From NCBI GenBank assembly GCA_963724465.1, contig CAVRUT010000009.1, positions 66,424-130,423 of the forward strand: a DNA stretch of 64,000 nucleotides, written 5' to 3'. This stretch comes from an uncultured Acidobacteriota bacterium (GTDB lineage: Bacteria; Acidobacteriota; Thermoanaerobaculia; UBA5066; Gp7-AA6). The position numbers were made by a program, and so were the translations under genes. This document shows, one piece after another, positions 1 to 64,000 of the stretch (position 1 is the first letter of the stretch; every line of letters starts with the position of its first letter). The notes below the pieces were generated by a model. The model was not told the origin of the DNA and made no database searches. It saw nothing but the letters and a program-made list of their open reading frames with translations.

Positions 1-1
1 C

Positions 2-574
2 CCCGAGGTCATGCGCACCCACGGCTACCACTGGTTCGACAAGGCCTGGATGGTGAACGAGACCCCGCCGAACCCGATCCGCAGGGAGGTCCTCCTCTAC
101 AACATGTTCAACACGCGCACCGAGGGCCACGCGACTTGCTGGGAAGAGCTCATGATGCAGGCCGGGATGTTCGACGCGCGGCCGCGTTCGCGCGAGCTCG
201 TGTACATCCTCGTCGCCCAGCGCGCCGCGCGGGCGCTCGGCGAGCTCTTCATGCAGGCAAACCTCCTGACCCTCGAGCAGGCCGCGGCCTTCGCCTGCGC
301 CAACACGCCGCGCGGCTGGCTGCGAATGAACGGAAACCTGGTCTTCTTCGAGCAGTACCTCTTCCTGCAGCAGCCCGGGTACGGGACGAGCTATCTGATC
401 GGCAAGATCGAGATCGAGAAGCTCCTGTCGGAGCGCAGGCAGCAGCAGGGCGACGCTTTCCGGATGCAGCTGTTCATGGACGACTTCAACTCCCGCGGTC
501 TCATCCCGGCGGCCCTGCTTCGCTGGGAAATGACCGGGCAGAAGTCGGACGAGCTCAAACGCATGTTGGAGTAG
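2..574 (+). CDS. DUF885 family protein, C-terminal part (5' end is upstream of the window)
   Basis: The frame is open from the window edge. The C-terminal block QQPGYGTSYLIGKIEIEKLL is typical of DUF885. Stop at 572-574. Confidence 0.6.
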   Translation, partial: PEVMRTHGYHWFDKAWMVNETPPNPIRREVLLYNMFNTRTEGHATCWEELMMQAGMFDARPRSRELVYILVAQRAARALGELFMQANLLTLEQAAAFACANTPRGWLRMNGNLVFFEQYLFLQQPGYGTSYLIGKIEIEKLLSERRQQQGDAFRMQLFMDDFNSRGLIPAALLRWEMTGQKSDELKRMLE

Positions 575-588
575 GGCGGAGAGGGCCC

Positions 589-2541
589 ATGAAGAGGCGT
601 CTTCTGGCGACCTGCGTTCTCCTCGTCGTCCGGCCGTTCGCGGTCGAAGCCCAGTTCGACGAAGAAAAGCTCGTCCGGGAGCACGCGAAGACCCTCGCCA
701 AGGACAGGGACGCGAAGGACCGCGCGGACGCGGCCCGCTGGCTCGGCGGCCGGAAGCAGACCGAGGCCGTCGCGGCCCTCGCGAAGGCGCTGTCGGACCC
801 GGACGCGTCCGTCCGCCAGGCCGCCGCCTCGGCGCTGTGGAGCACGGGAAAGGACGCGGTCGCCGCAAAGCCCGAGCTCGAGAAGGCGCTCGGCGACCCC
901 GTTGCGGCCGTCGTGGCTCGCGCCGCGGGGGCTCTGGCCTCGATGGGCGTGCCGGACGACACCCTGGCGGACGCCTGGCGCCGGGCGCTCAAGGGCTCGC
1001 ACGACGAGGCCACGGCGTTCGTGGCGGCGCGCGGCCTGATCGGGATCGACCCGCCCGAGACACTGGCCCCGCCCATCCTCGGCTACCTCGCCGGCAACGC
1101 GGAGGATGCGGCGCATCCGCGCCCCGGGCAATCGAGCCTCGCGGACCGGGACAGCGCGGAGGCCGCGGCAAGGGCACTCGAGCGTCTCCTGAAGGTGGAC
1201 CCGGCGCCCCTCCTGCCGCTGCTCGACCGGACGGTGACGAAGAGCCCGGAGTCCGGGCGGTACGTCCTCGGCGCTCTGGCGGCGGTCAAGAAGCTGCCGC
1301 CCGGGACGGTCGAGCTGGCGCTCGCCCACACGGGGTCGCCCGTAGCCGACACGCGCGAAGCCGCCATCGAGCTCGCGGGAAAGGTGAAGGCGGAGGGCGA
1401 GGCCGCTCGCTGGATTCCCGAGGCCATCCGGCTGCTCGGCGACCCCGACGAGGGCGTCCGGAACCAGGCGTGCTGGGCCCTGAGGGGCGTGAAGGGCCTG
1501 TCCTGGGAAGCGGCCCCGCAGCTGGCTCGTCTGGTGGCGAGCGATCCGTCGATGAGCGTCCGCAAGAGCGCCGCCGGCGCGCTCGAGGAGATTGGAGACG
1601 TCTCCAATCCCATCCCCAGAGCCGCCAAGATCTCGGTGGCCGCCGCCTCGCGGAGCGCCCTCGCCGCAGCGATGAAGGGCAAGGATCACGACCTCGCGGT
1701 CGAGGCGGTCGGCGCGTACAACGTGATGTACCTCGACACCGCCGAGATCGTCGCGACGCTCGCCGACGTAGCCGTGTCCGGCGCGGACGACGGCGCACGG
1801 CAGCGCGCGCTCCTGTGCCTGCGAAACCGGCAGAGTCAGGCAAAGAGCGCCGTCGAAACCATCCGGCCCCTGACGGCGTCGTCCGAGAAGCAGATCGCCG
1901 ACGATGCGAGGGTCGCCGTAGAGTGGATCGAACGCGGCGGCGCGGGCAGCCCGACCGCGATCAAGGCGCCGGCAAAACCAGCCTCGGTCTCCTCGTCCGG
2001 AAGCGAGGAGCGCGGCCTCGCGGCGCTGCGCGAGCGCAAGCTCGAGTTCGACGAGGACAGCTTCTTCCGCGCCCTGTCCCAGGCCGACCTCGAAGCCGTC
2101 CGCGCGTACCTCGACGCCGGCATGTCCGCGAACTACGTCTTCGTCGGCTCGAGCCGCCGGTCGCCTTTGATGATCCTGTTCTTCGTCGGAGCGGCCTGCG
2201 CCGCGCCGGAGACGGGCCACGCGATCGTCGCGCTTCTCCTGGACAGGGGCGCCGACGTCAACCAGCTGGACGACAACAAGAACACGGCGCTCATGTTCGC
2301 GGCGGACAAGTGCGACCGGCAGACGCTGAAGATGCTCCTGAAAGCGGGCGCGAAGCCGAACCTCAAGAACGGTTCGGGCCTGACGGCGCTCCAGATGGGG
2401 ATCTTCTCCGGCAATCCCGGGCTCGAGGAGCTGATCGCCGCCGGAGCGCGCCTGGATTCCGCGACGGCGAAGGCGTATGCCGAGGCCTATAAGAAGAACC
2501 CGAAGGCGCTGGCTCTCATCGAGAAGGCGACGGCGAAGTAA
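589..2541 (+). CDS. Secreted HEAT-repeat protein with C-terminal ankyrin repeats
   Basis: ATG at 589 is followed by a signal peptide (MKRRLLATCVLLVV). Repeated D/VR..AA.AL HEAT-like units follow. The C-terminus has ankyrin repeats (NKNTALMFAADKCDRQTLKMLLKAGAKPNLKNGSGLTALQ). Confidence 0.75.
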   Translation: MKRRLLATCVLLVVRPFAVEAQFDEEKLVREHAKTLAKDRDAKDRADAARWLGGRKQTEAVAALAKALSDPDASVRQAAASALWSTGKDAVAAKPELEKALGDPVAAVVARAAGALASMGVPDDTLADAWRRALKGSHDEATAFVAARGLIGIDPPETLAPPILGYLAGNAEDAAHPRPGQSSLADRDSAEAAARALERLLKVDPAPLLPLLDRTVTKSPESGRYVLGALAAVKKLPPGTVELALAHTGSPVADTREAAIELAGKVKAEGEAARWIPEAIRLLGDPDEGVRNQACWALRGVKGLSWEAAPQLARLVASDPSMSVRKSAAGALEEIGDVSNPIPRAAKISVAAASRSALAAAMKGKDHDLAVEAVGAYNVMYLDTAEIVATLADVAVSGADDGARQRALLCLRNRQSQAKSAVETIRPLTASSEKQIADDARVAVEWIERGGAGSPTAIKAPAKPASVSSSGSEERGLAALRERKLEFDEDSFFRALSQADLEAVRAYLDAGMSANYVFVGSSRRSPLMILFFVGAACAAPETGHAIVALLLDRGADVNQLDDNKNTALMFAADKCDRQTLKMLLKAGAKPNLKNGSGLTALQMGIFSGNPGLEELIAAGARLDSATAKAYAEAYKKNPKALALIEKATAK

Positions 2542-2562
2542 GCACGGTCGTCGCGCCGCGTC

Positions 2563-2775
2563 TCATTCGGGCTTCCGCTTCCCGTTGGTCAAGCCGTCCG
2601 CGTTGGCGAAGGCGCCCTCCCACGAATTTCCCCGGCCCCGGACGCTGACCTTTCCGAACCGTTTCGTCCCGACCTCGAACTGCCGTTCCCGGGAGTGGCG
2701 GGCAAAGCCGCGGGCGAAGAGTCCGCCCCATCTCCAGCGGGCCTCCTGCTCTGCCTGGTGAACCGTGAGTGCCAT
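2563..2775 (-). CDS. Small hypothetical protein (70 aa)
   Basis: ORF in an otherwise empty gap with GC3-biased codon usage. No family recognised and the RBS is weak. Confidence 0.35.
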   Translation of the reverse strand: MALTVHQAEQEARWRWGGLFARGFARHSRERQFEVGTKRFGKVSVRGRGNSWEGAFANADGLTNGKRKPE

Positions 2776-2823
2776 GAATACTTCTCTTTCTAGAACCTAT
2801 CATCATACCACCCCAGCGCAGGC

Positions 2824-3243
2824 CTACTCTTCGCCCCGGACCCGGCCGCGCCCGGCCTTGATTCGCGCGCGCTGGACTTTCGCAGCGATCCGCCGCTCGC
2901 GAGCGGCCCGGGTCGGCTTCGTCTTCCGTCGCGACTTCGGCCGCGCGGCCGCCTTTCGCACGAGCTCCACCAGCCGTTCGCGCGCCTCGGCGCGATTCTG
3001 GGCCTGAGTGCGATGCTCACGGCTGTCGATCACGAGCACACCGCTCGCGGTCATCCGGTTCCCCGCCAGGACCATCAGTCGCGCCTTCACGTCCTCGGGC
3101 AACGACGACGCGCCGATGTCGAACCGCAGCTCCACCGCCGTCGAGACCTTGTTGACGTTCTGGCCCCCGGGCCCCGACGCGCGCACGAACCGTTCTTCGA
3201 GTTCGTCCTCGCGGATCGCGATGGAGGGCGTGACGTGGAGCAT
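2824..3243 (-). CDS. arfB: Peptidyl-tRNA hydrolase ArfB (alternative ribosome-rescue factor, YaeJ)
   Basis: Starts at internal ATG 3243 (MLHVTPSIAIREDELEERF). It has the GGQ motif (SGPGGQNVNKVSTAVELRF) and a basic C-terminal tail. The upstream part of the tracked ORF is low complexity. Confidence 0.9.
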   Translation of the reverse strand: MLHVTPSIAIREDELEERFVRASGPGGQNVNKVSTAVELRFDIGASSLPEDVKARLMVLAGNRMTASGVLVIDSREHRTQAQNRAEARERLVELVRKAAARPKSRRKTKPTRAARERRIAAKVQRARIKAGRGRVRGEE

Positions 3244-3354
3244 CGGACACCTCGCTGCGGCCGGCTCAATATACCGGGCCGACGGCCCTCCGTGCACGAC
3301 CCTGGACTCCCGCGACACCGCTGTGGTCAGATCCCGCACAGATTGGAGGACTCG

Positions 3355-4617
3355 ATGGGACCGACGCGCAGATGGCTCTTTGGGCTCGCTCTGCTCGCCG
3401 CCGCCACGCTGCAGGCGCAGGTCGTCGCGATCAAGGCCGGCCGGCTGCTGGACCCGGCGTCGGGCGCGACGAGCCGCGATCAGGTGATCGTCGTCGAGGC
3501 GGGCAAGATCACCGCCGTCGGAGCGTTCGTGCCGATCCCGGGCAACGCCACGGTCGTGGACCTCTCGAAGAGGACCGTGATGCCGGGCCTCTTCGACACC
3601 CACACGCACCTCTGCCTCGGCTTGAAGACGCAGGGTGGCAACGGGCTACAGGCGCTGCTCCGGTCGCTCCTCGCGGCGACGGCGATCGAGACGACCGCCT
3701 ACCGCTCGATCCAGGGAGTCGCGAACGCGCGCGACATGCTCATGTCCGGGTTCACGACCGTGCGCGACGTCGGCAACGCCGGCAACTACGCGGACACCGC
3801 CCTGCGGCGCGGGATCGAGGACGGTCTCGTTCCCGGCCCGACGGTCGTCAACGCCGGTCGCATCATCGCGCCGTACGGCGGCCAGTACCACGGCCTTCCG
3901 CCCGAGCGCGCGGACATCGCGATTCCGGAATACCTTTACGCCGACACGCCCGACGAGATGCGCAAGGCAGTCCGCGAAAACATCGCGTTCGGGGCGAAGG
4001 TCATCAAGATCGTCGTGGACGATCAGCCCTATCTCTACTCGGTCGAGGACGTGCGCACGCTCGTGAAGGAGTCGGCCGCCGGCGGGATGAAGGTGGCGGC
4101 GCACTGCGGCACGGATGCCGGATCCCGCATCGCGGCCGAAGGCGGCGTCGCGTCGGTCGAGCATGCGTACACCGCGTCGAACTCGACGCTCGAGCTCATG
4201 AAGGCGAGGGGCGTCTACCTCGTCGGCACCGACTTCACCGAAATCGCGGCCCACGAGATGGGGATGGACGATTACCACCCGCGCGTCGTGGACCGCCTGA
4301 AGCGCGCCTACCAGATCGGTACGCCCGTCGCTTTCGGCACGGATGTCTGCTTCATCAAGGACGGGGAGACGCGCGGCACGCTCTCGATGGAGTTCATCAG
4401 CAGCTTCAAGGAGGCGGGTGTTCCGCCGAAGGCCATCCTCCAGGCGATGATCGTCAACGCCGCCCGCCTGTTGGGCATGGAGAAGGAGCGCGGCGCGATC
4501 GCACCCGGCTTCGCCGCGGACATCGTTGCGACGCCCGAGAACCCGCTCGATAACGTGGACACCCTGAGGCACGTCAGCTTCGTCATGAAGGACGGCCGCA
4601 TCGTCCGAAACGATTGA
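3355..4617 (+). CDS. Secreted amidohydrolase family protein (imidazolonepropionase / Xaa-Pro dipeptidase-like)
   Basis: Signal peptide MGPTRRWLFGLALLAAATLQA. It carries the metal-binding motif PGLFDTHTHL and the usual amidohydrolase C-terminal blocks. Confidence 0.85.
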   Translation: MGPTRRWLFGLALLAAATLQAQVVAIKAGRLLDPASGATSRDQVIVVEAGKITAVGAFVPIPGNATVVDLSKRTVMPGLFDTHTHLCLGLKTQGGNGLQALLRSLLAATAIETTAYRSIQGVANARDMLMSGFTTVRDVGNAGNYADTALRRGIEDGLVPGPTVVNAGRIIAPYGGQYHGLPPERADIAIPEYLYADTPDEMRKAVRENIAFGAKVIKIVVDDQPYLYSVEDVRTLVKESAAGGMKVAAHCGTDAGSRIAAEGGVASVEHAYTASNSTLELMKARGVYLVGTDFTEIAAHEMGMDDYHPRVVDRLKRAYQIGTPVAFGTDVCFIKDGETRGTLSMEFISSFKEAGVPPKAILQAMIVNAARLLGMEKERGAIAPGFAADIVATPENPLDNVDTLRHVSFVMKDGRIVRND

Positions 4618-4631
4618 CCGACACGCTTCGA

Positions 4632-5957
4632 ATGAGCTCGCGACTCTTCGGGCTTGCGCTCGCGGTCCTCCTGCCCGCCGCGACCCTCTCCGCCCAATCC
4701 ACTCCGACGCCGCCGACTCGGCCGACCCCCACCGCCGAAGCGAGCGCCGCCTCCTCGACCTCCGCCCCGACCGATTACCGTCTCTCCCCCGAGAAGCGCG
4801 AGGAGGCCATCGCCTACGCCCGCGCCCGCTACCGCCTCCACTTCGCCTCGTTCCTCTGGAGCGTCCTCGTCCTTCTCGCGCTCATCGCCCTGCGCCTCGG
4901 CCCGCGTTTCCGCGACGGCGCCGAGTCCGTCAGCCGACGCCGCTTCTGGCAGGCGGCCGTCTTCGTCCCGCTCCTCCTGATCACCCAGACCGTCCTCGAG
5001 TTGCCCACCGCCGCATACGGCCACCGGCTCGCGCTGCTCTACGGCCAGTCCGTCCAGACCTGGGGCTCGTGGCTCTGGGACCAGACCAAGGGCCTTCTCG
5101 TCGGCATCGTCATCGCGACCCCGCTCGTCTGGCTCCTCTACGCCATGCTGCGCAGGAGCCCGCGCCGCTGGTGGCTGTGGTTCTGGCTGGCGCTCCTGCC
5201 GATTCTCGTTTTCCTCATCTTCGTCGCGCCGCTCGTGATCGACCCCCTCTTCTTCCGATTCGAGCCGCTCGCACCCGCGCAGCCGGAGCTCGCGCGCGCG
5301 ATCGAGCGGGTCACCGTCCGCGCCGGCCAACCCATTGCGCCCGAGAAGATGTTCGTGATGAACGCGAGCTCGAAATACAACACCGTCAACGCCTACGTCA
5401 CCGGCCTCGGCGGTTCCAAGCGCGTAGTCGTGTGGGACACCACGATCGCGAAGGCGACGATCCCGCAGACCCTCTTCGTCTTTGGCCACGAGATGGGCCA
5501 CTACGTCCTGTTCCACGTCCCGAAGACGATCGCGTTCCTGTGGGCGCTCCTGTTCGCCCTGGCCGCTCTCGGAGCGTGGATCCTCGGCCACCTCTTCCGC
5601 GGTCCAGGCCGGTGGGGCATCCGGGGCCTCTCCGACTGGGCCTCTATGCCGGTCCTGCTTCTCTTCTTGACCATCGCCGGCGAGCTCGCGACGCCCCTCG
5701 TCAGCGGCTACAGCCGCAACCAGGAGCACCAGGCCGACATTTTCGGCCTCGAGGCCATTCACGGCCTCGTCCCCGACTCCCCGCGCGCCGCCGCGGAGGC
5801 GTTTCAGCTCCTCGGCGAGACCAACCTCTCCGATCCCGATCCCGGCCCCTTCATCACGTTCTGGCTCTACACCCACCCGCCCCTGGCCGAGCGCCTGCGC
5901 TTCGCGGCGCAGTACGACCCGTGGGGAAAGGGAGAGAAGGCGAAGTACGTGAAGTGA
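4632..5957 (+). CDS. M48 family (Ste24/HtpX-like) membrane metalloprotease
   Basis: HEXXH motif in FVFGHEMGHYVLFH, several TM segments, and a C-terminal THPPLAERL block. ATG 4632 is preferred over TTG 4614. Confidence 0.85.
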   Translation: MSSRLFGLALAVLLPAATLSAQSTPTPPTRPTPTAEASAASSTSAPTDYRLSPEKREEAIAYARARYRLHFASFLWSVLVLLALIALRLGPRFRDGAESVSRRRFWQAAVFVPLLLITQTVLELPTAAYGHRLALLYGQSVQTWGSWLWDQTKGLLVGIVIATPLVWLLYAMLRRSPRRWWLWFWLALLPILVFLIFVAPLVIDPLFFRFEPLAPAQPELARAIERVTVRAGQPIAPEKMFVMNASSKYNTVNAYVTGLGGSKRVVVWDTTIAKATIPQTLFVFGHEMGHYVLFHVPKTIAFLWALLFALAALGAWILGHLFRGPGRWGIRGLSDWASMPVLLLFLTIAGELATPLVSGYSRNQEHQADIFGLEAIHGLVPDSPRAAAEAFQLLGETNLSDPDPGPFITFWLYTHPPLAERLRFAAQYDPWGKGEKAKYVK

Positions 5958-6184
5958 GGGGCACGGTGGTCGGTCCGCCTCGAAGCGACGGCTATCGCAA
6001 AGCGCCCACGCCGGCCCCGACGGTGCCCCTGTCGTCGACATCGAGCCGGTGCTGAACTCGGAGACGTGAGGGGGCGCCTTCCCTTTCTCCCGGCGAGAGA
6101 GGGTTGGCTCGGCGAACGCGAGCGACGTCCGCATCGTCGTCGTGATAGGTTTTCGACAACACGAACCGTGACGCGCAGCGACGA

Positions 6185-7666
6185 ATGCGTGCCGCGGCTG
6201 TCGAATCGGTGATCAACGAGATGAACGGGATCAGCGGACTCCGAGGCGGCATCCTGGCTCTTGCCCTGGTCATCGCCACGCGACCCGGAGCCCTGCTCGC
6301 GAAGCAGACGACGCCGCCGGCGGGGCAAGCTCCGAAGTCCACCACGCCTGCGTCCCCGGCAACGAAGGACGGCTGGAGGGCGCTGAGCGACGAGGCGATG
6401 ACGCTCTTCAAGGACGGGAAGCTTGCGGAGGCGGAGTCTCTCCTGAAGCAATCCCTCGCGGAGGTCGAGAAGGAGCTCGGGCCCAAGAACCCGAACGTCG
6501 CCCGGATCTTGAACGAGCTGGCATACGTCGACAGCGCCCAGGGAAAATACCCAGAGGCGGAACCGCTCTTTCAGAGAGCAGTCGCGATCGTCGAGAAATC
6601 CCTCGGGAAGGACAACGCGAACCTCGCGTCCGTCCTTCGCGGTCTGGCATCGGCCTACGCGGCCGAGGGCAAGTACGCCGAGGCCGAACCCCTGTTCCGG
6701 CGGGCGCTGGCGATCGCGGAGAAATCCTACGGGCCCGACCACGCCAACGTCGCCGCCGTTCTGGCCGGCTACGCCGAGCTGCTGCGCAAGACGGGCAAAG
6801 CCGATGAAGCGGCTCAAATGGACGCCCGGGCGCGGAAGATCCGCGGCGAGCCTTCCGGTGACACCAGGAGCGCCGCGGCATCGCCCACGCCGGGAGCAAA
6901 GTACTCCGATCGGGGCTACGACGCGCGCGTCGCGTATCGCGACGGCGATTACGCTACCGCGCTGAAGTTGTTCCGGGAGCTCGCGGACGAGGGCGACGCC
7001 GGCGCCCAGGCCGCTCTCGGAGACATGTACATGGAAGGAAAGGGCGTGAAAGCCGACTCCGCGGAGGCCGCTCGCTGGTGGCGCAAGTCTGCCGATCAGG
7101 GCTTCGCCGGCGCGCAATTGAACCTCGGCGCCTGCTACGAGAGCGGATGGGGAGTGCCGAAGGATCCGGCCGAAGCTGTCCGCTGGTACCGCAAGGCGGC
7201 CGACCAGGGCGACGCCAAAGCGTACAAGTACATGGGAGACATGTACGCCAGGGGCATCGGGGTGCCGAAGGATCCGAAGGAGGCCCAGGCCTGGTACGAC
7301 AAGGCCCGCGCGACGGAAGGGGCCTGGGCGGCAGGCGGGTCCTTCCGGCCGCCCGGCGAAGGAAAGAGCACGAGCTCGAAGGACATGATGTCGCTCGGCC
7401 TGCGCGCCGTGGACCTCCAGGACGAGATCGGGATCCTCGAGTGGGCCGTCCCTAAGGGCGTCCGGGTCACGCTCGGCAGAGAGGAAGTCACGTCCGCAAA
7501 CGGAAACGAGGTTCTCGCCCGCCTCAAGGCCGAGCGGACCGAGGTGGACCGTACGATGGAGCAGATGGGGGCGAAAACGGTTGCCGGCGACTACGAGCTC
7601 ACGGAGCCGCCGAAGGCCAAGTGCAGGGTCTTCGGCCAGCGGCCGCTGCAGTATCCGGTGAAGTGA
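6185..7666 (+). CDS. TPR (TPR_12-like) plus Sel1-repeat protein
   Basis: Three KLC-like TPR units (YAEAEPLF.RALAI.EK..GPDH) are followed by Sel1 repeats (A.RWYRKAADQGDA.A...LG..Y..G.GV.KD). The start may instead be the internal Met at 6221. Confidence 0.8.
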   Translation: MRAAAVESVINEMNGISGLRGGILALALVIATRPGALLAKQTTPPAGQAPKSTTPASPATKDGWRALSDEAMTLFKDGKLAEAESLLKQSLAEVEKELGPKNPNVARILNELAYVDSAQGKYPEAEPLFQRAVAIVEKSLGKDNANLASVLRGLASAYAAEGKYAEAEPLFRRALAIAEKSYGPDHANVAAVLAGYAELLRKTGKADEAAQMDARARKIRGEPSGDTRSAAASPTPGAKYSDRGYDARVAYRDGDYATALKLFRELADEGDAGAQAALGDMYMEGKGVKADSAEAARWWRKSADQGFAGAQLNLGACYESGWGVPKDPAEAVRWYRKAADQGDAKAYKYMGDMYARGIGVPKDPKEAQAWYDKARATEGAWAAGGSFRPPGEGKSTSSKDMMSLGLRAVDLQDEIGILEWAVPKGVRVTLGREEVTSANGNEVLARLKAERTEVDRTMEQMGAKTVAGDYELTEPPKAKCRVFGQRPLQYPVK

Positions 7667-7902
7667 GCGTCGTCCAGACGAACAACGCCATAGAGCTGAC
7701 GGGAAAGGAGCTCTACGCGTGCGGCGTCGTGATCGGCAATCTCGTCGTCATGAAGGACCAGCAATGCGCAGGCACCTCGCCGGGCCGAATTCTCGCGGTG
7801 GCCTCGGACGAAGGCATCCGGGATTTGACCCTTCTCGAGTCGGCCGGCGCCTCCGGGTCGTGCAAGCTCGGCAACCTGGCACGCGTGCAGGGGTCGAACT
7901 AG
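7663..7902 (+). CDS. Hypothetical 79-codon ORF, or a frameshifted C-terminal extension of the TPR/Sel1 gene
   Basis: GTG at 7663 overlaps the upstream stop (7664-7666). No family recognised. Confidence 0.25.
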   Translation: MSVVQTNNAIELTGKELYACGVVIGNLVVMKDQQCAGTSPGRILAVASDEGIRDLTLLESAGASGSCKLGNLARVQGSN

Positions 7903-7936
7903 GCAGACGGGCGCTCCGTCTTGACGGCGGAGTGTT

Positions 7937-9469
7937 CTACGCTCCGCCTTCTCCTTCCTCCACCCACCCCCGCGTGCGCTCGACCGCTCGCTTCCAGCCC
8001 CTGAACGCCGACTCCCGCCGGTCGTCGTCCCACTCGGGCTCGAACGTCCGGTCGGCCTTCCAGAGCCGCCGCAGCTGGTCCGTCGACTCGAACGCTCCCA
8101 CGGCGAGCCCCGCCGCGTAGGCCGCGCCGAGCGCGGTCGTCTCGCTCACGACCGGGCGGACCACGGGGACGCCGAGCACGTCGGCCTGGAGCTGCATCAG
8201 GAAATTGTTGACGCTCGCGCCGCCGTCCACCTTGAGGACCGAGAGCGGCTTTCCGCTGTCGGCCGCCATCGCGTCGGCAACCTCTCGGCTCTGGAAGCAG
8301 ATCGCCTCGAGCGTTGCGCGCACCAGGTGCGCGCGGTTCGCGAATCGCGTCAGGCCCACGATGGCGCCGCGCGCCAGCATGTCCCAGTGTGGCGCGAAGA
8401 GACCCGAGAAGGCCGGCACGAAGTAGATGCCTCCCGAGTCGGCCACGCTCGCGGCAATCTCCTCCGTCTCGGCGGCGGTTCTGATCAGGCCGAGGTTGTC
8501 CCGCAGCCACTGCACCGCCGCGCCCGACACCGCGACCGAGCCCTCGAGCGCGTAGGCCCGCTCTCCGGGACCCGAGCAGGCCGCCGTCGCGAGCAGGCCG
8601 GAGGCGCTCGGGGCGGGGTTGCCGCCGACGTGCTCGAGCAGGAAGGACCCCGTCCCGTAGGTGTTCTTCGCTTCGCCCGGGGCGAAGCAGCCCTGGCCCG
8701 CCAGCGCGGCCTGCTGATCTCCGAGGTCGCCGCAGACCGGGATCCTGGTGCCGAAGGGACCATCCGCGCGTGTGTAACCGTAGGGCTCCTTCGCGATGGA
8801 CGGCCGGATCGCCGGCAGCGCGCCCCACGGCACGCCGAACCGCTCGAAGAGAACCGGATCCCACTGGAGCTCCGCGAGGTTGCACAGGAGGGTGCGCGAG
8901 GCGTTGGTCGGATCCGTCACGTGCGCGCCGCCGCGCGGACCGCCGGTCAGATTCCAGATCACCCAGGTGTCGATCGTCCCCAGCCTCAGGTGTCCGGAGC
9001 GGGCGAGCTCGCGAACCGCGGCGACGTTGTCGAGCAGCCACCGGATCTTGGTCGCGGAGAAGTAGGTCGAGATCGGAAGCCCCGATCGCCGGCGCACGTC
9101 CTCCTCCCACCCCCGGTCGATCGCCGCCCGGCAGTCCGCCGCCGTTCGCGTGTCCTGCCAGACGATCGCGTTCGCGGCAGGCCGGCCGTCGCGCGCGTCC
9201 CAGGCCACGACCGTCTCGCGCTGGTTGGTGATCCCGATCGCGAGCACGCGCCCCGGAGGCGCCGCCCGCATCGCCTCGAAGACGACCTCGTCCACGCGCT
9301 CCCGGATCTCGAGCGGGTCGTGCTCGACCCAGTCGGGCTGCGGAAAGATCTGCTCGTGCTCGCGGTAAGCCGCGGCGACTGGAGTCCCCTCGAGGTCGAA
9401 CAGAATGCAGCGAGTTCCGGTGGTCCCCTGGTCGATCGCCGCTACGTACTCGTGCATCGCGGGGGTCAT
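7937..9469 (-). CDS. glpK: Glycerol kinase
   Basis: Full-length FGGY kinase. N-terminus YVAAIDQGTTGTRCILFD, with characteristic GlpK blocks throughout (GAYFVPAF-like FSGLFAPHWD). Confidence 0.95.
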   Translation of the reverse strand: MTPAMHEYVAAIDQGTTGTRCILFDLEGTPVAAAYREHEQIFPQPDWVEHDPLEIRERVDEVVFEAMRAAPPGRVLAIGITNQRETVVAWDARDGRPAANAIVWQDTRTAADCRAAIDRGWEEDVRRRSGLPISTYFSATKIRWLLDNVAAVRELARSGHLRLGTIDTWVIWNLTGGPRGGAHVTDPTNASRTLLCNLAELQWDPVLFERFGVPWGALPAIRPSIAKEPYGYTRADGPFGTRIPVCGDLGDQQAALAGQGCFAPGEAKNTYGTGSFLLEHVGGNPAPSASGLLATAACSGPGERAYALEGSVAVSGAAVQWLRDNLGLIRTAAETEEIAASVADSGGIYFVPAFSGLFAPHWDMLARGAIVGLTRFANRAHLVRATLEAICFQSREVADAMAADSGKPLSVLKVDGGASVNNFLMQLQADVLGVPVVRPVVSETTALGAAYAAGLAVGAFESTDQLRRLWKADRTFEPEWDDDRRESAFRGWKRAVERTRGWVEEGEGGA

Positions 9470-9522
9470 CCTATCCGGCGGCCTTAGTCCGCGGGCGGAG
9501 TCCGTCGTAGAGTAGCCCTCGC

Positions 9523-9900
9523 ATGAGAGGCCGCTTCTCCAAACGTCTCCTCTCGCTCCTGGACGCCTCGCCGGCGCTCCGGATCCGCGCCGGCGCCGAC
9601 CATCGCTTCCTCGGCATCTGGGTCGTCGTCGTGAAAGGACGCGTCTTCGTGCGCCCGTGGAACGACGAGCCCGGAGGCTGGCGGCGGGCGTTTCTCGACG
9701 AGCCCGACGGCGCGATCCGGCTCGGCCCCGAGAAGCGCGAGATCCCCGTCCGCGCCCGGCCCGCCCGCGGCAAGCGCCTCTTCGATGCGGTCGACGCCGC
9801 CTATGCCATGAAGTACGTCACGAAGGGCTCGCAGAAATGGGTCCGCGGCTTCGCCACCCCGAGACGTCGAAAGACCACGATGGAGCTCCTGCCGGGCTGA
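9523..9900 (+). CDS. DUF2255 family protein
   Basis: About 125 aa with LRIRAG....FLGIWVVVVKGRVFVRPW and a C-terminal DAAYAMKY block typical of DUF2255. Confidence 0.6.
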   Translation: MRGRFSKRLLSLLDASPALRIRAGADHRFLGIWVVVVKGRVFVRPWNDEPGGWRRAFLDEPDGAIRLGPEKREIPVRARPARGKRLFDAVDAAYAMKYVTKGSQKWVRGFATPRRRKTTMELLPG

Positions 9901-9922
9901 CGGGGCCATTTCGCACTTAGAA

Positions 9923-10102
9923 TTGTGCAGCCTCGCCCGCATCCAGATCCCCACCGGCGAGCACGAGAAGGCGATCGACACTCTCGAGAAGCTCCTGAAG
10001 GTTCCGTACTACCTCACCCCCGCCTGGCTCAAGATCGACCCCAACTTCGAACCGCTGCACGGGAATCCGAGGTTTCAGAAGCTGGTCGCCGGGAAGGCGT
10101 GA
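9923..10102 (+). pseudogene. Orphan 3' fragment of a TPR-domain gene
   Basis: A start-less open frame reads ...GEHEKAIDTLEKLLKVPYYLTPAWLKIDPNFEPLHGNPRFQKLVAGKA*. This is the usual C-terminal end of TPR-tailed signalling proteins. No upstream body is present. Confidence 0.5.
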
Positions 10103-10119
10103 GGCTGCGGCGCCCGTGA

Positions 10120-10671
10120 TTGAATTTCGGCATGAAGACCTTCTTCGCACTCCTGCTGTCCGCGGCGCCTCTCCTCGCCAGCCCCGACCCGCCGAAGAAG
10201 CCCGCGCCGACGCTGAAGTCCATCCTCCTCGAGCAGTTCAAGACGACCCACGCCAACCAGGACTGGTTCGTCCCCGCGAGCAAAGCCGTCGACGGGCTCT
10301 CCGCGGAGCAGGCCGCGTGGAAGGACGGCAGCGTCAACCACTCGATCGCCCAGCTCGTCAGCCACCTCATCTTCTGGAACCAGGAGCAGCTCGCCCAGCT
10401 CAAGGGCAAGCCCGCGCCGCCCTAAAGCGGAAAGAACTACGACACCTTCAACATCAACGTCGACAAGAGCACCTGGGCCGCCATGGTCAAGGACCTCGAC
10501 GCCATCCTCACCGACTGGGAGAAGGCCATCGAGTCGGCCGACGACGCCACGCTGCAGAAATGGGCCTCCACCATCGCCCACGTCAGCACCCACAACGCGT
10601 ACCACACGGGCCAGATCCTCTACATCCGGAAGCAGCAGGGTTCGTGGAATCCGGAGAAGGGGGTCAAGTAG
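10120..10671 (+). pseudogene. DinB family (DinB_2) protein interrupted by an in-frame TAA
   Basis: Two same-frame ORFs (10120-10425 and 10483-10671) together form one DinB-like protein with a signal peptide (likely ATG 10132). They are separated by TAA at 10423-10425. The downstream part carries AHVSTHNAYHTGQILYIRK. Confidence 0.7.
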
Positions 10672-10682
10672 GGGAGCCTTAA

Positions 10683-10797
10683 CCCTCACCCCCCTGCGGG
10701 GGGAGCGGGGGAGTGCGAGGGTCTCCCCTCGCCACAAGGGGTGCCGGCCGCGGCCGAAGGCCGCGTCTCGCGGAGCGAGCGGCCGGCAGGGTGAGGG
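10683..10797. repeat. Repeat family 2 composite structured element (CCCTCACCC ... GGGTGAGGG)
   Basis: An outer 9-nt inverted repeat encloses the inner hairpins CCCCCC-TGC-GGGGGG and GGCCGCGGCCGAAGGCCGCG. Confidence 0.55.
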
Positions 10798-10875
10798 GGA
10801 GCGCGCACGATCTTCTCTCTCTGGTGCGGGGCAGGGGTGTGGAGACCTTCCTCCGGCCTGGCCTCGGTCAGTGCT

Positions 10876-10891
10876 ACAATATATAAATTGT
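10876..10891. promoter_or_regulatory. Palindrome ACAAT-N6-ATTGT overlapping the start of the NTase-1/HTH-1 operon (candidate XRE operator)
   Basis: Perfect 5+5 inverted repeat in the only AT-rich patch upstream of 10890, next to TACAAT and TATAAA -10-like hexamers. Confidence 0.35.
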
Positions 10892-11492
10892 GTCATCGCG
10901 CTCGCGTTTCGAGGATGTGGTCCGCCTGCCCGAAGGACCTCGCCGCACGGCCGCCATCGCCGCCTGGATCCAGAGTCTTTACGTCTCGAAGCCGCCGGTT
11001 CTCGTCGGCGGAGCCGCAGTCGAGCTGTACACCAGGGGTGCCTACACGACCGGCGACTTCGATTTCGTCGGCGTCGTTCCCGCCACGGTAGCCAAGGCGC
11101 TCGAGGAGGTGGGTTTTCGGCGCGAAGGCCGGCATTGGATTCACTCGAAAGCGCAGCTCTACGTGGAATTTCCGGGCGGCGCCGTGCAAGAACACGAGAA
11201 AACGGCCAGGGTCGAACTCGACGGCATCCGCGTTCTGACGCTCAGCCCCGAGGACCTGATCGTCGATCGCCTGGCCGCCTGGCAGTTCTGGCGCTCCACG
11301 ACGGATGCCGCCAGCGCGTTTCTGGTCTGGAAATCTCAGGAGGGCAGAGTCGATTCGAAACGGTTGGTAGAGCTCGCCGGCATTCGCGGTGTCGAGCGAG
11401 GTCTGAAGAAACTCCTGGATTTCGCAACTGCCTCGAAGCTGCGATCTCCTTCAGCCGAGGACCTCGAGAATTGGGCAAGCAAGACGCCGTGA
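10890..11492 (+). CDS. Nucleotidyltransferase-fold protein (pol-beta superfamily, MNT/DUF6036-like), module 1
   Basis: GG..AV..Y...T.DFDFV signature in VLVGGAAVELYTRGAYTTGDFDFVG. Its stop overlaps the GTG of the downstream HTH gene. Confidence 0.6.
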   Translation: MSSRSRFEDVVRLPEGPRRTAAIAAWIQSLYVSKPPVLVGGAAVELYTRGAYTTGDFDFVGVVPATVAKALEEVGFRREGRHWIHSKAQLYVEFPGGAVQEHEKTARVELDGIRVLTLSPEDLIVDRLAAWQFWRSTTDAASAFLVWKSQEGRVDSKRLVELAGIRGVERGLKKLLDFATASKLRSPSAEDLENWASKTP

Positions 11493-11812
11493 AAACTTAC
11501 GTGACCCCGCGCAACGCCTTCCTCGAGAAGCTACCGGAAGGACTCGTCCGGCGCCGACCGCGGTCGTTTGCCGAGTGGAAGGCATTGCGCCGGTGGGGAC
11601 AACTACCGAAATGGGAACCGGTGCCTGCGGGCTACCTCCTCCGACTCTGCCGCGAAAAGGCTGGATTGAGCCAGCCGGAGTTGGCGGCGCTTCTGGGTTG
11701 CTCCCAGCAAGCGGTCGCTCAGGCCGAGCGCTGGCAGAGCAACCCTACGGTTGAGTTCATGCGAAATTGGGCTCGGGCCTGCAAATCGACGATCAAGCTG
11801 GAAATTCGTTGA
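11489..11812 (+). CDS. XRE-family helix-turn-helix protein, module 1
   Basis: GTG 11489 overlaps the upstream TGA (GTGA). C-terminal HTH: LRLCREKAGLSQPELAALLGCSQQAVAQAERWQSNP. Confidence 0.6.
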   Translation: MKTYVTPRNAFLEKLPEGLVRRRPRSFAEWKALRRWGQLPKWEPVPAGYLLRLCREKAGLSQPELAALLGCSQQAVAQAERWQSNPTVEFMRNWARACKSTIKLEIR

Positions 11813-11945
11813 ACTTGCGAGGCTCCTCGCTCGGACTTTTCTCCGCGCGTAATAATCCCCCTCGGCGCGCGTAGGATTCGGGCGGGATTGGTGGGGTTGG
11901 TGCTCACGTCTTGGCGCTTCGAGAGAATTCCGCGCCTCGCTGACC

Positions 11946-11966
11946 CCCTCTCCCAGCGGGAGAGGG
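11946..11966. repeat. Repeat family 2 hairpin (CCCTCTCCC-AGC-GGGAGAGGG)
   Basis: Perfect 9-bp stem between convergent modules 1 and 2. Related hairpins lie at 6081-6103 and 16264-16298. Confidence 0.6.
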
Positions 11967-12011
11967 TTGGGGTGAGGGGCTCGCTCGCGGATTCGGCTGT
12001 TCAGTGCGCCC

Positions 12012-12587
12012 TTACCGTCGTTCGCCCTCAGGCTCCTTGGGCCAGCACATGTCGACCCACAGCTCGAGCGTCAGGTCATGCTTCTTCTGTCCTGATGCGA
12101 GATTGGGCCTGTATTCGGTTGCGTAACGCCTGCGCAAAGCCGCTTTGCTGATGAACCCGGCGCGCGCGAGCGCCTGAACGTCCTCGCGATCGACGTCACT
12201 GTTGCGTTCGAGCTTCGTCAAGGCGAGATCATGTGCTTCCAAGGCGAAGAGCCTGAGGCGGTCGAAATGGTGATCCGGCCACATCTGGATCAAGCGTGTC
12301 TCGTAGTTCTCGGGATACGTGGCGATTTTCACGGGCTGCAAATACACATGGAAGCGTCGATAGAGGCGCGTTCCCTCGCCAGCAACGCGTTGCAGCTCTG
12401 ACAGCTGCCCTGCGGGGATGGCTGTCAGGACGTCGATGTCCGAGGTCGTGCGAGATAGGCCGTACTGCATCGTGACCGCGAATCCGCCGATGCAGTAAAG
12501 GTCGATCGCCTCCGTCATCAGGCCGTCTAGAGCCTCCAGGAATCGCCCCCACGGCTCCGGAATCGGCGAGCTGCGGCTACGAGACAT
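12012..12587 (-). CDS. DUF6036-like nucleotidyltransferase, module 2
   Basis: IGGFAVTMQYGLSRTTSDIDVL signature. It overlaps the upstream HTH gene by 11 nt. Confidence 0.65.
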   Translation of the reverse strand: MSRSRSSPIPEPWGRFLEALDGLMTEAIDLYCIGGFAVTMQYGLSRTTSDIDVLTAIPAGQLSELQRVAGEGTRLYRRFHVYLQPVKIATYPENYETRLIQMWPDHHFDRLRLFALEAHDLALTKLERNSDVDREDVQALARAGFISKAALRRRYATEYRPNLASGQKKHDLTLELWVDMCWPKEPEGERR

Positions 12588-13263
12588 ACGGCAGCTCTTC
12601 CACCTTCATTCCCGCGAGGACGTTCCAGTGACGCGCCTCGGCCGACCGATGCCGGCGTAGCCATTCTCGCTCCGCCTCGGGCATCGTCTCGCGACACAGA
12701 GTCGTCTCGGCAGCGAGCCGGGCAGGCTCCAGTTCCCTCTCGACGCGCTTGAGCCTTTCGGCGGCGACGTGGTCGGACCGACGCTCTGCGACCTTCCTCG
12801 CCGCCGCGACCAGGAAGCCAAGCCGGTTCTGAACGTTTCGGAGCTTCGCGTTTTCGACGAGCCACTTCCAGTCGAGCGCCGGGTACCGCTGCAACATCCA
12901 GGGCATTGCCTCGGCGACGCGGCCATCGAGGTGATCCGCGACAACGGCGCCCAGGGCGACGGCCGCCGGATTGACCAGGGGCCCCTTTCGCAAGTGACCA
13001 TAGCCCGGGTATCCGAGCGTCGCGAGCTGGAAGGGGAGTCTCTCGGCTGCGGCTGGGCCGACCGGCGGCTCGTGGGGTGGGGCGAGCACCGTCGGGGAGA
13101 GCCCATACAACCTCGTGGCGGCGCGCGCGACCGGAGATGTGACGGCCCTCCGCCCTCGTTCGAGCAGCGAAAGATAGGGCTGTGTAAAGCCCAGCCGGGC
13201 CGCTGCCTCGACCTGCGTCAGCTTCGCGGCGACCCGTCCTTGCTTGAGGTCGGCTCCAGTCAT
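12577..13263 (-). CDS. XRE-family HTH protein with an extended C-terminal domain, module 2
   Basis: HTH: GRVAAKLTQVEAAARLGFTQPYLSLLERGRR. ATG 13263 is preferred because the sequence upstream of it is an AT-rich promoter/operator. Confidence 0.65.
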   Translation of the reverse strand: MTGADLKQGRVAAKLTQVEAAARLGFTQPYLSLLERGRRAVTSPVARAATRLYGLSPTVLAPPHEPPVGPAAAERLPFQLATLGYPGYGHLRKGPLVNPAAVALGAVVADHLDGRVAEAMPWMLQRYPALDWKWLVENAKLRNVQNRLGFLVAAARKVAERRSDHVAAERLKRVERELEPARLAAETTLCRETMPEAEREWLRRHRSAEARHWNVLAGMKVEELPYVS

Positions 13264-13278
13264 GCCATTCACCTGCTT

Positions 13279-13303
13279 GAATATAACACAATCTGTCATA
13301 TTC
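13279..13303. promoter_or_regulatory. Palindrome GAATAT-N13-ATATTC upstream of HTH-2 (candidate operator, contains a TATATT -10)
   Basis: Perfect 6+6 inverted repeat in an AT-rich patch immediately 5' of the module 2 operon on the minus strand. Confidence 0.35.
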
Positions 13304-13479
13304 ATGGCCCTCAACGGCCCCTGGCCGTCACTTGGAGCGGACCCTGTGCTCCCTCGCAGGCCCGCCGCGCGCCCCTACTCGTTCCTCAAGAGTGCGGCCG
13401 GGTGCGCGCGCGTCCCGCGGATGGCCGGAACGAGGCAGGCGCACATGGCCACGGCGAGGAGCAGCGCGCCCACGCTCTT

Positions 13480-13852
13480 GTAAGAATCGGCTTCCGTCGC
13501 GCCGGAGATCACTACGACCACGAGGCGACTTCTTTCTTCGTCGAGTTTCCGCGCGGCCCCCTTTCGATCGGTCGGGACCTCGAGATCCGACCGTTCGAGG
13601 TCAGGGTTGGGAACCGCACGGTTCTGGCGCTTTCGGCCACGGATTCCTGCCGAGACCGCCTAGGCGGCCTTCTACTTCTGGAACGACCGTCAGTGCCTGG
13701 AGGTAGCGGTTCGGATCGCGCTCCGACAGGACGTCGACCTCGGTACGATTCGGCGCTGGTCTGAGCTCGAAGGCATGCGGGAGCGATGCACGGACTTCGA
13801 ACGGGAGCTCAAGAGGCACCGTCGGAGACTCAGATCGGGAGGTTCGCGGTGA
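13480..13852 (+). pseudogene. Truncated, frameshifted third copy of the module-1-type nucleotidyltransferase gene
   Basis: IGFRRAGDHYDHEATSFFVEFPRGPL...VLALSATDSCRDRL parallels VGFRREGRHWIHSKAQLYVEFPGGAV...VLTLSPEDLIVDRL of 10890-11492. The match continues in another frame after about 13660 (AAFYFWNDRQCLEVAV...). The N-terminal catalytic part is missing. Confidence 0.5.
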
Positions 13853-14028
13853 TCCCGACTCCAACTCTTGAACTCTTCGCGCGCCCCGCGCCCCGCTGGG
13901 AGAGGGGGACTCATTGTCGCGCGCGGCTCCAACAATCCTCTCCAGCCGGAGAGGAGGTCGGCGAAGCGCGTGGGCGCAAGGCGGTCCGGGTGATAGCGTC
14001 CGGCCAACAGCACACTAAGGAGGGAACG

Positions 14029-14508
14029 ATGAGATCCAAAACGTTCGCAGCGCTGTTCGTCCTGGCGGCGGCTGTTTTCGCCCAGGAACCGGCGCAGTCG
14101 ACGGCGAAGGCCGTCACGAAGGCGGGAACGCCGATCTTCATGTCGGCCGCCGATCTGAAGTGGGCGGACTTGAACCCGACCGGCGCCCCCGGAGTCAAGA
14201 TTGCCGATGTCTGGGGCGAGCACGCCAGGGGCGGCTACCGCGCGTTCCTCAAGTTCCCGGCGGGCTTCGCGGCTCCGCTCCACACGCACACGAATGCCAT
14301 CAAGATCGTGGTGATCTCGGGCACGTACATCCAGACTCCGGAAGGAAAGAGCGAGATGAGGATGGGACCGGGCTCCTACGTGTTCCAGCCGGGAGGAAGC
14401 TACAAGCACCTTTCCGCCTGCGACAAGGCGTCCGAATGTTTGCTGTTCATCGAGAGCACCGGGAAGTTCGACCTGAAACCGGTGGAGGCGGCGAAGGCAG
14501 CGAAATAG
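14029..14508 (+). CDS. Secreted cupin-domain protein (paralog of 32180-32665)
   Basis: RBS AAGGAGGG, then a signal peptide and the cupin core FPAGFAAPLHTHTNAIKIVVISGT...GPGSYVFQPGG. Confidence 0.75.
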   Translation: MRSKTFAALFVLAAAVFAQEPAQSTAKAVTKAGTPIFMSAADLKWADLNPTGAPGVKIADVWGEHARGGYRAFLKFPAGFAAPLHTHTNAIKIVVISGTYIQTPEGKSEMRMGPGSYVFQPGGSYKHLSACDKASECLLFIESTGKFDLKPVEAAKAAK

Positions 14509-14511
14509 GTC

Positions 14512-14559
14512 GGGATCCCTCGCTGCGCTGGGGATGACTGGCAACGCGCTCGGGATGAC
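14512..14559. repeat. Repeat family 1 (GGGATCCCTCGCTGCGCTCGGGATGAC type), copy plus half-site
   Basis: GGGATCCCTCGCTGCGCTGGGGATGAC, then GCGCTCGGGATGAC. Confidence 0.8.
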
Positions 14560-14606
14560 GGCGACTCGGCGGTGCTCGTCGAGCCGCGGTCAGTCAGAAT
14601 GCGTGC

Positions 14607-15290
14607 ATGCCTGATTCTCCAGCCAGAGTTCTCGCGGTCAGCGTCGGCGGCGCTCGCGAATTCGAGTACCGCGGCCGCCCCGCACGGAGCGCGATCTGGA
14701 AGTCGCCAGTCGCGGGTCGGGTCGCCGTTCGCGGCGTCAATCTCGAAGGAGACGACCAGGCGGACCGGCAGGCGCACGGAGGTCCCGACAAAGCGGTCTA
14801 CGCCTATGCCGTCGAGGACGCACGCTGGTGGGAAGCGCAGATCGGCCGGCCATTCGCGCCTGCGGAGTTCGGCGAGAACCTGACGACCGAGGGCATCGAG
14901 GTCAACGACGCGCTCGTCGGCGAGCGATGGGCAGTCGGGTCGACCGTTCTCGAGGTCTCCGAGCCGCGAATACCGTGCTGGCGGCTGGGAGTGCGGATGA
15001 ACGACCCGAAGTTCGTTCGCCTTTTCACCGATTCGCTCCGATCGGGCGCCTACATGCGAATCGTCGTCGAGGGGGAGGTCGGAGCCGGCGACCAGATCGA
15101 GGTGATCGAGAAACCCGAACACGATGTGTCGATCCGCGACGTCTTCCGCATCTACACGAGGGATCGGGACGAGTGCGGGCGCCTCATCGCGGTTCCCCAG
15201 ATGTCGGCGGCATGGAAGCGGTGGGCCCGGGACATGCTTCAGCGCGTCCAGGGTGGCGCGAAGGACGCCGCGACGCCCGGCTGCTGCTGA
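14607..15290 (+). CDS. MOSC domain-containing protein (YiiM-like)
   Basis: GDDQADRQAHGGPDKAVYAY and SEPRIPCWRLGVRM blocks typical of MOSC. Confidence 0.8.
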   Translation: MPDSPARVLAVSVGGAREFEYRGRPARSAIWKSPVAGRVAVRGVNLEGDDQADRQAHGGPDKAVYAYAVEDARWWEAQIGRPFAPAEFGENLTTEGIEVNDALVGERWAVGSTVLEVSEPRIPCWRLGVRMNDPKFVRLFTDSLRSGAYMRIVVEGEVGAGDQIEVIEKPEHDVSIRDVFRIYTRDRDECGRLIAVPQMSAAWKRWARDMLQRVQGGAKDAATPGCC

Positions 15291-15363
15291 GAGGCGTGAA
15301 CGGTCGGCGGGCTTCGACGGCGTCTGCCCGCAACCTTTCCGCGGGTCGCCGGGTTCCACTTCC

Positions 15364-16262
15364 ATGGCCACGCCGCCAATCGGCCTGATCGGCGTCCCCT
15401 CGAGTGCCGGCGCGCGCCGAACCGGACAGGAGCGAGCGCCCGCCGCCTTCCGCGCCGCCGGCCTGCTGGAACGCTTGCGGGCCGACGGTCTCGACGTCGC
15501 CGATCTCGGCGACCTGCCCTCCGTCTCCTACCGCCCCGACCCCGAGCACCCACGGCAACAGAACGCCGACCTCGTCGCAGACGTGGCCCGGCAGACGGCG
15601 GATCGCGTCGACCGCGCCCTCGGGAATCGCCGATTGCCGCTCGTGCTGGGAGGCGACTGCACCATCGGTCTCGGGGTCATCTCGGGCTTGCTCCGGTATC
15701 GACCGCGTCTCGGCCTGCTGTATTTCGACGGAGACCTGGACCTCAACACTCCCGATACGACGCCCTCGGGGATCTTCGACGGGATGGTCTTGGCCCACGT
15801 TCTCGGTCGCGGCAGGCGCGAGCTCGCCGGGATCGGGCCCCGACGGCCGCTCCTGTCCGAAGAGGACGTCGTCCTCTTCGGTTACGACGAGGACTCCGGC
15901 TTCATCGACCCTCCCGAGCGCGAGGCCCTGGAGCGTTCGCGGATGTCGAAGTACCCGCTGGCTCTCGTCCGCTCGGATGCGTCCACGGCCGCGGGGCAGG
16001 CCCTGCTTTCTCTGGAGAGCCGGTCGGACGCCTTCCTCGTCCACTTCGACGTCGACGTGACGAACCTCGCCGCCGCCGACGTGCACCATCCCCACGGCCT
16101 CGACGTCGACTCGGCCTTCGCCGCGCTGAAGGTGTTCGTCGCAGCCCCCCCTGTGCGGCCGTCCTCGTGACCGAGCTCAACGCCGACAAGGATGCGGACG
16201 GCTCTCAGGCCGCCGGCCTGGTCGAGGGCCTGGTCGAAGTCCTCGGGGCGCGAAAGGCGTGA
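15364..16262 (+). pseudogene. Arginase/ureohydrolase-family protein, frame broken at a C7 run near the 3' end
   Basis: Family fold is recognisable (GGDCTIGLG, YFDGDLDLN, HFDVDV). The annotated frame stops at 16170. The conserved tail ...CAAVLVTELNADKDADGSQAAGLVEGLV continues in the next frame to TGA 16260-16262. The shift lies in CCCCCCC at 16145-16151. Confidence 0.7.
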
Positions 16263-16263
16263 A

Positions 16264-16298
16264 CTCCCCTCTCCCTCCTTTCAGTAGGGAGAGGGGAG
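16264..16298. terminator. 13-bp perfect hairpin between convergent genes (bidirectional terminator candidate)
   Basis: CTCCCCTCTCCCT-9 nt-AGGGAGAGGGGAG lies between the arginase-family gene (+) and 16309-16743 (-). Confidence 0.5.
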
Positions 16299-16308
16299 GA
16301 TTTCCTTC

Positions 16309-16743
16309 CTACTTGCTCGCGGCCGCGACGAGGTCGGCGGCGGTCACCGGCCCGATCACCATGGTGTCGCTGTGCCAGGCGATCATCGTGCGGAACTCGA
16401 GGCTCGCCGCGAATCCGGTCTTGCGGCCGTGTTTCTTGGAAACCTCATCCACCTTGGCCTGCTGAGCGTCGCTCAGGTCCGGCGCGATCTGCATGTAGTC
16501 CCAGCTGTCGCCGTTCGTGTGCGCATAGATCTGGGAGACCGGAACCCCGGCCTCCTTGTCTATCGCGTCGTTTTCGGCCACCCACTTCAGGAATTCGAGG
16601 TGCTTGCCCGGCGCAATGCGATAGAGGGCGACTCGCGCCGTCGGCGGCTTCATCTCCTTGCCCGCCTGTGCGCTGACGGTGGGAGCGTCGAGGAAGGCGA
16701 AAGCCAGTAGCAGAAGGGGAATCAGGCGGAGAAAACGTCTCAC
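16309..16743 (-). CDS. Secreted hypothetical protein
   Basis: GTG 16743 is preceded by AAGGAGG. Signal peptide RRFLRLIPLLLLAFAFL. No family recognised. Confidence 0.55.
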   Translation of the reverse strand: MRRFLRLIPLLLLAFAFLDAPTVSAQAGKEMKPPTARVALYRIAPGKHLEFLKWVAENDAIDKEAGVPVSQIYAHTNGDSWDYMQIAPDLSDAQQAKVDEVSKKHGRKTGFAASLEFRTMIAWHSDTMVIGPVTAADLVAAASK

Positions 16744-16918
16744 GAGAACCTCCTTGGTGCACGGCACCTGCGTCGCCACGATGGAATGAGATCGCCGTGC
16801 ACACCGCCCGGCGAGATCGTGTTCACTCCATGCTGGGGCGAAAAACTTGGGTGCACTCTATCCGTAGCGCCCTGGCACGTCAAAGTCGTCGGGCGAGAGT
16901 CCGGGATCCGCCGGATCC

Positions 16919-19574
16919 TCATTCGGCGCGCAGAACCTCGAAGAGATTGGCCGACGTCGCCTTCCGCGCGGCGGACCAGGAGGCCGCGATCGCCGCAAGG
17001 CCGAGCAGCAAGACCGCGATCGTGTAGCTGGCAGGGTCGCGCGGCGTGACGCCGAAGAGTTGCGAGCGAAGGAACCGCGCGATGAGGAAGGCGGCGGGGA
17101 TGCCGAGAGCGAGCCCGGCGGCCGCGACGCGCATTCCCTCGCGCAGCACCAGCCGCTGCACCTGGCCCGGCTGCGCCCCAACCGCCAATCGCAAGAGGAA
17201 TTCCTTTCGCCGCTGCGCCACCGAGTGCGCGACGACGCCGTAGAGGCCGACGCAGGCGAGCAGCAGCGCGACGGCGGCGAACGCCCCCGAGAGAATCATC
17301 GTGAAGCGCTGCGCTCCGCGCGCCGCCGTCAGGTACTCGGCCAGCGGGCGAACCTCGGAGATCGGCAGCTCTGGATCGAGGCGGGCCAGGAGCCGGCGAA
17401 TCGGCTCGGCGAGCGCGCCCGGATCCGCGGAGGAGCGCACCACGTATGCCACGGGATTGCGATTGATCTGCCTCTGAGGGAAATAGACCTGCTCCCGCAC
17501 CTCCTCCGAAAGGCTCCGGTGGCGCAGATGCCGGACCACCCCGACGACGGTCGCCCACTTGGTCGGGTGCCCCGTGGATTGCGGGTCGACGCCGAGGCGT
17601 TGACCGACAGCGCTCTGGTTCGGCCACGCGAACCGCGCCAGCCGCTCGTCGACGATCACGACGGGCCGGCCCCTCAAATCGTCCGACTCGTCGAAGCCGC
17701 GACCCGCGACGAGGCGAGCGCCGATTGCCGCGAAGAAGCCCGGCGTGACGGCGCGATAGTCGGCCATCGGGGCCGTCGTATCGTCCGCGCCCGGCGCGGT
17801 GACGTAGGGCCCTCCCCAGTTCGGAATGTGATCGAAAGGCAGATGGCTGACGGCGGCCGCCGCGACGACACCCGGAAGTGCTGACAGTTCCTTTTCGAAC
17901 CGCCGTCCAAACTCGTTGAACGCCTCGTGCGTGGCGTAGCGCGACTCCGGCAGGGCGAGGCGGAACGAGAGCACGCCGTCCGATTGGAACCCGGGATCGA
18001 CGCTCTGAAGGCGGTTGAAGGTCCGCGCGACGAGGCCGGCGCTCACGAGCAGAACGACGCCGAGGGCGATCTGAACGGCGACGAGGACCGTCCGAGTCCG
18101 GGACCGAAGTACCTGCCCCTCTCGCTTGAGCCTTGCGGCCGGGGTCGTCCGCAGGACCTCGGCGAGGGGCGCGAGCGAGAGAAGCACGCCCCACACCAGG
18201 GCCGTGCCGCCGGTGAACACGAGCACGCGCGCGTCGATTCTCGCAGCGGCAATCCGGCTCAGGCTCTCGGGCCGCGACGCGACGAGAGCGGCAAGGGCGG
18301 CCTTCGCCACGGCGATGCCGGCGCAAGCGCCGAGCGCCGCGAGGACGAGGCCCTCGACGACGCACTGCCGAAAGAGGCGCCCCCGGCTCGCTCCGAGGGC
18401 GATCCGGAGCGCGATCTCCTGTCTGCGAGAGGCGGCCCTGGCGGCGAGAAGCCCGGCGACGTTCACGCATGTGATCAGAAGGAGGATGGCGACCCCGCCG
18501 AAGAGCGCGAGCAGTACCGGCCGTATCTCCCTAACGCCGTCGGATTGGAGACCGACCGTGTTGTAGCGCCGACCTCCTCCGCCGTATTCGGTGAACTCCT
18601 GCGAGATCCGGGAGGCGATCGCGTCGATTTCCCGCCTTCCCTGATCGAGAGAGACGCCGGGTCGCATCCGGCCGACGACCCGCAGGAACTGCTGCCCGCG
18701 CGGCCCGGTCGTCATCTTCGGCCAGAAGGGAACCCAGGCCTCGAGGTCGTCCGGTACGGCCGAGTCGGGCGGCAGCAGAAGTCGGAAGGAGGCGGGCATC
18801 ACGCCGATGACCGTCGTCGGCTGCCCGTTGACGAGGATGCGGTGGCCCACGATCCCCGGATCGCCGCCGAACCGCCTCTGCCACAAGGAAGAGCTCAAGA
18901 GGATGCTGGGCGGCGCGCCGACGCCGTCGTCGCCCTCGCGGAACGCCCGGCCTCGCGCAGCCTCCGCTCCCAGGACCGAGAAGAAGTCCGGCGTGACGAG
19001 ACCGATCCGAAGCTGCTCGGGGTCTCCATCGCCATTGAGCGCCGCGCTGCTCGCCCAGATCGCGCCGAAGCCGCCGAACAGTCTCGCGCGTTCGCGCAGA
19101 TCCGCGAGCTCGGGGCCGGAAAGCGGCGCCCGCGGATAGCCGGCGTCGCTCATGTCGGACCACACGAAGACCAGGCGCGACGGTTCGCGATACGGCAGGG
19201 GCGCCAGCAACATCGCATTGACGACGCTGAAGATCGCCGTGTTCGCCCCGATGCCGAGGCCGAGCGTCAGAATCGTCGCCGCCGCGAAGCCCTTGAGACC
19301 TCCAGAGCCCTCTCCAGGCGTACCGCGCGTCCCGCCAGGTGGTCTCCAGGTCGACGCCGATCCGGGCCTCCCGCCCTTCTTCCTTGACGGACTCGACGCC
19401 GCCCATCTCGATCGAAGCCGCGCGGCGCGCGGCCGCCGGCTCGAGCCCCTCTCGGATCTTCTTGTCCGTCAGTGCCTGGAGGTATCCCCGCACTTCTTCG
19501 TCGAGCTCCGCGTCCAGGCGCGAGCGGTGGAAGAGGGTCCGCCACAGGCTCGCAATCCGGGGCATCAGGGGCAT
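16919..19574 (-). pseudogene. ADOP-type duplicated FtsX/MacB-like ABC permease, one frameshift near the N-terminus
   Basis: The N-terminal piece (MPLMPRIASLWRTLFHRSRLDAELDEEVRGYL...WRDARYAWRGL) is in one frame. The rest (KGFAAATILTLGLGIGANTAIFSVVNAMLLAPLPYREP...) is in another. The shift is at about 19290-19300. Confidence 0.8.
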
Positions 19575-19590
19575 GCGCTCCTCCTGAGTC

Positions 19591-19923
19591 CTAGTCCGCT
19601 TCGAGAACGCGGCCGACGGCGAGGACGATGCGGTCCCACTGCCGCCTCTGCCGTTCGAGCTGGCGCCGCCCCGCGGTCGCGAGGCGGTACGTCTTGACGC
19701 GGTATCCCTCCACCGACTCTCCCCAGGATCCGATCACGAACCCTTCCTGCTCGAGCCGATGCAGCGCCGGGAAGAGCGAGCCCGGTTTGACGACGAAGGT
19801 CCCGCGAGTGATCTGCTCGATGCGCTCCGCGATCGCCAGGCCGTGCCGCGGTTCGAGCGCGAGCGTGCGGAGAATCAGGAGGTCCAGGGTCCCTTTCAGG
19901 AGCTCGGTTCGACGAGGGCGCAA
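19591..19923 (-). CDS. PadR family transcriptional regulator
   Basis: LKGTLDLLILRTLALEPRHGLAIAERIE...GSLFPALHRLEQEGF. It lies immediately upstream of the permease, the usual PadR-permease pairing. Confidence 0.9.
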   Translation of the reverse strand: MRPRRTELLKGTLDLLILRTLALEPRHGLAIAERIEQITRGTFVVKPGSLFPALHRLEQEGFVIGSWGESVEGYRVKTYRLATAGRRQLERQRRQWDRIVLAVGRVLEAD

Positions 19924-19960
19924 AGGGCCTCCTTCAGCGATCTCGAGGGCTCGGGCGACT

Positions 19961-19988
19961 AATATAGACCATCAATATCGGTTCGCAA
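19961..19988 (-). promoter_or_regulatory. Sigma70-like promoter candidate for the padR-permease operon
   Basis: On the minus strand: TTGCGA-16 nt-TATATT, about 35 nt upstream of the padR RBS GAAGGAGG. Confidence 0.35.
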
Positions 19989-20038
19989 CACAGAGAGTAT
20001 GGCGACCCCGGGTGGCTCGTCAAGGGCCCTGGGGCCCG

Positions 20039-21400
20039 CTACTTTCGCCTCGCCGCCCCGCCCTTGTACACGACGCCGTCCTTCACCACGACCTCGACGT
20101 TCGCGAGCGCCGTGATGTCGAACAGGGGATTCCCCCTCACCACGATGACGTCCGCCAGCTTCCCCGGCTCGATCGTCCCGAGCTCCTTGCCCCTGCCGAG
20201 GATTTCTGCGTTGACGCGCGTCGCCGCGCAGATCGTCCGCTGCGGCGACATGCCGACGTCCACGTGCGCCTTCATTTCGCGCCACAGCGCCTCGGTATGG
20301 AAGTTCATCGGCGTGCCCGAATCCGTCCCCATGCCCATCGTCGCGTTCGCCTCGATCCACTGCCCGAGCGACGCCCGCGAGAATCGCATCTCCTGGTCGG
20401 TCGTCGAAAAGTAGGAGAGCCGCTGGAATCCCTTGAGCGAGTTCTGGACCTCCTCCCAGATCTGCGGCCCGAAGTCTTCCTTCAGCCGCGGATCCTGGAG
20501 CCGCTCCGGGAAGTCCACCGTCGCAGGAAAGAGAAATGCGCGGTGCGCGGCCGTCACGACCACCGGTGTTCCCTTCACCGCGATCGCCTTCACGAGCGCC
20601 GGATCGTACGTCGGCATCCCGGCCGACCCCACGTGCGTCAGGACGTCGATGCCCGCCTCGAACGAGTCGCGCACGTTGACCGGATCGTAGACGTGGGCAT
20701 GGACCTTGAGATGGTGCCTGTGCGCCGAGTCCGCGATCGCCTTGTAGTGCGCCGGCCCGAGCCCGACGTACGCCTTGATGACGTCCACGCCCCCGGCGGC
20801 GAGCCTGTCCACCGCGGCAGCGGCCTGTGCGGGCGTGTCCACCAGGATCTGGTTCGGGAGAACGGGGGAGTAATCGCCGAGATCCCGCGTGATCCAGGGC
20901 CCGCTCATCCACATCCGCGGCCCCGGAATGGCACCGCTCTTGATGCGGTCGCGAACGGAGAGACTCTCCTTCAGCGTCCCGCCCAGGTCCACGGCCGACG
21001 TGACGCCCGCCATCAGCAGCTGTTTCGCCGAGATCTCCGAGACCCTCTCGACCAGGTTGTTCTTCGCGATCCACGGATCCCACCGGTCGTAGTCGCCGTG
21101 GCCCAGGATCTGGAGATGGACGTGCACGTCGATGAGCCCCGGCATCATCACGCGCCCGCTCGTATCGATGAACTCGGCATCCGGCGGAATGGCCACTTCG
21201 GCAGCCGGCCCGACTAGGACGATCTTGTTGTCCTCGATCACGATCGCCGCGTGATGCACCGGGGGCACGTCGTATCCGTCGATCAGCATCCCGCCGACGA
21301 GCGCCAGCCTCTTCTTCGACGGCTGTGCGAGGGCGAAGGTCGAGGCAAGCAGGAACAGGACAGCCGGGAAGACCATCAGGCGCCAGGCGCGCAGTTTCAT
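20039..21400 (-). CDS. Secreted amidohydrolase family protein
   Basis: Signal peptide, then PGLIDVHVHLQ and later amidohydrolase blocks (HAHVYD, GTDSGTP). Confidence 0.85.
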   Translation of the reverse strand: MKLRAWRLMVFPAVLFLLASTFALAQPSKKRLALVGGMLIDGYDVPPVHHAAIVIEDNKIVLVGPAAEVAIPPDAEFIDTSGRVMMPGLIDVHVHLQILGHGDYDRWDPWIAKNNLVERVSEISAKQLLMAGVTSAVDLGGTLKESLSVRDRIKSGAIPGPRMWMSGPWITRDLGDYSPVLPNQILVDTPAQAAAAVDRLAAGGVDVIKAYVGLGPAHYKAIADSAHRHHLKVHAHVYDPVNVRDSFEAGIDVLTHVGSAGMPTYDPALVKAIAVKGTPVVVTAAHRAFLFPATVDFPERLQDPRLKEDFGPQIWEEVQNSLKGFQRLSYFSTTDQEMRFSRASLGQWIEANATMGMGTDSGTPMNFHTEALWREMKAHVDVGMSPQRTICAATRVNAEILGRGKELGTIEPGKLADVIVVRGNPLFDITALANVEVVVKDGVVYKGGAARRK

Positions 21401-21466
21401 TTCGTACCTCCGTGAAGCCGTTATCCCGAGCGGCCTCGTACCGTCTCGCCGAGCGCCCCTGCGCCT

Positions 21467-21493
21467 GTCATCCCGAGCGCAGCGAGGAATCCC
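21467..21493. repeat. Repeat family 1, opposite orientation
   Basis: GTCATCCCGAGCGCAGCGAGGAATCCC, with an extra half-site TTATCCCGAGCGG at 21421-21433. Confidence 0.8.
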
Positions 21494-21529
21494 GTACTCG
21501 ACGAGCCGCAGTCGCAGGCGCCCACCCCC

Positions 21530-21895
21530 CTACGGCGCGACGACGACGAACTCTCCCTTCATCTTCCTGTGCCCGAAGCCGCAGAAATGAGCGCACTTGA
21601 ACGGATACGTGCCCGGCTTCTCCGGCGTGAACGCGACCGTGGCGGGCTTGTCCTTCTCGTAAACGATCTCCTCGAGATTCAACTCCGGGCACACGAACCC
21701 GTGCTTGGTGTCTTCGCTCGTGAACGTAATTTCCACGTGCTCTCCGGCCTTCAGCTCGATTTTCGAGGGTTGGAACTGGTACTTCTTCGCCACGACCGTG
21801 ATCTTTCGGGGCTCCTGAGTTTCCTGAGCTTGGAGCAGGAAGGGGCAGCCGAGCACCGCGATCAGGAGAGCGGAAAGAGTTCGCGTGTTGCGCAT
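21530..21895 (-). CDS. Secreted cupredoxin-domain (type-1 copper) protein
   Basis: ATG 21895 with RBS GAGGAGAA and a signal peptide. Copper-ligand pattern HGF...CAHFCGFGHRKM. Confidence 0.75.
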   Translation of the reverse strand: MRNTRTLSALLIAVLGCPFLLQAQETQEPRKITVVAKKYQFQPSKIELKAGEHVEITFTSEDTKHGFVCPELNLEEIVYEKDKPATVAFTPEKPGTYPFKCAHFCGFGHRKMKGEFVVVAP

Positions 21896-22353
21896 GTTCG
21901 GTTCTCCTCGGGGAATCCGGCCAGACCATCCTAAGCCACGCCCCGTGGCGGCGTCCGCCATCGGTCGGACTCCATCCGGCGGGATCACCTCTCGGTGGTC
22001 CCGCGAGCCCGGACGGACGAACCGGGGTCTCTCTCGGTTGCCAGGAGGGTTGGCGCTGCTTGCCCTGATGGGCGAGAAACTTCGCGAGTGACTTCGGATG
22101 CCGAGGGGGCGAAGGTGTATTACTGGCGAGGCGTTCAATAGAATAGAGTAAGAAACCAAGATGGTTCGCGCCGGCTCCCGCCACGTCGTCACGAGGCGGG
22201 CTGCCCGAATTCGACACACGCCAGAGGGAATCAAGCACGGGCTGCCTCGTCGCCGTGTCGTGCGGCAGGAAGTGACGGGACGCGCGACGCCTCGATGCGA
22301 CGGGCAGAGGAACCTCTGGGCGGCTCGAGCGTAGAGTCCGAACAGGAGGAGCC

Positions 22354-23676
22354 ATGGCTTTGAGATCGCTCGCGTCCGCGCTGGTGGTTTCTCTGATCGC
22401 TGCGGCCCCCGTACCGGCGGGCGACTTTTCCGGTGAATGGGAGATGACGACCACCATCTTCGGCAACGCCCTCAGCAATCGACTCATTCTTCACGTCGAG
22501 AAGGGGAAGCTCACGGGATCGGTCTACCGCGGCAAGAGCATGCCGTTGACGGGCAAGGTCGAGGGGGATCGAGTCCAGTTCGAGTTCAAGGAACAGGACG
22601 GGACGACGAACGCGTACGAAGGGCGACTGCAAAACGGGAACCTCTCGGGTACGGTGACGTTCTCGGGCGAAAGCTGGGGTGGAACGCCTCCTTCAGCGTG
22701 GCGCGCGCGGCGCGCAGCGGCGGACAAGCCGGCGGTGCCGAGGACGCTCGAATTCGAGCCGAAGGAGTTCCATCGGATGTTCTCGAGCACGATCGAGCCG
22801 GTCCTTCGGATCTGGCCGGGCGACACGGTGCGGACGCTAACGGTGGACGCCGGGGGAGTGGACGAGCACGCGAAGTCGCGCGTCCTCGGCGGCAATCCGC
22901 AGACGGGGCCCTTCTACGTCGAAGGGGCGATGCCGGGCGACATGCTGGCGATCCACGTGAAGAAGCTGCGCCTCAATCGTCCGACGGCGATCAGCGACGA
23001 CGGATTAGTCGACCGGGCGATCACGACGGACTATGCGTCGGAGCACAAGGACAACAACTTCAACGACGTGGTCTGGAACCTCGATCTGTCGACGGGGCTG
23101 GCGCGGCCGGCGAAGCTGACGGAGCGCCTGAAGTACCTGGCCGTGCCGGTCAGGCCGATGCTCGGCTGTGTCGGCGTGGCTCCAGGCTTCGGTGCGGCAG
23201 CCGTACGGACGGGGGATTCGGGGCGGTTCGGCGGCAACATGGACTTCAACGAGATCCGCGAGGGAGCGACCGTGTACCTTCCGGTGGCGCAGCCGGGAGC
23301 GCTCCTCTATGTCGGAGACGGTCACGCCCTTCAGGGGGACGGCGAGTTGAACGGCAACGCGCTCGAGACCTCGCTCGACGTCGAGTTCTCCGTGGACCTC
23401 GTGCGCGAAAAGCGCCTCTCGGCGCCGCGCGTCGAGAATGAGGAATACCTGATGGCGATGGGCCTCGCCGGCTCGCTCGACGAGGCGTTCCGGGAGGCGA
23501 CTTCGAGTCTCGCGTCGTGGCTCGAAGGGGAGTACGGACTGACGGGGCCCGAGGCGGCGATGCTGCTCGGGGCGACCGTCGAATACAAGGTCTCCGAGGT
23601 GGCGGATCGCAACGCAGGCGTCGTGGCGAAAATCCCGAAGAAGTTCCTGCCGGCTGCGATTCCTGCGGCGAAATAG
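22354..23676 (+). CDS. Acetamidase/formamidase family protein with an N-terminal extra domain
   Basis: FmdA/AmdA blocks GPFYVEGAMPGDML, GGNMDFNEIREGATVYLPV, GDGHALQGDGE. Confidence 0.8.
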   Translation: MALRSLASALVVSLIAAAPVPAGDFSGEWEMTTTIFGNALSNRLILHVEKGKLTGSVYRGKSMPLTGKVEGDRVQFEFKEQDGTTNAYEGRLQNGNLSGTVTFSGESWGGTPPSAWRARRAAADKPAVPRTLEFEPKEFHRMFSSTIEPVLRIWPGDTVRTLTVDAGGVDEHAKSRVLGGNPQTGPFYVEGAMPGDMLAIHVKKLRLNRPTAISDDGLVDRAITTDYASEHKDNNFNDVVWNLDLSTGLARPAKLTERLKYLAVPVRPMLGCVGVAPGFGAAAVRTGDSGRFGGNMDFNEIREGATVYLPVAQPGALLYVGDGHALQGDGELNGNALETSLDVEFSVDLVREKRLSAPRVENEEYLMAMGLAGSLDEAFREATSSLASWLEGEYGLTGPEAAMLLGATVEYKVSEVADRNAGVVAKIPKKFLPAAIPAAK

Positions 23677-23699
23677 TGAGCCGAGGCTCGTCGAGCACC

Positions 23700-23740
23700 G
23701 GATTCCTCGCATCGGGAACCGTGCAGCGACGAGGGATCCC
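23700..23740. repeat. Repeat family 1, degenerate inverted pair
   Basis: GGATTCCTCGCATCGGGAAC ... GCAGCGACGAGGGATCCC. Confidence 0.55.
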
Positions 23741-23990
23741 GGGCTTGACCACCTGACGCGAATCGAGCGAAGGCACCTGGCACGTGCGACCGCTTTCCTC
23801 ACAACTTTTCTACCGCGCTGACGTTTTTTGTTCGGCCGCCTCTCCGGAACGATAGATAAACCATTCCCGTGCAGAGACATGGCGCCATTCGTGACATGGC
23901 TCCCAATTTGCGTCCATTTCTCTCCGTGAGTCCCCTGAACGACGGTGCTTTCCGGCGTGGCTGTGCCCTGCCTGGGGCCGGCGAAGCCGT

Positions 23991-26852
23991 ATGACGTCGA
24001 ACTCCCCCGGCGGCGGGATCGCCACCGTCGTTTCGCCGGGGGTCGGAGGAAAGGCCTCCTCGACCGCCGATCCGAGCGCGTCGCTCCAACCGGGAGCCCT
24101 TCTGGGCCCGTTTCAGATCATCGACCGCCTGGGCGCCGGCGGGATGGGAGAGGTCTACCGCGCCCTGGACACCCGGCTCGGCCGCAAGGTCGCGTTGAAG
24201 GTGTTGCCGACCGAGCTTCTCTCGAATCAGGAGGGGCTCGCCCGTTTCGCGCTCGAAGCCCGCTCCGCATCCGCGCTGAATCACCCCAACATCGTCACGA
24301 TCTTCGAGGTCGGCCGCGCAGGGGACTCGCCGTATCTGGCGATGGAGCTCATCGATGGCTGGACGCTCCGGCACCTGATGGACGCGGGGCCGCTTCCCGT
24401 CAAGAAGACCCTCGAGATCGCGACACAGATCGCGAGCGGACTCGCCAAGGCGCACCAGGCCGGCATCGTGCACCGGGACCTGAAGCCCGAGAACATCATG
24501 GTCTCGCAGGACGGCTTCGTGAAGATCCTGGACTTCGGGCTGGCGAAACTGCAAGGGCCACCCCCCGGAGGGGCGGCTCAGGCGGCGGCGTCGCTGACGC
24601 GAGTGGGTCTGGTCATCGGAACGCCGGACTACATGTCGCCCGAGCAGGCCGCCGACCGGCCGCTCGACTTTCGCTCCGACCAGTTCTCCGCCGGGCTCGT
24701 CTTCTACGAGGTGCTGACGACCCGCCGTCTCTTCCACCGCGCGACGCCCGTTCAGACGCTGTCCGCGATCATCCAGGAGGAGCCGCTTCCGCTCGAGGGC
24801 CTGGACTCCCGCGTGCCCCCGCCGCTGCGCTGGGCGATTGAGCGCTGCCTCTCGAAGGATCCCGCCGAGCGTTACGGCTCGACGGCGGAGCTCGCGCGAG
24901 AGTTGAAGCAGATCCGGGACAACCTTTCTGATTTCCAGCAGTCCGCCGACCGAGCGTCCCGCCGTGTGGAGACGCAGCCGGCCGGCGCTGGAGGCTCCTC
25001 GTCACCGCGGCAGCACACGCGGTCGGCGATGCCTTCGGCGCTCGGAGAGGCAGCGCCGGCCTCGGCAGTCATCGCGCCGGATCCCGGCGCCGCGCCTGCG
25101 AAGGTCCGACGCGTTCGCGAATTCGGGCTCGTCCTCGTTCTCGGGCTCGCGCTCTTTCTTGGCGGCGCGGTTGCGGGCGACTGGTTCCGGAGCAAGCAGA
25201 TCGACGCGCCGCCGCCGATCTGGACGGGGAACCTCCTCGTCGGGCCGATGACCCGTGTGATGGCGCCGCGCAGCTCCCCGGATGGACAGACCCTTGCGTT
25301 TCTGACGCTCGTCGGCGGCCGGTCTCAGGTCGCGGTCATGAAGCCCTCGTCGGGCGACTGGACCGTCCTGACCAGGCGCGGCGACACCGGCTCGGTCTCC
25401 AAGGTGTGCTGGTCCCGGGACGGCAACAAAATCTTCTTCGATCGCGTCAGCGACGTGCCGCGGGGCATCTTCAGCGTCCCACCCCTCGGCGGCGAGGAAC
25501 GCGCCGTCCTGGAGGACGCTCAGGCGCCTGAGGCACTGCCGGACGGAAGCCTTCTCGTCGTCAAGCGCGACGCAGCGCGCAATTTCCAGATCCTTCGCTT
25601 CCGGCCCGACGCCGGAAGCCTCACGCCAGTCGGACCCGCCGTGTCGGCCGAAGGCGGAAACTGGAGCCTGCGCGCCTTTCCCGATGGGAAGACGGCCGTT
25701 TTCTGGGGCCGCCTGGCGGGATCGACGGACCCCGCGCGCCGCGTCTATCTTCTCGACCTCGCGACGGGCAGGGCAACCCCGTTTGCGCCTCAGCTTCCGC
25801 TCGCTCCTCCGCTCGCGATCGGCGCGGGCGGCAAGACGGTTCTCGCCTTCGTCACCTTCGGCGATCTCCAGCAGGCGATCTCGGTGTCGCGCGACGGAGA
25901 GCAGGGCAAGATCCTGTTTCCCGTGACAGGCAAGCCCTGGGGCCTGGACTCGGGAGCCGACGGCAACCTCTTCGTCAGCACGATGGACAGTCCCGCGGAG
26001 CTGCTCCGGCTCTCGCCGACGGGAGGCGTGCCGGATCGGCTCGTCACGATGGCGGGCAGTCTCGTGACGAGCCCCGTCCAGCTTTCCGACGGCGGCATGC
26101 TCATTCCCAACCAGGTCCTCGGACGCAGGCGGCTCCTGATCACCGCGCCCGACGGGCAGCTGCGGCCGTTCCTGGACTCCGCCGAACAGGCCACGCCGCC
26201 GGCCACCCTCGTGGGCGGGAACCTCGTGGCATTCCTGTCCGGCAGCGTCGGCCAGCCTCCTTTGATCACCGTGGCGACCATGCCGGAAGGCCGAATCGTC
26301 CGCCGCCTCGAGGAAACGCGGGGGATCGCCCCGCAGAGCCTCGTGGCGGCTCCGGACGGCAAGACGCTCTATTACGTCAACACGGGATCCCTGTTCGCGG
26401 TCGGGATCGAGGGAGGCAAGCCGCGCAATTTGCGCCCTGCCAACGGTGTCACCGTCGATCCGCGGGGCCCCACTCCGTCGCTGATCGTTCAGGTCAACGC
26501 TCTCGACGGGGTCAGGCTCTTTCGCGTCCCGCTCGACGGAGGTTCCGAGGTTTCGATTCTCTTTGCCAGCGATCTTCGGCTCGCGCCGATCCCGATCTCC
26601 GGATCGGCCGTCGGCGCGGACGGCAGGATCGCCGTCACCGTCACGTCGCCGGACACGATGTTTCGGGGCGTCGCGCTCCTCGATCCGGCGACGGCCGTGC
26701 TCGAGCGTCTCCCCGTCACTTTCGACGGCGACCTTCAGTATCCCGCCTGGGGCCGCGACGGCGCGCTCTATGCCGTCGGAGTGTCGATTCGCAGCAGCCT
26801 CTGGCGCTTCCAGCCGCAAGCGACCGAGCAGAACGCAGAAGACAGCCGCTAG
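23991..26852 (+). CDS. Ser/Thr protein kinase with one TM segment and a TolB/WD40-like beta-propeller C-terminal region
   Basis: Kinase subdomains [27 protein letters not shown] and SPEQ, followed by a TM segment (FGLVLVLGLALFLGGAVAG) and repeated PDG/SPDG propeller blades. Confidence 0.85.
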   Translation: MTSNSPGGGIATVVSPGVGGKASSTADPSASLQPGALLGPFQIIDRLGAGGMGEVYRALDTRLGRKVALKVLPTELLSNQEGLARFALEARSASALNHPNIVTIFEVGRAGDSPYLAMELIDGWTLRHLMDAGPLPVKKTLEIATQIASGLAKAHQAGIVHRDLKPENIMVSQDGFVKILDFGLAKLQGPPPGGAAQAAASLTRVGLVIGTPDYMSPEQAADRPLDFRSDQFSAGLVFYEVLTTRRLFHRATPVQTLSAIIQEEPLPLEGLDSRVPPPLRWAIERCLSKDPAERYGSTAELARELKQIRDNLSDFQQSADRASRRVETQPAGAGGSSSPRQHTRSAMPSALGEAAPASAVIAPDPGAAPAKVRRVREFGLVLVLGLALFLGGAVAGDWFRSKQIDAPPPIWTGNLLVGPMTRVMAPRSSPDGQTLAFLTLVGGRSQVAVMKPSSGDWTVLTRRGDTGSVSKVCWSRDGNKIFFDRVSDVPRGIFSVPPLGGEERAVLEDAQAPEALPDGSLLVVKRDAARNFQILRFRPDAGSLTPVGPAVSAEGGNWSLRAFPDGKTAVFWGRLAGSTDPARRVYLLDLATGRATPFAPQLPLAPPLAIGAGGKTVLAFVTFGDLQQAISVSRDGEQGKILFPVTGKPWGLDSGADGNLFVSTMDSPAELLRLSPTGGVPDRLVTMAGSLVTSPVQLSDGGMLIPNQVLGRRRLLITAPDGQLRPFLDSAEQATPPATLVGGNLVAFLSGSVGQPPLITVATMPEGRIVRRLEETRGIAPQSLVAAPDGKTLYYVNTGSLFAVGIEGGKPRNLRPANGVTVDPRGPTPSLIVQVNALDGVRLFRVPLDGGSEVSILFASDLRLAPIPISGSAVGADGRIAVTVTSPDTMFRGVALLDPATAVLERLPVTFDGDLQYPAWGRDGALYAVGVSIRSSLWRFQPQATEQNAEDSR

Positions 26853-26875
26853 CGGCGCTCCCTCGCGTCGAGTAC

Positions 26876-26945
26876 GGAATCCCTCGCTTCGCTCGGGATG
26901 ACACTTTAGGCGCTCGGGATGATGCGCCTAGAAATTCGGGATGAC
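26876..26945. repeat. Repeat family 1, copy plus two half-sites
   Basis: GGAATCCCTCGCTTCGCTCGGGATGAC, GCGCTCGGGATGAT, ATTCGGGATGAC. Confidence 0.8.
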
Positions 26946-26965
26946 GGCGTGAGGCGCTCCGAGCT

Positions 26966-29556
<2,591 letters not shown>

Positions 29557-29643
29557 GAGGTCGGAGCATTCTATCGGTAACGCCCGGGCGGAGGAGAGGG
29601 AGGAGGCTCGTCTCGAGGACCGCCTCCGTCGCTCGTCGAGGAC

Positions 29644-29692
29644 GGGGTCCCTCGCTGCGCTCGGGATGACGGCCGAAAGCGCTCGGGATGAC
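29644..29692. repeat. Repeat family 1, copy plus half-site
   Basis: GGGGTCCCTCGCTGCGCTCGGGATGAC, GCGCTCGGGATGAC. Confidence 0.8.
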
Positions 29693-29820
29693 GGGTGAGG
29701 GGCTCGCGACGACAGCTGAGAATGCTCGCGACGAGGTGAGAGGAGGCGCGGCTCTCCAAAAAGAAAGAGGCCCCAATCGGGGCCTCAGTTGAACGAGCGT
29801 TGTCGCCCGTTCGAAAGTCG

Positions 29821-30117
29821 TTAGGCGCGCGCGTACGAGGTGACGTTCTCGTAGGTCTCGACCGTCGGAGTTCCCTCGATGACGGGCGTGAGCTTGGCGA
29901 GAACCTGGGGATAGGTCGCCGTCTGATACGTGTCGGCGCTCTGGCGGTTGTCCCAGAGGCTGATGGCGTGGGCGCCCTTCGGGTTGACCAGCGTCACTTC
30001 CTCGACGAAGCCGCTCTGCTTCCGGAGCATCGGAAGGACTTCCTTCTCGAACAGGCCGGCGAACTCCTGCTCTTTGCCGTTCTTGATCTGGAAATGGACG
30101 TTACGTGCGAATCGCAT
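29821..30117 (-). CDS. ABM/Dabb-fold monooxygenase-like small protein
   Basis: 98 aa with the usual beta-alpha-beta pattern (VHFQIKNGKEQEF...EVTLVNPKGAHAISLWDNRQSADTY). Confidence 0.55.
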   Translation of the reverse strand: MRFARNVHFQIKNGKEQEFAGLFEKEVLPMLRKQSGFVEEVTLVNPKGAHAISLWDNRQSADTYQTATYPQVLAKLTPVIEGTPTVETYENVTSYARA

Positions 30118-30268
30118 GACGGTACTCCTGGGTCCTTGAGTGATTGGCCTTCGTCGGGAATCTCCCGACTTCGAAGGAAGGACGGCGACGACAAGGTTCC
30201 GAGGCCGACTGGTTCTTTGAAGGAACTAGACCGTATCACAGATATCGAGGGCGTGCGGATGTATTTAC

Positions 30269-30378
30269 GGGATCCCTCGCATCGCTCGGGATGACACCGT
30301 GAGAGCTCGGAATGACAGGCTTTTGAGCCGCTCGACCATCCACCTGTCATCCCGAGGAGGGCAGCGACGAGGAATCCC
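30269..30378. repeat. Repeat family 1, inverted pair
   Basis: GGGATCCCTCGCATCGCTCGGGATGAC ... GTCATCCCGAGGAGGGCAGCGACGAGGAATCCC. Confidence 0.8.
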
Positions 30379-30472
30379 GTGTTTGGTTCGCCGCGCCCTG
30401 AATCATGACAGGGCCGGAATGGACGCCGGTTCCTTCGCGTTGGGCGAAGGTTGAACCGGAGGGAACACTCCG

Positions 30473-31426
30473 ATGCGACAAAGAGACACGATCAGCCGGC
30501 GCGCGTTCCTGGCAACGATCGGCGCGGCGGGCGCGGCGTCGGCGCTGCGTCCCTTGAACGCAGCGGTTCCTCCCGATCCGGCCGGCGCTCGTCCCGGGCC
30601 GATCCTGACTCGAGCGATCCCCTCGAGCGAGGAGAAGCTGCCGCTCGTCGGCCTCGGCAGCTGGATCACGTTCAACGTCGGCGACGACGCGGCTGCGCGC
30701 GACGCGTGCGCCGCGGTCATGGGCGCCTTCTTCCAGGAGGGCGGGCGGCTGATCGACTCCTCGCCGATGTACGGATCGTCGCAGGAAGTGATCGGGTACG
30801 GCCTCAAGAAACTCGGCCACCCGCCGCAGCTCTTCTCGGCCGACAAGGTCTGGATCTCGTCGGGCGGGCGCGGGCCGCAGCAGATCGAGGAATCGCTGAA
30901 GCGCTGGGGCATCCCGCGGTTCGACCTGCTCGAGGTCCACAACGTCATGTCCTGGGAGGAGCATCTGCCGACCCTCTTCGCGATGAAGAAGGCCGGGCGG
31001 CTGCGCTACGTGGGGATCACGACGTCGGAGGGGCGGCGCCACGACGAAATCGAGAAGATCATGCGAAGCCAGCCGATCGACTTCGTGCAGGTCACGTACA
31101 ACGTTCTCGATCGGGAGGTGGAGCAGCGGATTCTGCCGCTGGCTCTCGAGCGGCGCATCGGCGTGATCTGCAACCGGCCGTTTCGACGTGGGGAGTTGAT
31201 TCAGCGGACCGGGCGCGCGCCGCTGCCCGCCTGGGCCGGCGAGATCGACTGCGCGAACTGGGCGCAGGTTCTCCTGAAGTTCATCGTGTCGCATCCGGCG
31301 GTCGTCTGCGCGATCCCGGCCACGAGCCAGGTGGTCCACGTGAAGCAGAACGTGGGCGCCTCCTACGGCCGGCTGCCGGATGAGGCCATGCGCCGGCGCA
31401 TCGTCGCGGCCGTCGAGAAGCTCTGA
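30473..31426 (+). CDS. Aldo/keto reductase with a Tat signal
   Basis: Twin-arginine leader SRRAFLATIGAAGAASA. AKR blocks IDSSPMYGSSQEVIG and RYVGITTSE. Confidence 0.85.
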   Translation: MRQRDTISRRAFLATIGAAGAASALRPLNAAVPPDPAGARPGPILTRAIPSSEEKLPLVGLGSWITFNVGDDAAARDACAAVMGAFFQEGGRLIDSSPMYGSSQEVIGYGLKKLGHPPQLFSADKVWISSGGRGPQQIEESLKRWGIPRFDLLEVHNVMSWEEHLPTLFAMKKAGRLRYVGITTSEGRRHDEIEKIMRSQPIDFVQVTYNVLDREVEQRILPLALERRIGVICNRPFRRGELIQRTGRAPLPAWAGEIDCANWAQVLLKFIVSHPAVVCAIPATSQVVHVKQNVGASYGRLPDEAMRRRIVAAVEKL

Positions 31427-32109
31427 TGTCGGAGTGGTGGACGTACAGGATCTCGAGTTTTCTCCTCTTCTCTCCCCGCACCTACTACCGTCTCTTCGAG
31501 ATCTACAACCTGGCGGTCTGGCCGGCGCAGATCGCGGCGATCATCCTGGGCCTGGCGATCTTCGCGCTCGCGGCTCGCGTGGAGGTGGGGCGGGGGCGTT
31601 CGATTTCCGGCGCTCTCGCCGCGTGCTGGCTCTTCGTCGCGATCGCGTTTCACGCGCTTCGCTACGCGACGATCAACTGGGGTGCGGTGTATTTTGCTTG
31701 GGCGTTCGGGCTCGAGGCTGCGCTGCTGATCTGGATCGGCGTGATCCGCGGGCGGCTGCAGTTCGAGCGGCCGCGCGACCTCGCCGGTAAGGTGGGACAC
31801 GGCATTTTCCTCTTTGCGCTCCTGGTGGAGCCACTGGTCGGCCCCCTGCTTGGCCGCGAGTGGAGAGGAGTCGAGATCTTCGGCGTCGCGCCCGACCCGA
31901 CCGCGGTCGCGACACTCGGAATCCTCCTGCTCGCCAGAGGGCAGGGCCGCTGGGTGCTGATGGTCATTCCAGCGGTCTGGTGTGCAGTGACTGGCGCTTT
32001 TCTCACGGCCATGAAGGCGCCGGACGCCTGGATCGCGCCGGCGGCGGCGGTGGTTGCAGTTGCGATGGCAGTGCGGCAGGGGCGGTGGGCGGCGAATCGA
32101 GCGTATTGA
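31426..32109 (+). CDS. Integral membrane protein (family unknown)
   Basis: The start overlaps the upstream stop (TGATG). About six hydrophobic helices. Confidence 0.6.
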   Translation: MSEWWTYRISSFLLFSPRTYYRLFEIYNLAVWPAQIAAIILGLAIFALAARVEVGRGRSISGALAACWLFVAIAFHALRYATINWGAVYFAWAFGLEAALLIWIGVIRGRLQFERPRDLAGKVGHGIFLFALLVEPLVGPLLGREWRGVEIFGVAPDPTAVATLGILLLARGQGRWVLMVIPAVWCAVTGAFLTAMKAPDAWIAPAAAVVAVAMAVRQGRWAANRAY

Positions 32110-32179
32110 GATCCCGAGCTCGACGCGGACCCACCGGTGATAGCCTCCACGCCTGTTTCCACTAATAGAGGAGGATTGG

Positions 32180-32665
32180 ATGAGGGCAAGAAACGCGTTG
32201 GCATTTTCAGTGGCTTTCATTCTGGCGGCGGCGGTTCTGGCGCAGGCTCCAGGAGGGGCAAAACCGAAGAGCGCCCCAAAAGCGAGTGCGGGTAAGGCCG
32301 TCCTCATGCCGGCGGCCGACATGAAATGGACGGCGCTCGATCCCAATGCTCCGGGAGTCATGATCTCGGATCTGTGGGGCGACCACACGAAGGGCGCCTT
32401 CGGCGCGATGAACAAGTTTCCCGCCGGATGGAGCGCGCCTCTCCACAGCCACACGCACGACATGAGGGCCGTGGTCATCTCGGGCACGTGGATTCACACG
32501 CCGGAGGGAAAGCCCGAAGTGCGCCTGGGACCCGGCTCTTACATGATGCAGCCCGGCGGGAACTACCGCCACATGTCGGGCTGCGACAAGGCCTCCGAGT
32601 GTGTGGTCTTCATCGAGAGCAAGGGAGCTTTCGACATCAAGCCGGTCGAGGCAGCGAAGAAGTAG
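32180..32665 (+). CDS. Secreted cupin-domain protein (paralog of 14029-14508)
   Basis: RBS GAGGAGG and a signal peptide. FPAGWSAPLHSHTHDMRAVVISGT...GPGSYMMQPGG is collinear with the 14029 protein. Confidence 0.75.
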   Translation: MRARNALAFSVAFILAAAVLAQAPGGAKPKSAPKASAGKAVLMPAADMKWTALDPNAPGVMISDLWGDHTKGAFGAMNKFPAGWSAPLHSHTHDMRAVVISGTWIHTPEGKPEVRLGPGSYMMQPGGNYRHMSGCDKASECVVFIESKGAFDIKPVEAAKK

Positions 32666-32845
32666 AAGTGGTGGATCGGACGCGCGCCCTCCCGGGCGCG
32701 CGTCCCTCGCCCTGGCGCCCTTCCCTGCGCCAACAATTCTTGGGAAATTCTTGCTCCTGCCGCTTCCCGCAACATCGCGATAAGGCAACCGTACTCACAT
32801 TCATTGAGCCGCGGTGCCCGCTCACGCATCGCGAAGGAGGAGCCG

Positions 32846-34363
32846 ATGCGCCCGAACCGAACGCTCGCCTTTCTCTGGATGGGAGTCGCCGCAGCCGCGG
32901 CCGTCGCGGGCTGCGCCAAGAAGGAGGCGCCGGCGCCCGCCATCGCGACCGAGGCCGCGGCCCCGACTCCAGCGGACGCCGGAAAGATCCCCGTGACGAC
33001 CTCGCTGCCCGAGGCCAGGGCCGAGTACCTGCAGGGGCGCGACATGTTCGAGAAACTGCTGATCACGGACTCCATCGCTCACTTCGAAAAGGCCGTTTCT
33101 CTGGATCAGACGTTCGCTCTGGCCGAGTTGAGCCTCGCGAACTCCGCGCCGACCGGCAAGGGGTTCTTCGAGCATCTGAACAGGGCCGTGAGCCTGGCGG
33201 AAGGGGCCTCCAGAGGAGAGCGGCTTCTCATCCTTGCCGCGCAGGCCGGAGCCAACAACGACGTCGTGAAGCAGAAGGAGTATCTCGATCAGCTCGTCGC
33301 GGCGTACCCGAACGACGAACGGGCGCACTTCAACCTGGCCGGCTACTACTTCGGCCAGCAGGACTTCCCCCAGGCGATCGAGCACTACAAGAAGGCGACG
33401 GAGATTGCCCCGACCTACTCCACAGCCTGGAACCTCCTCGGTTACTCCTATCGGCAGAACGAGGATTACGCCAGCGCCGAGAAGGCCTTTCAGAAGTACA
33501 TCGAACTCATCCCCAAGGACCCCAACCCGTACGACTCCTACGCCGAGCTCCTCCTGAGGATGGGCAGGTTCGACGACTCGATCGCGCAGTACCGCAAGGC
33601 GCTGGCGATCGACCCGAACTTCGTCAACGCGCACCAGGGGATCGCCATGGACCTGTTGTACGGCGGCAAGCCCGACGAGGCGGCGGCCGAGCTGCAGGCC
33701 ATGAGCAAGAAGGCGAGAAACGACGGCGAACGCCGCACCGCCCTGTTCGCCCTGACCGTCGTGCACGTCGACGGCGGCAAGATGGCGCGGGCCCTGCAGG
33801 ACGTGGACGAGCGGTACGCGGCGGCGGAGAAGAACAAGGACGTTCCGGCCATGGCTTTCGATCTGCAACAGAAGGGGAACATCCTCCTGGAAATGGGAAA
33901 GCCCGACGAGGCGAGGAAGCAATTCGAGAGCGCCGCCAGGGTCGTGGAAGGCTCCGACCTTTCGCCGGAGATCAAGAGAAACGCCGCGCTCGTCCTGCAC
34001 CTCAACCTCGCCCGCGTCGCGGTTGGGAAGAAGGACTTCGCGGCGGCGACGGCCGAGGCGGACGAGTTTCGGAAGGGCGCCGAGGCGTCGAAGAACCCGG
34101 TCCAGGTCAAGAACGCCCACGAGCTCTACGGAATCATCGCGCTGGCGCAAAAGGACTACGACAAGGCCATCGCCGAGCTCCAGCAGGCGAACCAGCAGAA
34201 TCCCCAGGACCTGTATCGCCTGTGCCAGGCGTATCAGGGCAAGGGCGACGAGCAGAAGGCGAAGGAGTTCTGCGCCAAAGCCGCCGACTTCAACTCACTT
34301 CCGCTGATGAATTACGCGTTGGTGAGAGTGAAAGCCAAAGCCGGCGCTGGCCAGAAGGGCTGA
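32846..34363 (+). CDS. TPR-repeat lipoprotein
   Basis: RBS AAGGAGG and lipobox AAVAGC. Multiple TPR units (AIEHYKKATEIAPTYSTAWNLLGYSY...). Confidence 0.8.
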   Translation: MRPNRTLAFLWMGVAAAAAVAGCAKKEAPAPAIATEAAAPTPADAGKIPVTTSLPEARAEYLQGRDMFEKLLITDSIAHFEKAVSLDQTFALAELSLANSAPTGKGFFEHLNRAVSLAEGASRGERLLILAAQAGANNDVVKQKEYLDQLVAAYPNDERAHFNLAGYYFGQQDFPQAIEHYKKATEIAPTYSTAWNLLGYSYRQNEDYASAEKAFQKYIELIPKDPNPYDSYAELLLRMGRFDDSIAQYRKALAIDPNFVNAHQGIAMDLLYGGKPDEAAAELQAMSKKARNDGERRTALFALTVVHVDGGKMARALQDVDERYAAAEKNKDVPAMAFDLQQKGNILLEMGKPDEARKQFESAARVVEGSDLSPEIKRNAALVLHLNLARVAVGKKDFAAATAEADEFRKGAEASKNPVQVKNAHELYGIIALAQKDYDKAIAELQQANQQNPQDLYRLCQAYQGKGDEQKAKEFCAKAADFNSLPLMNYALVRVKAKAGAGQKG

Positions 34364-34425
34364 GCGCGTCGAGTCTGGAATCCGTCGCTGCGCTCGGGAA
34401 CAGGCTGCACGGCGAGACGCAGGCC

Positions 34426-34831
34426 CTAAGGCTCTTCGCCCTTCTTCTTCTTTCGCGTCGTTTCGCCGGGCTGGAAGCCCGCGTCCGTCGGGTCGAGGTC
34501 CGCGCCGGTCCGCCAGCCGAAGCGCTTGCCATCCATCTCGAAGCGCTCCGACGTGCGATCGGCTTCGTAGAAGGGCTCCCATCCCAGCCTCGAGGGATCG
34601 CCCTGCCTCGACGTCGTCGCGGTCTTCGTCGCCCGCGAGGCCGCCCGTTCCGACCGACTCGCCGCGATCGATGCCGAGGCCCGTCGCGGTACCGGAGGCG
34701 ATGCGCTCGAACGCACCTTCCTCGTCGCCGGTCGACGCCATCGTTTCCGCGTCGTCGACGCCGGAGGCCTCGCTCGACATTCCCTGGCGCTCGGTCCGTT
34801 CGGGGTCGTGCTCGGTCCTGGGCTTCCTCAT
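34426..34831 (-). CDS. Acidic hypothetical protein, probably frameshifted
   Basis: Two overlapping minus-strand ORFs look like one gene. The N-terminal piece is MRKPRTEHDPERTERQGMSSEASGVDDAE.... The C-terminal piece is ...DPSRLGWEPFYEADRTSERFEMDGKRFGW. No family recognised. Confidence 0.3.
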
Positions 34832-34941
34832 GGGGGCTCCTTTGACGCTCCGAGCCTAGCGCGCCGGACGCCGGCTGTCGAGATGTACTCCCTCCGGCCG
34901 GCGCGAGGGTAGAGTCTTGACCTTCACGAGGGGAGCCCGGC

Positions 34942-35852
34942 ATGCCCGAAGGAAACACGATCCACCGCCTCGCGCGGATCCACACGCGGGACTTCGGAGG
35001 CCGCCGCGTCGCCGTGAGCTCGCCGCAGGGCCGCTTCGCGAAGGAGGCCGATCGGCTCGACGGGCGGCGGTTCGTGCGCGCCGACGCCTACGGCAAGCAC
35101 CTCTTCCATCACTGGAGCGGCGGCCTCGTCGTGCACGTCCATCTCGGGATGGCCGGCTGGTTCTACCGGCACCGCAGCAAGCGTGCCCGAGCCGCGGTCG
35201 ACGGTGCGGATGCGCCTTTCGACGCGGGAAGTCTCGACCGACCTCATCGGGCCGCCGACCTGCGAGCTCATTCCGGAGTTCGCGCGCCGGGCGCTCGTCG
35301 CGCGACTGGGGCCCGATCCGCTGCGGCCGGACTTCGACCCGGAGCCCGCGCGGGCGGTTCTGCGCAAGCGGCCGCGCCGCGCGATCGGCGACGCCCTGCT
35401 CGACCAGCGCGTGCTCGCGGGAGTCGGGAACATCTACCGGAACGAGGCGCTGTACCTCGACGGGGATCCATCCGCTGAGGCCGTCGGGGAGCCTCACGGA
35501 AGAGGAGTGGGAGAGCCTGTGGCGGACGATCCGCAAGCTCATGCGCCGCGGAGTCGTCCAGGCGGAGATTCGCACCGTCGCCGCGGCCGAGCCGCCCCCG
35601 CATCCCCTCTCCGGGCGCGGACCGGACGATTCCTTCTACGTCTACCAGCAGGAAGTCTGCCGCCGGTGCGGGACGCCGATCAGCGAGTTCCCGCTCTCGG
35701 CCAGGCGCATGTTCGCGTGCCCGCGGTGCCAGCCGCAGCGGGGGGCGGCGGCGTTAGGCCCGAGCGGCGCGTCGAGGCTTGCCGGGGTCCCTGCTGGACC
35801 GAGGCGGAAACGAGCGCGCGCTCGAGAAAGCGGCGTTCGGCATCGTTGGTGA
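34942..35852 (+). pseudogene. nei: Nei/Fpg-family DNA glycosylase, two to three frameshifts
   Basis: MPEGNTIHRLA...HLGMAGWFYRH is in frame a. ...IGDALLDQRVLAGVGNIYRNEALYLDG is in frame b. IHPLRP...[25 protein letters not shown] (zinc finger) is in frame c. Shifts are at about 35175 and at the GGGG run 35462-35465. The likely native stop is TAG 35755-35757, if the G6 run at 35740-35745 is one base too long. Confidence 0.75.
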
Positions 35853-36935
35853 CGAGGGTGAGGGCGCGGCGATAGGCGTCGGCCGCCTCCTCGCGGCGGC
35901 CGAGACGCGCGAGGAGCTGGCCCCGGGCGGCGGGCAGCAGGTGGTAGGTCGAGAGCTCGCCGCGGCGGTCGAGATCGTCGAGCAGGCGCAGCCCTTCCTC
36001 CGGCCCGGAGGCCTCGGCGACCGCGGCCGCGTGGTTGAGCTCGACGACCGGTGAGGGCTGACGGGCGAGCAGCGCGCGGTAGAGCCCGACGATCTGGTGC
36101 CAGTCCGTGTCCTGCGGTCTCGCCGCCTCCGCGTGGACGGCTGCGATGGCGGCCTGGAGGGCGTAGGCGCTGTTGTCTCGGAGCGCCGACTCGGTCAGAG
36201 CGATGCCCTCTCGAATCTCCTGGTGGTCCCAGAGGCTGCGGTCCTGTTCCTCCAGGCGCACGAGCTCGCCCTCCGATGAGACCCGGGCGTTGCGGCGCGA
36301 GTCGTGGAGAAGCATCAGGGCGAGCAGTCCGCGGGCCTCGGCGCTGTCGGGCATGAGCTCGGTCACGAGGCGCGCCAGGCGGATCGCCTCGGCGCAGAGC
36401 TCCCGCCGCACGAGCTCCGCGCCCGACGTCGACGCATAGCCTTCGTTGAAGACGAGGTAGAGCACGGCGAGCACCGCATCGAGCCGCTCGGGCAGCGCCT
36501 CGTCGGGCGGGACGCGGTACGGGATGCGGGCCTGGCGGATCTTCTGCTTGGCACGCACGAGCCTCTGGGCCATCGTGGGCACGGGGACGAGGAACGCCCG
36601 CGCGATTTCGTCGGTCGTCAGGCCGCCGAGCGTGTGGAGCGTGAGGGCCACGCGGGCCTCGACGCCGAGAGCCGGGTGGCAGCACGTGAAGATCAGGCGC
36701 AGGCGGTCGTCGGCGACGCGGTTGTCCTCGGGATGGGCGAAGTCGGGAGGGGCGCCCTCTTCCAGCGCGGCCCAGTGCGCGAGCTCCTCGCGCTTTTCAC
36801 GGAACCGCGCATCCCGCCGCAGGCGGTCGATCGCCTTGTGGCGCGCGGTCGAGACGAGCCAGGCGCGCGGGTTTTCTGGAACGCCGTGCCCGGGCCACCG
36901 CTCGAGCGCCGCCGCGAACGCGTCGTGCCCCGGGG
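35680..36935 (-). pseudogene. ECF-type sigma-70 factor with a long C-terminal (DUF6596-like) domain, 5'-truncated
   Basis: The readable frame begins mid-region-2 ([37 protein letters not shown]). Region 4 is [36 protein letters not shown]. About 40 N-terminal codons and any start codon are missing. Confidence 0.7.
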
Positions 36936-37231
36936 ACGCGGGCGGCGACGGCCGAGGCCTCGTCGAGGTCTTTGGCCTTGATGATGTAGTAGCCGCCGAG
37001 CTGCTCGCGCGTCTCGGCGAACGGGCCGTCGGTCGAGATGGCCTTGCCGCCCTTGACGCGAACGGTCGTAGCGGTCGTGGTCTTGTCGAGCGGGTCGCCG
37101 GCCACGTAGTGGCCGCTCTTCTTGATCGAGTCGGTGTAGTCCATGTACTCCTTGTACAGGGCCCCCCGCTCGCCCTCGGAGAGGGCGTCCCAATCGGCTT
37201 CCTTGCTGTAGATCAGAAGCATGTAACGCAT
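36797..37231 (-). pseudogene. YciI-like (YCII-related) protein, 3'-truncated and reading out of frame into the sigma gene
   Basis: RBS AAGGAG, then [11 protein letters not shown]...[36 protein letters not shown]. The usual ...GSIEVRP end is then replaced by out-of-frame sigma-gene sequence. Confidence 0.7.
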
Positions 37232-37293
37232 GGTCGAGATCTCCTTTTCACCATCTAGTCGAACAGACACGCCTGAAATCGACAACCTCGGGC

Positions 37294-38133
37294 TTGAACC
37301 CGGAGCACAATGGGGCCGTGCGCTCGCCAGGCCAACTACTGGCGGAATGGTTTCTTCACCAGCTGACGCGGCCTCGCCGCGTTTACCGCCACGTCGTCTT
37401 CAATGATCCCGTGAGGCTGAAGAGCCGAATTCGACCTGGAGACGTCGTTCTCGTCGACGGCGACCAGCGCGTGTCCCAGGTCGTCAAGTACCTGACGATG
37501 TCCCCCTGGTCGCACAGTGCCCTGTACGTCGGCAGCGGCCTCCTGCGCGACCCGGCGAGCAGGTCGGAGGTCCGGCGGCGTTTCGGTTCCGAAGCACGAT
37601 ATTTGATCGTCGAGGCCCTCGTCGACAAGGGAGTCGTGGTTTCCCCGCTCATCAAGTACATCGACTTCAACATCCGGATCTGTCGCCCGCACGGCCTCGA
37701 CCGCGAGCAGATCGAGACGGTCGTCGGCTACGTGCTCTCCCGGATCGGATTCACCTACGACCGGCGCAACATTCTGGACCTCTTCCGCTACCTGCTCCCG
37801 CTGCACCTGCTTCCGATGCGCCTGCGCGAGGACGCCCTCCATTTTGGCAGCGGGAGGGACACGGAGACGATCTGCTCCTCTCTTCTCGCCGAGGCGTTTC
37901 GCCAGGTCGGCCATCCGATCCTCCCAATGCATGTCCGGCGAGGCGCCGCCATGCCCGGCAAGCTCCGACAGAGCGTCCTCGGCCGGCCGACGCGTCGCGC
38001 CTGGAGCGGGTTCTTGAAGGCCCGCCATCCGACGCTCTGCGTCCCCCAGGACTTCGACCTTTCGCCCCACTTCGACGTCGTCAAGTTCAATGCCCGCGAC
38101 CCGATCCAATTCGACCATCTTCGAACGGACTGA
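37294..38133 (+). CDS. YiiX/YaeF-like permuted papain-fold (C92) amidase family protein
   Basis: GDVVLVDGDQRVSQVVKYLTMSPWSHSALYVG and a later ICSSLLAEAF cysteine block. Confidence 0.6.
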   Translation: MNPEHNGAVRSPGQLLAEWFLHQLTRPRRVYRHVVFNDPVRLKSRIRPGDVVLVDGDQRVSQVVKYLTMSPWSHSALYVGSGLLRDPASRSEVRRRFGSEARYLIVEALVDKGVVVSPLIKYIDFNIRICRPHGLDREQIETVVGYVLSRIGFTYDRRNILDLFRYLLPLHLLPMRLREDALHFGSGRDTETICSSLLAEAFRQVGHPILPMHVRRGAAMPGKLRQSVLGRPTRRAWSGFLKARHPTLCVPQDFDLSPHFDVVKFNARDPIQFDHLRTD

Positions 38134-38214
38134 GACAGCCGGACGCCCCGAGCGCCGCCGCCCTCGGTAACCTCCTGCCGCGCCGCGCGTACCCCCTTGT
38201 CGTGGAGGTGCGCG

Positions 38215-38916
38215 ATGCCACGCTCGTCCGAAAGACCCGGTTTTCTCGTTTGCCGGCCGCCGGTCTCGGCCTTCTTCCTCGTGCTCGCCGGCCTTGCCCA
38301 TGCCCCGGCCGCTTTGCCATCCGGGTCGGGCGCGCAGCACTCCACTCGAGGCTTCAACGGCGATTTCTATGCGCTCTCGGTCGGCAAGACGATGACGAGC
38401 ACCAACATTTCACTCGACGAATACGTCCGGCTCGACGAGAAACGGGCCGGCGACTTCCTGTGGTTCCGTCGCAGCGGAAAGACCGGGCTGATCACGGATT
38501 TCGCGACGCTGAAGGAGGCCGCGGCCCTCTTGGCGCCGCTCAGGGCGCTCGAGCCCGAGCAGGAGGATCTGCGGCGGCGCGAGCAGGCCCTGGAGAAGGA
38601 GGAGCGGAAGCTCGACCGCCAGGAAGAGAAGCTCGACCGCCTGATGGACCTGGCGAGCGGCGAAGACGAGGACCTCGACGAGGGCGACGCCGCCGCCCGG
38701 AGCCCGGATGCGGATGTGCGGGAGCTCGAGACCCGTCTCGATCAGATCCGCTCTCGCCAGCGGCAGCTCGAGGCTCGCGAGCGCGAGCTCGACTCCATCG
38801 AGCGGTCTCTCGACGCACGCGAGGAGGCGATCGAGCGTGAGGCCGAGGCGAAGCTGTGGACCCTGATCGATTCCGCGGTCGAAAAGGGCCTCGCCCGGCC
38901 CGCCGCGGCGCGGTAG
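38215..38916 (+). CDS. Secreted coiled-coil protein
   Basis: Signal-like N-terminus, then a long E/R/L-rich heptad region (EQEDLRRREQALEKEERKLDRQEEKLDRL...). Confidence 0.55.
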   Translation: MPRSSERPGFLVCRPPVSAFFLVLAGLAHAPAALPSGSGAQHSTRGFNGDFYALSVGKTMTSTNISLDEYVRLDEKRAGDFLWFRRSGKTGLITDFATLKEAAALLAPLRALEPEQEDLRRREQALEKEERKLDRQEEKLDRLMDLASGEDEDLDEGDAAARSPDADVRELETRLDQIRSRQRQLEARERELDSIERSLDAREEAIEREAEAKLWTLIDSAVEKGLARPAAAR

Positions 38917-38995
38917 GCCCGGCGCGAAGTGATGCAAACAAACCTTGTCGCGGCACCCGCCGGCGGGGGAGCATTGCTTTGGAGCACGAAAAGCC

Positions 38996-40090
38996 ATGGC
39001 GCCCGCGGGTCCCGTCGTTCCCACCAAGTACTGGCATCGTCTCGAGGACGGTCGAATCCAGTGCGACGTGTGCCCCCGTTTCTGCACTCTGCGGGAAGGC
39101 CAGAGGGGCCTCTGCTTCGTCCGAGCGCGCGAGGGTGACCAGGTCGTCCTGACGACGTACGGTCGCTCGAGCGGTTTCTGCGTGGACCCGATCGAGAAGA
39201 AACCCCTCAACCATTTTCTGCCCGGAAGCTCGGTGCTTTCCTTCGGCACGGAGGGATGCAATCTCTCGTGCAAGTTCTGCCAGAACTGGGACATCAGCAA
39301 GTCGCGCGAGATCTCGAAGCTCGCCGACGAGGCGTCTCCGGAGCTGATCGCGCGCGCGGCCAAGTCGCTCGGTTGCCAGAGCGTCGCCTTCACCTACAAC
39401 GACCCGACGATCTTCTTCGAGTACGCGATCGATGTCGCGAAAGCCTGCCACGAGCTCGACATCCGGACGGTGGCCGTCACGGCCGGCTACATCTGCGAGG
39501 GACCTCGCGAGGAGTTCTACCGGCACATCGACGCCGCCAACGTCGACCTGAAGGCCTTCACCGAGAAGTTCTACTGGGAAATCACCGGGGCCCACCTCCA
39601 GCCGGTGCTCGACACGCTCGTGTACCTGAAGAAACACACGAAGGTCTGGCTCGAGATCACGAACCTCGTGATTCCCGGGCACAACGACTCCGACGAGGAG
39701 ATCCGCGCCATGTCGCGGTGGGTCGTCGAAAACCTCGGCCGCGACGTGCCGGTGCACTTCTCGGCTTTCCACCCCGACTGGAAGATGCTGGACGTCCCGC
39801 CCACGCCGCCGGCCACTCTCGCTCACGCCCGCCGCATCGCGCTCAAGGCCGGCGTGCGTTATGCCTACACCGGCAACATCGACGACCCGGAGGGGGGAAG
39901 CACGTTCTGCCACGCCTGCGCCGCGGAGCTCATCGGGCGCGACGGGTACGAGCTGACGCACTGGGGCCTTGCGGACGGCCGCTGCGCGTCCTGCGGCGAG
40001 CCCTGCGCGGGAGTTTTCGAGGAAAGGCCCGGAGAGTGGGGCCAGCGCCGACTCCCCGTCCGGCTCAAAGATTTCGCGGCCCTGCAGTAG
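38996..40090 (+). CDS. AmmeMemoRadiSam-system radical SAM enzyme (AmrS-like)
   Basis: An N-terminal CDVCPRFC cluster plus the radical-SAM CNLSCKFCQNW motif. Collinear family blocks run to the C-terminal CHAC...CASCG. Confidence 0.8.
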   Translation: MAPAGPVVPTKYWHRLEDGRIQCDVCPRFCTLREGQRGLCFVRAREGDQVVLTTYGRSSGFCVDPIEKKPLNHFLPGSSVLSFGTEGCNLSCKFCQNWDISKSREISKLADEASPELIARAAKSLGCQSVAFTYNDPTIFFEYAIDVAKACHELDIRTVAVTAGYICEGPREEFYRHIDAANVDLKAFTEKFYWEITGAHLQPVLDTLVYLKKHTKVWLEITNLVIPGHNDSDEEIRAMSRWVVENLGRDVPVHFSAFHPDWKMLDVPPTPPATLAHARRIALKAGVRYAYTGNIDDPEGGSTFCHACAAELIGRDGYELTHWGLADGRCASCGEPCAGVFEERPGEWGQRRLPVRLKDFAALQ

Positions 40091-40142
40091 AGGCGCCGGG
40101 CCCCGGGGCCGGAGCCCGAGCAGGCCGGGTAGGATCGACGTC

Positions 40143-40570
40143 GTGGCTTTCGAGCAGTTCGAGCACGGAGCCGACGTGGGAGTGCGAGGGTTCGGCGCCA
40201 CCCCGGCCGAGGCGTTCGAGGCAGCGGCGCAGGCGCTCTTCGCTCTGCTCACCGAGGATCCCGGCCGCGTGCGCGCGGAGGTCGAGGAGCGGCTGGAGGT
40301 CGAGGCCGCCGATCTGGAGGGGCTTCTCGTGGCCTTCCTGGACGAGCTGATTTCGCTGTCCGACGCGCGGCGGCTCGTCTTCGGGCGCTTCGACGTCGCG
40401 ATCCCGACGGTTCCCCGGGCCCGTTCCGCCTGACGGCGCGGGCCGAGGGCGAGCGCTTCGACCCGCACCGCCACGAGTCCACGGTGGAGCCGAAGGGGAC
40501 CACCTTCACGGCCCTGCGGGTCGCGCGGGACGGCGACCGCTGGGTCGCCCAGTGCGTCGTGGACGTCTGA
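40143..40570 (+). pseudogene. Archease, one frameshift
   Basis: AFEQFEHGADVGVRGFGATPAEAFEAAAQALF... is in one frame. ...DPDGSPGPFRLTARAEGERFDPHRHESTVEPKGTTFTALRV...VVDV* is in another. The shift is at about 40400. Confidence 0.75.
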
Positions 40571-40576
40571 GGAGCC

Positions 40577-42018
40577 ATGGAGCGACGTTCCGCGAGATCG
40601 GCCCAACGTCTGGGAGCTCCCGAAGCGGGGACGATGCGCGTCCCGGGCGGCATCTACGCGAGCCGCGAGCTCGTCGACGCGCTGGACGACGAAGGTTCGC
40701 GAGCAGCTCACGAACGTCGCCTCGCTCCCGGGAATCGTCGGCGCCGCCTACGCGATGCCCGACGCCCACTGGGGCTACGGCTTCCCGATCGGCGGCGTCG
40801 CGGCGTTCGACCCGGACGAGGGGGGCATCGTGTCGGCCGGCGGCGTCGGCTTCGACATCTCGTGCGGCGTGCGGACCTACACGGACCGGCCTCACGGGCA
40901 GCAGCCCTCGGCGACCGGCTGGAGCCGCTGGCGCACGACCTCTACCGGAGCGGTTCCCGCCGGCGTCGGCTCGGAAGGCGCGCTCCGGCTCTGACGAAGG
41001 ACGAGCTCGACGAGGTCCTCGTCGGCGGCGCCCGCTGGGCGGTCGAGACGGGTTCGGGAGCGAGGAGGAGCTCGCCTTCGTCGAGGAGGGCGGGCGGATG
41101 GCCGGGGCCGATCCGATCGAAGGTGAGCGACCGGGCCAAGGAGCGGCAGCTGCGGGAGGTGGGAACGCTCGGCTCGGGAAACCACTATCTCGAGCTCCAG
41201 GTCGTCGACCGCGTCTTCGACGCGGCGGCCGCGCGCGCCTTCGGGCTCTCGGAGGGGGACCTTCTCGTCTCGATCCACTGCGGCTCGCGGGGCCTCGGGC
41301 ACCAGATCGGGACGGACTACCTGCAGACGCTCCGGCCGGCGCCGGGAAGTACGGCTTGACGCTGCCGGACCGGGAGCTCGCCTCGGCGCCGATCCGCTCG
41401 CCGGAGGGACGGACTACCTCGGGCGCCATGCGCGCCGGCATCAACTGCGCACTCGCGAACCGGCAGGTCATCGGGGCGTCTCGTGCGGCGCGTCTTCGCG
41501 CGGCGCACTTCCCGAAGGCCGGCTCTGACGCTCCTCTACGACGTCTCGCACAACACGTGCAAGGAGGAGACGCACTTCGTCGGAGGCGTTCCGCGGCGCC
41601 TCTTCGTCCACCGCAAGGGCGCGACGCGCGCGTTCGGTCCCGGGCCACCCGGAGCTGCCCGAGCGAGCTACCGCGACGTGGGGCAGCCGGTCCTGGTCGG
41701 CGGGACGATGGGAACCGCGTCCTTCGTCCTCGTCGGGACGGCGGAGCCGAGAGAGCGCTCCTTCTCGTCGTCGTGCCACGGCGCCGGACGGCGCGATGAG
41801 CCGGACGCAGGCCAAGGGCAGCTGGCAGGGTAAGGCCCTGATCGCGCGAGCTCGTCGGAGAGGGGCATCCTCGATCGAGGCGCACACGGCCAAGGGCGCG
41901 GCGGAGGAGGCGCCGGGCGCCTACAAGGACGTCGAGGAGGTGGCCGCGGTCGCCGAGGCGACGGGGCTGTCGCGCCGGGTGGCGCGCGTGCGGCCCGATC
42001 GCCTGCGTGAAGGGGTGA
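40577..42018 (+). pseudogene. rtcB: RNA ligase RtcB, fragmented over all three frames by many single-base shifts
   Basis: Conserved pieces are found in alternating frames. They include WELPK, MRVPGGIYAS, NVASLPGIVGAAYAMPDAHWGYGFPIGGVAAFD, VPAGVGSEG, LTKDELDEVLVGGARWAV, EEGGRMAGADP, GTLGSGNHYLELQ, HCGSRGLGHQ, LPDRELASAP, ANRQVI, LLYDVSHN, VHRKGATRAF, YRDVGQPVLVGGTMGTASFVLVG, SSSCHGAGR and AEEAPGAYKDV. Confidence 0.85.
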
Positions 42019-42093
42019 GATTGGTGCGTTCGGCTCATGCCGCGGCTTCGGGCGCGTGCTTACGATGAGAACGCGGCAGAAGGAGGAATGATT

Positions 42094-42483
42094 ATGGAGC
42101 CCCTTCAGATTCACTTTCTCGACATGCCCGGGTCGGAAGCCGTCGAGGCCAAGATCCGCGAACGCGTCGACCATCTCTCGCGCTTTTCCGCCGATATCGT
42201 GAAGTGCGAAGTCTGGGTCGCATCACCACATGGTCACCACCACAAGGGTGACGTTTACGGGGTGCGCATCCGCCTCACGGTGCCGGGCGAGGAGATCGAC
42301 ATCGACCTGCAACCAGAGGAGGATGACGTTTACATCGCCATCCGCGAGGCCTTCGACGCAGCGCGCCGCAAGCTAGAGGACTACGAGCGGCGGCGCCGCG
42401 GGACGGTCAAGGCCCACCCCCGCGGCGTGGAACGCGATCGGCCGAGGCGTCGCGAGGTCCCCGCGCGTGGCAAGCGCGCCTGA
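42094..42483 (+). CDS. HPF/RaiA-family ribosome-associated (hibernation) protein, short form
   Basis: RBS AAGGAGGAA, then MEPLQIHFLDMPGSEAVEAKIRERVDHL...VRIRLTVPG...IREAFDAARRKLEDY. Confidence 0.7.
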   Translation: MEPLQIHFLDMPGSEAVEAKIRERVDHLSRFSADIVKCEVWVASPHGHHHKGDVYGVRIRLTVPGEEIDIDLQPEEDDVYIAIREAFDAARRKLEDYERRRRGTVKAHPRGVERDRPRRREVPARGKRA

Positions 42484-42494
42484 CATCTGAGGCA

Positions 42495-43379
42495 ATGTCG
42501 ACCGTCACACTGAAAGCGAAGTCGGTCAATCTCGACCTGGCGAGCCGCCTGGACGAGGCGGGTCGGCTCCTGCTCGAACAGGGCGCCAACCCCTATCGAG
42601 TGCGCGCCTACCAGCGGGCCGCCGAGACGCTGCGGGCCCTCGATCGTCCGGTAACCGAGATCCTGGAAACCGAGGGCCTGGAGGGCCTGGACCGGCTTCC
42701 CGGAATCGGCATGACGCTGGCACGGGCGATCCGGGACACCGTGCGCCTGGGCCGGATGCCCATGCTCGAGCGGCTGCGCGGCGAGATGGACCCCGTCTCT
42801 CTGCTTTCGTCCGTGCCGGGAATCGGAGAGCGGCTGGCGCATAAGATTCACGAGGACCTGGGGATCGACTCGCTCGAGGATCTCGAGGCGGCGGCTCACG
42901 ACGGGCGCCTGGCGTCGATCGCGGGCCTCGGCAGGAAGAGAGTCGCCGGCGTCATCGACACGCTCGAGAGCCGTCTGCGAAGGGTGCGCATGAATCCGAC
43001 TCCGACCGAGGAAGCGCCGGTCGAGGAGATCCTCGACGTGGACCGGGAGTATCGAGAGGAAGCGGCCGCCGGAACTCTTCACCGGATCGCGCCACGGCGC
43101 TTCAACCCGGAGGGGAAGGCGTGGCTCCCGATCCTGCACACGCAGCGGGGCCCGCGGCACTACACGGCGCTCTTTTCCAATACGGCGAGGGCGCACGAGC
43201 AGGGCAAGACGGACGACTGGGTGGTCCTGTATTACGACGGAGGCGGGGGAGAGCGGCAGAACACCGTGATCACGTCCGAGCGCGCACCCCTGCGCGGGCG
43301 GCGCATCGTCCGTGGGCGGGAGGATGAATGCGCCCGGTACTACGCGGCGGAGTCGCCGTCACCGCGGAGGAGAACCGAG
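42495..43379 (+). CDS. Helix-hairpin-helix DNA-binding protein (PolX N-terminal-like)
   Basis: NPYRVRAYQRAAETL, LPGIGMTLARAI, VPGIGERLAHKI, LGRKRVAGV. No stop codon lies before the next gene's ATG. Confidence 0.6.
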
Positions 43380-43913
43380 ATGAAAGATCCCTGGAGGAAG
43401 CTGCTCGTTTTCGTTGCGGGATTCGCGCTCGCCGCAGGCGTCGCTGCCGGGTCCGGAATCGACGAGATCGACCGGTACCACCGGGTCAACGATCGGGTTG
43501 CGGTCGCCGGTCAGCCGACTCCGGCGCAGGTCGGGGCCATTGCCCAGGCGGGCTTCCGCACGATCATTAATCTGCGGCAGGAGTCGGAGCTCGACGCGCA
43601 GCCGGAGATCGAGGCCGCAAAGGACGCGGGACTGCGCTACATCTCGATCCCGATCTTGTCGGCGAGCCCGTCGGAGGAGCGCGTCGGGGAGTTCCTCCGC
43701 GTGACGGACGACCCGGACATCTATCCCGTCTTCATCCACTGCGCGACGGCCAATCGCGCCTCGGCCCTCTGGATGGTGCGTCGTGTGCTGCGCGACGGCT
43801 GGACTCTCGAGGAGGCCGAGAGGGAGGCCGGGCAGAACGGGTTGACGAGCGAAAGCCTCCGCAAGTTCGCCCGCGAGTACATCGAGACCCACGTTCCCCG
43901 GCCGGCGAACTGA
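43380..43913 (+). CDS. Secreted DUF442/PTP-loop phosphatase-like protein
   Basis: RBS GGAGGAG 7 nt upstream and signal peptide MKDPWRKLLVFVAGFALAAG. VAGQPTPAQVGAIAQAGFRTIINLR and an IHCATANRAS loop. Confidence 0.65.
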   Translation: MKDPWRKLLVFVAGFALAAGVAAGSGIDEIDRYHRVNDRVAVAGQPTPAQVGAIAQAGFRTIINLRQESELDAQPEIEAAKDAGLRYISIPILSASPSEERVGEFLRVTDDPDIYPVFIHCATANRASALWMVRRVLRDGWTLEEAEREAGQNGLTSESLRKFAREYIETHVPRPAN

Positions 43914-43940
43914 CGCGCGGGCTCCCCGCGCCGCTCGACA

Positions 43941-44660
43941 CTACGTATGCCCGTAGACCGGGATCGCTGCGCCGTGGATCAGCCTGGCATCGTCGCTGCA
44001 GAGAAACAGGATGACGCGCGCGATCTCCTCGGGCTTCGGCCACTTTGCAAAGTCCGCCTTCGGCATCGCCTTACGATTGGCTTCGGTGTCGATGATGCTC
44101 GGCAGAATCGAGTTCGCGCGCACGCCCGTGCCCTTGAGATCCGCGGCCAGCGAGTCGATCAGGGCGAGGGCCGCGGCCTTGGAGGCCGAGTAGGCGGCCT
44201 CGCCGGCGCCGTGAACGAGCGCCGACCGTGAGGCGACGTTGACGATCGCCCCGTGTCCCTGCTCGAGCATGGCGGGAGCGGCGGCGCGCGACAGCATGAA
44301 GCCCGAGCGCAGGTTGAGCAGCAGCATCCGGTCGAGGTCGCTCGCCTCCATTTCCCAGACTTTAGCGCCGCCCGTATAGCCGCCGACCGCGTTCACGAGG
44401 GCGTCGAGTCGCCCGTGGCGCGAGACGAGCTCCCAGACGAGCGCGCGGGCCGCAGCCTCGTCGGTGACGTCGGTCCGGTGGCCGGACAGGCGCGAGGCAT
44501 CGGCGCCGGCGGCGGCCTTCAAGGTCTCGAGCTCCTCGGTGTTGCGGTACGTGACCGCGACCCTGGCGCCTTGCCCGAGGAAGGCGAGCGTGACCGCGCG
44601 GCCGAGCCCGCCCGTTCCGCCGGCAACGAGAACGACTTTCTGGGCGAAGGTCATGATCAT
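43941..44660 (-). CDS. SDR family oxidoreductase (FabG-like)
   Basis: VAGGTGGLGRAV cofactor motif, NAVG, and the YSASKAA catalytic motif. Confidence 0.9.
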   Translation of the reverse strand: MIMTFAQKVVLVAGGTGGLGRAVTLAFLGQGARVAVTYRNTEELETLKAAAGADASRLSGHRTDVTDEAAARALVWELVSRHGRLDALVNAVGGYTGGAKVWEMEASDLDRMLLLNLRSGFMLSRAAAPAMLEQGHGAIVNVASRSALVHGAGEAAYSASKAAALALIDSLAADLKGTGVRANSILPSIIDTEANRKAMPKADFAKWPKPEEIARVILFLCSDDARLIHGAAIPVYGHT

Positions 44661-44703
44661 GCTCCGGGCGCGGCGTGCATTATGGCCCGGGCTGCGATCG
44701 AAC

Positions 44704-44809
44704 GGGATCCTTCGTCGCTCCGCTCGTCGAGATCACAGCGTAGTCACCGCGAGCGCTTCGTCGTCGTGCTGAGCCCCGCGCCGTCATCTCGAGCGCGGCG
44801 AGGGATCCC
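44704..44809. repeat. Repeat family 1, diverged inverted pair
   Basis: GGGATCCTTCGTCGCTCCGCTCGTCGAGATCAC ... GTCATCTCGAGCGCGGCGAGGGATCCC. Confidence 0.65.
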
Positions 44810-44885
44810 GGCCTCGACACGCGTCCGGCTCGTGCGGACTTGGCAGGAGCCTTGCTCCACCAGTCTTCATGATCGAGGTTGAATC

Positions 44886-45125
44886 ATGAAGGCCTTGACG
44901 AGAACCCCCCGGGAGGTGCCGCGGAAGGAAGTCCCGAGATCTCGTGTGAGACGACGACAACCGGCGGTCTTCATCGTCGGCATTACCGGCGACGGCTACG
45001 TGCCCGTGGTCGAGGATTACGAGACAGCGGCGTGTCGGTACGTGGTCGGGCTGCCGCGGGTCGTCCTCGATGCGGCGACCCGTCGCGAGCCCAACGCGAT
45101 GCGGGAGCAGGTCCAGATATTCTGA
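44886..45125 (+). CDS. Small hypothetical protein (79 aa)
   Basis: Isolated ORF with GAGG 8 nt upstream. No family recognised. Confidence 0.3.
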   Translation: MKALTRTPREVPRKEVPRSRVRRRQPAVFIVGITGDGYVPVVEDYETAACRYVVGLPRVVLDAATRREPNAMREQVQIF

Positions 45126-45284
45126 GCTAGCTGGCCGAGCTGGCCGGGGTCTTGAGGCCGGTCTCGTCATCCCGGATTGCCCGGAACCCATCTCGGGCCG
45201 TGCCGCCCACGTCAATGGATCGCGGATCCCCAAAGAAGATGACGCGGGGGCTTGCCGTGCCCGACTGATACGCAAAGGACAGGA

Positions 45285-46013
45285 TCAGCTCCCGCTCTCG
45301 TCCCGTGTTCCTGCGAACACCTCACGGACGTCTTCCGCCGAGCGGGCTTCCAGAAGCCTCCGGACCAACTCCTCCTTGTGAACGAGGTAGCTCAGCCGAG
45401 CCTCCCAGAGGAGCTGGATCGAGACTGTCTGGGTTAGCAGGATGAAGGCGATCCTTGGTCGGTGCTCGTAGGGGTCATGAAAGTCAACCGGTCCGAGGGC
45501 CCGAATCACCACGATCTGGTTCGACCCGAGCAGGCGTCTGCCCGCTTCCTTCGGATGCGGATACGCGACATCCGGATGGAACGCGGTGCTAGAAAGAGCT
45601 TCGCGCTCGAGGACGGACCGGCAGATCCGCTCGTTCGCCGTTTCAGCCCCGGCCGGTCCCGGGCCCTCAGCGAGCACGATGCGAGCGCGGCGAAAGGCAG
45701 CGCGGATGAGCTGCGCCGCATCGCGCTGGGGCGCGTCGAGGAAGACGTTCTGAACGTCCAGATAGGGATGAAGGCTGATCTCACAGCCCGGGTAACTGAC
45801 TGGCTCGGCCGGCATTTGCTCCACGGACCGGCGTCTCGCAATCCACTCTTCCAGATCGCTGACGCGCAGACGCCAGCGTCCATCCACGCGGACAGCGTGA
45901 AGTTCCCCCGATAGTCGCCGGACGGTCGTCGGAGAGAGCGAGAGATAGCGCACAGCGTCGGCGACCGACATCGTCTCCTCGGCGTCGAGCATCTCCTGCT
46001 CCTGCGAACCCAT
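45285..46013 (-). CDS. Excisionase-type HTH fused to a PTS EIIA-2 (PtsN-like) domain, copy 2
   Basis: N-terminus MSVADAVRYLSLSPTTVRRL...RLRVSDLEEWI. The EIIA-like core has the His loop VAYPHPK and FILLT...LLWEARLSYL. Its start is 1 nt after the upstream stop. Confidence 0.65.
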   Translation of the reverse strand: MGSQEQEMLDAEETMSVADAVRYLSLSPTTVRRLSGELHAVRVDGRWRLRVSDLEEWIARRRSVEQMPAEPVSYPGCEISLHPYLDVQNVFLDAPQRDAAQLIRAAFRRARIVLAEGPGPAGAETANERICRSVLEREALSSTAFHPDVAYPHPKEAGRRLLGSNQIVVIRALGPVDFHDPYEHRPRIAFILLTQTVSIQLLWEARLSYLVHKEELVRRLLEARSAEDVREVFAGTRDESGS

Positions 46014-46014
46014 T

Positions 46015-46371
46015 TCAGCGCGACTTTGTCGGGGGTGACGACCTGACCGGCTTGCGAGCTCGGCGGCTCATCGATGCGGTTTGCCTCGACGAGGGGCGCC
46101 TGGCTTGGTCGCCCGAGCGGGACGTCCGAGCCGAACCGGTGGCTTCATCAGCCGGCCTCGGGAGCGACAACTTCGTCTGGTCCTCGTGAAACAGCAGGCG
46201 GCCACAGTGTGGGCACCCGACAAGGCCCTCGTTCTGACGGATCAGTTGAAGAAGCCGAGGCAGGAGTCTGAGGTGGCAGCCACCACAGTGAGCGCCCTGA
46301 ACGTGTGCGATCGGGGATTGATCCGCCGCTCGATGGAGGCTGCCACTCTGCCGGGGAAACTCAGAAGCCAT
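46015..46371 (-). CDS. C4 zinc-ribbon protein (COG1579-type ribbon) with a basic tail
   Basis: CGGCHLRLLPRLLQLIRQNEGLVGCPHCGRLLF, followed by an Arg/Ser/Lys-rich tail. It is sandwiched between the two HTH-EIIA genes with 6-nt and 1-nt gaps. Confidence 0.6.
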   Translation of the reverse strand: MASEFPRQSGSLHRAADQSPIAHVQGAHCGGCHLRLLPRLLQLIRQNEGLVGCPHCGRLLFHEDQTKLSLPRPADEATGSARTSRSGDQARRPSSRQTASMSRRARKPVRSSPPTKSR

Positions 46372-46377
46372 GGTCCC

Positions 46378-47097
46378 TCAGTTGCCGACCCTTGCCGAGA
46401 GCTCCGGCTCCAGGATCCGCTCCGCTTGAATGAGTGACTCGTAAATCGCGGCGGTGTCCGCAGCCTCGAGCAGGTCCTTGACGGCGTGCTCACGAGCGAG
46501 CATTTGCGAGAGCTTGAAGAGCCAGGGCAGGTGCAGCTCTTCGTACTTGAGGCCCAACACGAAGAAGAGATGCGTCGGTTTTCCGTCGAGGGCGTCGAAT
46601 TCCACTCCCTCGAGCGACCGCCCGAGCACCATGAACGGTCGGACGATCTGCTCGGGATTGCGGCGCAGCGTGTGCAGGAAGGCGATGCCACCTCCGAATG
46701 CTCCCGGAAACACGTTTTCCCGTTGAATCAGAGCCCCCACGAACCAGGTCTTGTCGCGGACGAGTCCCAGGCGGTGCGCGAGCCCCGACAACTCTTCGAT
46801 CACCCCGTTCTTGGTCTGGGCGGTGAGCTCCGGGATGATGTGATCCGGCTGAAAGCAGGTCGAAAGACCCAGCATGCGCCGGGGCGAACCCTCCATCGGA
46901 GGTCCGCTGAGATAGCGGGGCAACACTCCCAGCATCTGGTCGTCCAGCCAGGTGTCGATCATTGCCTTTCGAAAACGCCATTGGCTGCCGACCTTCACGC
47001 CCGGAACGGTGCCGTCAGCCACCAGCTTCAAGGCGGTCCGCTCGTTAACGTTCAGGTAAGCAGCCAGTTGCTTCACAGTCATCAAGCGATCTTCCAT
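46378..47097 (-). CDS. Excisionase-type HTH fused to a PTS EIIA-2 (PtsN-like) domain, copy 1
   Basis: MTVKQLAAYLNVNERTALKLVADGTVPGVKVGSQWRFRKAMIDTWL. The EIIA-2 core is TKNGVIEELSGL...GGGIAFLHT...THLFFVLG...HLPWLFKLSQML. Confidence 0.75.
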   Translation of the reverse strand: MEDRLMTVKQLAAYLNVNERTALKLVADGTVPGVKVGSQWRFRKAMIDTWLDDQMLGVLPRYLSGPPMEGSPRRMLGLSTCFQPDHIIPELTAQTKNGVIEELSGLAHRLGLVRDKTWFVGALIQRENVFPGAFGGGIAFLHTLRRNPEQIVRPFMVLGRSLEGVEFDALDGKPTHLFFVLGLKYEELHLPWLFKLSQMLAREHAVKDLLEAADTAAIYESLIQAERILEPELSARVGN

Positions 47098-47124
47098 TCG
47101 TACCTCCAGCCTGATCCATCGCCG

Positions 47125-47153
47125 TTGACCTGAGGGCTATCGTGCTCTAAAAT
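47125..47153 (+). promoter_or_regulatory. Near-consensus sigma70 promoter (TTGACC-17 nt-TAAAAT)
   Basis: Exact hexamers and spacing seen in the AT-rich divergent region between 47097 (-) and 47177 (+). Confidence 0.5.
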
Positions 47154-47176
47154 ACGCCTTTCGTCAAGAGACGACG

Positions 47177-47590
47177 TTGTTTTACGTAAAACTACCTGTT
47201 GATACCCTGGAATACCATCCCGATATTGGTAGCCAGAGCCCGGTTCACGGGACGCCCGCTGAGGCGGAATTGAGGCAGCCGGGCGAGCCGAGAGGGTGGT
47301 GGTCTTCCGCAGGTTCGAGAATCTCTCTCGCGGGCTTCGGACTGAGCTTGCTCCTGCTGATGATCGAGTATTTGACCGCGGGCGGGTTCCCCGGCTGGTT
47401 CATCCTGGTTCCGAGTAACCCGACCACAATCCTGGCCGCTCTCGTTGGCCACAAGGTTGAGGCAGCCGTCGGCGCTCGGTGGTCGGACGAGGCCTTCTTC
47501 GCCACACTCGGCGTGGAATCGGCTCTCTGGTGGTATTTGGTCGGCGTCCTCGTCGTCGTAGTTCGCCGTCGCCGCGCCCACCAGAGGTAG
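47177..47590 (+). CDS. Small membrane protein, start uncertain
   Basis: Three hydrophobic segments (FGLSLLLLMIEYL, WFILVPSNPTTILAALV, LWWYLVGVLVVVV). It lies downstream of the promoter at 47125. Confidence 0.35.
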   Translation: MFYVKLPVDTLEYHPDIGSQSPVHGTPAEAELRQPGEPRGWWSSAGSRISLAGFGLSLLLLMIEYLTAGGFPGWFILVPSNPTTILAALVGHKVEAAVGARWSDEAFFATLGVESALWWYLVGVLVVVVRRRRAHQR

Positions 47591-47726
47591 CCATCTAGTC
47601 GGCGGCTCTCCGTGCGTGGTTGGGTCTGGTCGGAAAGCACGAGAGGGTCAGTGGCGAGCGGTGTAGGAGCCGAACGGAGCGCGTGCGCTAAGCCAAGGAC
47701 TGATCCGATAAGGGCCGGACCTTAGG

Positions 47727-47880
47727 TGAACCCATGGGATTCTTGCGAATCCCTGAATGATTTCGACTTACTCCCTCGATTTGTCCGTATCGATGTCCGC
47801 GTTGGCGTGGAGAAAACGAGATGCGGATCGGCCCGTGGGCCAGCGTTCGAGCTGAACTTCAGCTCGTCGCAGCGCGCAGC
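47727..47880. repeat. X repeat, copy A (begins with the tmRNA T-loop heptamer TGAACCC)
   Basis: ATGGGATTCTTGCGAATCCCTGAATGATTTCGACTTACTCCCTCGATTTGTCCGT... aligns with copies at 49885 and 52705. Hairpin GGGATTC/GAATCCC at 47736-47753. Confidence 0.7.
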
Positions 47881-47939
47881 AGACACTGGAGAAGGGAGCG
47901 TGCCGCGGCCGCTGGTATCGTGGGGCCGGAGGTGCCGCC

Positions 47940-48932
47940 ATGAGCCGCCTGGCCGCCGTTCTCGCCGCGCTCCTTCTGGCGCCGATCGCGCTGACCGCCG
48001 AGCCTTCGCCAACGGTCCCGCTTCGCCCGGTCCACACCTACTCGATCGTCGCCCGCGATGCGGCGACGGGCGAGATGGGCGTGGCCGTTCAGTCGCACGC
48101 GTTCTCGGTCGGCTCGGGCGTGACGTGGGCGGAGGCGGGCGTGGGCGCGGTCGCGACCCAGTCGTTCATCGACCCGAGCTACGGGCCGCTCGGCCTCGCC
48201 ATGATGCGCGCCGGGCGGAGCGCCCCCGACGCCCTCAAGGGGCTCCTTGCGGCAGACGACGGGCGCGACGTGCGGCAGGTGGCGATGATCGACGCCTCCG
48301 GCCGCGTCGCCGCCCACACCGGCGTGAAGTGCATTCCGGCCGCGGGGGATCACGTCGGCGAGAACTACTCCGTCCAGGCGAACCTGATGGAGAAGGACAC
48401 CGTGTGGCCCGCGATGGCGAAGGCGTTCGAAACGACGCGCGGCGACCTCGCCGATCGGATGCTCGCCGCGCTCGAGGCCGCCCAGGGGGAGGGCGGCGAC
48501 ATCCGCGGCATGCAGTCGGCCGCGATTCTCGTCGTCAAGGGCGTCTCGAGCGGGCGGCCGTGGCAGGACCGAATCTTCGACCTCCGCGTCGAGGACCATC
48601 CGTCGCCCGTCGCGGAGCTTCGGCGCCTCGTCAGGCTCCAGCGCGCCAACAACCTCGCGAGCGAAGGGGACCGCGCGTTGGAGAAGAAGGACGACGCCAA
48701 GGCGCTCGAGGCCTACGGCGCGGCCGAGACCCTTGTCCCCGACGACGCCGAGATGGCCTACTGGCACGCCGTCGCCATGGTGAACGCGGGGCGCTTGGAC
48801 GAATCGCTCCCCGTCTTCGCGAAGGCCTACCGCCTCTACCCCAAATGGCGTGAGATGGCAGCGCGCCTCTCGAAGGTGGGGCTCCTCCCGGACGACCCGA
48901 AGGTCATCGCCCGCATCGTCGCCGCGAAGTAG
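47940..48932 (+). CDS. DUF1028 family (Ntn-hydrolase-like) secreted protein with a TPR-like tail, copy 1
   Basis: Signal peptide, then HTYSIVARDAATGEMGVAVQSHAFSVGSGVTWAEAGVGAVATQSF, typical of DUF1028. About 93% aa identity to 50782-51774. Confidence 0.75.
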   Translation: MSRLAAVLAALLLAPIALTAEPSPTVPLRPVHTYSIVARDAATGEMGVAVQSHAFSVGSGVTWAEAGVGAVATQSFIDPSYGPLGLAMMRAGRSAPDALKGLLAADDGRDVRQVAMIDASGRVAAHTGVKCIPAAGDHVGENYSVQANLMEKDTVWPAMAKAFETTRGDLADRMLAALEAAQGEGGDIRGMQSAAILVVKGVSSGRPWQDRIFDLRVEDHPSPVAELRRLVRLQRANNLASEGDRALEKKDDAKALEAYGAAETLVPDDAEMAYWHAVAMVNAGRLDESLPVFAKAYRLYPKWREMAARLSKVGLLPDDPKVIARIVAAK

Positions 48933-48987
48933 CGGGTCGGGCTGCGGCTCGCTGAGCTTGCACGGAGCGAGGAGTCACTTCTCTTTT

Positions 48988-49165
48988 CTTGAGAAACAGG
49001 AAATGGTGGACGTCCTCCAGGCGATTGCGCGCTCTTGGGACGAGTTTCGAGGCAATTGCGCGACAGCTCGGAGTGAGCGAAAAAGACCGTTGAGAAATCT
49101 TTGCGAAACTAAACGGACCGATCGAGCCATCGCTCTGGCGTCCGAAGATGGGGGACGGCTACATC
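48988..49165 (+). pseudogene. Degenerate LuxR-type HTH fragment
   Basis: Pieces EMVDVLQAIA / IARQLGVSEK / LRNL...DRAIALA lie in different frames with an internal stop. They resemble the C-terminal HTH of LuxR/FixJ regulators. Confidence 0.35.
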
Positions 49166-49169
49166 GTCT

Positions 49170-49269
49170 CGGCCAAACAGGTGGGGTCACGCCGGGGCTC
49201 GTCCGGATCTCCGTCGGCATCGAGGACGCGGCCGACATCCTGGCCGACCTCGATCAGGCACTGGCCTGA
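49170..49269 (+). pseudogene. Orphan 3' fragment of the cystathionine gamma-lyase/synthase gene (diverged copy of the 56283-56370 end)
   Basis: Encodes ...GVTPGLVRISVGIEDAADILADLDQALA*, identical at the aa level to the C-terminus of 56283-57416. About 85% nt identity by eye. Confidence 0.7.
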
Positions 49270-49299
49270 CGAGGCGGGCTCGCGCGCCCGCCCGGGGCC

Positions 49300-49581
49300 T
49301 CAGCTCGCGTGTCGGAGGCGCATCGGTCCCCGGGCGGCGCGTTCCTCCGGGAACGCAACGGCGACCGGGCGCGTGCGGACGGGGGCCTGCATCCACTTGG
49401 CCATCAGCCAGAACTGCTCGCCGCCGCACTTGGGGCACGTCCGGTTCCGGACGCTGAAGGTGACCAGGCAGTCGAGACAGAGCGCCGTCTCGCCTTCCCG
49501 GACGGCCTCGCCGAACCTCGACTCGGCACGAATCCGGGAATCGGACCATCCCAGCCAGTTCGACTGATCACGGACCCCCAT
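49300..49581 (-). CDS. Small zinc-ribbon protein (93 aa), copy 1
   Basis: RBS GGAGG, with CLDC...CPKC. The central 46 codons are identical in aa to 55971-56252, with 5 synonymous nt differences. Confidence 0.65.
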   Translation of the reverse strand: MGVRDQSNWLGWSDSRIRAESRFGEAVREGETALCLDCLVTFSVRNRTCPKCGGEQFWLMAKWMQAPVRTRPVAVAFPEERAARGPMRLRHAS

Positions 49582-49739
49582 GGGAGCCTCCTTCGTTCCG
49601 AGCCGCCTTTCGATCGCTGCGACTCGGGGGTCGGCCCCGGCAGAGTCCAGCGGGACCCCTGATGCTATCGCGACTTCCTGTCTGGGAGGACAGGTGTCGA
49701 GGTCCCACGGACAGGTACGGACAGGTCTTCGATGGCGGC

Positions 49740-49880
49740 TAAACGTTGTCAGCGCACGAGTTCGACGCGCGATACGGTCGGTCGGACCGAGGGAACTGGG
49801 GGAGGGTAACGGCTTCGGACCCGGACGATACGCGGCAGGAACGAGGCCGAAACATGGAGAGACGAAACCGACACCTGGCG
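49740..49880 (-). pseudogene. Degenerate 3' fragment of the VWA-like gene (copy of the 55700-55820 end)
   Basis: ...CTCCCCCAG...GCGTCGAACTCGTGCGCTGACAACGTTTA aligns with the end of 54558-55820. The frame is broken by one base. Confidence 0.5.
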
Positions 49881-49884
49881 GGAA

Positions 49885-49970
49885 CGATCCGATTCCTGGA
49901 GTTTTCATCTTTGAATTGGAAATTCCTGAGTGATTTGAGTCACCTCCCTTGTCGTTGTCCGCGTTGCGGC
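49885..49970. repeat. X repeat, copy B (most diverged)
   Basis: ...AATTCCTGAGTGATTTGAGTCACCTCCCTTGTCGTTGTCCGCGTTGCGG aligns with X-A and X-C. Confidence 0.5.
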
Positions 49971-50144
49971 TGCATGATGGCGATGACGGCCCACGCCGCG
50001 GGCGAACGCACGCGTCGCAGATCGGCGGGCAACGGCTCGATACCCTGCCGTGGGCTGGATGTATACATTGCGTATGTCCGAGGCCCATGAACGCACGAAA
50101 GCAAGAGCCGCTCGACTTCGCCTGAGAGAAAGAGATCTTGCCTG

Positions 50145-50711
50145 ATGTCCCTCCTCGCCCTCCTCTGCGCCTCCGCGCTTGCGCTTGCCGGCGCGGAGCC
50201 CGCGATGCGCGAGGAGGTGGCCGGCGTACCGAACTTCGCGGTTGTGTCGCCGGTCCTGTCGCGCGGCGCGCAGCCGACGCACGAGGGTTTTCGCGCCCTG
50301 CGCGAACGCGGGATCCGGACGATCGTCGCGCTGCGCTGGGTGCACGATGATGACGCGGCGCTCGCGGGGCTCGGCCTGAACTCCTACCGGCTCCGCGCCA
50401 AGCAGTGGCACCCGGAGACTGAAGACGTGGTGCGCGCGATGAAGGTGATCCTCACGCCGGAGTACCAGCCCGTCTTCGTCCACTGCCAGGCCGGGAAGGA
50501 CCGCACGGGCCTCGTCGTCGCCGTCTACCGGATCCTCGTGGACGGGTGGAGTGTGGACGACGCGATCGCCGAGCGGAAGGCCTTCGGCGCCGCGGATTTC
50601 TGGGAAGAGAACAAGACGTACCTCATGCGCCTCCGGAGTGCGGAAGCGAGACGGGAGCTCATGGCGGCCATCGAGGCCGCTCCCGTGCCGCCCGTCGTCC
50701 TGGTGCCGTAG
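50145..50711 (+). CDS. Secreted dual-specificity/tyrosine protein phosphatase
   Basis: Signal peptide and PTP loop VHCQAGKDRTG. Confidence 0.8.
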   Translation: MSLLALLCASALALAGAEPAMREEVAGVPNFAVVSPVLSRGAQPTHEGFRALRERGIRTIVALRWVHDDDAALAGLGLNSYRLRAKQWHPETEDVVRAMKVILTPEYQPVFVHCQAGKDRTGLVVAVYRILVDGWSVDDAIAERKAFGAADFWEENKTYLMRLRSAEARRELMAAIEAAPVPPVVLVP

Positions 50712-50781
50712 GTCCCTCGTCGAGATCTCGAGAAGGGAGCGCACCGGCGGCCGCTGGTATCGTGGGGCCGGAGGTGCCGCC

Positions 50782-51774
50782 ATGAGCCGCCGGACCGCCG
50801 TTCTCGCCGCGCTTCTTCTGGCGCCGATCGCACTGACCGCCGATCCTGCGCCCCCGATCCCGCTTCGCCCGGTCCACACCTACTCGATCGTCGCCCGCGA
50901 TGCGGCGACGGGCGAGTTGGGCGTGGCCGTCCAGTCGCACGCGTTCTCGGTCGGCTCGGGCGTGACGTGGGCCGAGGCGGGCGTGGGCGCGGTCGCGACG
51001 CAGTCGTTCATCGACCCGAGCTACGGGCCCCTCGGCCTCGCCATGATGCGTGCCGGACGGAGCGCCCCCGATGCCCTCAAGGGGCTCCTTGCGGCCGACG
51101 ACGGGCGCGACGTGCGGCAGGTGGCGATGATCGATGCCTCCGGCCGCGTCGCGGCGCACACCGGCGCGAAGTGCATCCCGGCCGCGGGGGATCACGTCGG
51201 CCAGAACTATTCCGTCCAGGCGAACCTGATGGACAGGGACACCGTGTGGCCCGCGATGGCGAAGGCGTTCGAGACGACGCGCGGCGACCTCGCCGATCGG
51301 ATGCTCGCCGCGCTCGAAGCCGCCCAGGGGGAGGGAGGCGACATCCGCGGCATGCAGTCGGCCGCGATCCTCGTCGTCAAGGGCGTCTCGAGCGGGCGGC
51401 CGTGGCAGGACAAGATCTTCGACCTCCGCGTCGATGACCATCCGTCGCCGGTCGCGGAGCTCCGGCGCCTCGTCCGGCTCCAGCGCGCCAACAACCTGGC
51501 GAGCGAGGGGGATCGCGCGTTGGAGAAGAAGGACGACGCCAGGGCGCTCGAGGCCTACGGCGCGGCCGAGGCTCTCATCCCCGACGACGCCGAGATGGCC
51601 TACTGGCACGCCGTCGCCCTCGTGAACGCGGGCCACGTGGACGACTCACTCCCCGTCTTCGCGAAGGCCTACCGCCTCTACCCCAGGTGGCGCGAGATGG
51701 CCCCGCGCCTCTCGAAGGTGGGACTTCTTCCGGACGACCCGAAGGTCATCGCTCGAATCGTCGCGGCGAAGTAG
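50782..51774 (+). CDS. DUF1028 family secreted protein, copy 2
   Basis: Collinear with 47940-48932, with 22 aa differences in 330 by my count. Confidence 0.75.
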   Translation: MSRRTAVLAALLLAPIALTADPAPPIPLRPVHTYSIVARDAATGELGVAVQSHAFSVGSGVTWAEAGVGAVATQSFIDPSYGPLGLAMMRAGRSAPDALKGLLAADDGRDVRQVAMIDASGRVAAHTGAKCIPAAGDHVGQNYSVQANLMDRDTVWPAMAKAFETTRGDLADRMLAALEAAQGEGGDIRGMQSAAILVVKGVSSGRPWQDKIFDLRVDDHPSPVAELRRLVRLQRANNLASEGDRALEKKDDARALEAYGAAEALIPDDAEMAYWHAVALVNAGHVDDSLPVFAKAYRLYPRWREMAPRLSKVGLLPDDPKVIARIVAAK

Positions 51775-51898
51775 CGGGTCGGGTCGCTGGGACGGGTCGT
51801 GTGACTAATTCTTCGCGGGCTTCGCGTTGCGCGGGTCGTCTGCCGGGTTCACATACTTGAACTCGACCGGACCCTTCATCGCCGGACCGGAATCGCGG

Positions 51899-52339
51899 CT
51901 ACTTCACGACCTGGAGCTTGAGACCTTCCGCGGCGATCTTGAGGCTGGCGCCCTTCGTCACGCTCGTCAGCAGGATCGAGACGCCGTTCGCGTTGGTCAG
52001 CGCGCTCGCCCCGGCGCCCTTGCCGGCCGTCGCCCCGGCGCCACCCGCCGCATAGACGCCGTCGAAATCCTCGAGCTTCTGCAGGTTGTAGACGTTGCCC
52101 TTTGCCTTGACGTTCGTGAGGCCCAGCTCGCCGACGGTGAGGCCCTCGATCTTGACCTTGTACGTCTTGCCTTTGTAGTTCATGGTTCCGTGGCCCCAGC
52201 TCCAGCCGATTCCTGCGGCGAACGAGCCCTCAGAGAGTCTCAGCGTAGCGTCCACCTTCTTGTCTTCGGCCAGCGCGGCGCCCGCAAGCAGCGTCATCAG
52301 GCACGCCACCACCACCGATGCGATCCAGCGACGATGCAT
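51899..52339 (-). CDS. Secreted hypothetical protein (possibly DUF1134-like)
   Basis: Signal peptide and Gly/Ala-rich beta-type repeats (AAGIGWSWGHGTMNYKGKTYKVKIEGLTVG). Confidence 0.55.
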   Translation of the reverse strand: MHRRWIASVVVACLMTLLAGAALAEDKKVDATLRLSEGSFAAGIGWSWGHGTMNYKGKTYKVKIEGLTVGELGLTNVKAKGNVYNLQKLEDFDGVYAAGGAGATAGKGAGASALTNANGVSILLTSVTKGASLKIAAEGLKLQVVK

Positions 52340-52639
52340 GAATTCCTCCTCCTGGCAACTGGCTGCCGGTGGATTCCGGCAATGCGAAGTCTATCCAAGA
52401 CACCCGACGGATGGCTAGTGTCCGGAAACTGTCAGTCGGATGTGCGCCGGCGGCGCCCTCCGGCGGCGCGGGCAGGACGGCTGGTACTTCGCCCGCGTCG
52501 CCTTGTAAGCCTTGTCCCACGCCTCGGACTTGCCCGTAGCGAGCGACGTCTTGATGTCCGGATCGGCTTCCTCGAACGACGAGGGTGCTCCCCGGCGGTA
52601 GGTCGAGAGATCAACCTGGCGTGCGAATCCAATAGAAAA

Positions 52640-52658
52640 GGGCCGGAAGTTCCGGCCC
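52640..52658 (-). terminator. Intrinsic terminator, inferred original ssrA terminator
   Basis: On the minus strand: GGGCCGGAA-C-TTCCGGCCC followed by TTTTCTATT. It lies 20 nt after the displaced tmRNA CCA end. Confidence 0.7.
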
Positions 52659-52678
52659 TCGTCTCGATAGATATGAAA

Positions 52679-52704
52679 TGGTGAAGGCGGCGGGAGTTGA
52701 ACCC
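52679..52704 (-). repeat. Displaced copy of the last 26 nt of ssrA (attR-like core)
   Basis: TGGTGAAGGCGGCGGGAGTTGAACCC versus TGGTGGAGGCGGCGGGAGTTGAACCC at 53625-53650 (25/26). Confidence 0.8.
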
Positions 52705-52906
52705 ATGGAATTCCTGCCAATTCCTGAACGATTTCGACGTACTCCCCCGATTTGTCCGTGTCGTTGTCAGCGTTGCCCGGCCGTTCTCGAAGAGCTGAAT
52801 AGCCGGTTGCAAAGGGCTCCGCTCCAGATCCGAGAAAAGTAAGCGTCCAACGGCACCTCTCAAGCCTCTGTTTTTCTCTCAGAAGTCGCAGGAATCAGCC
52901 TTCATG
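52705..52906. repeat. X repeat, copy C (longest; abuts the displaced ssrA end)
   Basis: ATGGAATTCCTGCCAATTCCTGAACGATTTCGACGTACTCCCCCGATTTGTCCGT.... Hairpin GGAATT/AATTCC at 52707-52724. Confidence 0.7.
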
Positions 52907-52908
52907 GC

Positions 52909-53054
52909 CGGGAGAGGCCACTCCACGCTTAGCCTCCTCTGGGTTCTTGCCCCGCCACCTCGAGAAGAGGCAAGACGGCGGAAGGGCAACTCGGGATTCG
53001 TTTCGCCGCCGGGTCCGGGGAACCGCCGCGGCTACACCGGCATTTCGCGACGTC
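52909..53054 (-). pseudogene. Partial, diverged copy of internal tmRNA sequence
   Basis: 146 nt collinear with 53667-53812, with about 22 mismatches by eye. The 11-bp helix of the intact gene carries 3 mismatches here. Confidence 0.7.
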
Positions 53055-53334
53055 ACCGGTAGGCATCCTTCCGATGATCGGCGGCGGTCAGGAAGACGAT
53101 GTGCTTCTCGTCGTCGATCTCGTAGAAAAGCCGCCAGCTCCCGATCCGAATTCTCCAGGTCGGAGGATCCCAGTCCTTGAGGCGCGCGGCCGACGCAGCG
53201 GCGCGGGGCGCCGCCCGGAGAATCGGATAGACCCGCTTCAAGAGCGTGTTCTGGATTCGCTTCGCCGCTTCGGGTCCGAGGGTGGCGAGATCGCGCTGGA
53301 AGCCTGTCGTCTCGAAGATGCGGTACTCAGACAA
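53053..53334 (-). CDS. RelE/ParE-family type II toxin
   Basis: ...WRIRIGSWRLFYEIDDEKHIVFLTAADHRKDAYR. It overlaps the antitoxin gene by 8 nt. Confidence 0.8.
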   Translation of the reverse strand: MSEYRIFETTGFQRDLATLGPEAAKRIQNTLLKRVYPILRAAPRAAASAARLKDWDPPTWRIRIGSWRLFYEIDDEKHIVFLTAADHRKDAYR

Positions 53335-53566
53335 AGCGGCCCTTGCCGCTCACCGCGTCTCGATGGCCTCTCTTCAGGCGCCGGCCAAGAGCGGGCTTGG
53401 AGCGAATCTCGCTCATCTCGGCATCCGACACGAAGATCTCCGCCACGGCTCGCTGTCTGGCTGCCGTCTCGATGAAGTTGGAGACCGAGCGGTTCTCCGT
53501 GGCGGCGGCCTCGGCGATGAGGCGGTACGTCGCGTCGTCGATGCGAACGGTCAGGGTCTTGGGCAT
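53327..53566 (-). CDS. Ribbon-helix-helix (CopG-like) antitoxin
   Basis: MPKTLTVRIDDATYRLIAEAAATENRSVSNFIETAARQRA. It lies upstream of and overlapping the toxin gene. Confidence 0.7.
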   Translation of the reverse strand: MPKTLTVRIDDATYRLIAEAAATENRSVSNFIETAARQRAVAEIFVSDAEMSEIRSKPALGRRLKRGHRDAVSGKGRFV

Positions 53567-53624
53567 TGCATCACTCCGATAGCATATTACCATCATAGTG
53601 ATGCAGCCCGTTCTGAAAGAGGAA

Positions 53625-53985
53625 TGGTGGAGGCGGCGGGAGTTGAACCCGCGTCCGGAAGCGCGGCGGGAGAGGCCACTCCATGCTCAGCCTCTTCTTG
53701 GTTCTCGCCCTGCCGCCTCGAGAAGAGGCAAAACGGCGGCAGGGCAACCCCGAATTGATTTCGCCGCTCCGTCCGGGGGTCCGGAGCGGCTACACCCGCA
53801 TTTCGCGACGTCGGGCGCGGCGCGGCGGGTGCGCTACACGCCAAACGAGGCTACTTAATTAAGCAGCCAGAGCGAAGTTGCTGTTGTTCGCAGCTACTAT
53901 TTTTCACCCTGCTTTTACGAGGAGGGGTGAGACCTCGGCATGCGACCTCTCGCGTCATCGTCCCCGTCGAAGCCGTTTCGCCCCC
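53625..53985 (-). ncRNA. ssrA: tmRNA (SsrA), tag AANNSNFALAA
   Basis: 5' GGGGGCGAAACGGCTTCGACGGGGA. The acceptor stem has a G3:U pair. The tag ORF GCU GCG AAC AAC AGC AAC UUC GCU CUG GCU GCU UAA (53859-53894) follows AAAAAUAGUA. The 3' end is GGACGCGGGTTCAACTCCCGCCGCCTCCACCA. Confidence 0.93.
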
Positions 53986-54097
53986 ACGTGGTCTCGATCG
54001 CGAAAGACTCAAAGAACGGAGCGGAAGTGTAACACCCGCGTGCCTGGGGTTCTTCCCGGCTTGACTCGCACGGGTCCCGCGGGGTCCAATCCGCGCC

Positions 54098-54511
54098 GTG
54101 GCCGCCAGCGATCTGATCGTCGTCGTCACCTCCGTCGGAACGGAGGAGCAGGCGCTCGACGTGGCGCACGCGCTCGTGCGCGGCAAGCGGGCGGCCTGCG
54201 TCAACATCATTCCCAACGTGCACTCGATCTACCGCTGGAAGGGCCGGGTGTGCGACGACGGGGAGATGCTGCTCATCGTCAAGACGCGCGCCTCGAACTT
54301 CGAGGCCGTGCGCGAGACGATCCACCGGGTCAATACCTACGAGCTGCCCGAGGTGCTCGGCTATCGGGTCGACTGGGCGTCGAAGGGCTTTTCCGACTGG
54401 ATCGAGAAGATGACCACCGCGCCCGGCCGCCGCCCTGCGGCGACGAAGAGGGCGGCGAAGAAGCCCGCGTCCGCGCGCAGGAAAAAGAAGACTCGGCGCA
54501 CGAAGGCGTAG
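54098..54511 (+). CDS. cutA: Divalent-cation tolerance protein CutA with an unusual basic tail
   Basis: VVVTSVGTEEQALDVAHALVRGKRAACVNIIPNVHSIYRWKG...E.LLIVKT core. The extra 25-aa K/R-rich C-terminus may belong to the next gene's mis-framed 5' end. Confidence 0.8.
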   Translation: MAASDLIVVVTSVGTEEQALDVAHALVRGKRAACVNIIPNVHSIYRWKGRVCDDGEMLLIVKTRASNFEAVRETIHRVNTYELPEVLGYRVDWASKGFSDWIEKMTTAPGRRPAATKRAAKKPASARRKKKTRRTKA

Positions 54512-54557
54512 GGCCCCCACGAGCGCGACGGTCGCGTTCCTCTCCCTCTTTCTCGGG

Positions 54558-55820
54558 TTGACCTCCGGCGTCCAGCAGGTGAGGTTGAACGTCCAGGGCC
54601 GCGTCGCGGAGGTAGAGCTCCTCCTCGACGGCGAAGAAGTCGCCACGTTCGACAGCCCGCCCTGGGTCGCGCCGATCGATCTCGGTCCGGCGCTGTCGCC
54701 GCACGAGCTCGTTGCCCGCGCGCTCGACGAGAAGGGCTCGGAGATCACCCGGGTGCGCCAGTGGATCAACATGCCGCGGCCGCCGGCCGAGGCCAAGATC
54801 CTCCTCGAGCGCGACGCGAAGGGGCGCGTGAAGGCCGCGACGATCGCCTGGCAGAACCTGATGGGGGAGGAGCCGTCGAAGATCTCCGTCAGCTTCGACG
54901 GCCGGCCCGTCGCGATCGACGCTTTTCGCCGCGTGATCATCCCGCCGTACGCGCCCGAGGTCTCGCACGTCCTGACCGTCGAGCTCGATTTCGAGAGCGG
55001 GATGAGCTCGCGGGACGATCTCGCGATCGGAGGCGGCGCGGGCGACGAGGCCAGAAGCGAGCTGACGGCCGTTCCGGTCCGCCGGACGACCAGGCGCAAG
55101 CTCGAGCCGAAGGCGTTCGATGGCCTCCTGCGCGTGCGCGATCAGCCGCTCCGCGTGGCGACGGTCGAGGAAGGGGGCGCCTCGCTCTGGATCGTGCGCG
55201 ACGAGAGCGCCCTCGAATCCTTCTCGAAGCTGCGATCCGGCAGCGGTTCCCCGCTCGGAGGGATCTTCGCCCCCTCGGCCCTGCCGCTGAAGAAGGGAGA
55301 CGAGGTCCGCTTCCTCTGGCCGCGGCCGAGAGGCGTGGCCGGCGCCGCCGTGCCGACGGCCCTCTTTCCGTCCTCGCAGCTCTTCGACCGCTCGAGCGGC
55401 GGCCTCGCCTTCCTGCTCGAGCGCATCACCAACACCGAGCCGGCGGGGCTCTTTCCGATGTACACGGACGCCGTGGCGGTCGCGGGACTGAATGCCTTCG
55501 AGAGCTTTGGACGGCGCGCCGTGCTCCTCGTGCTGACCGGCTCGGCCCCGGACCTGAGCACCTACAAGCCCGCGGTCGTCCGGCGGTACCTGGAGATCCT
55601 GCGCGTGCCGCTCTTCGTGTGGTCGCTCGACGCGGAGGCTTCCGGCGAATCCCCGTGGGGCAGCGTCGACGCCGTCGGCACGAGCCGGGGGCTGCGCGCC
55701 GCCTACTCGCGGCTGCGCGAGTCGCTCGACTCACAGGCGATCGTTTGGGTCGAGGGCCGCTATCTCCCCCAGGAGATCGAGCTCGCGCCATCCGCATCGG
55801 GCGTCGAACTCATGCGCTGA
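54558..55820 (+). CDS. VWA-related (TIGR03436-like) protein, 5' end unresolved
   Basis: The C-terminal part resembles the acidobacterial VWFA-related domain (AVLLVLTGSAPDLS...LEILRVPLFVWSL). The first start codon (TTG 54558) lies after a signal-peptide-like stretch (ATVAFLSLFLGL) that has no start of its own. Confidence 0.55.
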   Translation: MTSGVQQVRLNVQGRVAEVELLLDGEEVATFDSPPWVAPIDLGPALSPHELVARALDEKGSEITRVRQWINMPRPPAEAKILLERDAKGRVKAATIAWQNLMGEEPSKISVSFDGRPVAIDAFRRVIIPPYAPEVSHVLTVELDFESGMSSRDDLAIGGGAGDEARSELTAVPVRRTTRRKLEPKAFDGLLRVRDQPLRVATVEEGGASLWIVRDESALESFSKLRSGSGSPLGGIFAPSALPLKKGDEVRFLWPRPRGVAGAAVPTALFPSSQLFDRSSGGLAFLLERITNTEPAGLFPMYTDAVAVAGLNAFESFGRRAVLLVLTGSAPDLSTYKPAVVRRYLEILRVPLFVWSLDAEASGESPWGSVDAVGTSRGLRAAYSRLRESLDSQAIVWVEGRYLPQEIELAPSASGVELMR

Positions 55821-55970
55821 CAACGTTTAAGCGTCACCGATCCCTTGCCCGTACGACCTGGACACCTGTCCCCGGGGACAGGAAATCGCGATACGATTCC
55901 TGGTCCCGCTGGACTGGGCTCGCCCCCGAGTCGCAGCGACGGAAGACGGCTCGGAACCAAGGAGGCTCGC

Positions 55971-56252
55971 ATGAGGGTCCTTGATCGGTCGAACTGGCTG
56001 GGATGGTCCGATTCTCCGATTCGAGCCGAGTCGAAATTCGGCGAGGCCGTCCGGGTAGGCGAGACGGCGCTCTGTCTCGACTGCCTGGTGACCTTCAGCG
56101 TTCGGAACCGGACCTGCCCCAAGTGCGGCGGCGAGCAGTTCTGGCTGATGGCCAAGTGGATGCAGGCTCCCGTCCGGACGCGCCCGGTCGCCGTTCCGTT
56201 CCCGAAGGAACACGTCGCCCGGAGACCGATGCGTCTCCGAGAGGCGGGCTGA
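55971..56252 (+). CDS. Small zinc-ribbon protein (93 aa), copy 2
   Basis: RBS AAGGAGG, with CLDC...CPKC. Paralog of 49300-49581. Confidence 0.65.
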   Translation: MRVLDRSNWLGWSDSPIRAESKFGEAVRVGETALCLDCLVTFSVRNRTCPKCGGEQFWLMAKWMQAPVRTRPVAVPFPKEHVARRPMRLREAG

Positions 56253-56282
56253 GGCCCGGGCCGGACGCCCAAGCCCGGCTCG

Positions 56283-57416
56283 TCAGGCCAGCGCCTGGTC
56301 CAGGTCGGCCAGGATGTCGGCCGCGTCCTCGATTCCTACGGAGATGCGCACGAGGCCAGGGGTCACGCCGAGGCGATTGCGCTCCTCCTCCGGAATCGAG
56401 CCGTGGGTCATCGAGGCGGGATGCGAGATGAGCGTCTCGACGCCGCCGAGGCTCTCACCGAGCGAGCAGAGGCGCACCTTCGCCAGGAACGCGCCGGCCG
56501 CCTCGAGCGACCCGAGATCGAACGAGATCATCGCGCCGAACCCCCGCATCTGCTTCTTCGCGAGGGCGTGCTGGGGATGGGACGGCAGCCCCGGGTAGTG
56601 GACCTGCTGGATCTTCGGATGCCGGGCGAGGTGCTCGGCGACTTTCCGGCCGTTCTCCTCGTGGCGCTCCATGCGGACGACGAGGGTCTTGATCCCGCGG
56701 AGCACCAGAAACGAGTCCATCGGCGACAGGATCGCGCCCGAGCTGTTCTGCACGAACCCGAGCCACTCGACGTGCTCCTTCGCCTTCGCGATGGCGACGC
56801 CGCCGACCGTGTCGGAGTGGCCGCCGAGAAACTTCGTCGTCGAGTGCATGACGATGTCGGCGCCGAGCGAAAGCGGCTGCTGAAGGTACGGTGAGGCGAA
56901 AGTGTTGTCGACGACGACGATGGCGCCGACGCGATGGGCGAGCTCCGAGAGCCGCGCGATGTCGGCCAGCCGCATCGTCGGGTTGGTCGGCGATTCGAGG
57001 TGGAGCATCCGCGTCTCCGGCCGGATCGCCCGCTCGACCGCCGCCGGGTCCGCCGTGTCGACGAAGTCGAACGTGACGCCGTAGCGCGCCAGGATCTTCG
57101 TGTAGTAACGGTAGGTCCCGCCGTACGTCATGTTCGAGCAGACGACGTGGTCGCCCTGCTTGACGAAGGTCGAGATCGCCGTGATCGCCGCCATGCCCGA
57201 GGCGAAGGCCTTCGCGCCCGTTCCGCCCTCGAGGACGGTGAGGTTCTCCTCGAGCCGCGCGCGCGTCGGGTTCTGTGTGCGCGCGTACTCGAAGCCCTTG
57301 TTCCGGCCGAGCCCCTCCTGGACGTAGGTCGAGGTCTGGTAGATCGGGAACGAGACGGACCCGGTCGCGGGCTCGGGTTCGTTCCCGGCGTGAATGCAGT
57401 CGGTCGAGAAGCCCAT
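56283..57416 (-). CDS. Cystathionine gamma-lyase/gamma-synthase family PLP enzyme
   Basis: Cys/Met-metabolism PLP family: YARTQNPTR, the HSTTKFLGGHSD lysine motif, and the C-terminal RISVGIEDAADILADL. Confidence 0.9.
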   Translation of the reverse strand: MGFSTDCIHAGNEPEPATGSVSFPIYQTSTYVQEGLGRNKGFEYARTQNPTRARLEENLTVLEGGTGAKAFASGMAAITAISTFVKQGDHVVCSNMTYGGTYRYYTKILARYGVTFDFVDTADPAAVERAIRPETRMLHLESPTNPTMRLADIARLSELAHRVGAIVVVDNTFASPYLQQPLSLGADIVMHSTTKFLGGHSDTVGGVAIAKAKEHVEWLGFVQNSSGAILSPMDSFLVLRGIKTLVVRMERHEENGRKVAEHLARHPKIQQVHYPGLPSHPQHALAKKQMRGFGAMISFDLGSLEAAGAFLAKVRLCSLGESLGGVETLISHPASMTHGSIPEEERNRLGVTPGLVRISVGIEDAADILADLDQALA

Positions 57417-57431
57417 CGCCTTCCTTTCGGT

Positions 57432-58373
57432 CTAAGACTCGAAGATTCCCTGGTGGGGATAGCGCTCCGCGCCGTCGGGAAACAGCGTCACGACGGTCTT
57501 TCCGGGGCCCAGCCTCCGCGCGATCTGCAGGGCGGCGTTGGCCGCGGCGCCCGAGGAGCCGCCGACGAAGAGCCCCTCCTCGCGCGCGAGCGCGGCACAG
57601 GTCTCGAAGGCCGGCGCGTCGGGGACGGTCACGATCTCGTCGATCAGGCTCCGGTCGAGGATCGGCCAGATCTGCGAGAGGCCGATGCCCTCGACGTCGT
57701 GGGGCCCGTGCGCGCCTCCTGCGAGGATCGAGCCCTGCGGCTCGACGGCGACGCGGAGCAGTCCGGGATGCCGCTCCATGAGGAAGCGCGCCACGCCGGT
57801 GAAGGTTCCCGTCGTTCCCACGCCGGCGACCCAGGCGTCGATCCGTCCGCCGAGCTGCTCGACGATCTCCGGGCCGGTCGTCTCGAAGTGGGTTCGCGGA
57901 TTGACGGGATTGGAGAACTGTCCGGGGACATAAGAGCCGGGGGTCGAAGCGGCGATCTCGACGGCGCGGGCGACCGCGCCGGACATCATGGCGTCGGTGG
58001 GGGTCCGCACGACCTCGGCGCCCGCCGCCGCCATCAGCTTCGCCTTGACGGCGCCGTAACCCTCGGGCATCACGATGACGCAGCGGTACCCCCGCGATGC
58101 GGCGATGAGCGCCAGCGCGACGCCGGTGTTCCCGGAGGTCGCCTCGACGATCGTACCGCCAGCCGCGAGCAGCCCGCGATCCTCGGCGTCGTCGACCATC
58201 GCCCGGGCGATGCGGTCCTTGACGCTTCCGCCCGGGTTGAACCACTCGAGCTTGGCGAAGAGGCGGGCGGCGCCGCGCGCGAAGCGCGGAAGCTCGACCA
58301 GGGGCGTCGAGCCGATGGCGCCGGACAGACGGCCGGCCGGGCGCGACGCGGTCTCGGCGGGGGACAGCTTCAC
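57432..58373 (-). CDS. Cysteine synthase / cystathionine beta-synthase family PLP enzyme
   Basis: FNPGGSVKDRIA and EATSGNTGVALA motifs. GTG 58373 was chosen so that the gene does not overlap 58454-58753. Confidence 0.85.
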   Translation of the reverse strand: MKLSPAETASRPAGRLSGAIGSTPLVELPRFARGAARLFAKLEWFNPGGSVKDRIARAMVDDAEDRGLLAAGGTIVEATSGNTGVALALIAASRGYRCVIVMPEGYGAVKAKLMAAAGAEVVRTPTDAMMSGAVARAVEIAASTPGSYVPGQFSNPVNPRTHFETTGPEIVEQLGGRIDAWVAGVGTTGTFTGVARFLMERHPGLLRVAVEPQGSILAGGAHGPHDVEGIGLSQIWPILDRSLIDEIVTVPDAPAFETCAALAREEGLFVGGSSGAAANAALQIARRLGPGKTVVTLFPDGAERYPHQGIFES

Positions 58374-58453
58374 GGCCAAAATGTGACTCCGCGCCACGAT
58401 AACAAAAAAAGCCCCGGCGAATGCCGGGGCTCGAAAGAACGAAAGGAAATGGC

Positions 58454-58753
58454 TCAGTAGGCCTGCTGCGAACGGCGAGCCGAGTAGCACTCGCGGCAAT
58501 AGACCGGCTTGCCGTTGGTCGGGTTGAACGGGACCTGCGTCTGCTTGCCGCAGCCGTCGCAGGTCACGTCGTAGAACGTGCGCTCGCGGCCCTCTCCCGA
58601 GGACGTCTTGCGCTTGTCGCGGCAGGGCTTGCAGCGCTTGGGCTCGTTGGTGAACCCCTTGCGCGCGTAGAACTCCTGGTCGTCGGCCGAGAAAAGGAAG
58701 GTCCCCCCACAGTCGACGCACGTGAGGTTCTTGTCCGTGTATTGCTGCATCAT
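58454..58753 (-). CDS. Double zinc-ribbon protein (CxxC-x17-CxxC type)
   Basis: CVDC...CKPC and CDGC-17 aa-CREC. RBS AGGAG. Confidence 0.7.
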   Translation of the reverse strand: MMQQYTDKNLTCVDCGGTFLFSADDQEFYARKGFTNEPKRCKPCRDKRKTSSGEGRERTFYDVTCDGCGKQTQVPFNPTNGKPVYCRECYSARRSQQAY

Positions 58754-59119
58754 GGAAGTTACAAATCTCCTGGGTTTAATCCCCTGGCCGGGCGGTTGTC
58801 CGCTCCGGTGAAAAAGATGGTGAATCGAATACGGAACTCTGGAGAAATCCGGCGCACCGCGCCGGGATCAAGCTCTCTCTAGGACCAACCCCCTTTCGAA
58901 ACGCGGACGCCTCCCCGCAAGAGGGCGTACGGATGGGGGATGGAAAGCATAAAGGCGGCGGTTAGGACGTGCGGGGTCTTCGTAAAAGCTGGCGGAACGT
59001 AGCATGGGGATTGAAATCGTTGCAAGCGGAATCTGGCCTCAGGGACAGGTCTGGGCCCGGCGGGCGGTGGCCCGAGGATGGGGGCGGGCCGCCGAATCCC
59101 TTCTGCCGGTTCGGGTTAG

Positions 59120-59932
59120 CTACGACCCGATGACGCCCTGGATCGGCGAGGAGGCCGTGGCGTAGCGCTTTCGCGGGATACGGCCGGCGAGGAAGGCATC
59201 CCGGCCCGACCGCACGGCATCGCGCATCGCCCGGGCCATCCGCACGGGGTCCGCCGCGCCGGCGATCCCGGTGTTCATCAGCACGCCGGCCGCGCCGAGC
59301 TCCATCGCCACGCACGCGTCGGAGGCGGTCCCGACGCCCGCGTCGACGATGACCGGAACCTTCGCGCGCTCGAGGATGATCGCGATCGAGTTCGGATTCT
59401 GGATGCCGAGGCCCGAGCCGATCGGCGCGCCGAGGGGCATCACGGCCGCCGCGCCCGCGTCCTCGAGTCGTCGACAGACGATGGGATCGTCCGAGGTGTA
59501 CGGAAAAACGACGAAGCCTTCCTTCACGAGCGTCTTCGTCGCCGACAGCAGCGCCTCGTTGTCCGGCCAGAGCGTCTGTTCGTCGCCGAGGACTTCGAGC
59601 TTGACCCAGTTCGACAGCCCCACCTCGCGCCCCAGCCGCGCCGCGCGCACCGCATCCTCGGCGTTGTAGCAGCCGGCCGTGTTCGGAAGCAGCGTCATGC
59701 CCTTCGGAATGTAGTCGAGCAGCGACTCCTTCGAGCGATCGGTGAGATTGACGCGCCGGACGGCCACGGTGACGATCTCGGCCCCGGACTCCTCCAGGGC
59801 CTCCTTCATCAGCGGGAACGTGGCGTACTTTCCGGTCCCGACGATGAGGCGCGAGGCGAACGTCCGTCCGCCGAAGGCGAACGGATCGGTCGCCGCGGCG
59901 GGAGATCTCTCGAGAGTCGTGTCGGTCGCCAT
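59120..59932 (-). CDS. thiG: Thiazole synthase
   Basis: [42 protein letters not shown]. Confidence 0.93.
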
Positions 59933-59944
59933 GGGAACCCCTGT

Positions 59945-60805
59945 TTAATCCCCGGGTCTCTCCGGGTCAAGCAGGAAAACGTTGTCGATCAGGCGCGTCT
60001 TCCCGAGCCGCACCGCCGCGGTGAGCGCGACACCGGGACGCACCTCGGCGGCCCGGGCCATCGTGGCGGCGTCGACGGCTTCGACGTAGTCGACCGCGAG
60101 CCCGGCGGCCTCGAGCTGAAGAAGCGCCTCGGCCTCCAGCGCCCGGGCGTCGCGCTCTCCGTACGCCGCACGACCTCGCGCGGCCGAGAGCGTGCGCGAG
60201 AGGTCGACGGCGCGGCGACGATCGTCGGGAGAGAGGTACGCGTTGCGGGACGACAGGGCGAGGCCATCCGGCTCGCGGACGGTCTCGCCGACGACGAGTT
60301 GGATCGGGAAGTCGAGGTCGCGGACCAGGCGCCGCACGGCGGCGACCTGCTGAAGGTCCTTGCGGCCGAAGACGGCGACGTCGGGCAGGACCTGGAGGAA
60401 GAGCTTCGTCACGACGGTCGCGACTCCCCGGAAGTGCCCGGGCCGCTTGGCACCCTCGCCGCCTTCCGTCACGGCGCCGACCTCGACGCTCGTGGAGAAG
60501 TCCGGGGGGTAGAACGCCCCGGGATCCGGGCGATAGAGCACGTCCACGCCTTCGCGAGCGAGGAGCCGGGCGTCCTCGTCTTCGCGGCGGGGATAGCGGG
60601 AGAAGTCTTCGTTCGGCGCGAACTGGAGCGGATTGACGAAGACCGACACGACGACGAACGGGGCGTGCCGCCGCGCCAGACGCACGAGCGAGAGGTGCCC
60701 CTCGTGCAGCGCGCCCATCGTCGGGACGAGCGCGATCGGTTCGCCGGCGGCGCGCGCCCGGCCGACGGCCGACCGCAGAGGTCCGAGTTCCGAAACCGTG
60801 ATCAC
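59945..60805 (-). CDS. panC: Pantoate--beta-alanine ligase
   Basis: VPTMGALHEGHLSL, VSVFVNPLQF, HFRGVATVVTKLF. Confidence 0.93.
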   Translation of the reverse strand: MITVSELGPLRSAVGRARAAGEPIALVPTMGALHEGHLSLVRLARRHAPFVVVSVFVNPLQFAPNEDFSRYPRREDEDARLLAREGVDVLYRPDPGAFYPPDFSTSVEVGAVTEGGEGAKRPGHFRGVATVVTKLFLQVLPDVAVFGRKDLQQVAAVRRLVRDLDFPIQLVVGETVREPDGLALSSRNAYLSPDDRRRAVDLSRTLSAARGRAAYGERDARALEAEALLQLEAAGLAVDYVEAVDAATMARAAEVRPGVALTAAVRLGKTRLIDNVFLLDPERPGD

Positions 60806-60836
60806 GAGCCGCCCCCCGCGAGACGACGTCTCTCGA

Positions 60837-61682
60837 TCAGTGCACTCTCCGCAAGGCCGGGGGCTTGCCGCTGAACGACTCCTCCTGCGACGGGAACGAG
60901 CCGTCCTTGACGTCCTTGCGGAAGGCCCGGGCCGCGTCGCCGATGACGGTCGTCAGGTCCGCGTAGCGGCGGACGAACTTGGGTCGCAGGTCGCGTGTCA
61001 GGCCGACGACGTCGTGGAAGACGAGGACCTGCCCGTCGCAGTGGGGCCCGGCGCCGATCCCGAGCGTGGGGACGGAGATCTCCTGCGTGATCTCGGCGGC
61101 CAGCGATTCCGGCACGCACTCCAGCACGACCGCAAAACACCCGGCCTGCGCCAGGGCCTGCGCGTCCTCGCGGATCTCGCGCGCGGAGTCCGCCTCGCGG
61201 CCCTGCACCTTGAATCCGCCGAGCTTGCGATAGGACTGCGGCGTGAGGCCCACGTGGCCCATCACCGGGATGTCGGCGGCGAGGATGGCTTCGACGGCCG
61301 GGAGGATTCGCTTTCCGCCTTCGACCTTCACGGCCGCGCAACCCGCCTCGGCGAGGAACCGCCCGGCGTTTTCGACGGCGCGTGCGGGATCGACCTGGTA
61401 GGAGAGGAACGGCATGTCGCCGACGACGACCGCGCGACGGGTCGCGCGCGCGACCGCCCGCGAATGGCGGATCATCTGATCCATCGTCGCCGAGAGCGTG
61501 TTCGCTTCGCCGTAGACCGTCATCTCGACGGAATCGCCGATGAGCAGGATGTCGATGCCCGCTTCGTCGAGCAGGCGCGCCGAGGGCGCGTCGTAGACCG
61601 TCAGCATCGAGAGCTTTTCGCGGCCCTTGGCCGCGACGATCTGAGGGATCGAGAGGGGCGTGTCCTCGGGCAGGTCGGCCAT
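60837..61682 (-). CDS. panB: 3-methyl-2-oxobutanoate hydroxymethyltransferase
   Basis: LSMLTVYDAPSA, LLIGDS, VKVEGG, GHVGLTPQS. Confidence 0.93.
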   Translation of the reverse strand: MADLPEDTPLSIPQIVAAKGREKLSMLTVYDAPSARLLDEAGIDILLIGDSVEMTVYGEANTLSATMDQMIRHSRAVARATRRAVVVGDMPFLSYQVDPARAVENAGRFLAEAGCAAVKVEGGKRILPAVEAILAADIPVMGHVGLTPQSYRKLGGFKVQGREADSAREIREDAQALAQAGCFAVVLECVPESLAAEITQEISVPTLGIGAGPHCDGQVLVFHDVVGLTRDLRPKFVRRYADLTTVIGDAARAFRKDVKDGSFPSQEESFSGKPPALRRVH

Positions 61683-61793
61683 CGTTCGCTCCTTGCCTTT
61701 CGGTCGACGTCCCCGACACGGAGGATCGCCGCCGATCAGGGCGAGGAGAGGATTATATGCCCGGCCCGGCCGGCGAGGCGCGAGGCTTCCGCC

Positions 61794-61890
61794 GTCATCC
61801 CGAGCGCAGCGAGGGATCCCGGACTCGGAGCGGGGCCGGGAAGCGACGGTGGAGTTCGGGATCCCTCGGCGCTGTGCGCCTCGGGATGAC
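61794..61890. repeat. Repeat family 1, inverted pair
   Basis: GTCATCCCGAGCGCAGCGAGGGATCCC ... GGGATCCCTCGGCGCTGTGCGCCTCGGGATGAC. Confidence 0.8.
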
Positions 61891-61917
61891 CGGCGGCGGC
61901 GCGGAGCGCGCCGCCGG

Positions 61918-62583
61918 TCACTTGGGCGCGCTGGCCGCCGGGACGTAGTACTGGACGCCCTTCTTCGCTTTCCGGATCCGGCCGACGAGGTCTTCGAAGT
62001 CGCCCGGGCGGTTGACGAAGTCGATCTCGTTGGTGTCGACGACGAGCAGCGGCGTTTCGTCGTAGTGGTAGAAGTAGTAGTTGTAGGCCTCGATCAGCTG
62101 CGCCAGGTACTCCGGCGTGACGGCCTTCTCGAGCGGGCGGCTCTTCTTCTTGATCCGCTTCAGGCAGTTCTCGATCGACGCCTGCAGGAAGATCACCAGG
62201 TCCGGTTTGCGGACGGACTCCGAGAGCAGGGTGTACAGGCGGTCATAGATCAGGAGCTCCGAGTCGTCGAGGTTGAGGCAGGCGAAGATCTTGTCCTTGG
62301 GGAAGTGGTAGTCGGCGACCACGAGGTTGGTGAAGAGGTCGATCTGCGCGATCTCCTGCTGCTGCTGGTAGCGCGACAGGAGAAAGAAGAGCTGGGTCTG
62401 GAAGGCCGCGCCCTTCTTCTTCTTGTAGAAGTCGGGCAGGAACGGGTTGTCGACGTCCTCGAGGACCTTCGTGCCGTGGAACCGGCGGGCGAGCATCTCG
62501 ACGAGCGAGGTCTTGCCGACGCCGATCGCGCCCTCCACCGCGAGGTGGCGGAGCGGGACGTCGCCTTCCGACGGGATGACCAC
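61918..62583 (-). CDS. Deoxynucleoside kinase family protein
   Basis: P-loop AVEGAIGVGKTSL, with later DR and ERxxxR-type blocks. Confidence 0.8.
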   Translation of the reverse strand: MVIPSEGDVPLRHLAVEGAIGVGKTSLVEMLARRFHGTKVLEDVDNPFLPDFYKKKKGAAFQTQLFFLLSRYQQQQEIAQIDLFTNLVVADYHFPKDKIFACLNLDDSELLIYDRLYTLLSESVRKPDLVIFLQASIENCLKRIKKKSRPLEKAVTPEYLAQLIEAYNYYFYHYDETPLLVVDTNEIDFVNRPGDFEDLVGRIRKAKKGVQYYVPAASAPK

Positions 62584-62592
62584 GCCCGGATT

Positions 62593-63472
62593 CTAATGCG
62601 AACGCGCGAGCACGTCCGCGATGCCGCAGGCGGCGAGCGTGACCGAGACGAACCCGTTGGCGGTGAAGAAGGCCGCGTCCACGCGCGAGAGGTCCCCCGG
62701 CCGGACGATGGCGTGCTGGTAGACGAGCGCCGCGACGGTCGCCAGGACTCCGGCGAGAAAGAGCCAGCCTCCGCCCGAGAGCCGCCAGACCGCGAGGAGG
62801 AGGGCCGCCATCGCGACGTGAAAGAGCGCCGAGATCCAGAGCGCGCGCCGCGCTCCGAAGCGCGCCGGAATCGACCGCAGCCCCGCCCGGCGGTCGTGCT
62901 CCTCGTCCTGCAGGGAGTAGATGACGTCGAATCCGGCCGTCCAGAAGAGGACGGCGAGGCCGAGAAGGACGGGCAGGAGCGCGAGCTCGCCTCGCACGGC
63001 GATCCAGGCGCCGACGGGCGCGACACCCAGGCACAGGCCGAGGACGAGGTGGGAGAGCGTCGTGAATCGCTTCGTGTACGAATAGAGAAGGAGCAGCGCC
63101 AGGGCGACGGGCGAAAGCAGCAGCGTCAGGCGGTTGAGGCTCGCCGCGGCCGCGAGAAAGAGAGCGATCGAGCCGGCGAGGAAAACCCGCACGAATCCGA
63201 CCGAGAGGGCGCCCGCCGGGAGCGCCCGGGAGGCCGTGCGGGGGTTGGCGGCGTCGAGGTGGCGGTCGGCGAGGCGGTTGTGGGCCATGGCCGCGCTCCG
63301 CGCGCCGACCATCGCGAGGACGATCTTGACCAGGGTGGCGGCGGCGCGGCCAGCCGCCCGCGGCGAGGACGGCGGCGAGGATCGCGAACGGCAGCGCGAA
63401 GAGCGTGTGCGAGAACTTGATCATCTCGAGCGTCGCCCGGAAGGACCGGAAGACGCCCGCCGACGCGCTCAC
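62593..63472 (-). pseudogene. UbiA-family aromatic prenyltransferase, one frameshift near the N-terminus
   Basis: [26 protein letters not shown] is in one frame. ...[41 protein letters not shown]...[16 protein letters not shown] is in another. The shift is at about 63340-63352. Confidence 0.8.
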
Positions 63473-64000
63473 CGCTTCGCGGGAGGAGCGGGGCCGGCCT
63501 CGGCCGGCGGCCTGGCCGCGGATTCCCGTCCAGCGGAACTGGTCCCCGCGGGGAGCCAGGCCCAGCATCCGCGCCGCACGCACGCAGTAGGCGTCGAGGA
63601 ACCGGGACACCGACGGGGACTCGACGTAGAAGGCGGGCGAGGGCGGCGCGACGATCGCCCCGGCGAGGGTCGCCAGACGCATGTTCTCGATGTGGACGAG
63701 CGAGTAGGGGGATTCCCGGAAGGCGAGGACGAGCGGCCGGCGCTCCTTGAGGCAGACGTCGGCGGCGCGTGCGAGCAGGTCCCGCGCGATTCCGTGAGCG
63801 ATCGAACCGAGGGTCCCGCCGCTGCACGGGATCACGATCATGCCGGAGGCCGGGTAGGAGCCCGAGGCGATCGAGGCGCCGACGTTGCCGTTGTCGTGGA
63901 GCTCGATGCGCGCTCGCTGCGCCCCGGGCACGCCGAGCTTCGCGATCCAGTCCTGCGGCGTCGCGACGTCGGAGGCGATCTCGCTTCGCGCGACGTCGAG
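63473..64000 (-). CDS. ubiX: Flavin prenyltransferase UbiX (5' end beyond the window; no stop before ubiA)
   Basis: GMIVIPCSGGTLGSIAHGIARDLLARAADVCLKERRPLVL...ENMRLATLAGAIVAPPSPAFY. The recognisable domain ends near 63524, but the frame stays open into ubiA. Confidence 0.8.

Follow-up and report, generated by a model that had tools for sequence, protein, structure and literature searches.

Chromosomal integrons hold arrays of small, promoter-poor, recombinase-less cassettes that each end in a conserved recombination site, and toxin-antitoxin (TA) cassettes stabilise such arrays. CP4So is said to be a prophage of Shewanella oneidensis integrated into ssrA, the tmRNA gene. Its maintenance after excision requires ParESO/CopASO, a ParE/RHH pair (PMC8706911). 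The Islander work (Hudson, Lau and Williams 2015) uses displaced tDNA fragments as marks of island ends, rejects candidates that are shorter than 2 kb or have no integrase, and filters out internal tDNA fragments (PMC4383910). In Dehalococcoides, ssrA islands are arranged in tandem, insert in the T-loop and show a conserved motif upstream of each repeat (McMurdie et al. 2011; PMC3146451). Sixteen islands there possess a serine-recombinase (DsiB) module adjoining attL, and members without an integration module were read by the authors as cis-mobilizable (PMC3146451).

Here we describe a related locus in an uncultured bacterium of the phylum Acidobacteriota. The window, i.e., the whole stretch of DNA that was analysed, is 64,000 nucleotides long. 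The segment from 53624 to 52677 is, in our judgement, likely to be a degenerate, integrase-less islet in the T-loop/acceptor end of ssrA, and the ssrA-proximal member of a stack of relics that extends to about 47.7 kb. The first-pass annotation of this DNA did not recognise such an arrangement, but the kind has already been described, both for displaced tDNA fragments (PMC4383910) and for tandem ssrA islands (PMC3146451).

As in the Islander islands, the two ends of the islet are a regenerated target gene and, oriented alike, a displaced fragment of its 3' end; ssrA as a favoured target, the crossover in the T-loop/acceptor region, tandem stacking and an unoccupied site in relatives are also shared. 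Whereas Islander islands span 2-200 kb and have the integrase inside, the islet measures 0.95 kb, has no integrase and holds an internal piece of a foreign tmRNA. The resemblance to the Dehalococcoides islands lies in insertion in the T-loop and in several cassettes 3' of ssrA that are bounded by ssrA 3'-end copies, each preceded by a conserved motif. The differences are that none of the cassettes here contains a recombinase, that the phylum is Acidobacteriota, that the conserved arm is about 75 nt long instead of 15 nt, and that the cargo includes a TA pair right at attL. A RelE/ParE-superfamily toxin and an RHH antitoxin on an ssrA-integrated element also occur in CP4So, which is, however, a full cryptic prophage with integrase and excisionase, while the TA pair is nearly the entire element here. 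Furthermore, ParESO is described as ParE-type, whereas the toxin of the islet groups with RelE-type toxins in a profile search. Stacked recombinase-less cassettes, a conserved end site and a TA pair among the cassettes are reminiscent of integron arrays, but no IntI-type integrase, attI or attC-like imperfect palindrome was seen at this locus. The cassettes are anchored at an RNA gene, a search for integron hallmarks revealed no tyrosine recombinase, and the repeated site consists of a copy of the tmRNA 3' end plus the arm.

The coordinates of all features are collected in the table. The tmRNA gene, called by ARAGORN, matched the Rfam model RF00023 without truncation over model positions 1-374 (186.4 bits, E 2.2e-74), confirming the intact minus-strand gene proposed earlier, and is 98.6% identical to the ssrA gene of L087, the closest relative. 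Its 3' end recurs as a direct repeat, in the same orientation as the intact gene, with a start-to-start distance of 946 bp. A copy 0.95 kb further on had been reported before, and we measured it as 27 of 28 identical positions. A search with the 26-nt 3' end allowing up to three mismatches gave exactly two sites, where 0.00 were expected from 100 shuffles. The flank downstream of the displaced copy, E2, corresponds to the flank directly 3' of the functional ssrA in four relatives (L088, L089, L090 and L091). A second, decayed tmRNA gene in the window was considered and rejected, because a 5' half was nowhere found.

A scan of the minus strand from 54200 to 52300 returned the hairpin behind E2 as the sole terminator-like site, with none between the tmRNA and the TA pair. 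This bears out the proposal that ssrA has no terminator of its own and runs into the TA pair. Because homologous hairpins occur about 20 nt 3' of ssrA in the same four relatives, the hairpin is regarded as the native ssrA terminator, which by this comparison is pushed 0.95 kb away.

Table. Features of the ssrA locus, in window positions
Feature	Position	Strand	Evidence or remark
Intact one-piece tmRNA gene ssrA	53625..53985	-	Tag AANNSNFALAA (ARAGORN)
attL-side repeat copy (T-loop to CCA + 2 nt, within functional ssrA)	53623..53650	-	27/28 vs 52677-52704
TA control region	53567..53605	-	Inverted repeat TGCATCACT (53605-53597) / AGTGATGCA (53575-53567)
RHH (CopG/RelB-like) antitoxin gene, 79 aa	53327..53566	-	Pfam RHH_1 26.9 bits (cutoff 20.5), TacA1 match
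RelE/ParE-superfamily toxin gene, 93 aa, TTG start	53053..53334	-	Pfam ParE_toxin PF05016 36.7 bits (cutoff 23)
B, decaying copy of tmRNA positions 174-319	52909..53054	-	84.9% to 53667-53812, E 1.7e-41, 146 nt
Unique ~130 nt between B and X core	52778..52908	-	Presumably island interior
X-C, conserved right-end arm of ssrA cassette family	52705..52777	-	nhmmer E 4.8e-22
E2, displaced ssrA 3' end (attR side)	52677..52704	-	One acceptor-stem mismatch
Intrinsic terminator	52638..52660	-	GGGCCGGAA/TTCCGGCCC + T-run; 10 pairs, 7 G-C
X-B, partial arm relic, no tmRNA copy remaining	49919..49975	-	nhmmer E 0.0046, weak
X-A, second full arm	47724..47805	-	86% to 52695-52775; nhmmer E 2.5e-20

The two genes of the insert show the features of a type II TA system: they are small and overlapping, the antitoxin gene is the upstream one, the antitoxin is an RHH protein and the toxin has a RelE/ParE fold. 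The toxin start overlaps the antitoxin stop by 8 nt. With NCBIfam, the antitoxin gave weak matches to YlcI/YnfO_N and RelB_antitoxin, and the score of the toxin against RelE_StbE was under the cutoff. Profile matches of the toxin included PDB 2KHE, Rv2866 (3G5O_B) and E. coli RelE, at a distant level of similarity (E. coli RelE, E 0.03-0.3; Rv2866, E 1.9e-5). Its C-terminus is basic/aromatic and conserved, with H87, R88, Y92 and R93. At E <= 1e-5 the toxin had 136 homologues. Identity is 62-100% for the 120 that were listed, and all those with a taxon name among the matches listed belong to Thermoanaerobaculia. The toxin had no tblastn match among plasmids and phages. Look-ups by exact sequence, with the toxin and CutA of the window and with P0001, the cluster representative at 100% identity, were likewise empty. 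By homology, the pair is predicted to act as toxin and antitoxin.

An extended -10-like element, TGGTAATAT (53592-53584), sits inside the inverted repeat of the control region, and GGAG is found 8 nt ahead of the antitoxin ATG. The 9-bp inverted repeat around TGnTAnnAT is kept in an alignment of nine loci. Because a strict two-hexamer consensus promoter scan found nothing, the TA promoter is a putative one. The pair resembles relBE-type type II systems (PMC2812701; PMC5224514) in having the antitoxin first, overlapping genes, an RHH repressor and a RelE-family toxin of about 93 aa, and its inverted repeat may correspond to their palindromic operator over the promoter. It differs in that sequence similarity to them is only distant, with RelE_StbE under its cutoff.

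The TA cassette begins 13-72 nt past a tmRNA CCA in the window and in L004, L006, L007, L009/L011, L010 and L013. The piece of tmRNA 3' end that follows it varies in length, from 188 nt in the window and L001 to about 150 nt in L013, 64-68 nt in L004, L009 and L011, and about 35 nt in L010. The TA genes are 97% identical to those of L001 and 93% identical to those of L013, a genome in which housekeeping genes are 80-84% identical. This discordance between the TA pair and its flanks indicates horizontal exchange.

The internal tmRNA copy B starts on the toxin stop codon, and the same junction of stop codon and tmRNA position 174 is present in L001 and L013. Earlier, B had been considered either decaying or foreign, and it proved to be both. 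Its diagnostic states are those of the tmRNA type of L006, L010, L013 and L001, not of the type of the window, L087 and L088, and it also has unique helix-breaking changes. The TA pair and the tmRNA 3'-half copy form a unit. This unit lacks X in L001; in L013, X flanks it on the opposite side. L088 is colinear with L001 over tmRNA positions 174-361 and the sigma-factor flank, which places the downstream tmRNA piece in its native surroundings and identifies the TA pair as the insertion. Between B and E2, the downstream copy lacks 16 nt of tmRNA sequence, CCGCGCTTCCGGACGC; 204 nt stand in their place, as a replacement and not as an interruption.

Of the repeat X-C, described at first as 200 nt long, the repetition itself stands, but only a core of about 75 nt is conserved. 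The preceding 130 nt or so are unique and gave no match in any fetched locus (X query positions 1-124). The insert is indeed devoid of an integrase, as the first-pass annotation stated: the TA genes are the only ones between the repeats, and domain searches were negative. Its description as a minimal, TA-only ssrA island with part of another tmRNA holds, with the corrections that the insert is composite and that the array reaches to 47.7 kb.

The X-C arm contains direct repeats of the form (C)TGACAA N5 ACGGACAAA, a purine-rich block and a hairpin just 5' of the T-loop copy. X arms also precede tmRNA 3' copies in L007 (three times), L010, L013, L085 and L086, and in all arm-linked copies the identity with ssrA starts at GGGTTCAACT, the T-loop insertion point. 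The arm has a mean column identity of 87%, compared with about 80% identity for the housekeeping genes of the genomes concerned. The distal arm X-A ends in GGGTTCACCT, which remains from the T-loop copy, with unrelated sequence thereafter. As read from the sequence, X is the att arm of an integrase-less cassette family stacked 3' of ssrA and not an ordinary repeat. A tRNA-like or mini-tmRNA fold of X plus E2, also suggested by GGGGGAG/CGCCUCC complementarity, was rejected. With the Rfam tmRNA model, proposed in the first-pass annotation as a check on both copies, the segment 52679-52748 scored only 18 bits against a gathering score of 47, and the 5' strand of the helix varies without compensation. 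Pair counts equalled those of shuffled controls, covariation was not above controls, and folding energies were unexceptional in three of four copies (z-scores -0.02 to -2.7).

The locus was compared with about 20 related Thermoanaerobaculia loci. Empty sites, sought as ssrA followed directly by the counterpart of the 52640-52658 hairpin, were found in L088, L090 and L091, where core genes come after an intact ssrA and, about 20 nt on, a homologous hairpin with a T-run. In L089, ssrA and hairpin meet in the same way, yet the genome has an X array at a greater distance downstream. The closest relative, L087, is 94.4% identical over 10.5 kb, and its synteny stops at window position 53620, 5 nt past the CCA. 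It was rejected as an empty site, being without the native terminator and having other DNA after ssrA, so that it does not fix the time or direction of the change.

The combination of 26-nt copy and cassette never appeared outside an ssrA-anchored array, which answers an objection raised at the outset. In L007, L010 and L013 it lies 3 to 16 kb downstream of the genome's own ssrA, inside cassette stacks bounded by tmRNA 3' copies. L007 has three X-plus-26-nt copies and one truncated X, and its array extends over about 24 kb from ssrA.

Searches for a recombinase or a mobile form were negative throughout their range. No integrase or recombinase domain was detected at 42-58 kb or among the approximately 45 window ORFs tested, and no recombinase was found in the relatives' arrays of L007 plus L089 (whole array, with precomputed Pfam lists for L089), L010 and L013. 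None of about nine cassettes bounded by X or tmRNA copies, from four genomes, encodes one. Neither a free attP nor a circular form was found. No integrase-bearing element with an X arm was found, and scans of viral contigs for the arm-plus-T-loop pattern gave 0 matches. The same pattern was met in three metagenome contigs, two of them short true matches and the third, L084, rejected as matching an unrelated tmRNA gene by chance. In a looser scan, clusters of paired CGGACAA repeats turned up in 18 viral contigs, none of which had the remainder of X.

We propose the following course of events for the degenerate islet. Mobile elements that target ssrA bring along a copy of its 3' end, and because they carry it, insertion regenerates a working tmRNA gene and displaces the native 3' end and terminator. 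E2 and the hairpin (52704-52638) would then mark the far side of the insert. The empty sites support the attL/attR footprint of site-specific integration suggested in the first-pass annotation, whereas the recombination itself, presumably by a site-specific recombinase that made the junctions, is something we only infer. The insert retains a TA operon of the RHH/RelE family, probably autoregulated, directly 3' of the CCA, the tmRNA 3'-half piece B of another lineage, which travels with this operon, and X, the conserved arm that adjoins the crossover point in all cassettes of the family. The 946 bp may have arrived as one unit; alternatively, an X-type island may have entered the displaced copy, with a deletion afterwards. 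Since a recombinase is lacking in the islet, the window and the arrays of relatives, the islet would be either fixed or movable only in trans. Survival of the islet is probably explained by TA addiction: loss of the TA pair, by deletion or by excision between the repeats, would leave a stable toxin without its antitoxin. Some points speak against this account, the failure to find an integrase or a circular/attP form among them. To explain how 16 nt came to be replaced between B and E2, one scenario requires a further deletion step and the other an earlier captured tmRNA piece, and the absence of a recombinase from all cassettes is unexpected for autonomous islands that have simply decayed.

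That same absence would be expected if a recombinase encoded elsewhere inserted and removed small integrase-less cassettes at X and the T-loop site, in an integron-like or cis-mobilizable-like manner, so that the 946-bp TA cassette would be a complete mobile unit and not a relic. We consider this unlikely, although several observations fit it. The arm is better conserved than housekeeping genes, and the order of X, tmRNA 3' end and TA pair in L007, L010 and L013 is what a circular form of the window cassette would give. The discordant TA identity is an indirect hint of mobilisation, the paired CGGACAA-type direct repeats of the arm resemble protein-binding sites, and several of the similar repeat clusters in IMG/VR contigs lie no more than about 100 nt from a contig end. 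Against it stand the failure to identify a recombinase, attP or circle, and the few arm-plus-T-loop matches outside the related genomes (three metagenome contigs, L084 among them by chance, and no viral contig). The distal arms X-A and X-B have no tmRNA copies, as fossils would, and covariation in the arm hairpin is no higher than in controls. Equally improbable, in our estimate, is the broader proposal of a Thermoanaerobaculia cassette system anchored at ssrA, in which units of the roughly 75-nt arm and a T-loop/acceptor copy would be captured, stacked and reshuffled by an external recombinase while the TA cassette polices the array. A mechanism without any such enzyme would be homologous recombination that swaps DNA 3' of the conserved anchor ssrA, the tmRNA pieces being old debris, unequal recombination products or traces of gene conversion. 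It is consistent with ssrA identities of 94-99% beside flanks of 78-94%, and with the mosaic 3' of ssrA, where blocks (DoxX-MEDS, ORF146, DUF1028, sigma-YCII-MacB, phosphatase) are reordered. The 64-68-nt copies of L004, L009 and L011 equal each genome's own functional copy, including lineage-specific variants, which fits gene conversion. Swapping cannot, however, create the direct repeats initially, and it leaves unexplained both the sharp CCA breakpoints and a conserved non-tmRNA arm that abuts the exact T-loop position in several genomes. We give it a distinctly small chance.

Position behind an unterminated ssrA could also reflect selection, the operon's expression being coupled to tmRNA supply, with tmRNA rescuing ribosomes on RelE-truncated mRNAs. 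The closest solved relatives of the toxin are of the RelE family, and RelE-cleaved mRNAs are tmRNA substrates whose rescue is important for recovery (PMC5224514, citing Christensen and Gerdes 2003). The interval from ssrA to the operon has no terminator, and the TA pair lies directly 3' of a tmRNA 3' end in at least eight genomes. On the other side, a TA pair was beside ssrA in none of five loci that had been picked via CutA and not via the toxin, distant members of the toxin family (<= 75% identity) lie near no tmRNA, and the operon is equipped with a conserved control region of its own. Moreover, the TA pair in L007, L010 and L013 follows a non-functional tmRNA stub and not the gene. Selected linkage seems very improbable to us. 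It is suggestive that a RelE-type toxin lies beside the gene of the RNA by which RelE damage is repaired, but on present evidence this position is a by-product of the integration site. Finally, tmRNA repeats might have caused a chimeric join of strain variants, as the source resembles a metagenome-assembled genome and the L004 contig ends 64 nt past its downstream tmRNA copy, showing that such repeats can break assemblies. Yet the repeats in the window (28 nt, or 85% over 146 nt) are too weak to fool an assembler, and the order of tmRNA, TA pair and tmRNA fragment recurs in L004, L009, L011, L013 and L001, from different projects and assemblers. No fewer than seven further assemblies show this TA cassette behind a tmRNA 3' end, which argues against misassembly, and the arrangement withstands the doubt expressed at first pass because the same junctions recur independently. 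An artefact is hardly worth reckoning with.

Genomic islands of this kind are well known, and the degenerate islet is an unusually small one. It shows how small ssrA islands may become and still persist, as a TA operon with attachment-site debris. Standard island finders drop such cases, which lack an integrase, are shorter than 2 kb and contain an internal tDNA fragment, so that similar scars in little-studied phyla are probably under-counted. Comparison reveals, in several Acidobacteriota genomes, a family of integrase-less cassettes behind ssrA that have an arm in common. Should a recombinase act on them in trans, the family would represent a new gene-capture platform, integron-like and built on an RNA gene.

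The tmRNA gene (ssrA) of the window is intact, and the Rfam model RF00023 is covered entirely (186.4 bits, E 2.2e-74). The 26-mer at its 3' end occurs at two sites in all (up to three mismatches; 0.00 expected), and the downstream one precedes the sole terminator-like hairpin on the minus strand between 54.2 and 52.3 kb. No terminator lies between ssrA and the toxin-antitoxin (TA) operon. All elements listed by the first-pass annotation, i.e., tmRNA, TA pair, internal tmRNA copy (B), 3' copy and terminator, were recovered, with one refinement in the anatomy of the insert. The 204 nt of other sequence between B and the displaced 3' copy replace, rather than interrupt, the 16 nt of tmRNA that link the internal copy to the T-arm.

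The antitoxin and toxin genes overlap by 8 nt and lie directly downstream of the tmRNA. Their control region is conserved, with a 9-bp inverted repeat flanking a TGnTAnnAT motif, followed by GGAG and ATG. Profile searches gave RelE-family proteins (2KHE, Rv2866, E. coli RelE) as the closest solved relatives of the toxin, from which we infer a relBE-like module. At E <= 1e-5 the toxin has 136 homologues (62-100% identity among the 120 listed), and all those with a taxon name belong to Thermoanaerobaculia.

Features of the window and layout of compared loci (L handles, mostly Thermoanaerobaculia relatives)
Feature or locus	Position	Strand	Basis or content
One-piece intact tmRNA gene	53985-53625	minus	ARAGORN, tag AANNSNFALAA
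RHH antitoxin gene	53566-53327	minus	Pfam, above curated cutoff
RelE/ParE-superfamily toxin gene	53334-53053	minus	Pfam, above curated cutoff
B, copy of tmRNA positions 174-319 (146 nt)	52909-53054	minus	84.9% identical, E 1.7e-41
Copy of last 26 nt of tmRNA plus 2 nt	52677-52704	minus	27/28 identical
Terminator-like hairpin	52660-52638	minus	17 nt past downstream 3' copy
X-B, partial relic of arm X	49919-49975	minus	profile of X, E 0.005
DUF1028 + TPR-tail gene	47886-48941; 50727-51783		two direct copies, 93.6% identical
Inverted repeat, ~590 nt	49183-49777; 55792-56369		85% identical
Cys/Met-metabolism gene	56283-57416
420-aa gene	54558-55820		between cutA and Cys/Met gene
HTH_17/PTS EIIA-2 genes	45285-46013; 46378-47097	minus	adjacent paralogues
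ECF sigma factor gene	35680-36651	minus	with DUF6596
Dispersed short repeats	14509, 21463, 23705, 26873, 29637, 30266, 30343, 44779, 61790, 61857	both	core GTCATCCCGAGCGCAGCGAGGGATCCC
Second flank type	L004 10347-10410; L010 6589-6700; L013 2960-3070; L086 1244-1300	reverse in L086	GTAGAACCGGGCTCCGG..TCCGGCGTCGG
L013 ORFs, 1074 and 879 aa	L013 3242-9106	minus	GC3 0.80-0.84
L004, L009, L011			cutA, ssrA, TA pair, 64-68-nt tmRNA 3'-end copy
L006			cutA, ssrA, TA pair; downstream copy absent
L013			cutA, ssrA, 6.6 kb cargo, X arm, 29-nt tmRNA 3' copy, TA pair, decayed tmRNA 174-325, ECF sigma gene
L010			as L013, cargo 3 kb
L007			three X arms, each with 26-nt tmRNA 3' copy, and one truncated arm; over 13 kb
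L001			decayed tmRNA 3' end, TA pair, contiguous tmRNA 174-361 copy; without X

Window pieces were mapped onto 83 loci collected by toxin homologue look-ups and one genome scan. The junction between toxin stop codon and tmRNA position 174 is identical in the window, L001 and L013, whose TA pairs are 97% (L001) and 93% (L013, nucleotide level) identical to that of the window; the tmRNA copy of L013 is much decayed. The TA pair of L007 immediately follows the second X arm. Near more distant toxin relatives (<= 75% identity) no tmRNA sequence was found. A misassembly can for practical purposes be dismissed, as the same order of elements is seen in assemblies that come from separate projects and were made with different assemblers. 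The two large gene-like ORFs within the ssrA-to-X cassette of L013 have no Pfam match at E < 0.001. Over the stretches compared near ssrA and the TA pair, the contigs of L009 and L011 are identical. Their bins bear different labels, Fimbriimonadaceae and Thermoanaerobaculia, the former probably reflecting a binning error.

Since loci found through the toxin are biased towards occupied sites, five ssrA loci were fetched via CutA homologues. L087, from the closest relative, aligns with the window at 94.4% over 10.5 kb and stops at 53620, 5 nt past the CCA, beyond which its genes are unrelated. The empty sites that the first-pass annotation proposed to look for are present in L088, L090 and L091, where ssrA is followed after ~20 nt by a hairpin and T-run clearly homologous to the native terminator displaced in the window (L088 ATCGAGTCGAGGGCCG...CGGCCCGGTTTT, window ATCGAGACGAGGGCCGGAACTTCCGGCCCTTTT), and then by core genes. 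L089, the ssrA locus of the L007 genome, has the same terminator right after ssrA and no recombinase among its called genes; the X array and TA pair of this genome lie 10-24 kb further on. Between L088 and L001, colinearity extends from the sigma gene to the end of tmRNA 174-361. The downstream tmRNA piece is therefore in native surroundings, and what was inserted is the TA pair together with all that lies upstream of it. At none of these five loci does a TA pair adjoin ssrA, which makes the TA cassette accessory.

Other differences were seen around these sites. The 420-aa gene, without Pfam or NCBIfam match, is present in L087, L088, L089 and L090 and absent in L004, L006, L010 and L013, in which cutA and the Cys/Met gene are direct neighbors. 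The ECF sigma gene of the window was rejected as a displaced neighbor: it is a paralogue, with only 67-69% identity to the sigma gene that L001, L013 and L088 have immediately behind ssrA or the TA pair. In L091 this position is taken by another member of that family. The conserved second flank type follows the tmRNA 3' end, behind the functional gene in some loci and behind the last displaced copy in others; identity between element and chromosome may extend some 45 nt beyond the CCA in part of the clade.

B begins on the toxin stop codon and contains unique, helix-breaking changes. The suggestion that it is decaying or foreign proved right on both counts. It is decaying, since its identity to every functional tmRNA is 83-88% over 146 columns. 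It is foreign, since at the positions separating the two tmRNA types of the clade (GAAACGAAT, CCCTTCCGCC, GGCGGGGC) it has the states of L006, L010, L013 and the fragments of L001, unlike the window's own gene and its nearest relatives L087 and L088. Housekeeping genes of L013 and the window are 80-84% identical, whereas the TA genes are 93-97% identical to those of L013 and L001. These figures agree with the foreign type of B and indicate that the TA pair and B were exchanged horizontally.

The X arm is conserved, eight copies having a mean column identity of 87% over 100 nt. It has a pair of direct repeats (CGGACAA, 5 nt, ACGGACAAA), likely protein-binding sites, as well as a purine-rich block and, right in front of the T-loop copy, a short hairpin. 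A tRNA-like RNA formed by X and the tmRNA 3' end was rejected: Rfam gave 18 bits against a gathering score of 47, pair counts did not exceed shuffled controls, and fold energies were unremarkable in three of four copies. X is therefore read as the element-side arm of an attachment site. This agrees with the ssrA islands of Dehalococcoides, which insert in the T-loop, stack in tandem, have a conserved motif immediately ahead of every 20-bp ssrA repeat, and in some cases lack an integration module (PMC3146451). The X pattern was absent from viral contigs, and true metagenome matches were two short contigs. Eight IMG/VR contigs (L093, L096, L097, L099, L100, L104, L107, L109) carry (A)CGGACAAA as a direct repeat in clusters of three to six copies, which resemble the paired repeats of X but lack its remainder; several of the 18 pattern matches lie within ~100 nt of a contig end. 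The dispersed intergenic repeats of the window, ~40-50 nt each, look like a REP/MITE-type element.

The X arm was recognized by self-comparison of the window, in which the last 81 nt of the 204 nt recur at 47724-47804 (86%). This second copy likewise ends in GGGTTCA(C)CT, with which the T-loop copy starts, and diverges thereafter. The three X arms share the minus strand and all lie downstream of ssrA, so the TA islet is the member closest to ssrA in a stack of cassette remnants that extends to 47.7 kb. Stack cargo comprises a 146-aa secreted-looking protein, the two DUF1028 genes, a tyrosine-phosphatase-like gene and an inverted copy (85%) of the 3' end of the Cys/Met gene, which itself is located across ssrA from the stack. 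The DUF1028 copies occupy separate cassettes, and L002 and L088 have one each, ~91% identical to both. Each copy of the inverted repeat takes in a small zinc-ribbon-like ORF as well as the final codons of the Cys/Met-metabolism PLP enzyme gene. The 56-kb copy is the genuine gene end, and the 49-kb copy within the stack, equally distant (85.7%) from the single copy of L087, looks like core DNA captured from another strain. Just past the last X relic, the paralogues fusing HTH_17 (excisionase/MerR-like) to PTS EIIA-2 are, by domain content, regulators rather than excisionases.

The interpretation as a footprint of integration into ssrA holds, with refinements. The junctions would result from crossover by a recombinase in the T-loop region, as in other tDNA islands (PMC4383910). 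The absence of any recombinase is the main gap in this explanation: in the window, ~45 gene-like ORFs encode either common metabolic or regulatory domains or no domain at all, and the array cargo of L007, L010 and L013 consists of cytochrome c peroxidase, a bile-acid/sodium symporter-family protein, thioredoxin-like proteins, an ArsR-rhodanese protein, PhoD and two large domain-less proteins. The 946 bp may have arrived as a single trans-mobilized unit, built earlier in an L013/L001-type donor through entry of an X-type island into the displaced tmRNA copy that followed the TA pair. Alternatively, the islet could have formed in place: such an X-type insertion would have been followed by a deletion that began at tmRNA position 320 and reached into the island. 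Arrival as one unit is favored, since B is of foreign type and the TA genes are highly similar to those of L001 and L013. An addiction effect of the TA pair could explain why the islet persisted after all else was lost, and likewise the comparable inserts of L004, L009 and L011, which hold a TA pair alone. CP4So is reportedly an ssrA prophage. Its ParE/RHH pair has a maintenance role (PMC8706911), the kind proposed here.

The TA operon might instead be selectively coupled to tmRNA function, as mRNAs cut by RelE are tmRNA substrates (PMC5224514) and ssrA is not set apart from the operon by a terminator. However, the pair is missing at all five unbiased loci, stands behind dead tmRNA stubs in three genomes, and has more distant toxin-family members away from any tmRNA, which makes coupling unlikely. 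We also regard an integron-like nature of the ssrA cassette family as improbable. The locus belongs to a described kind, that of ssrA-targeted islands with tandem stacking and cis-mobilizable remnants. Unusual are the minimal size of the islet, the TA pair as sole cargo, the captured foreign tmRNA fragment, and a clade-wide cassette family that shares a long conserved arm and in which no recombinase was found.
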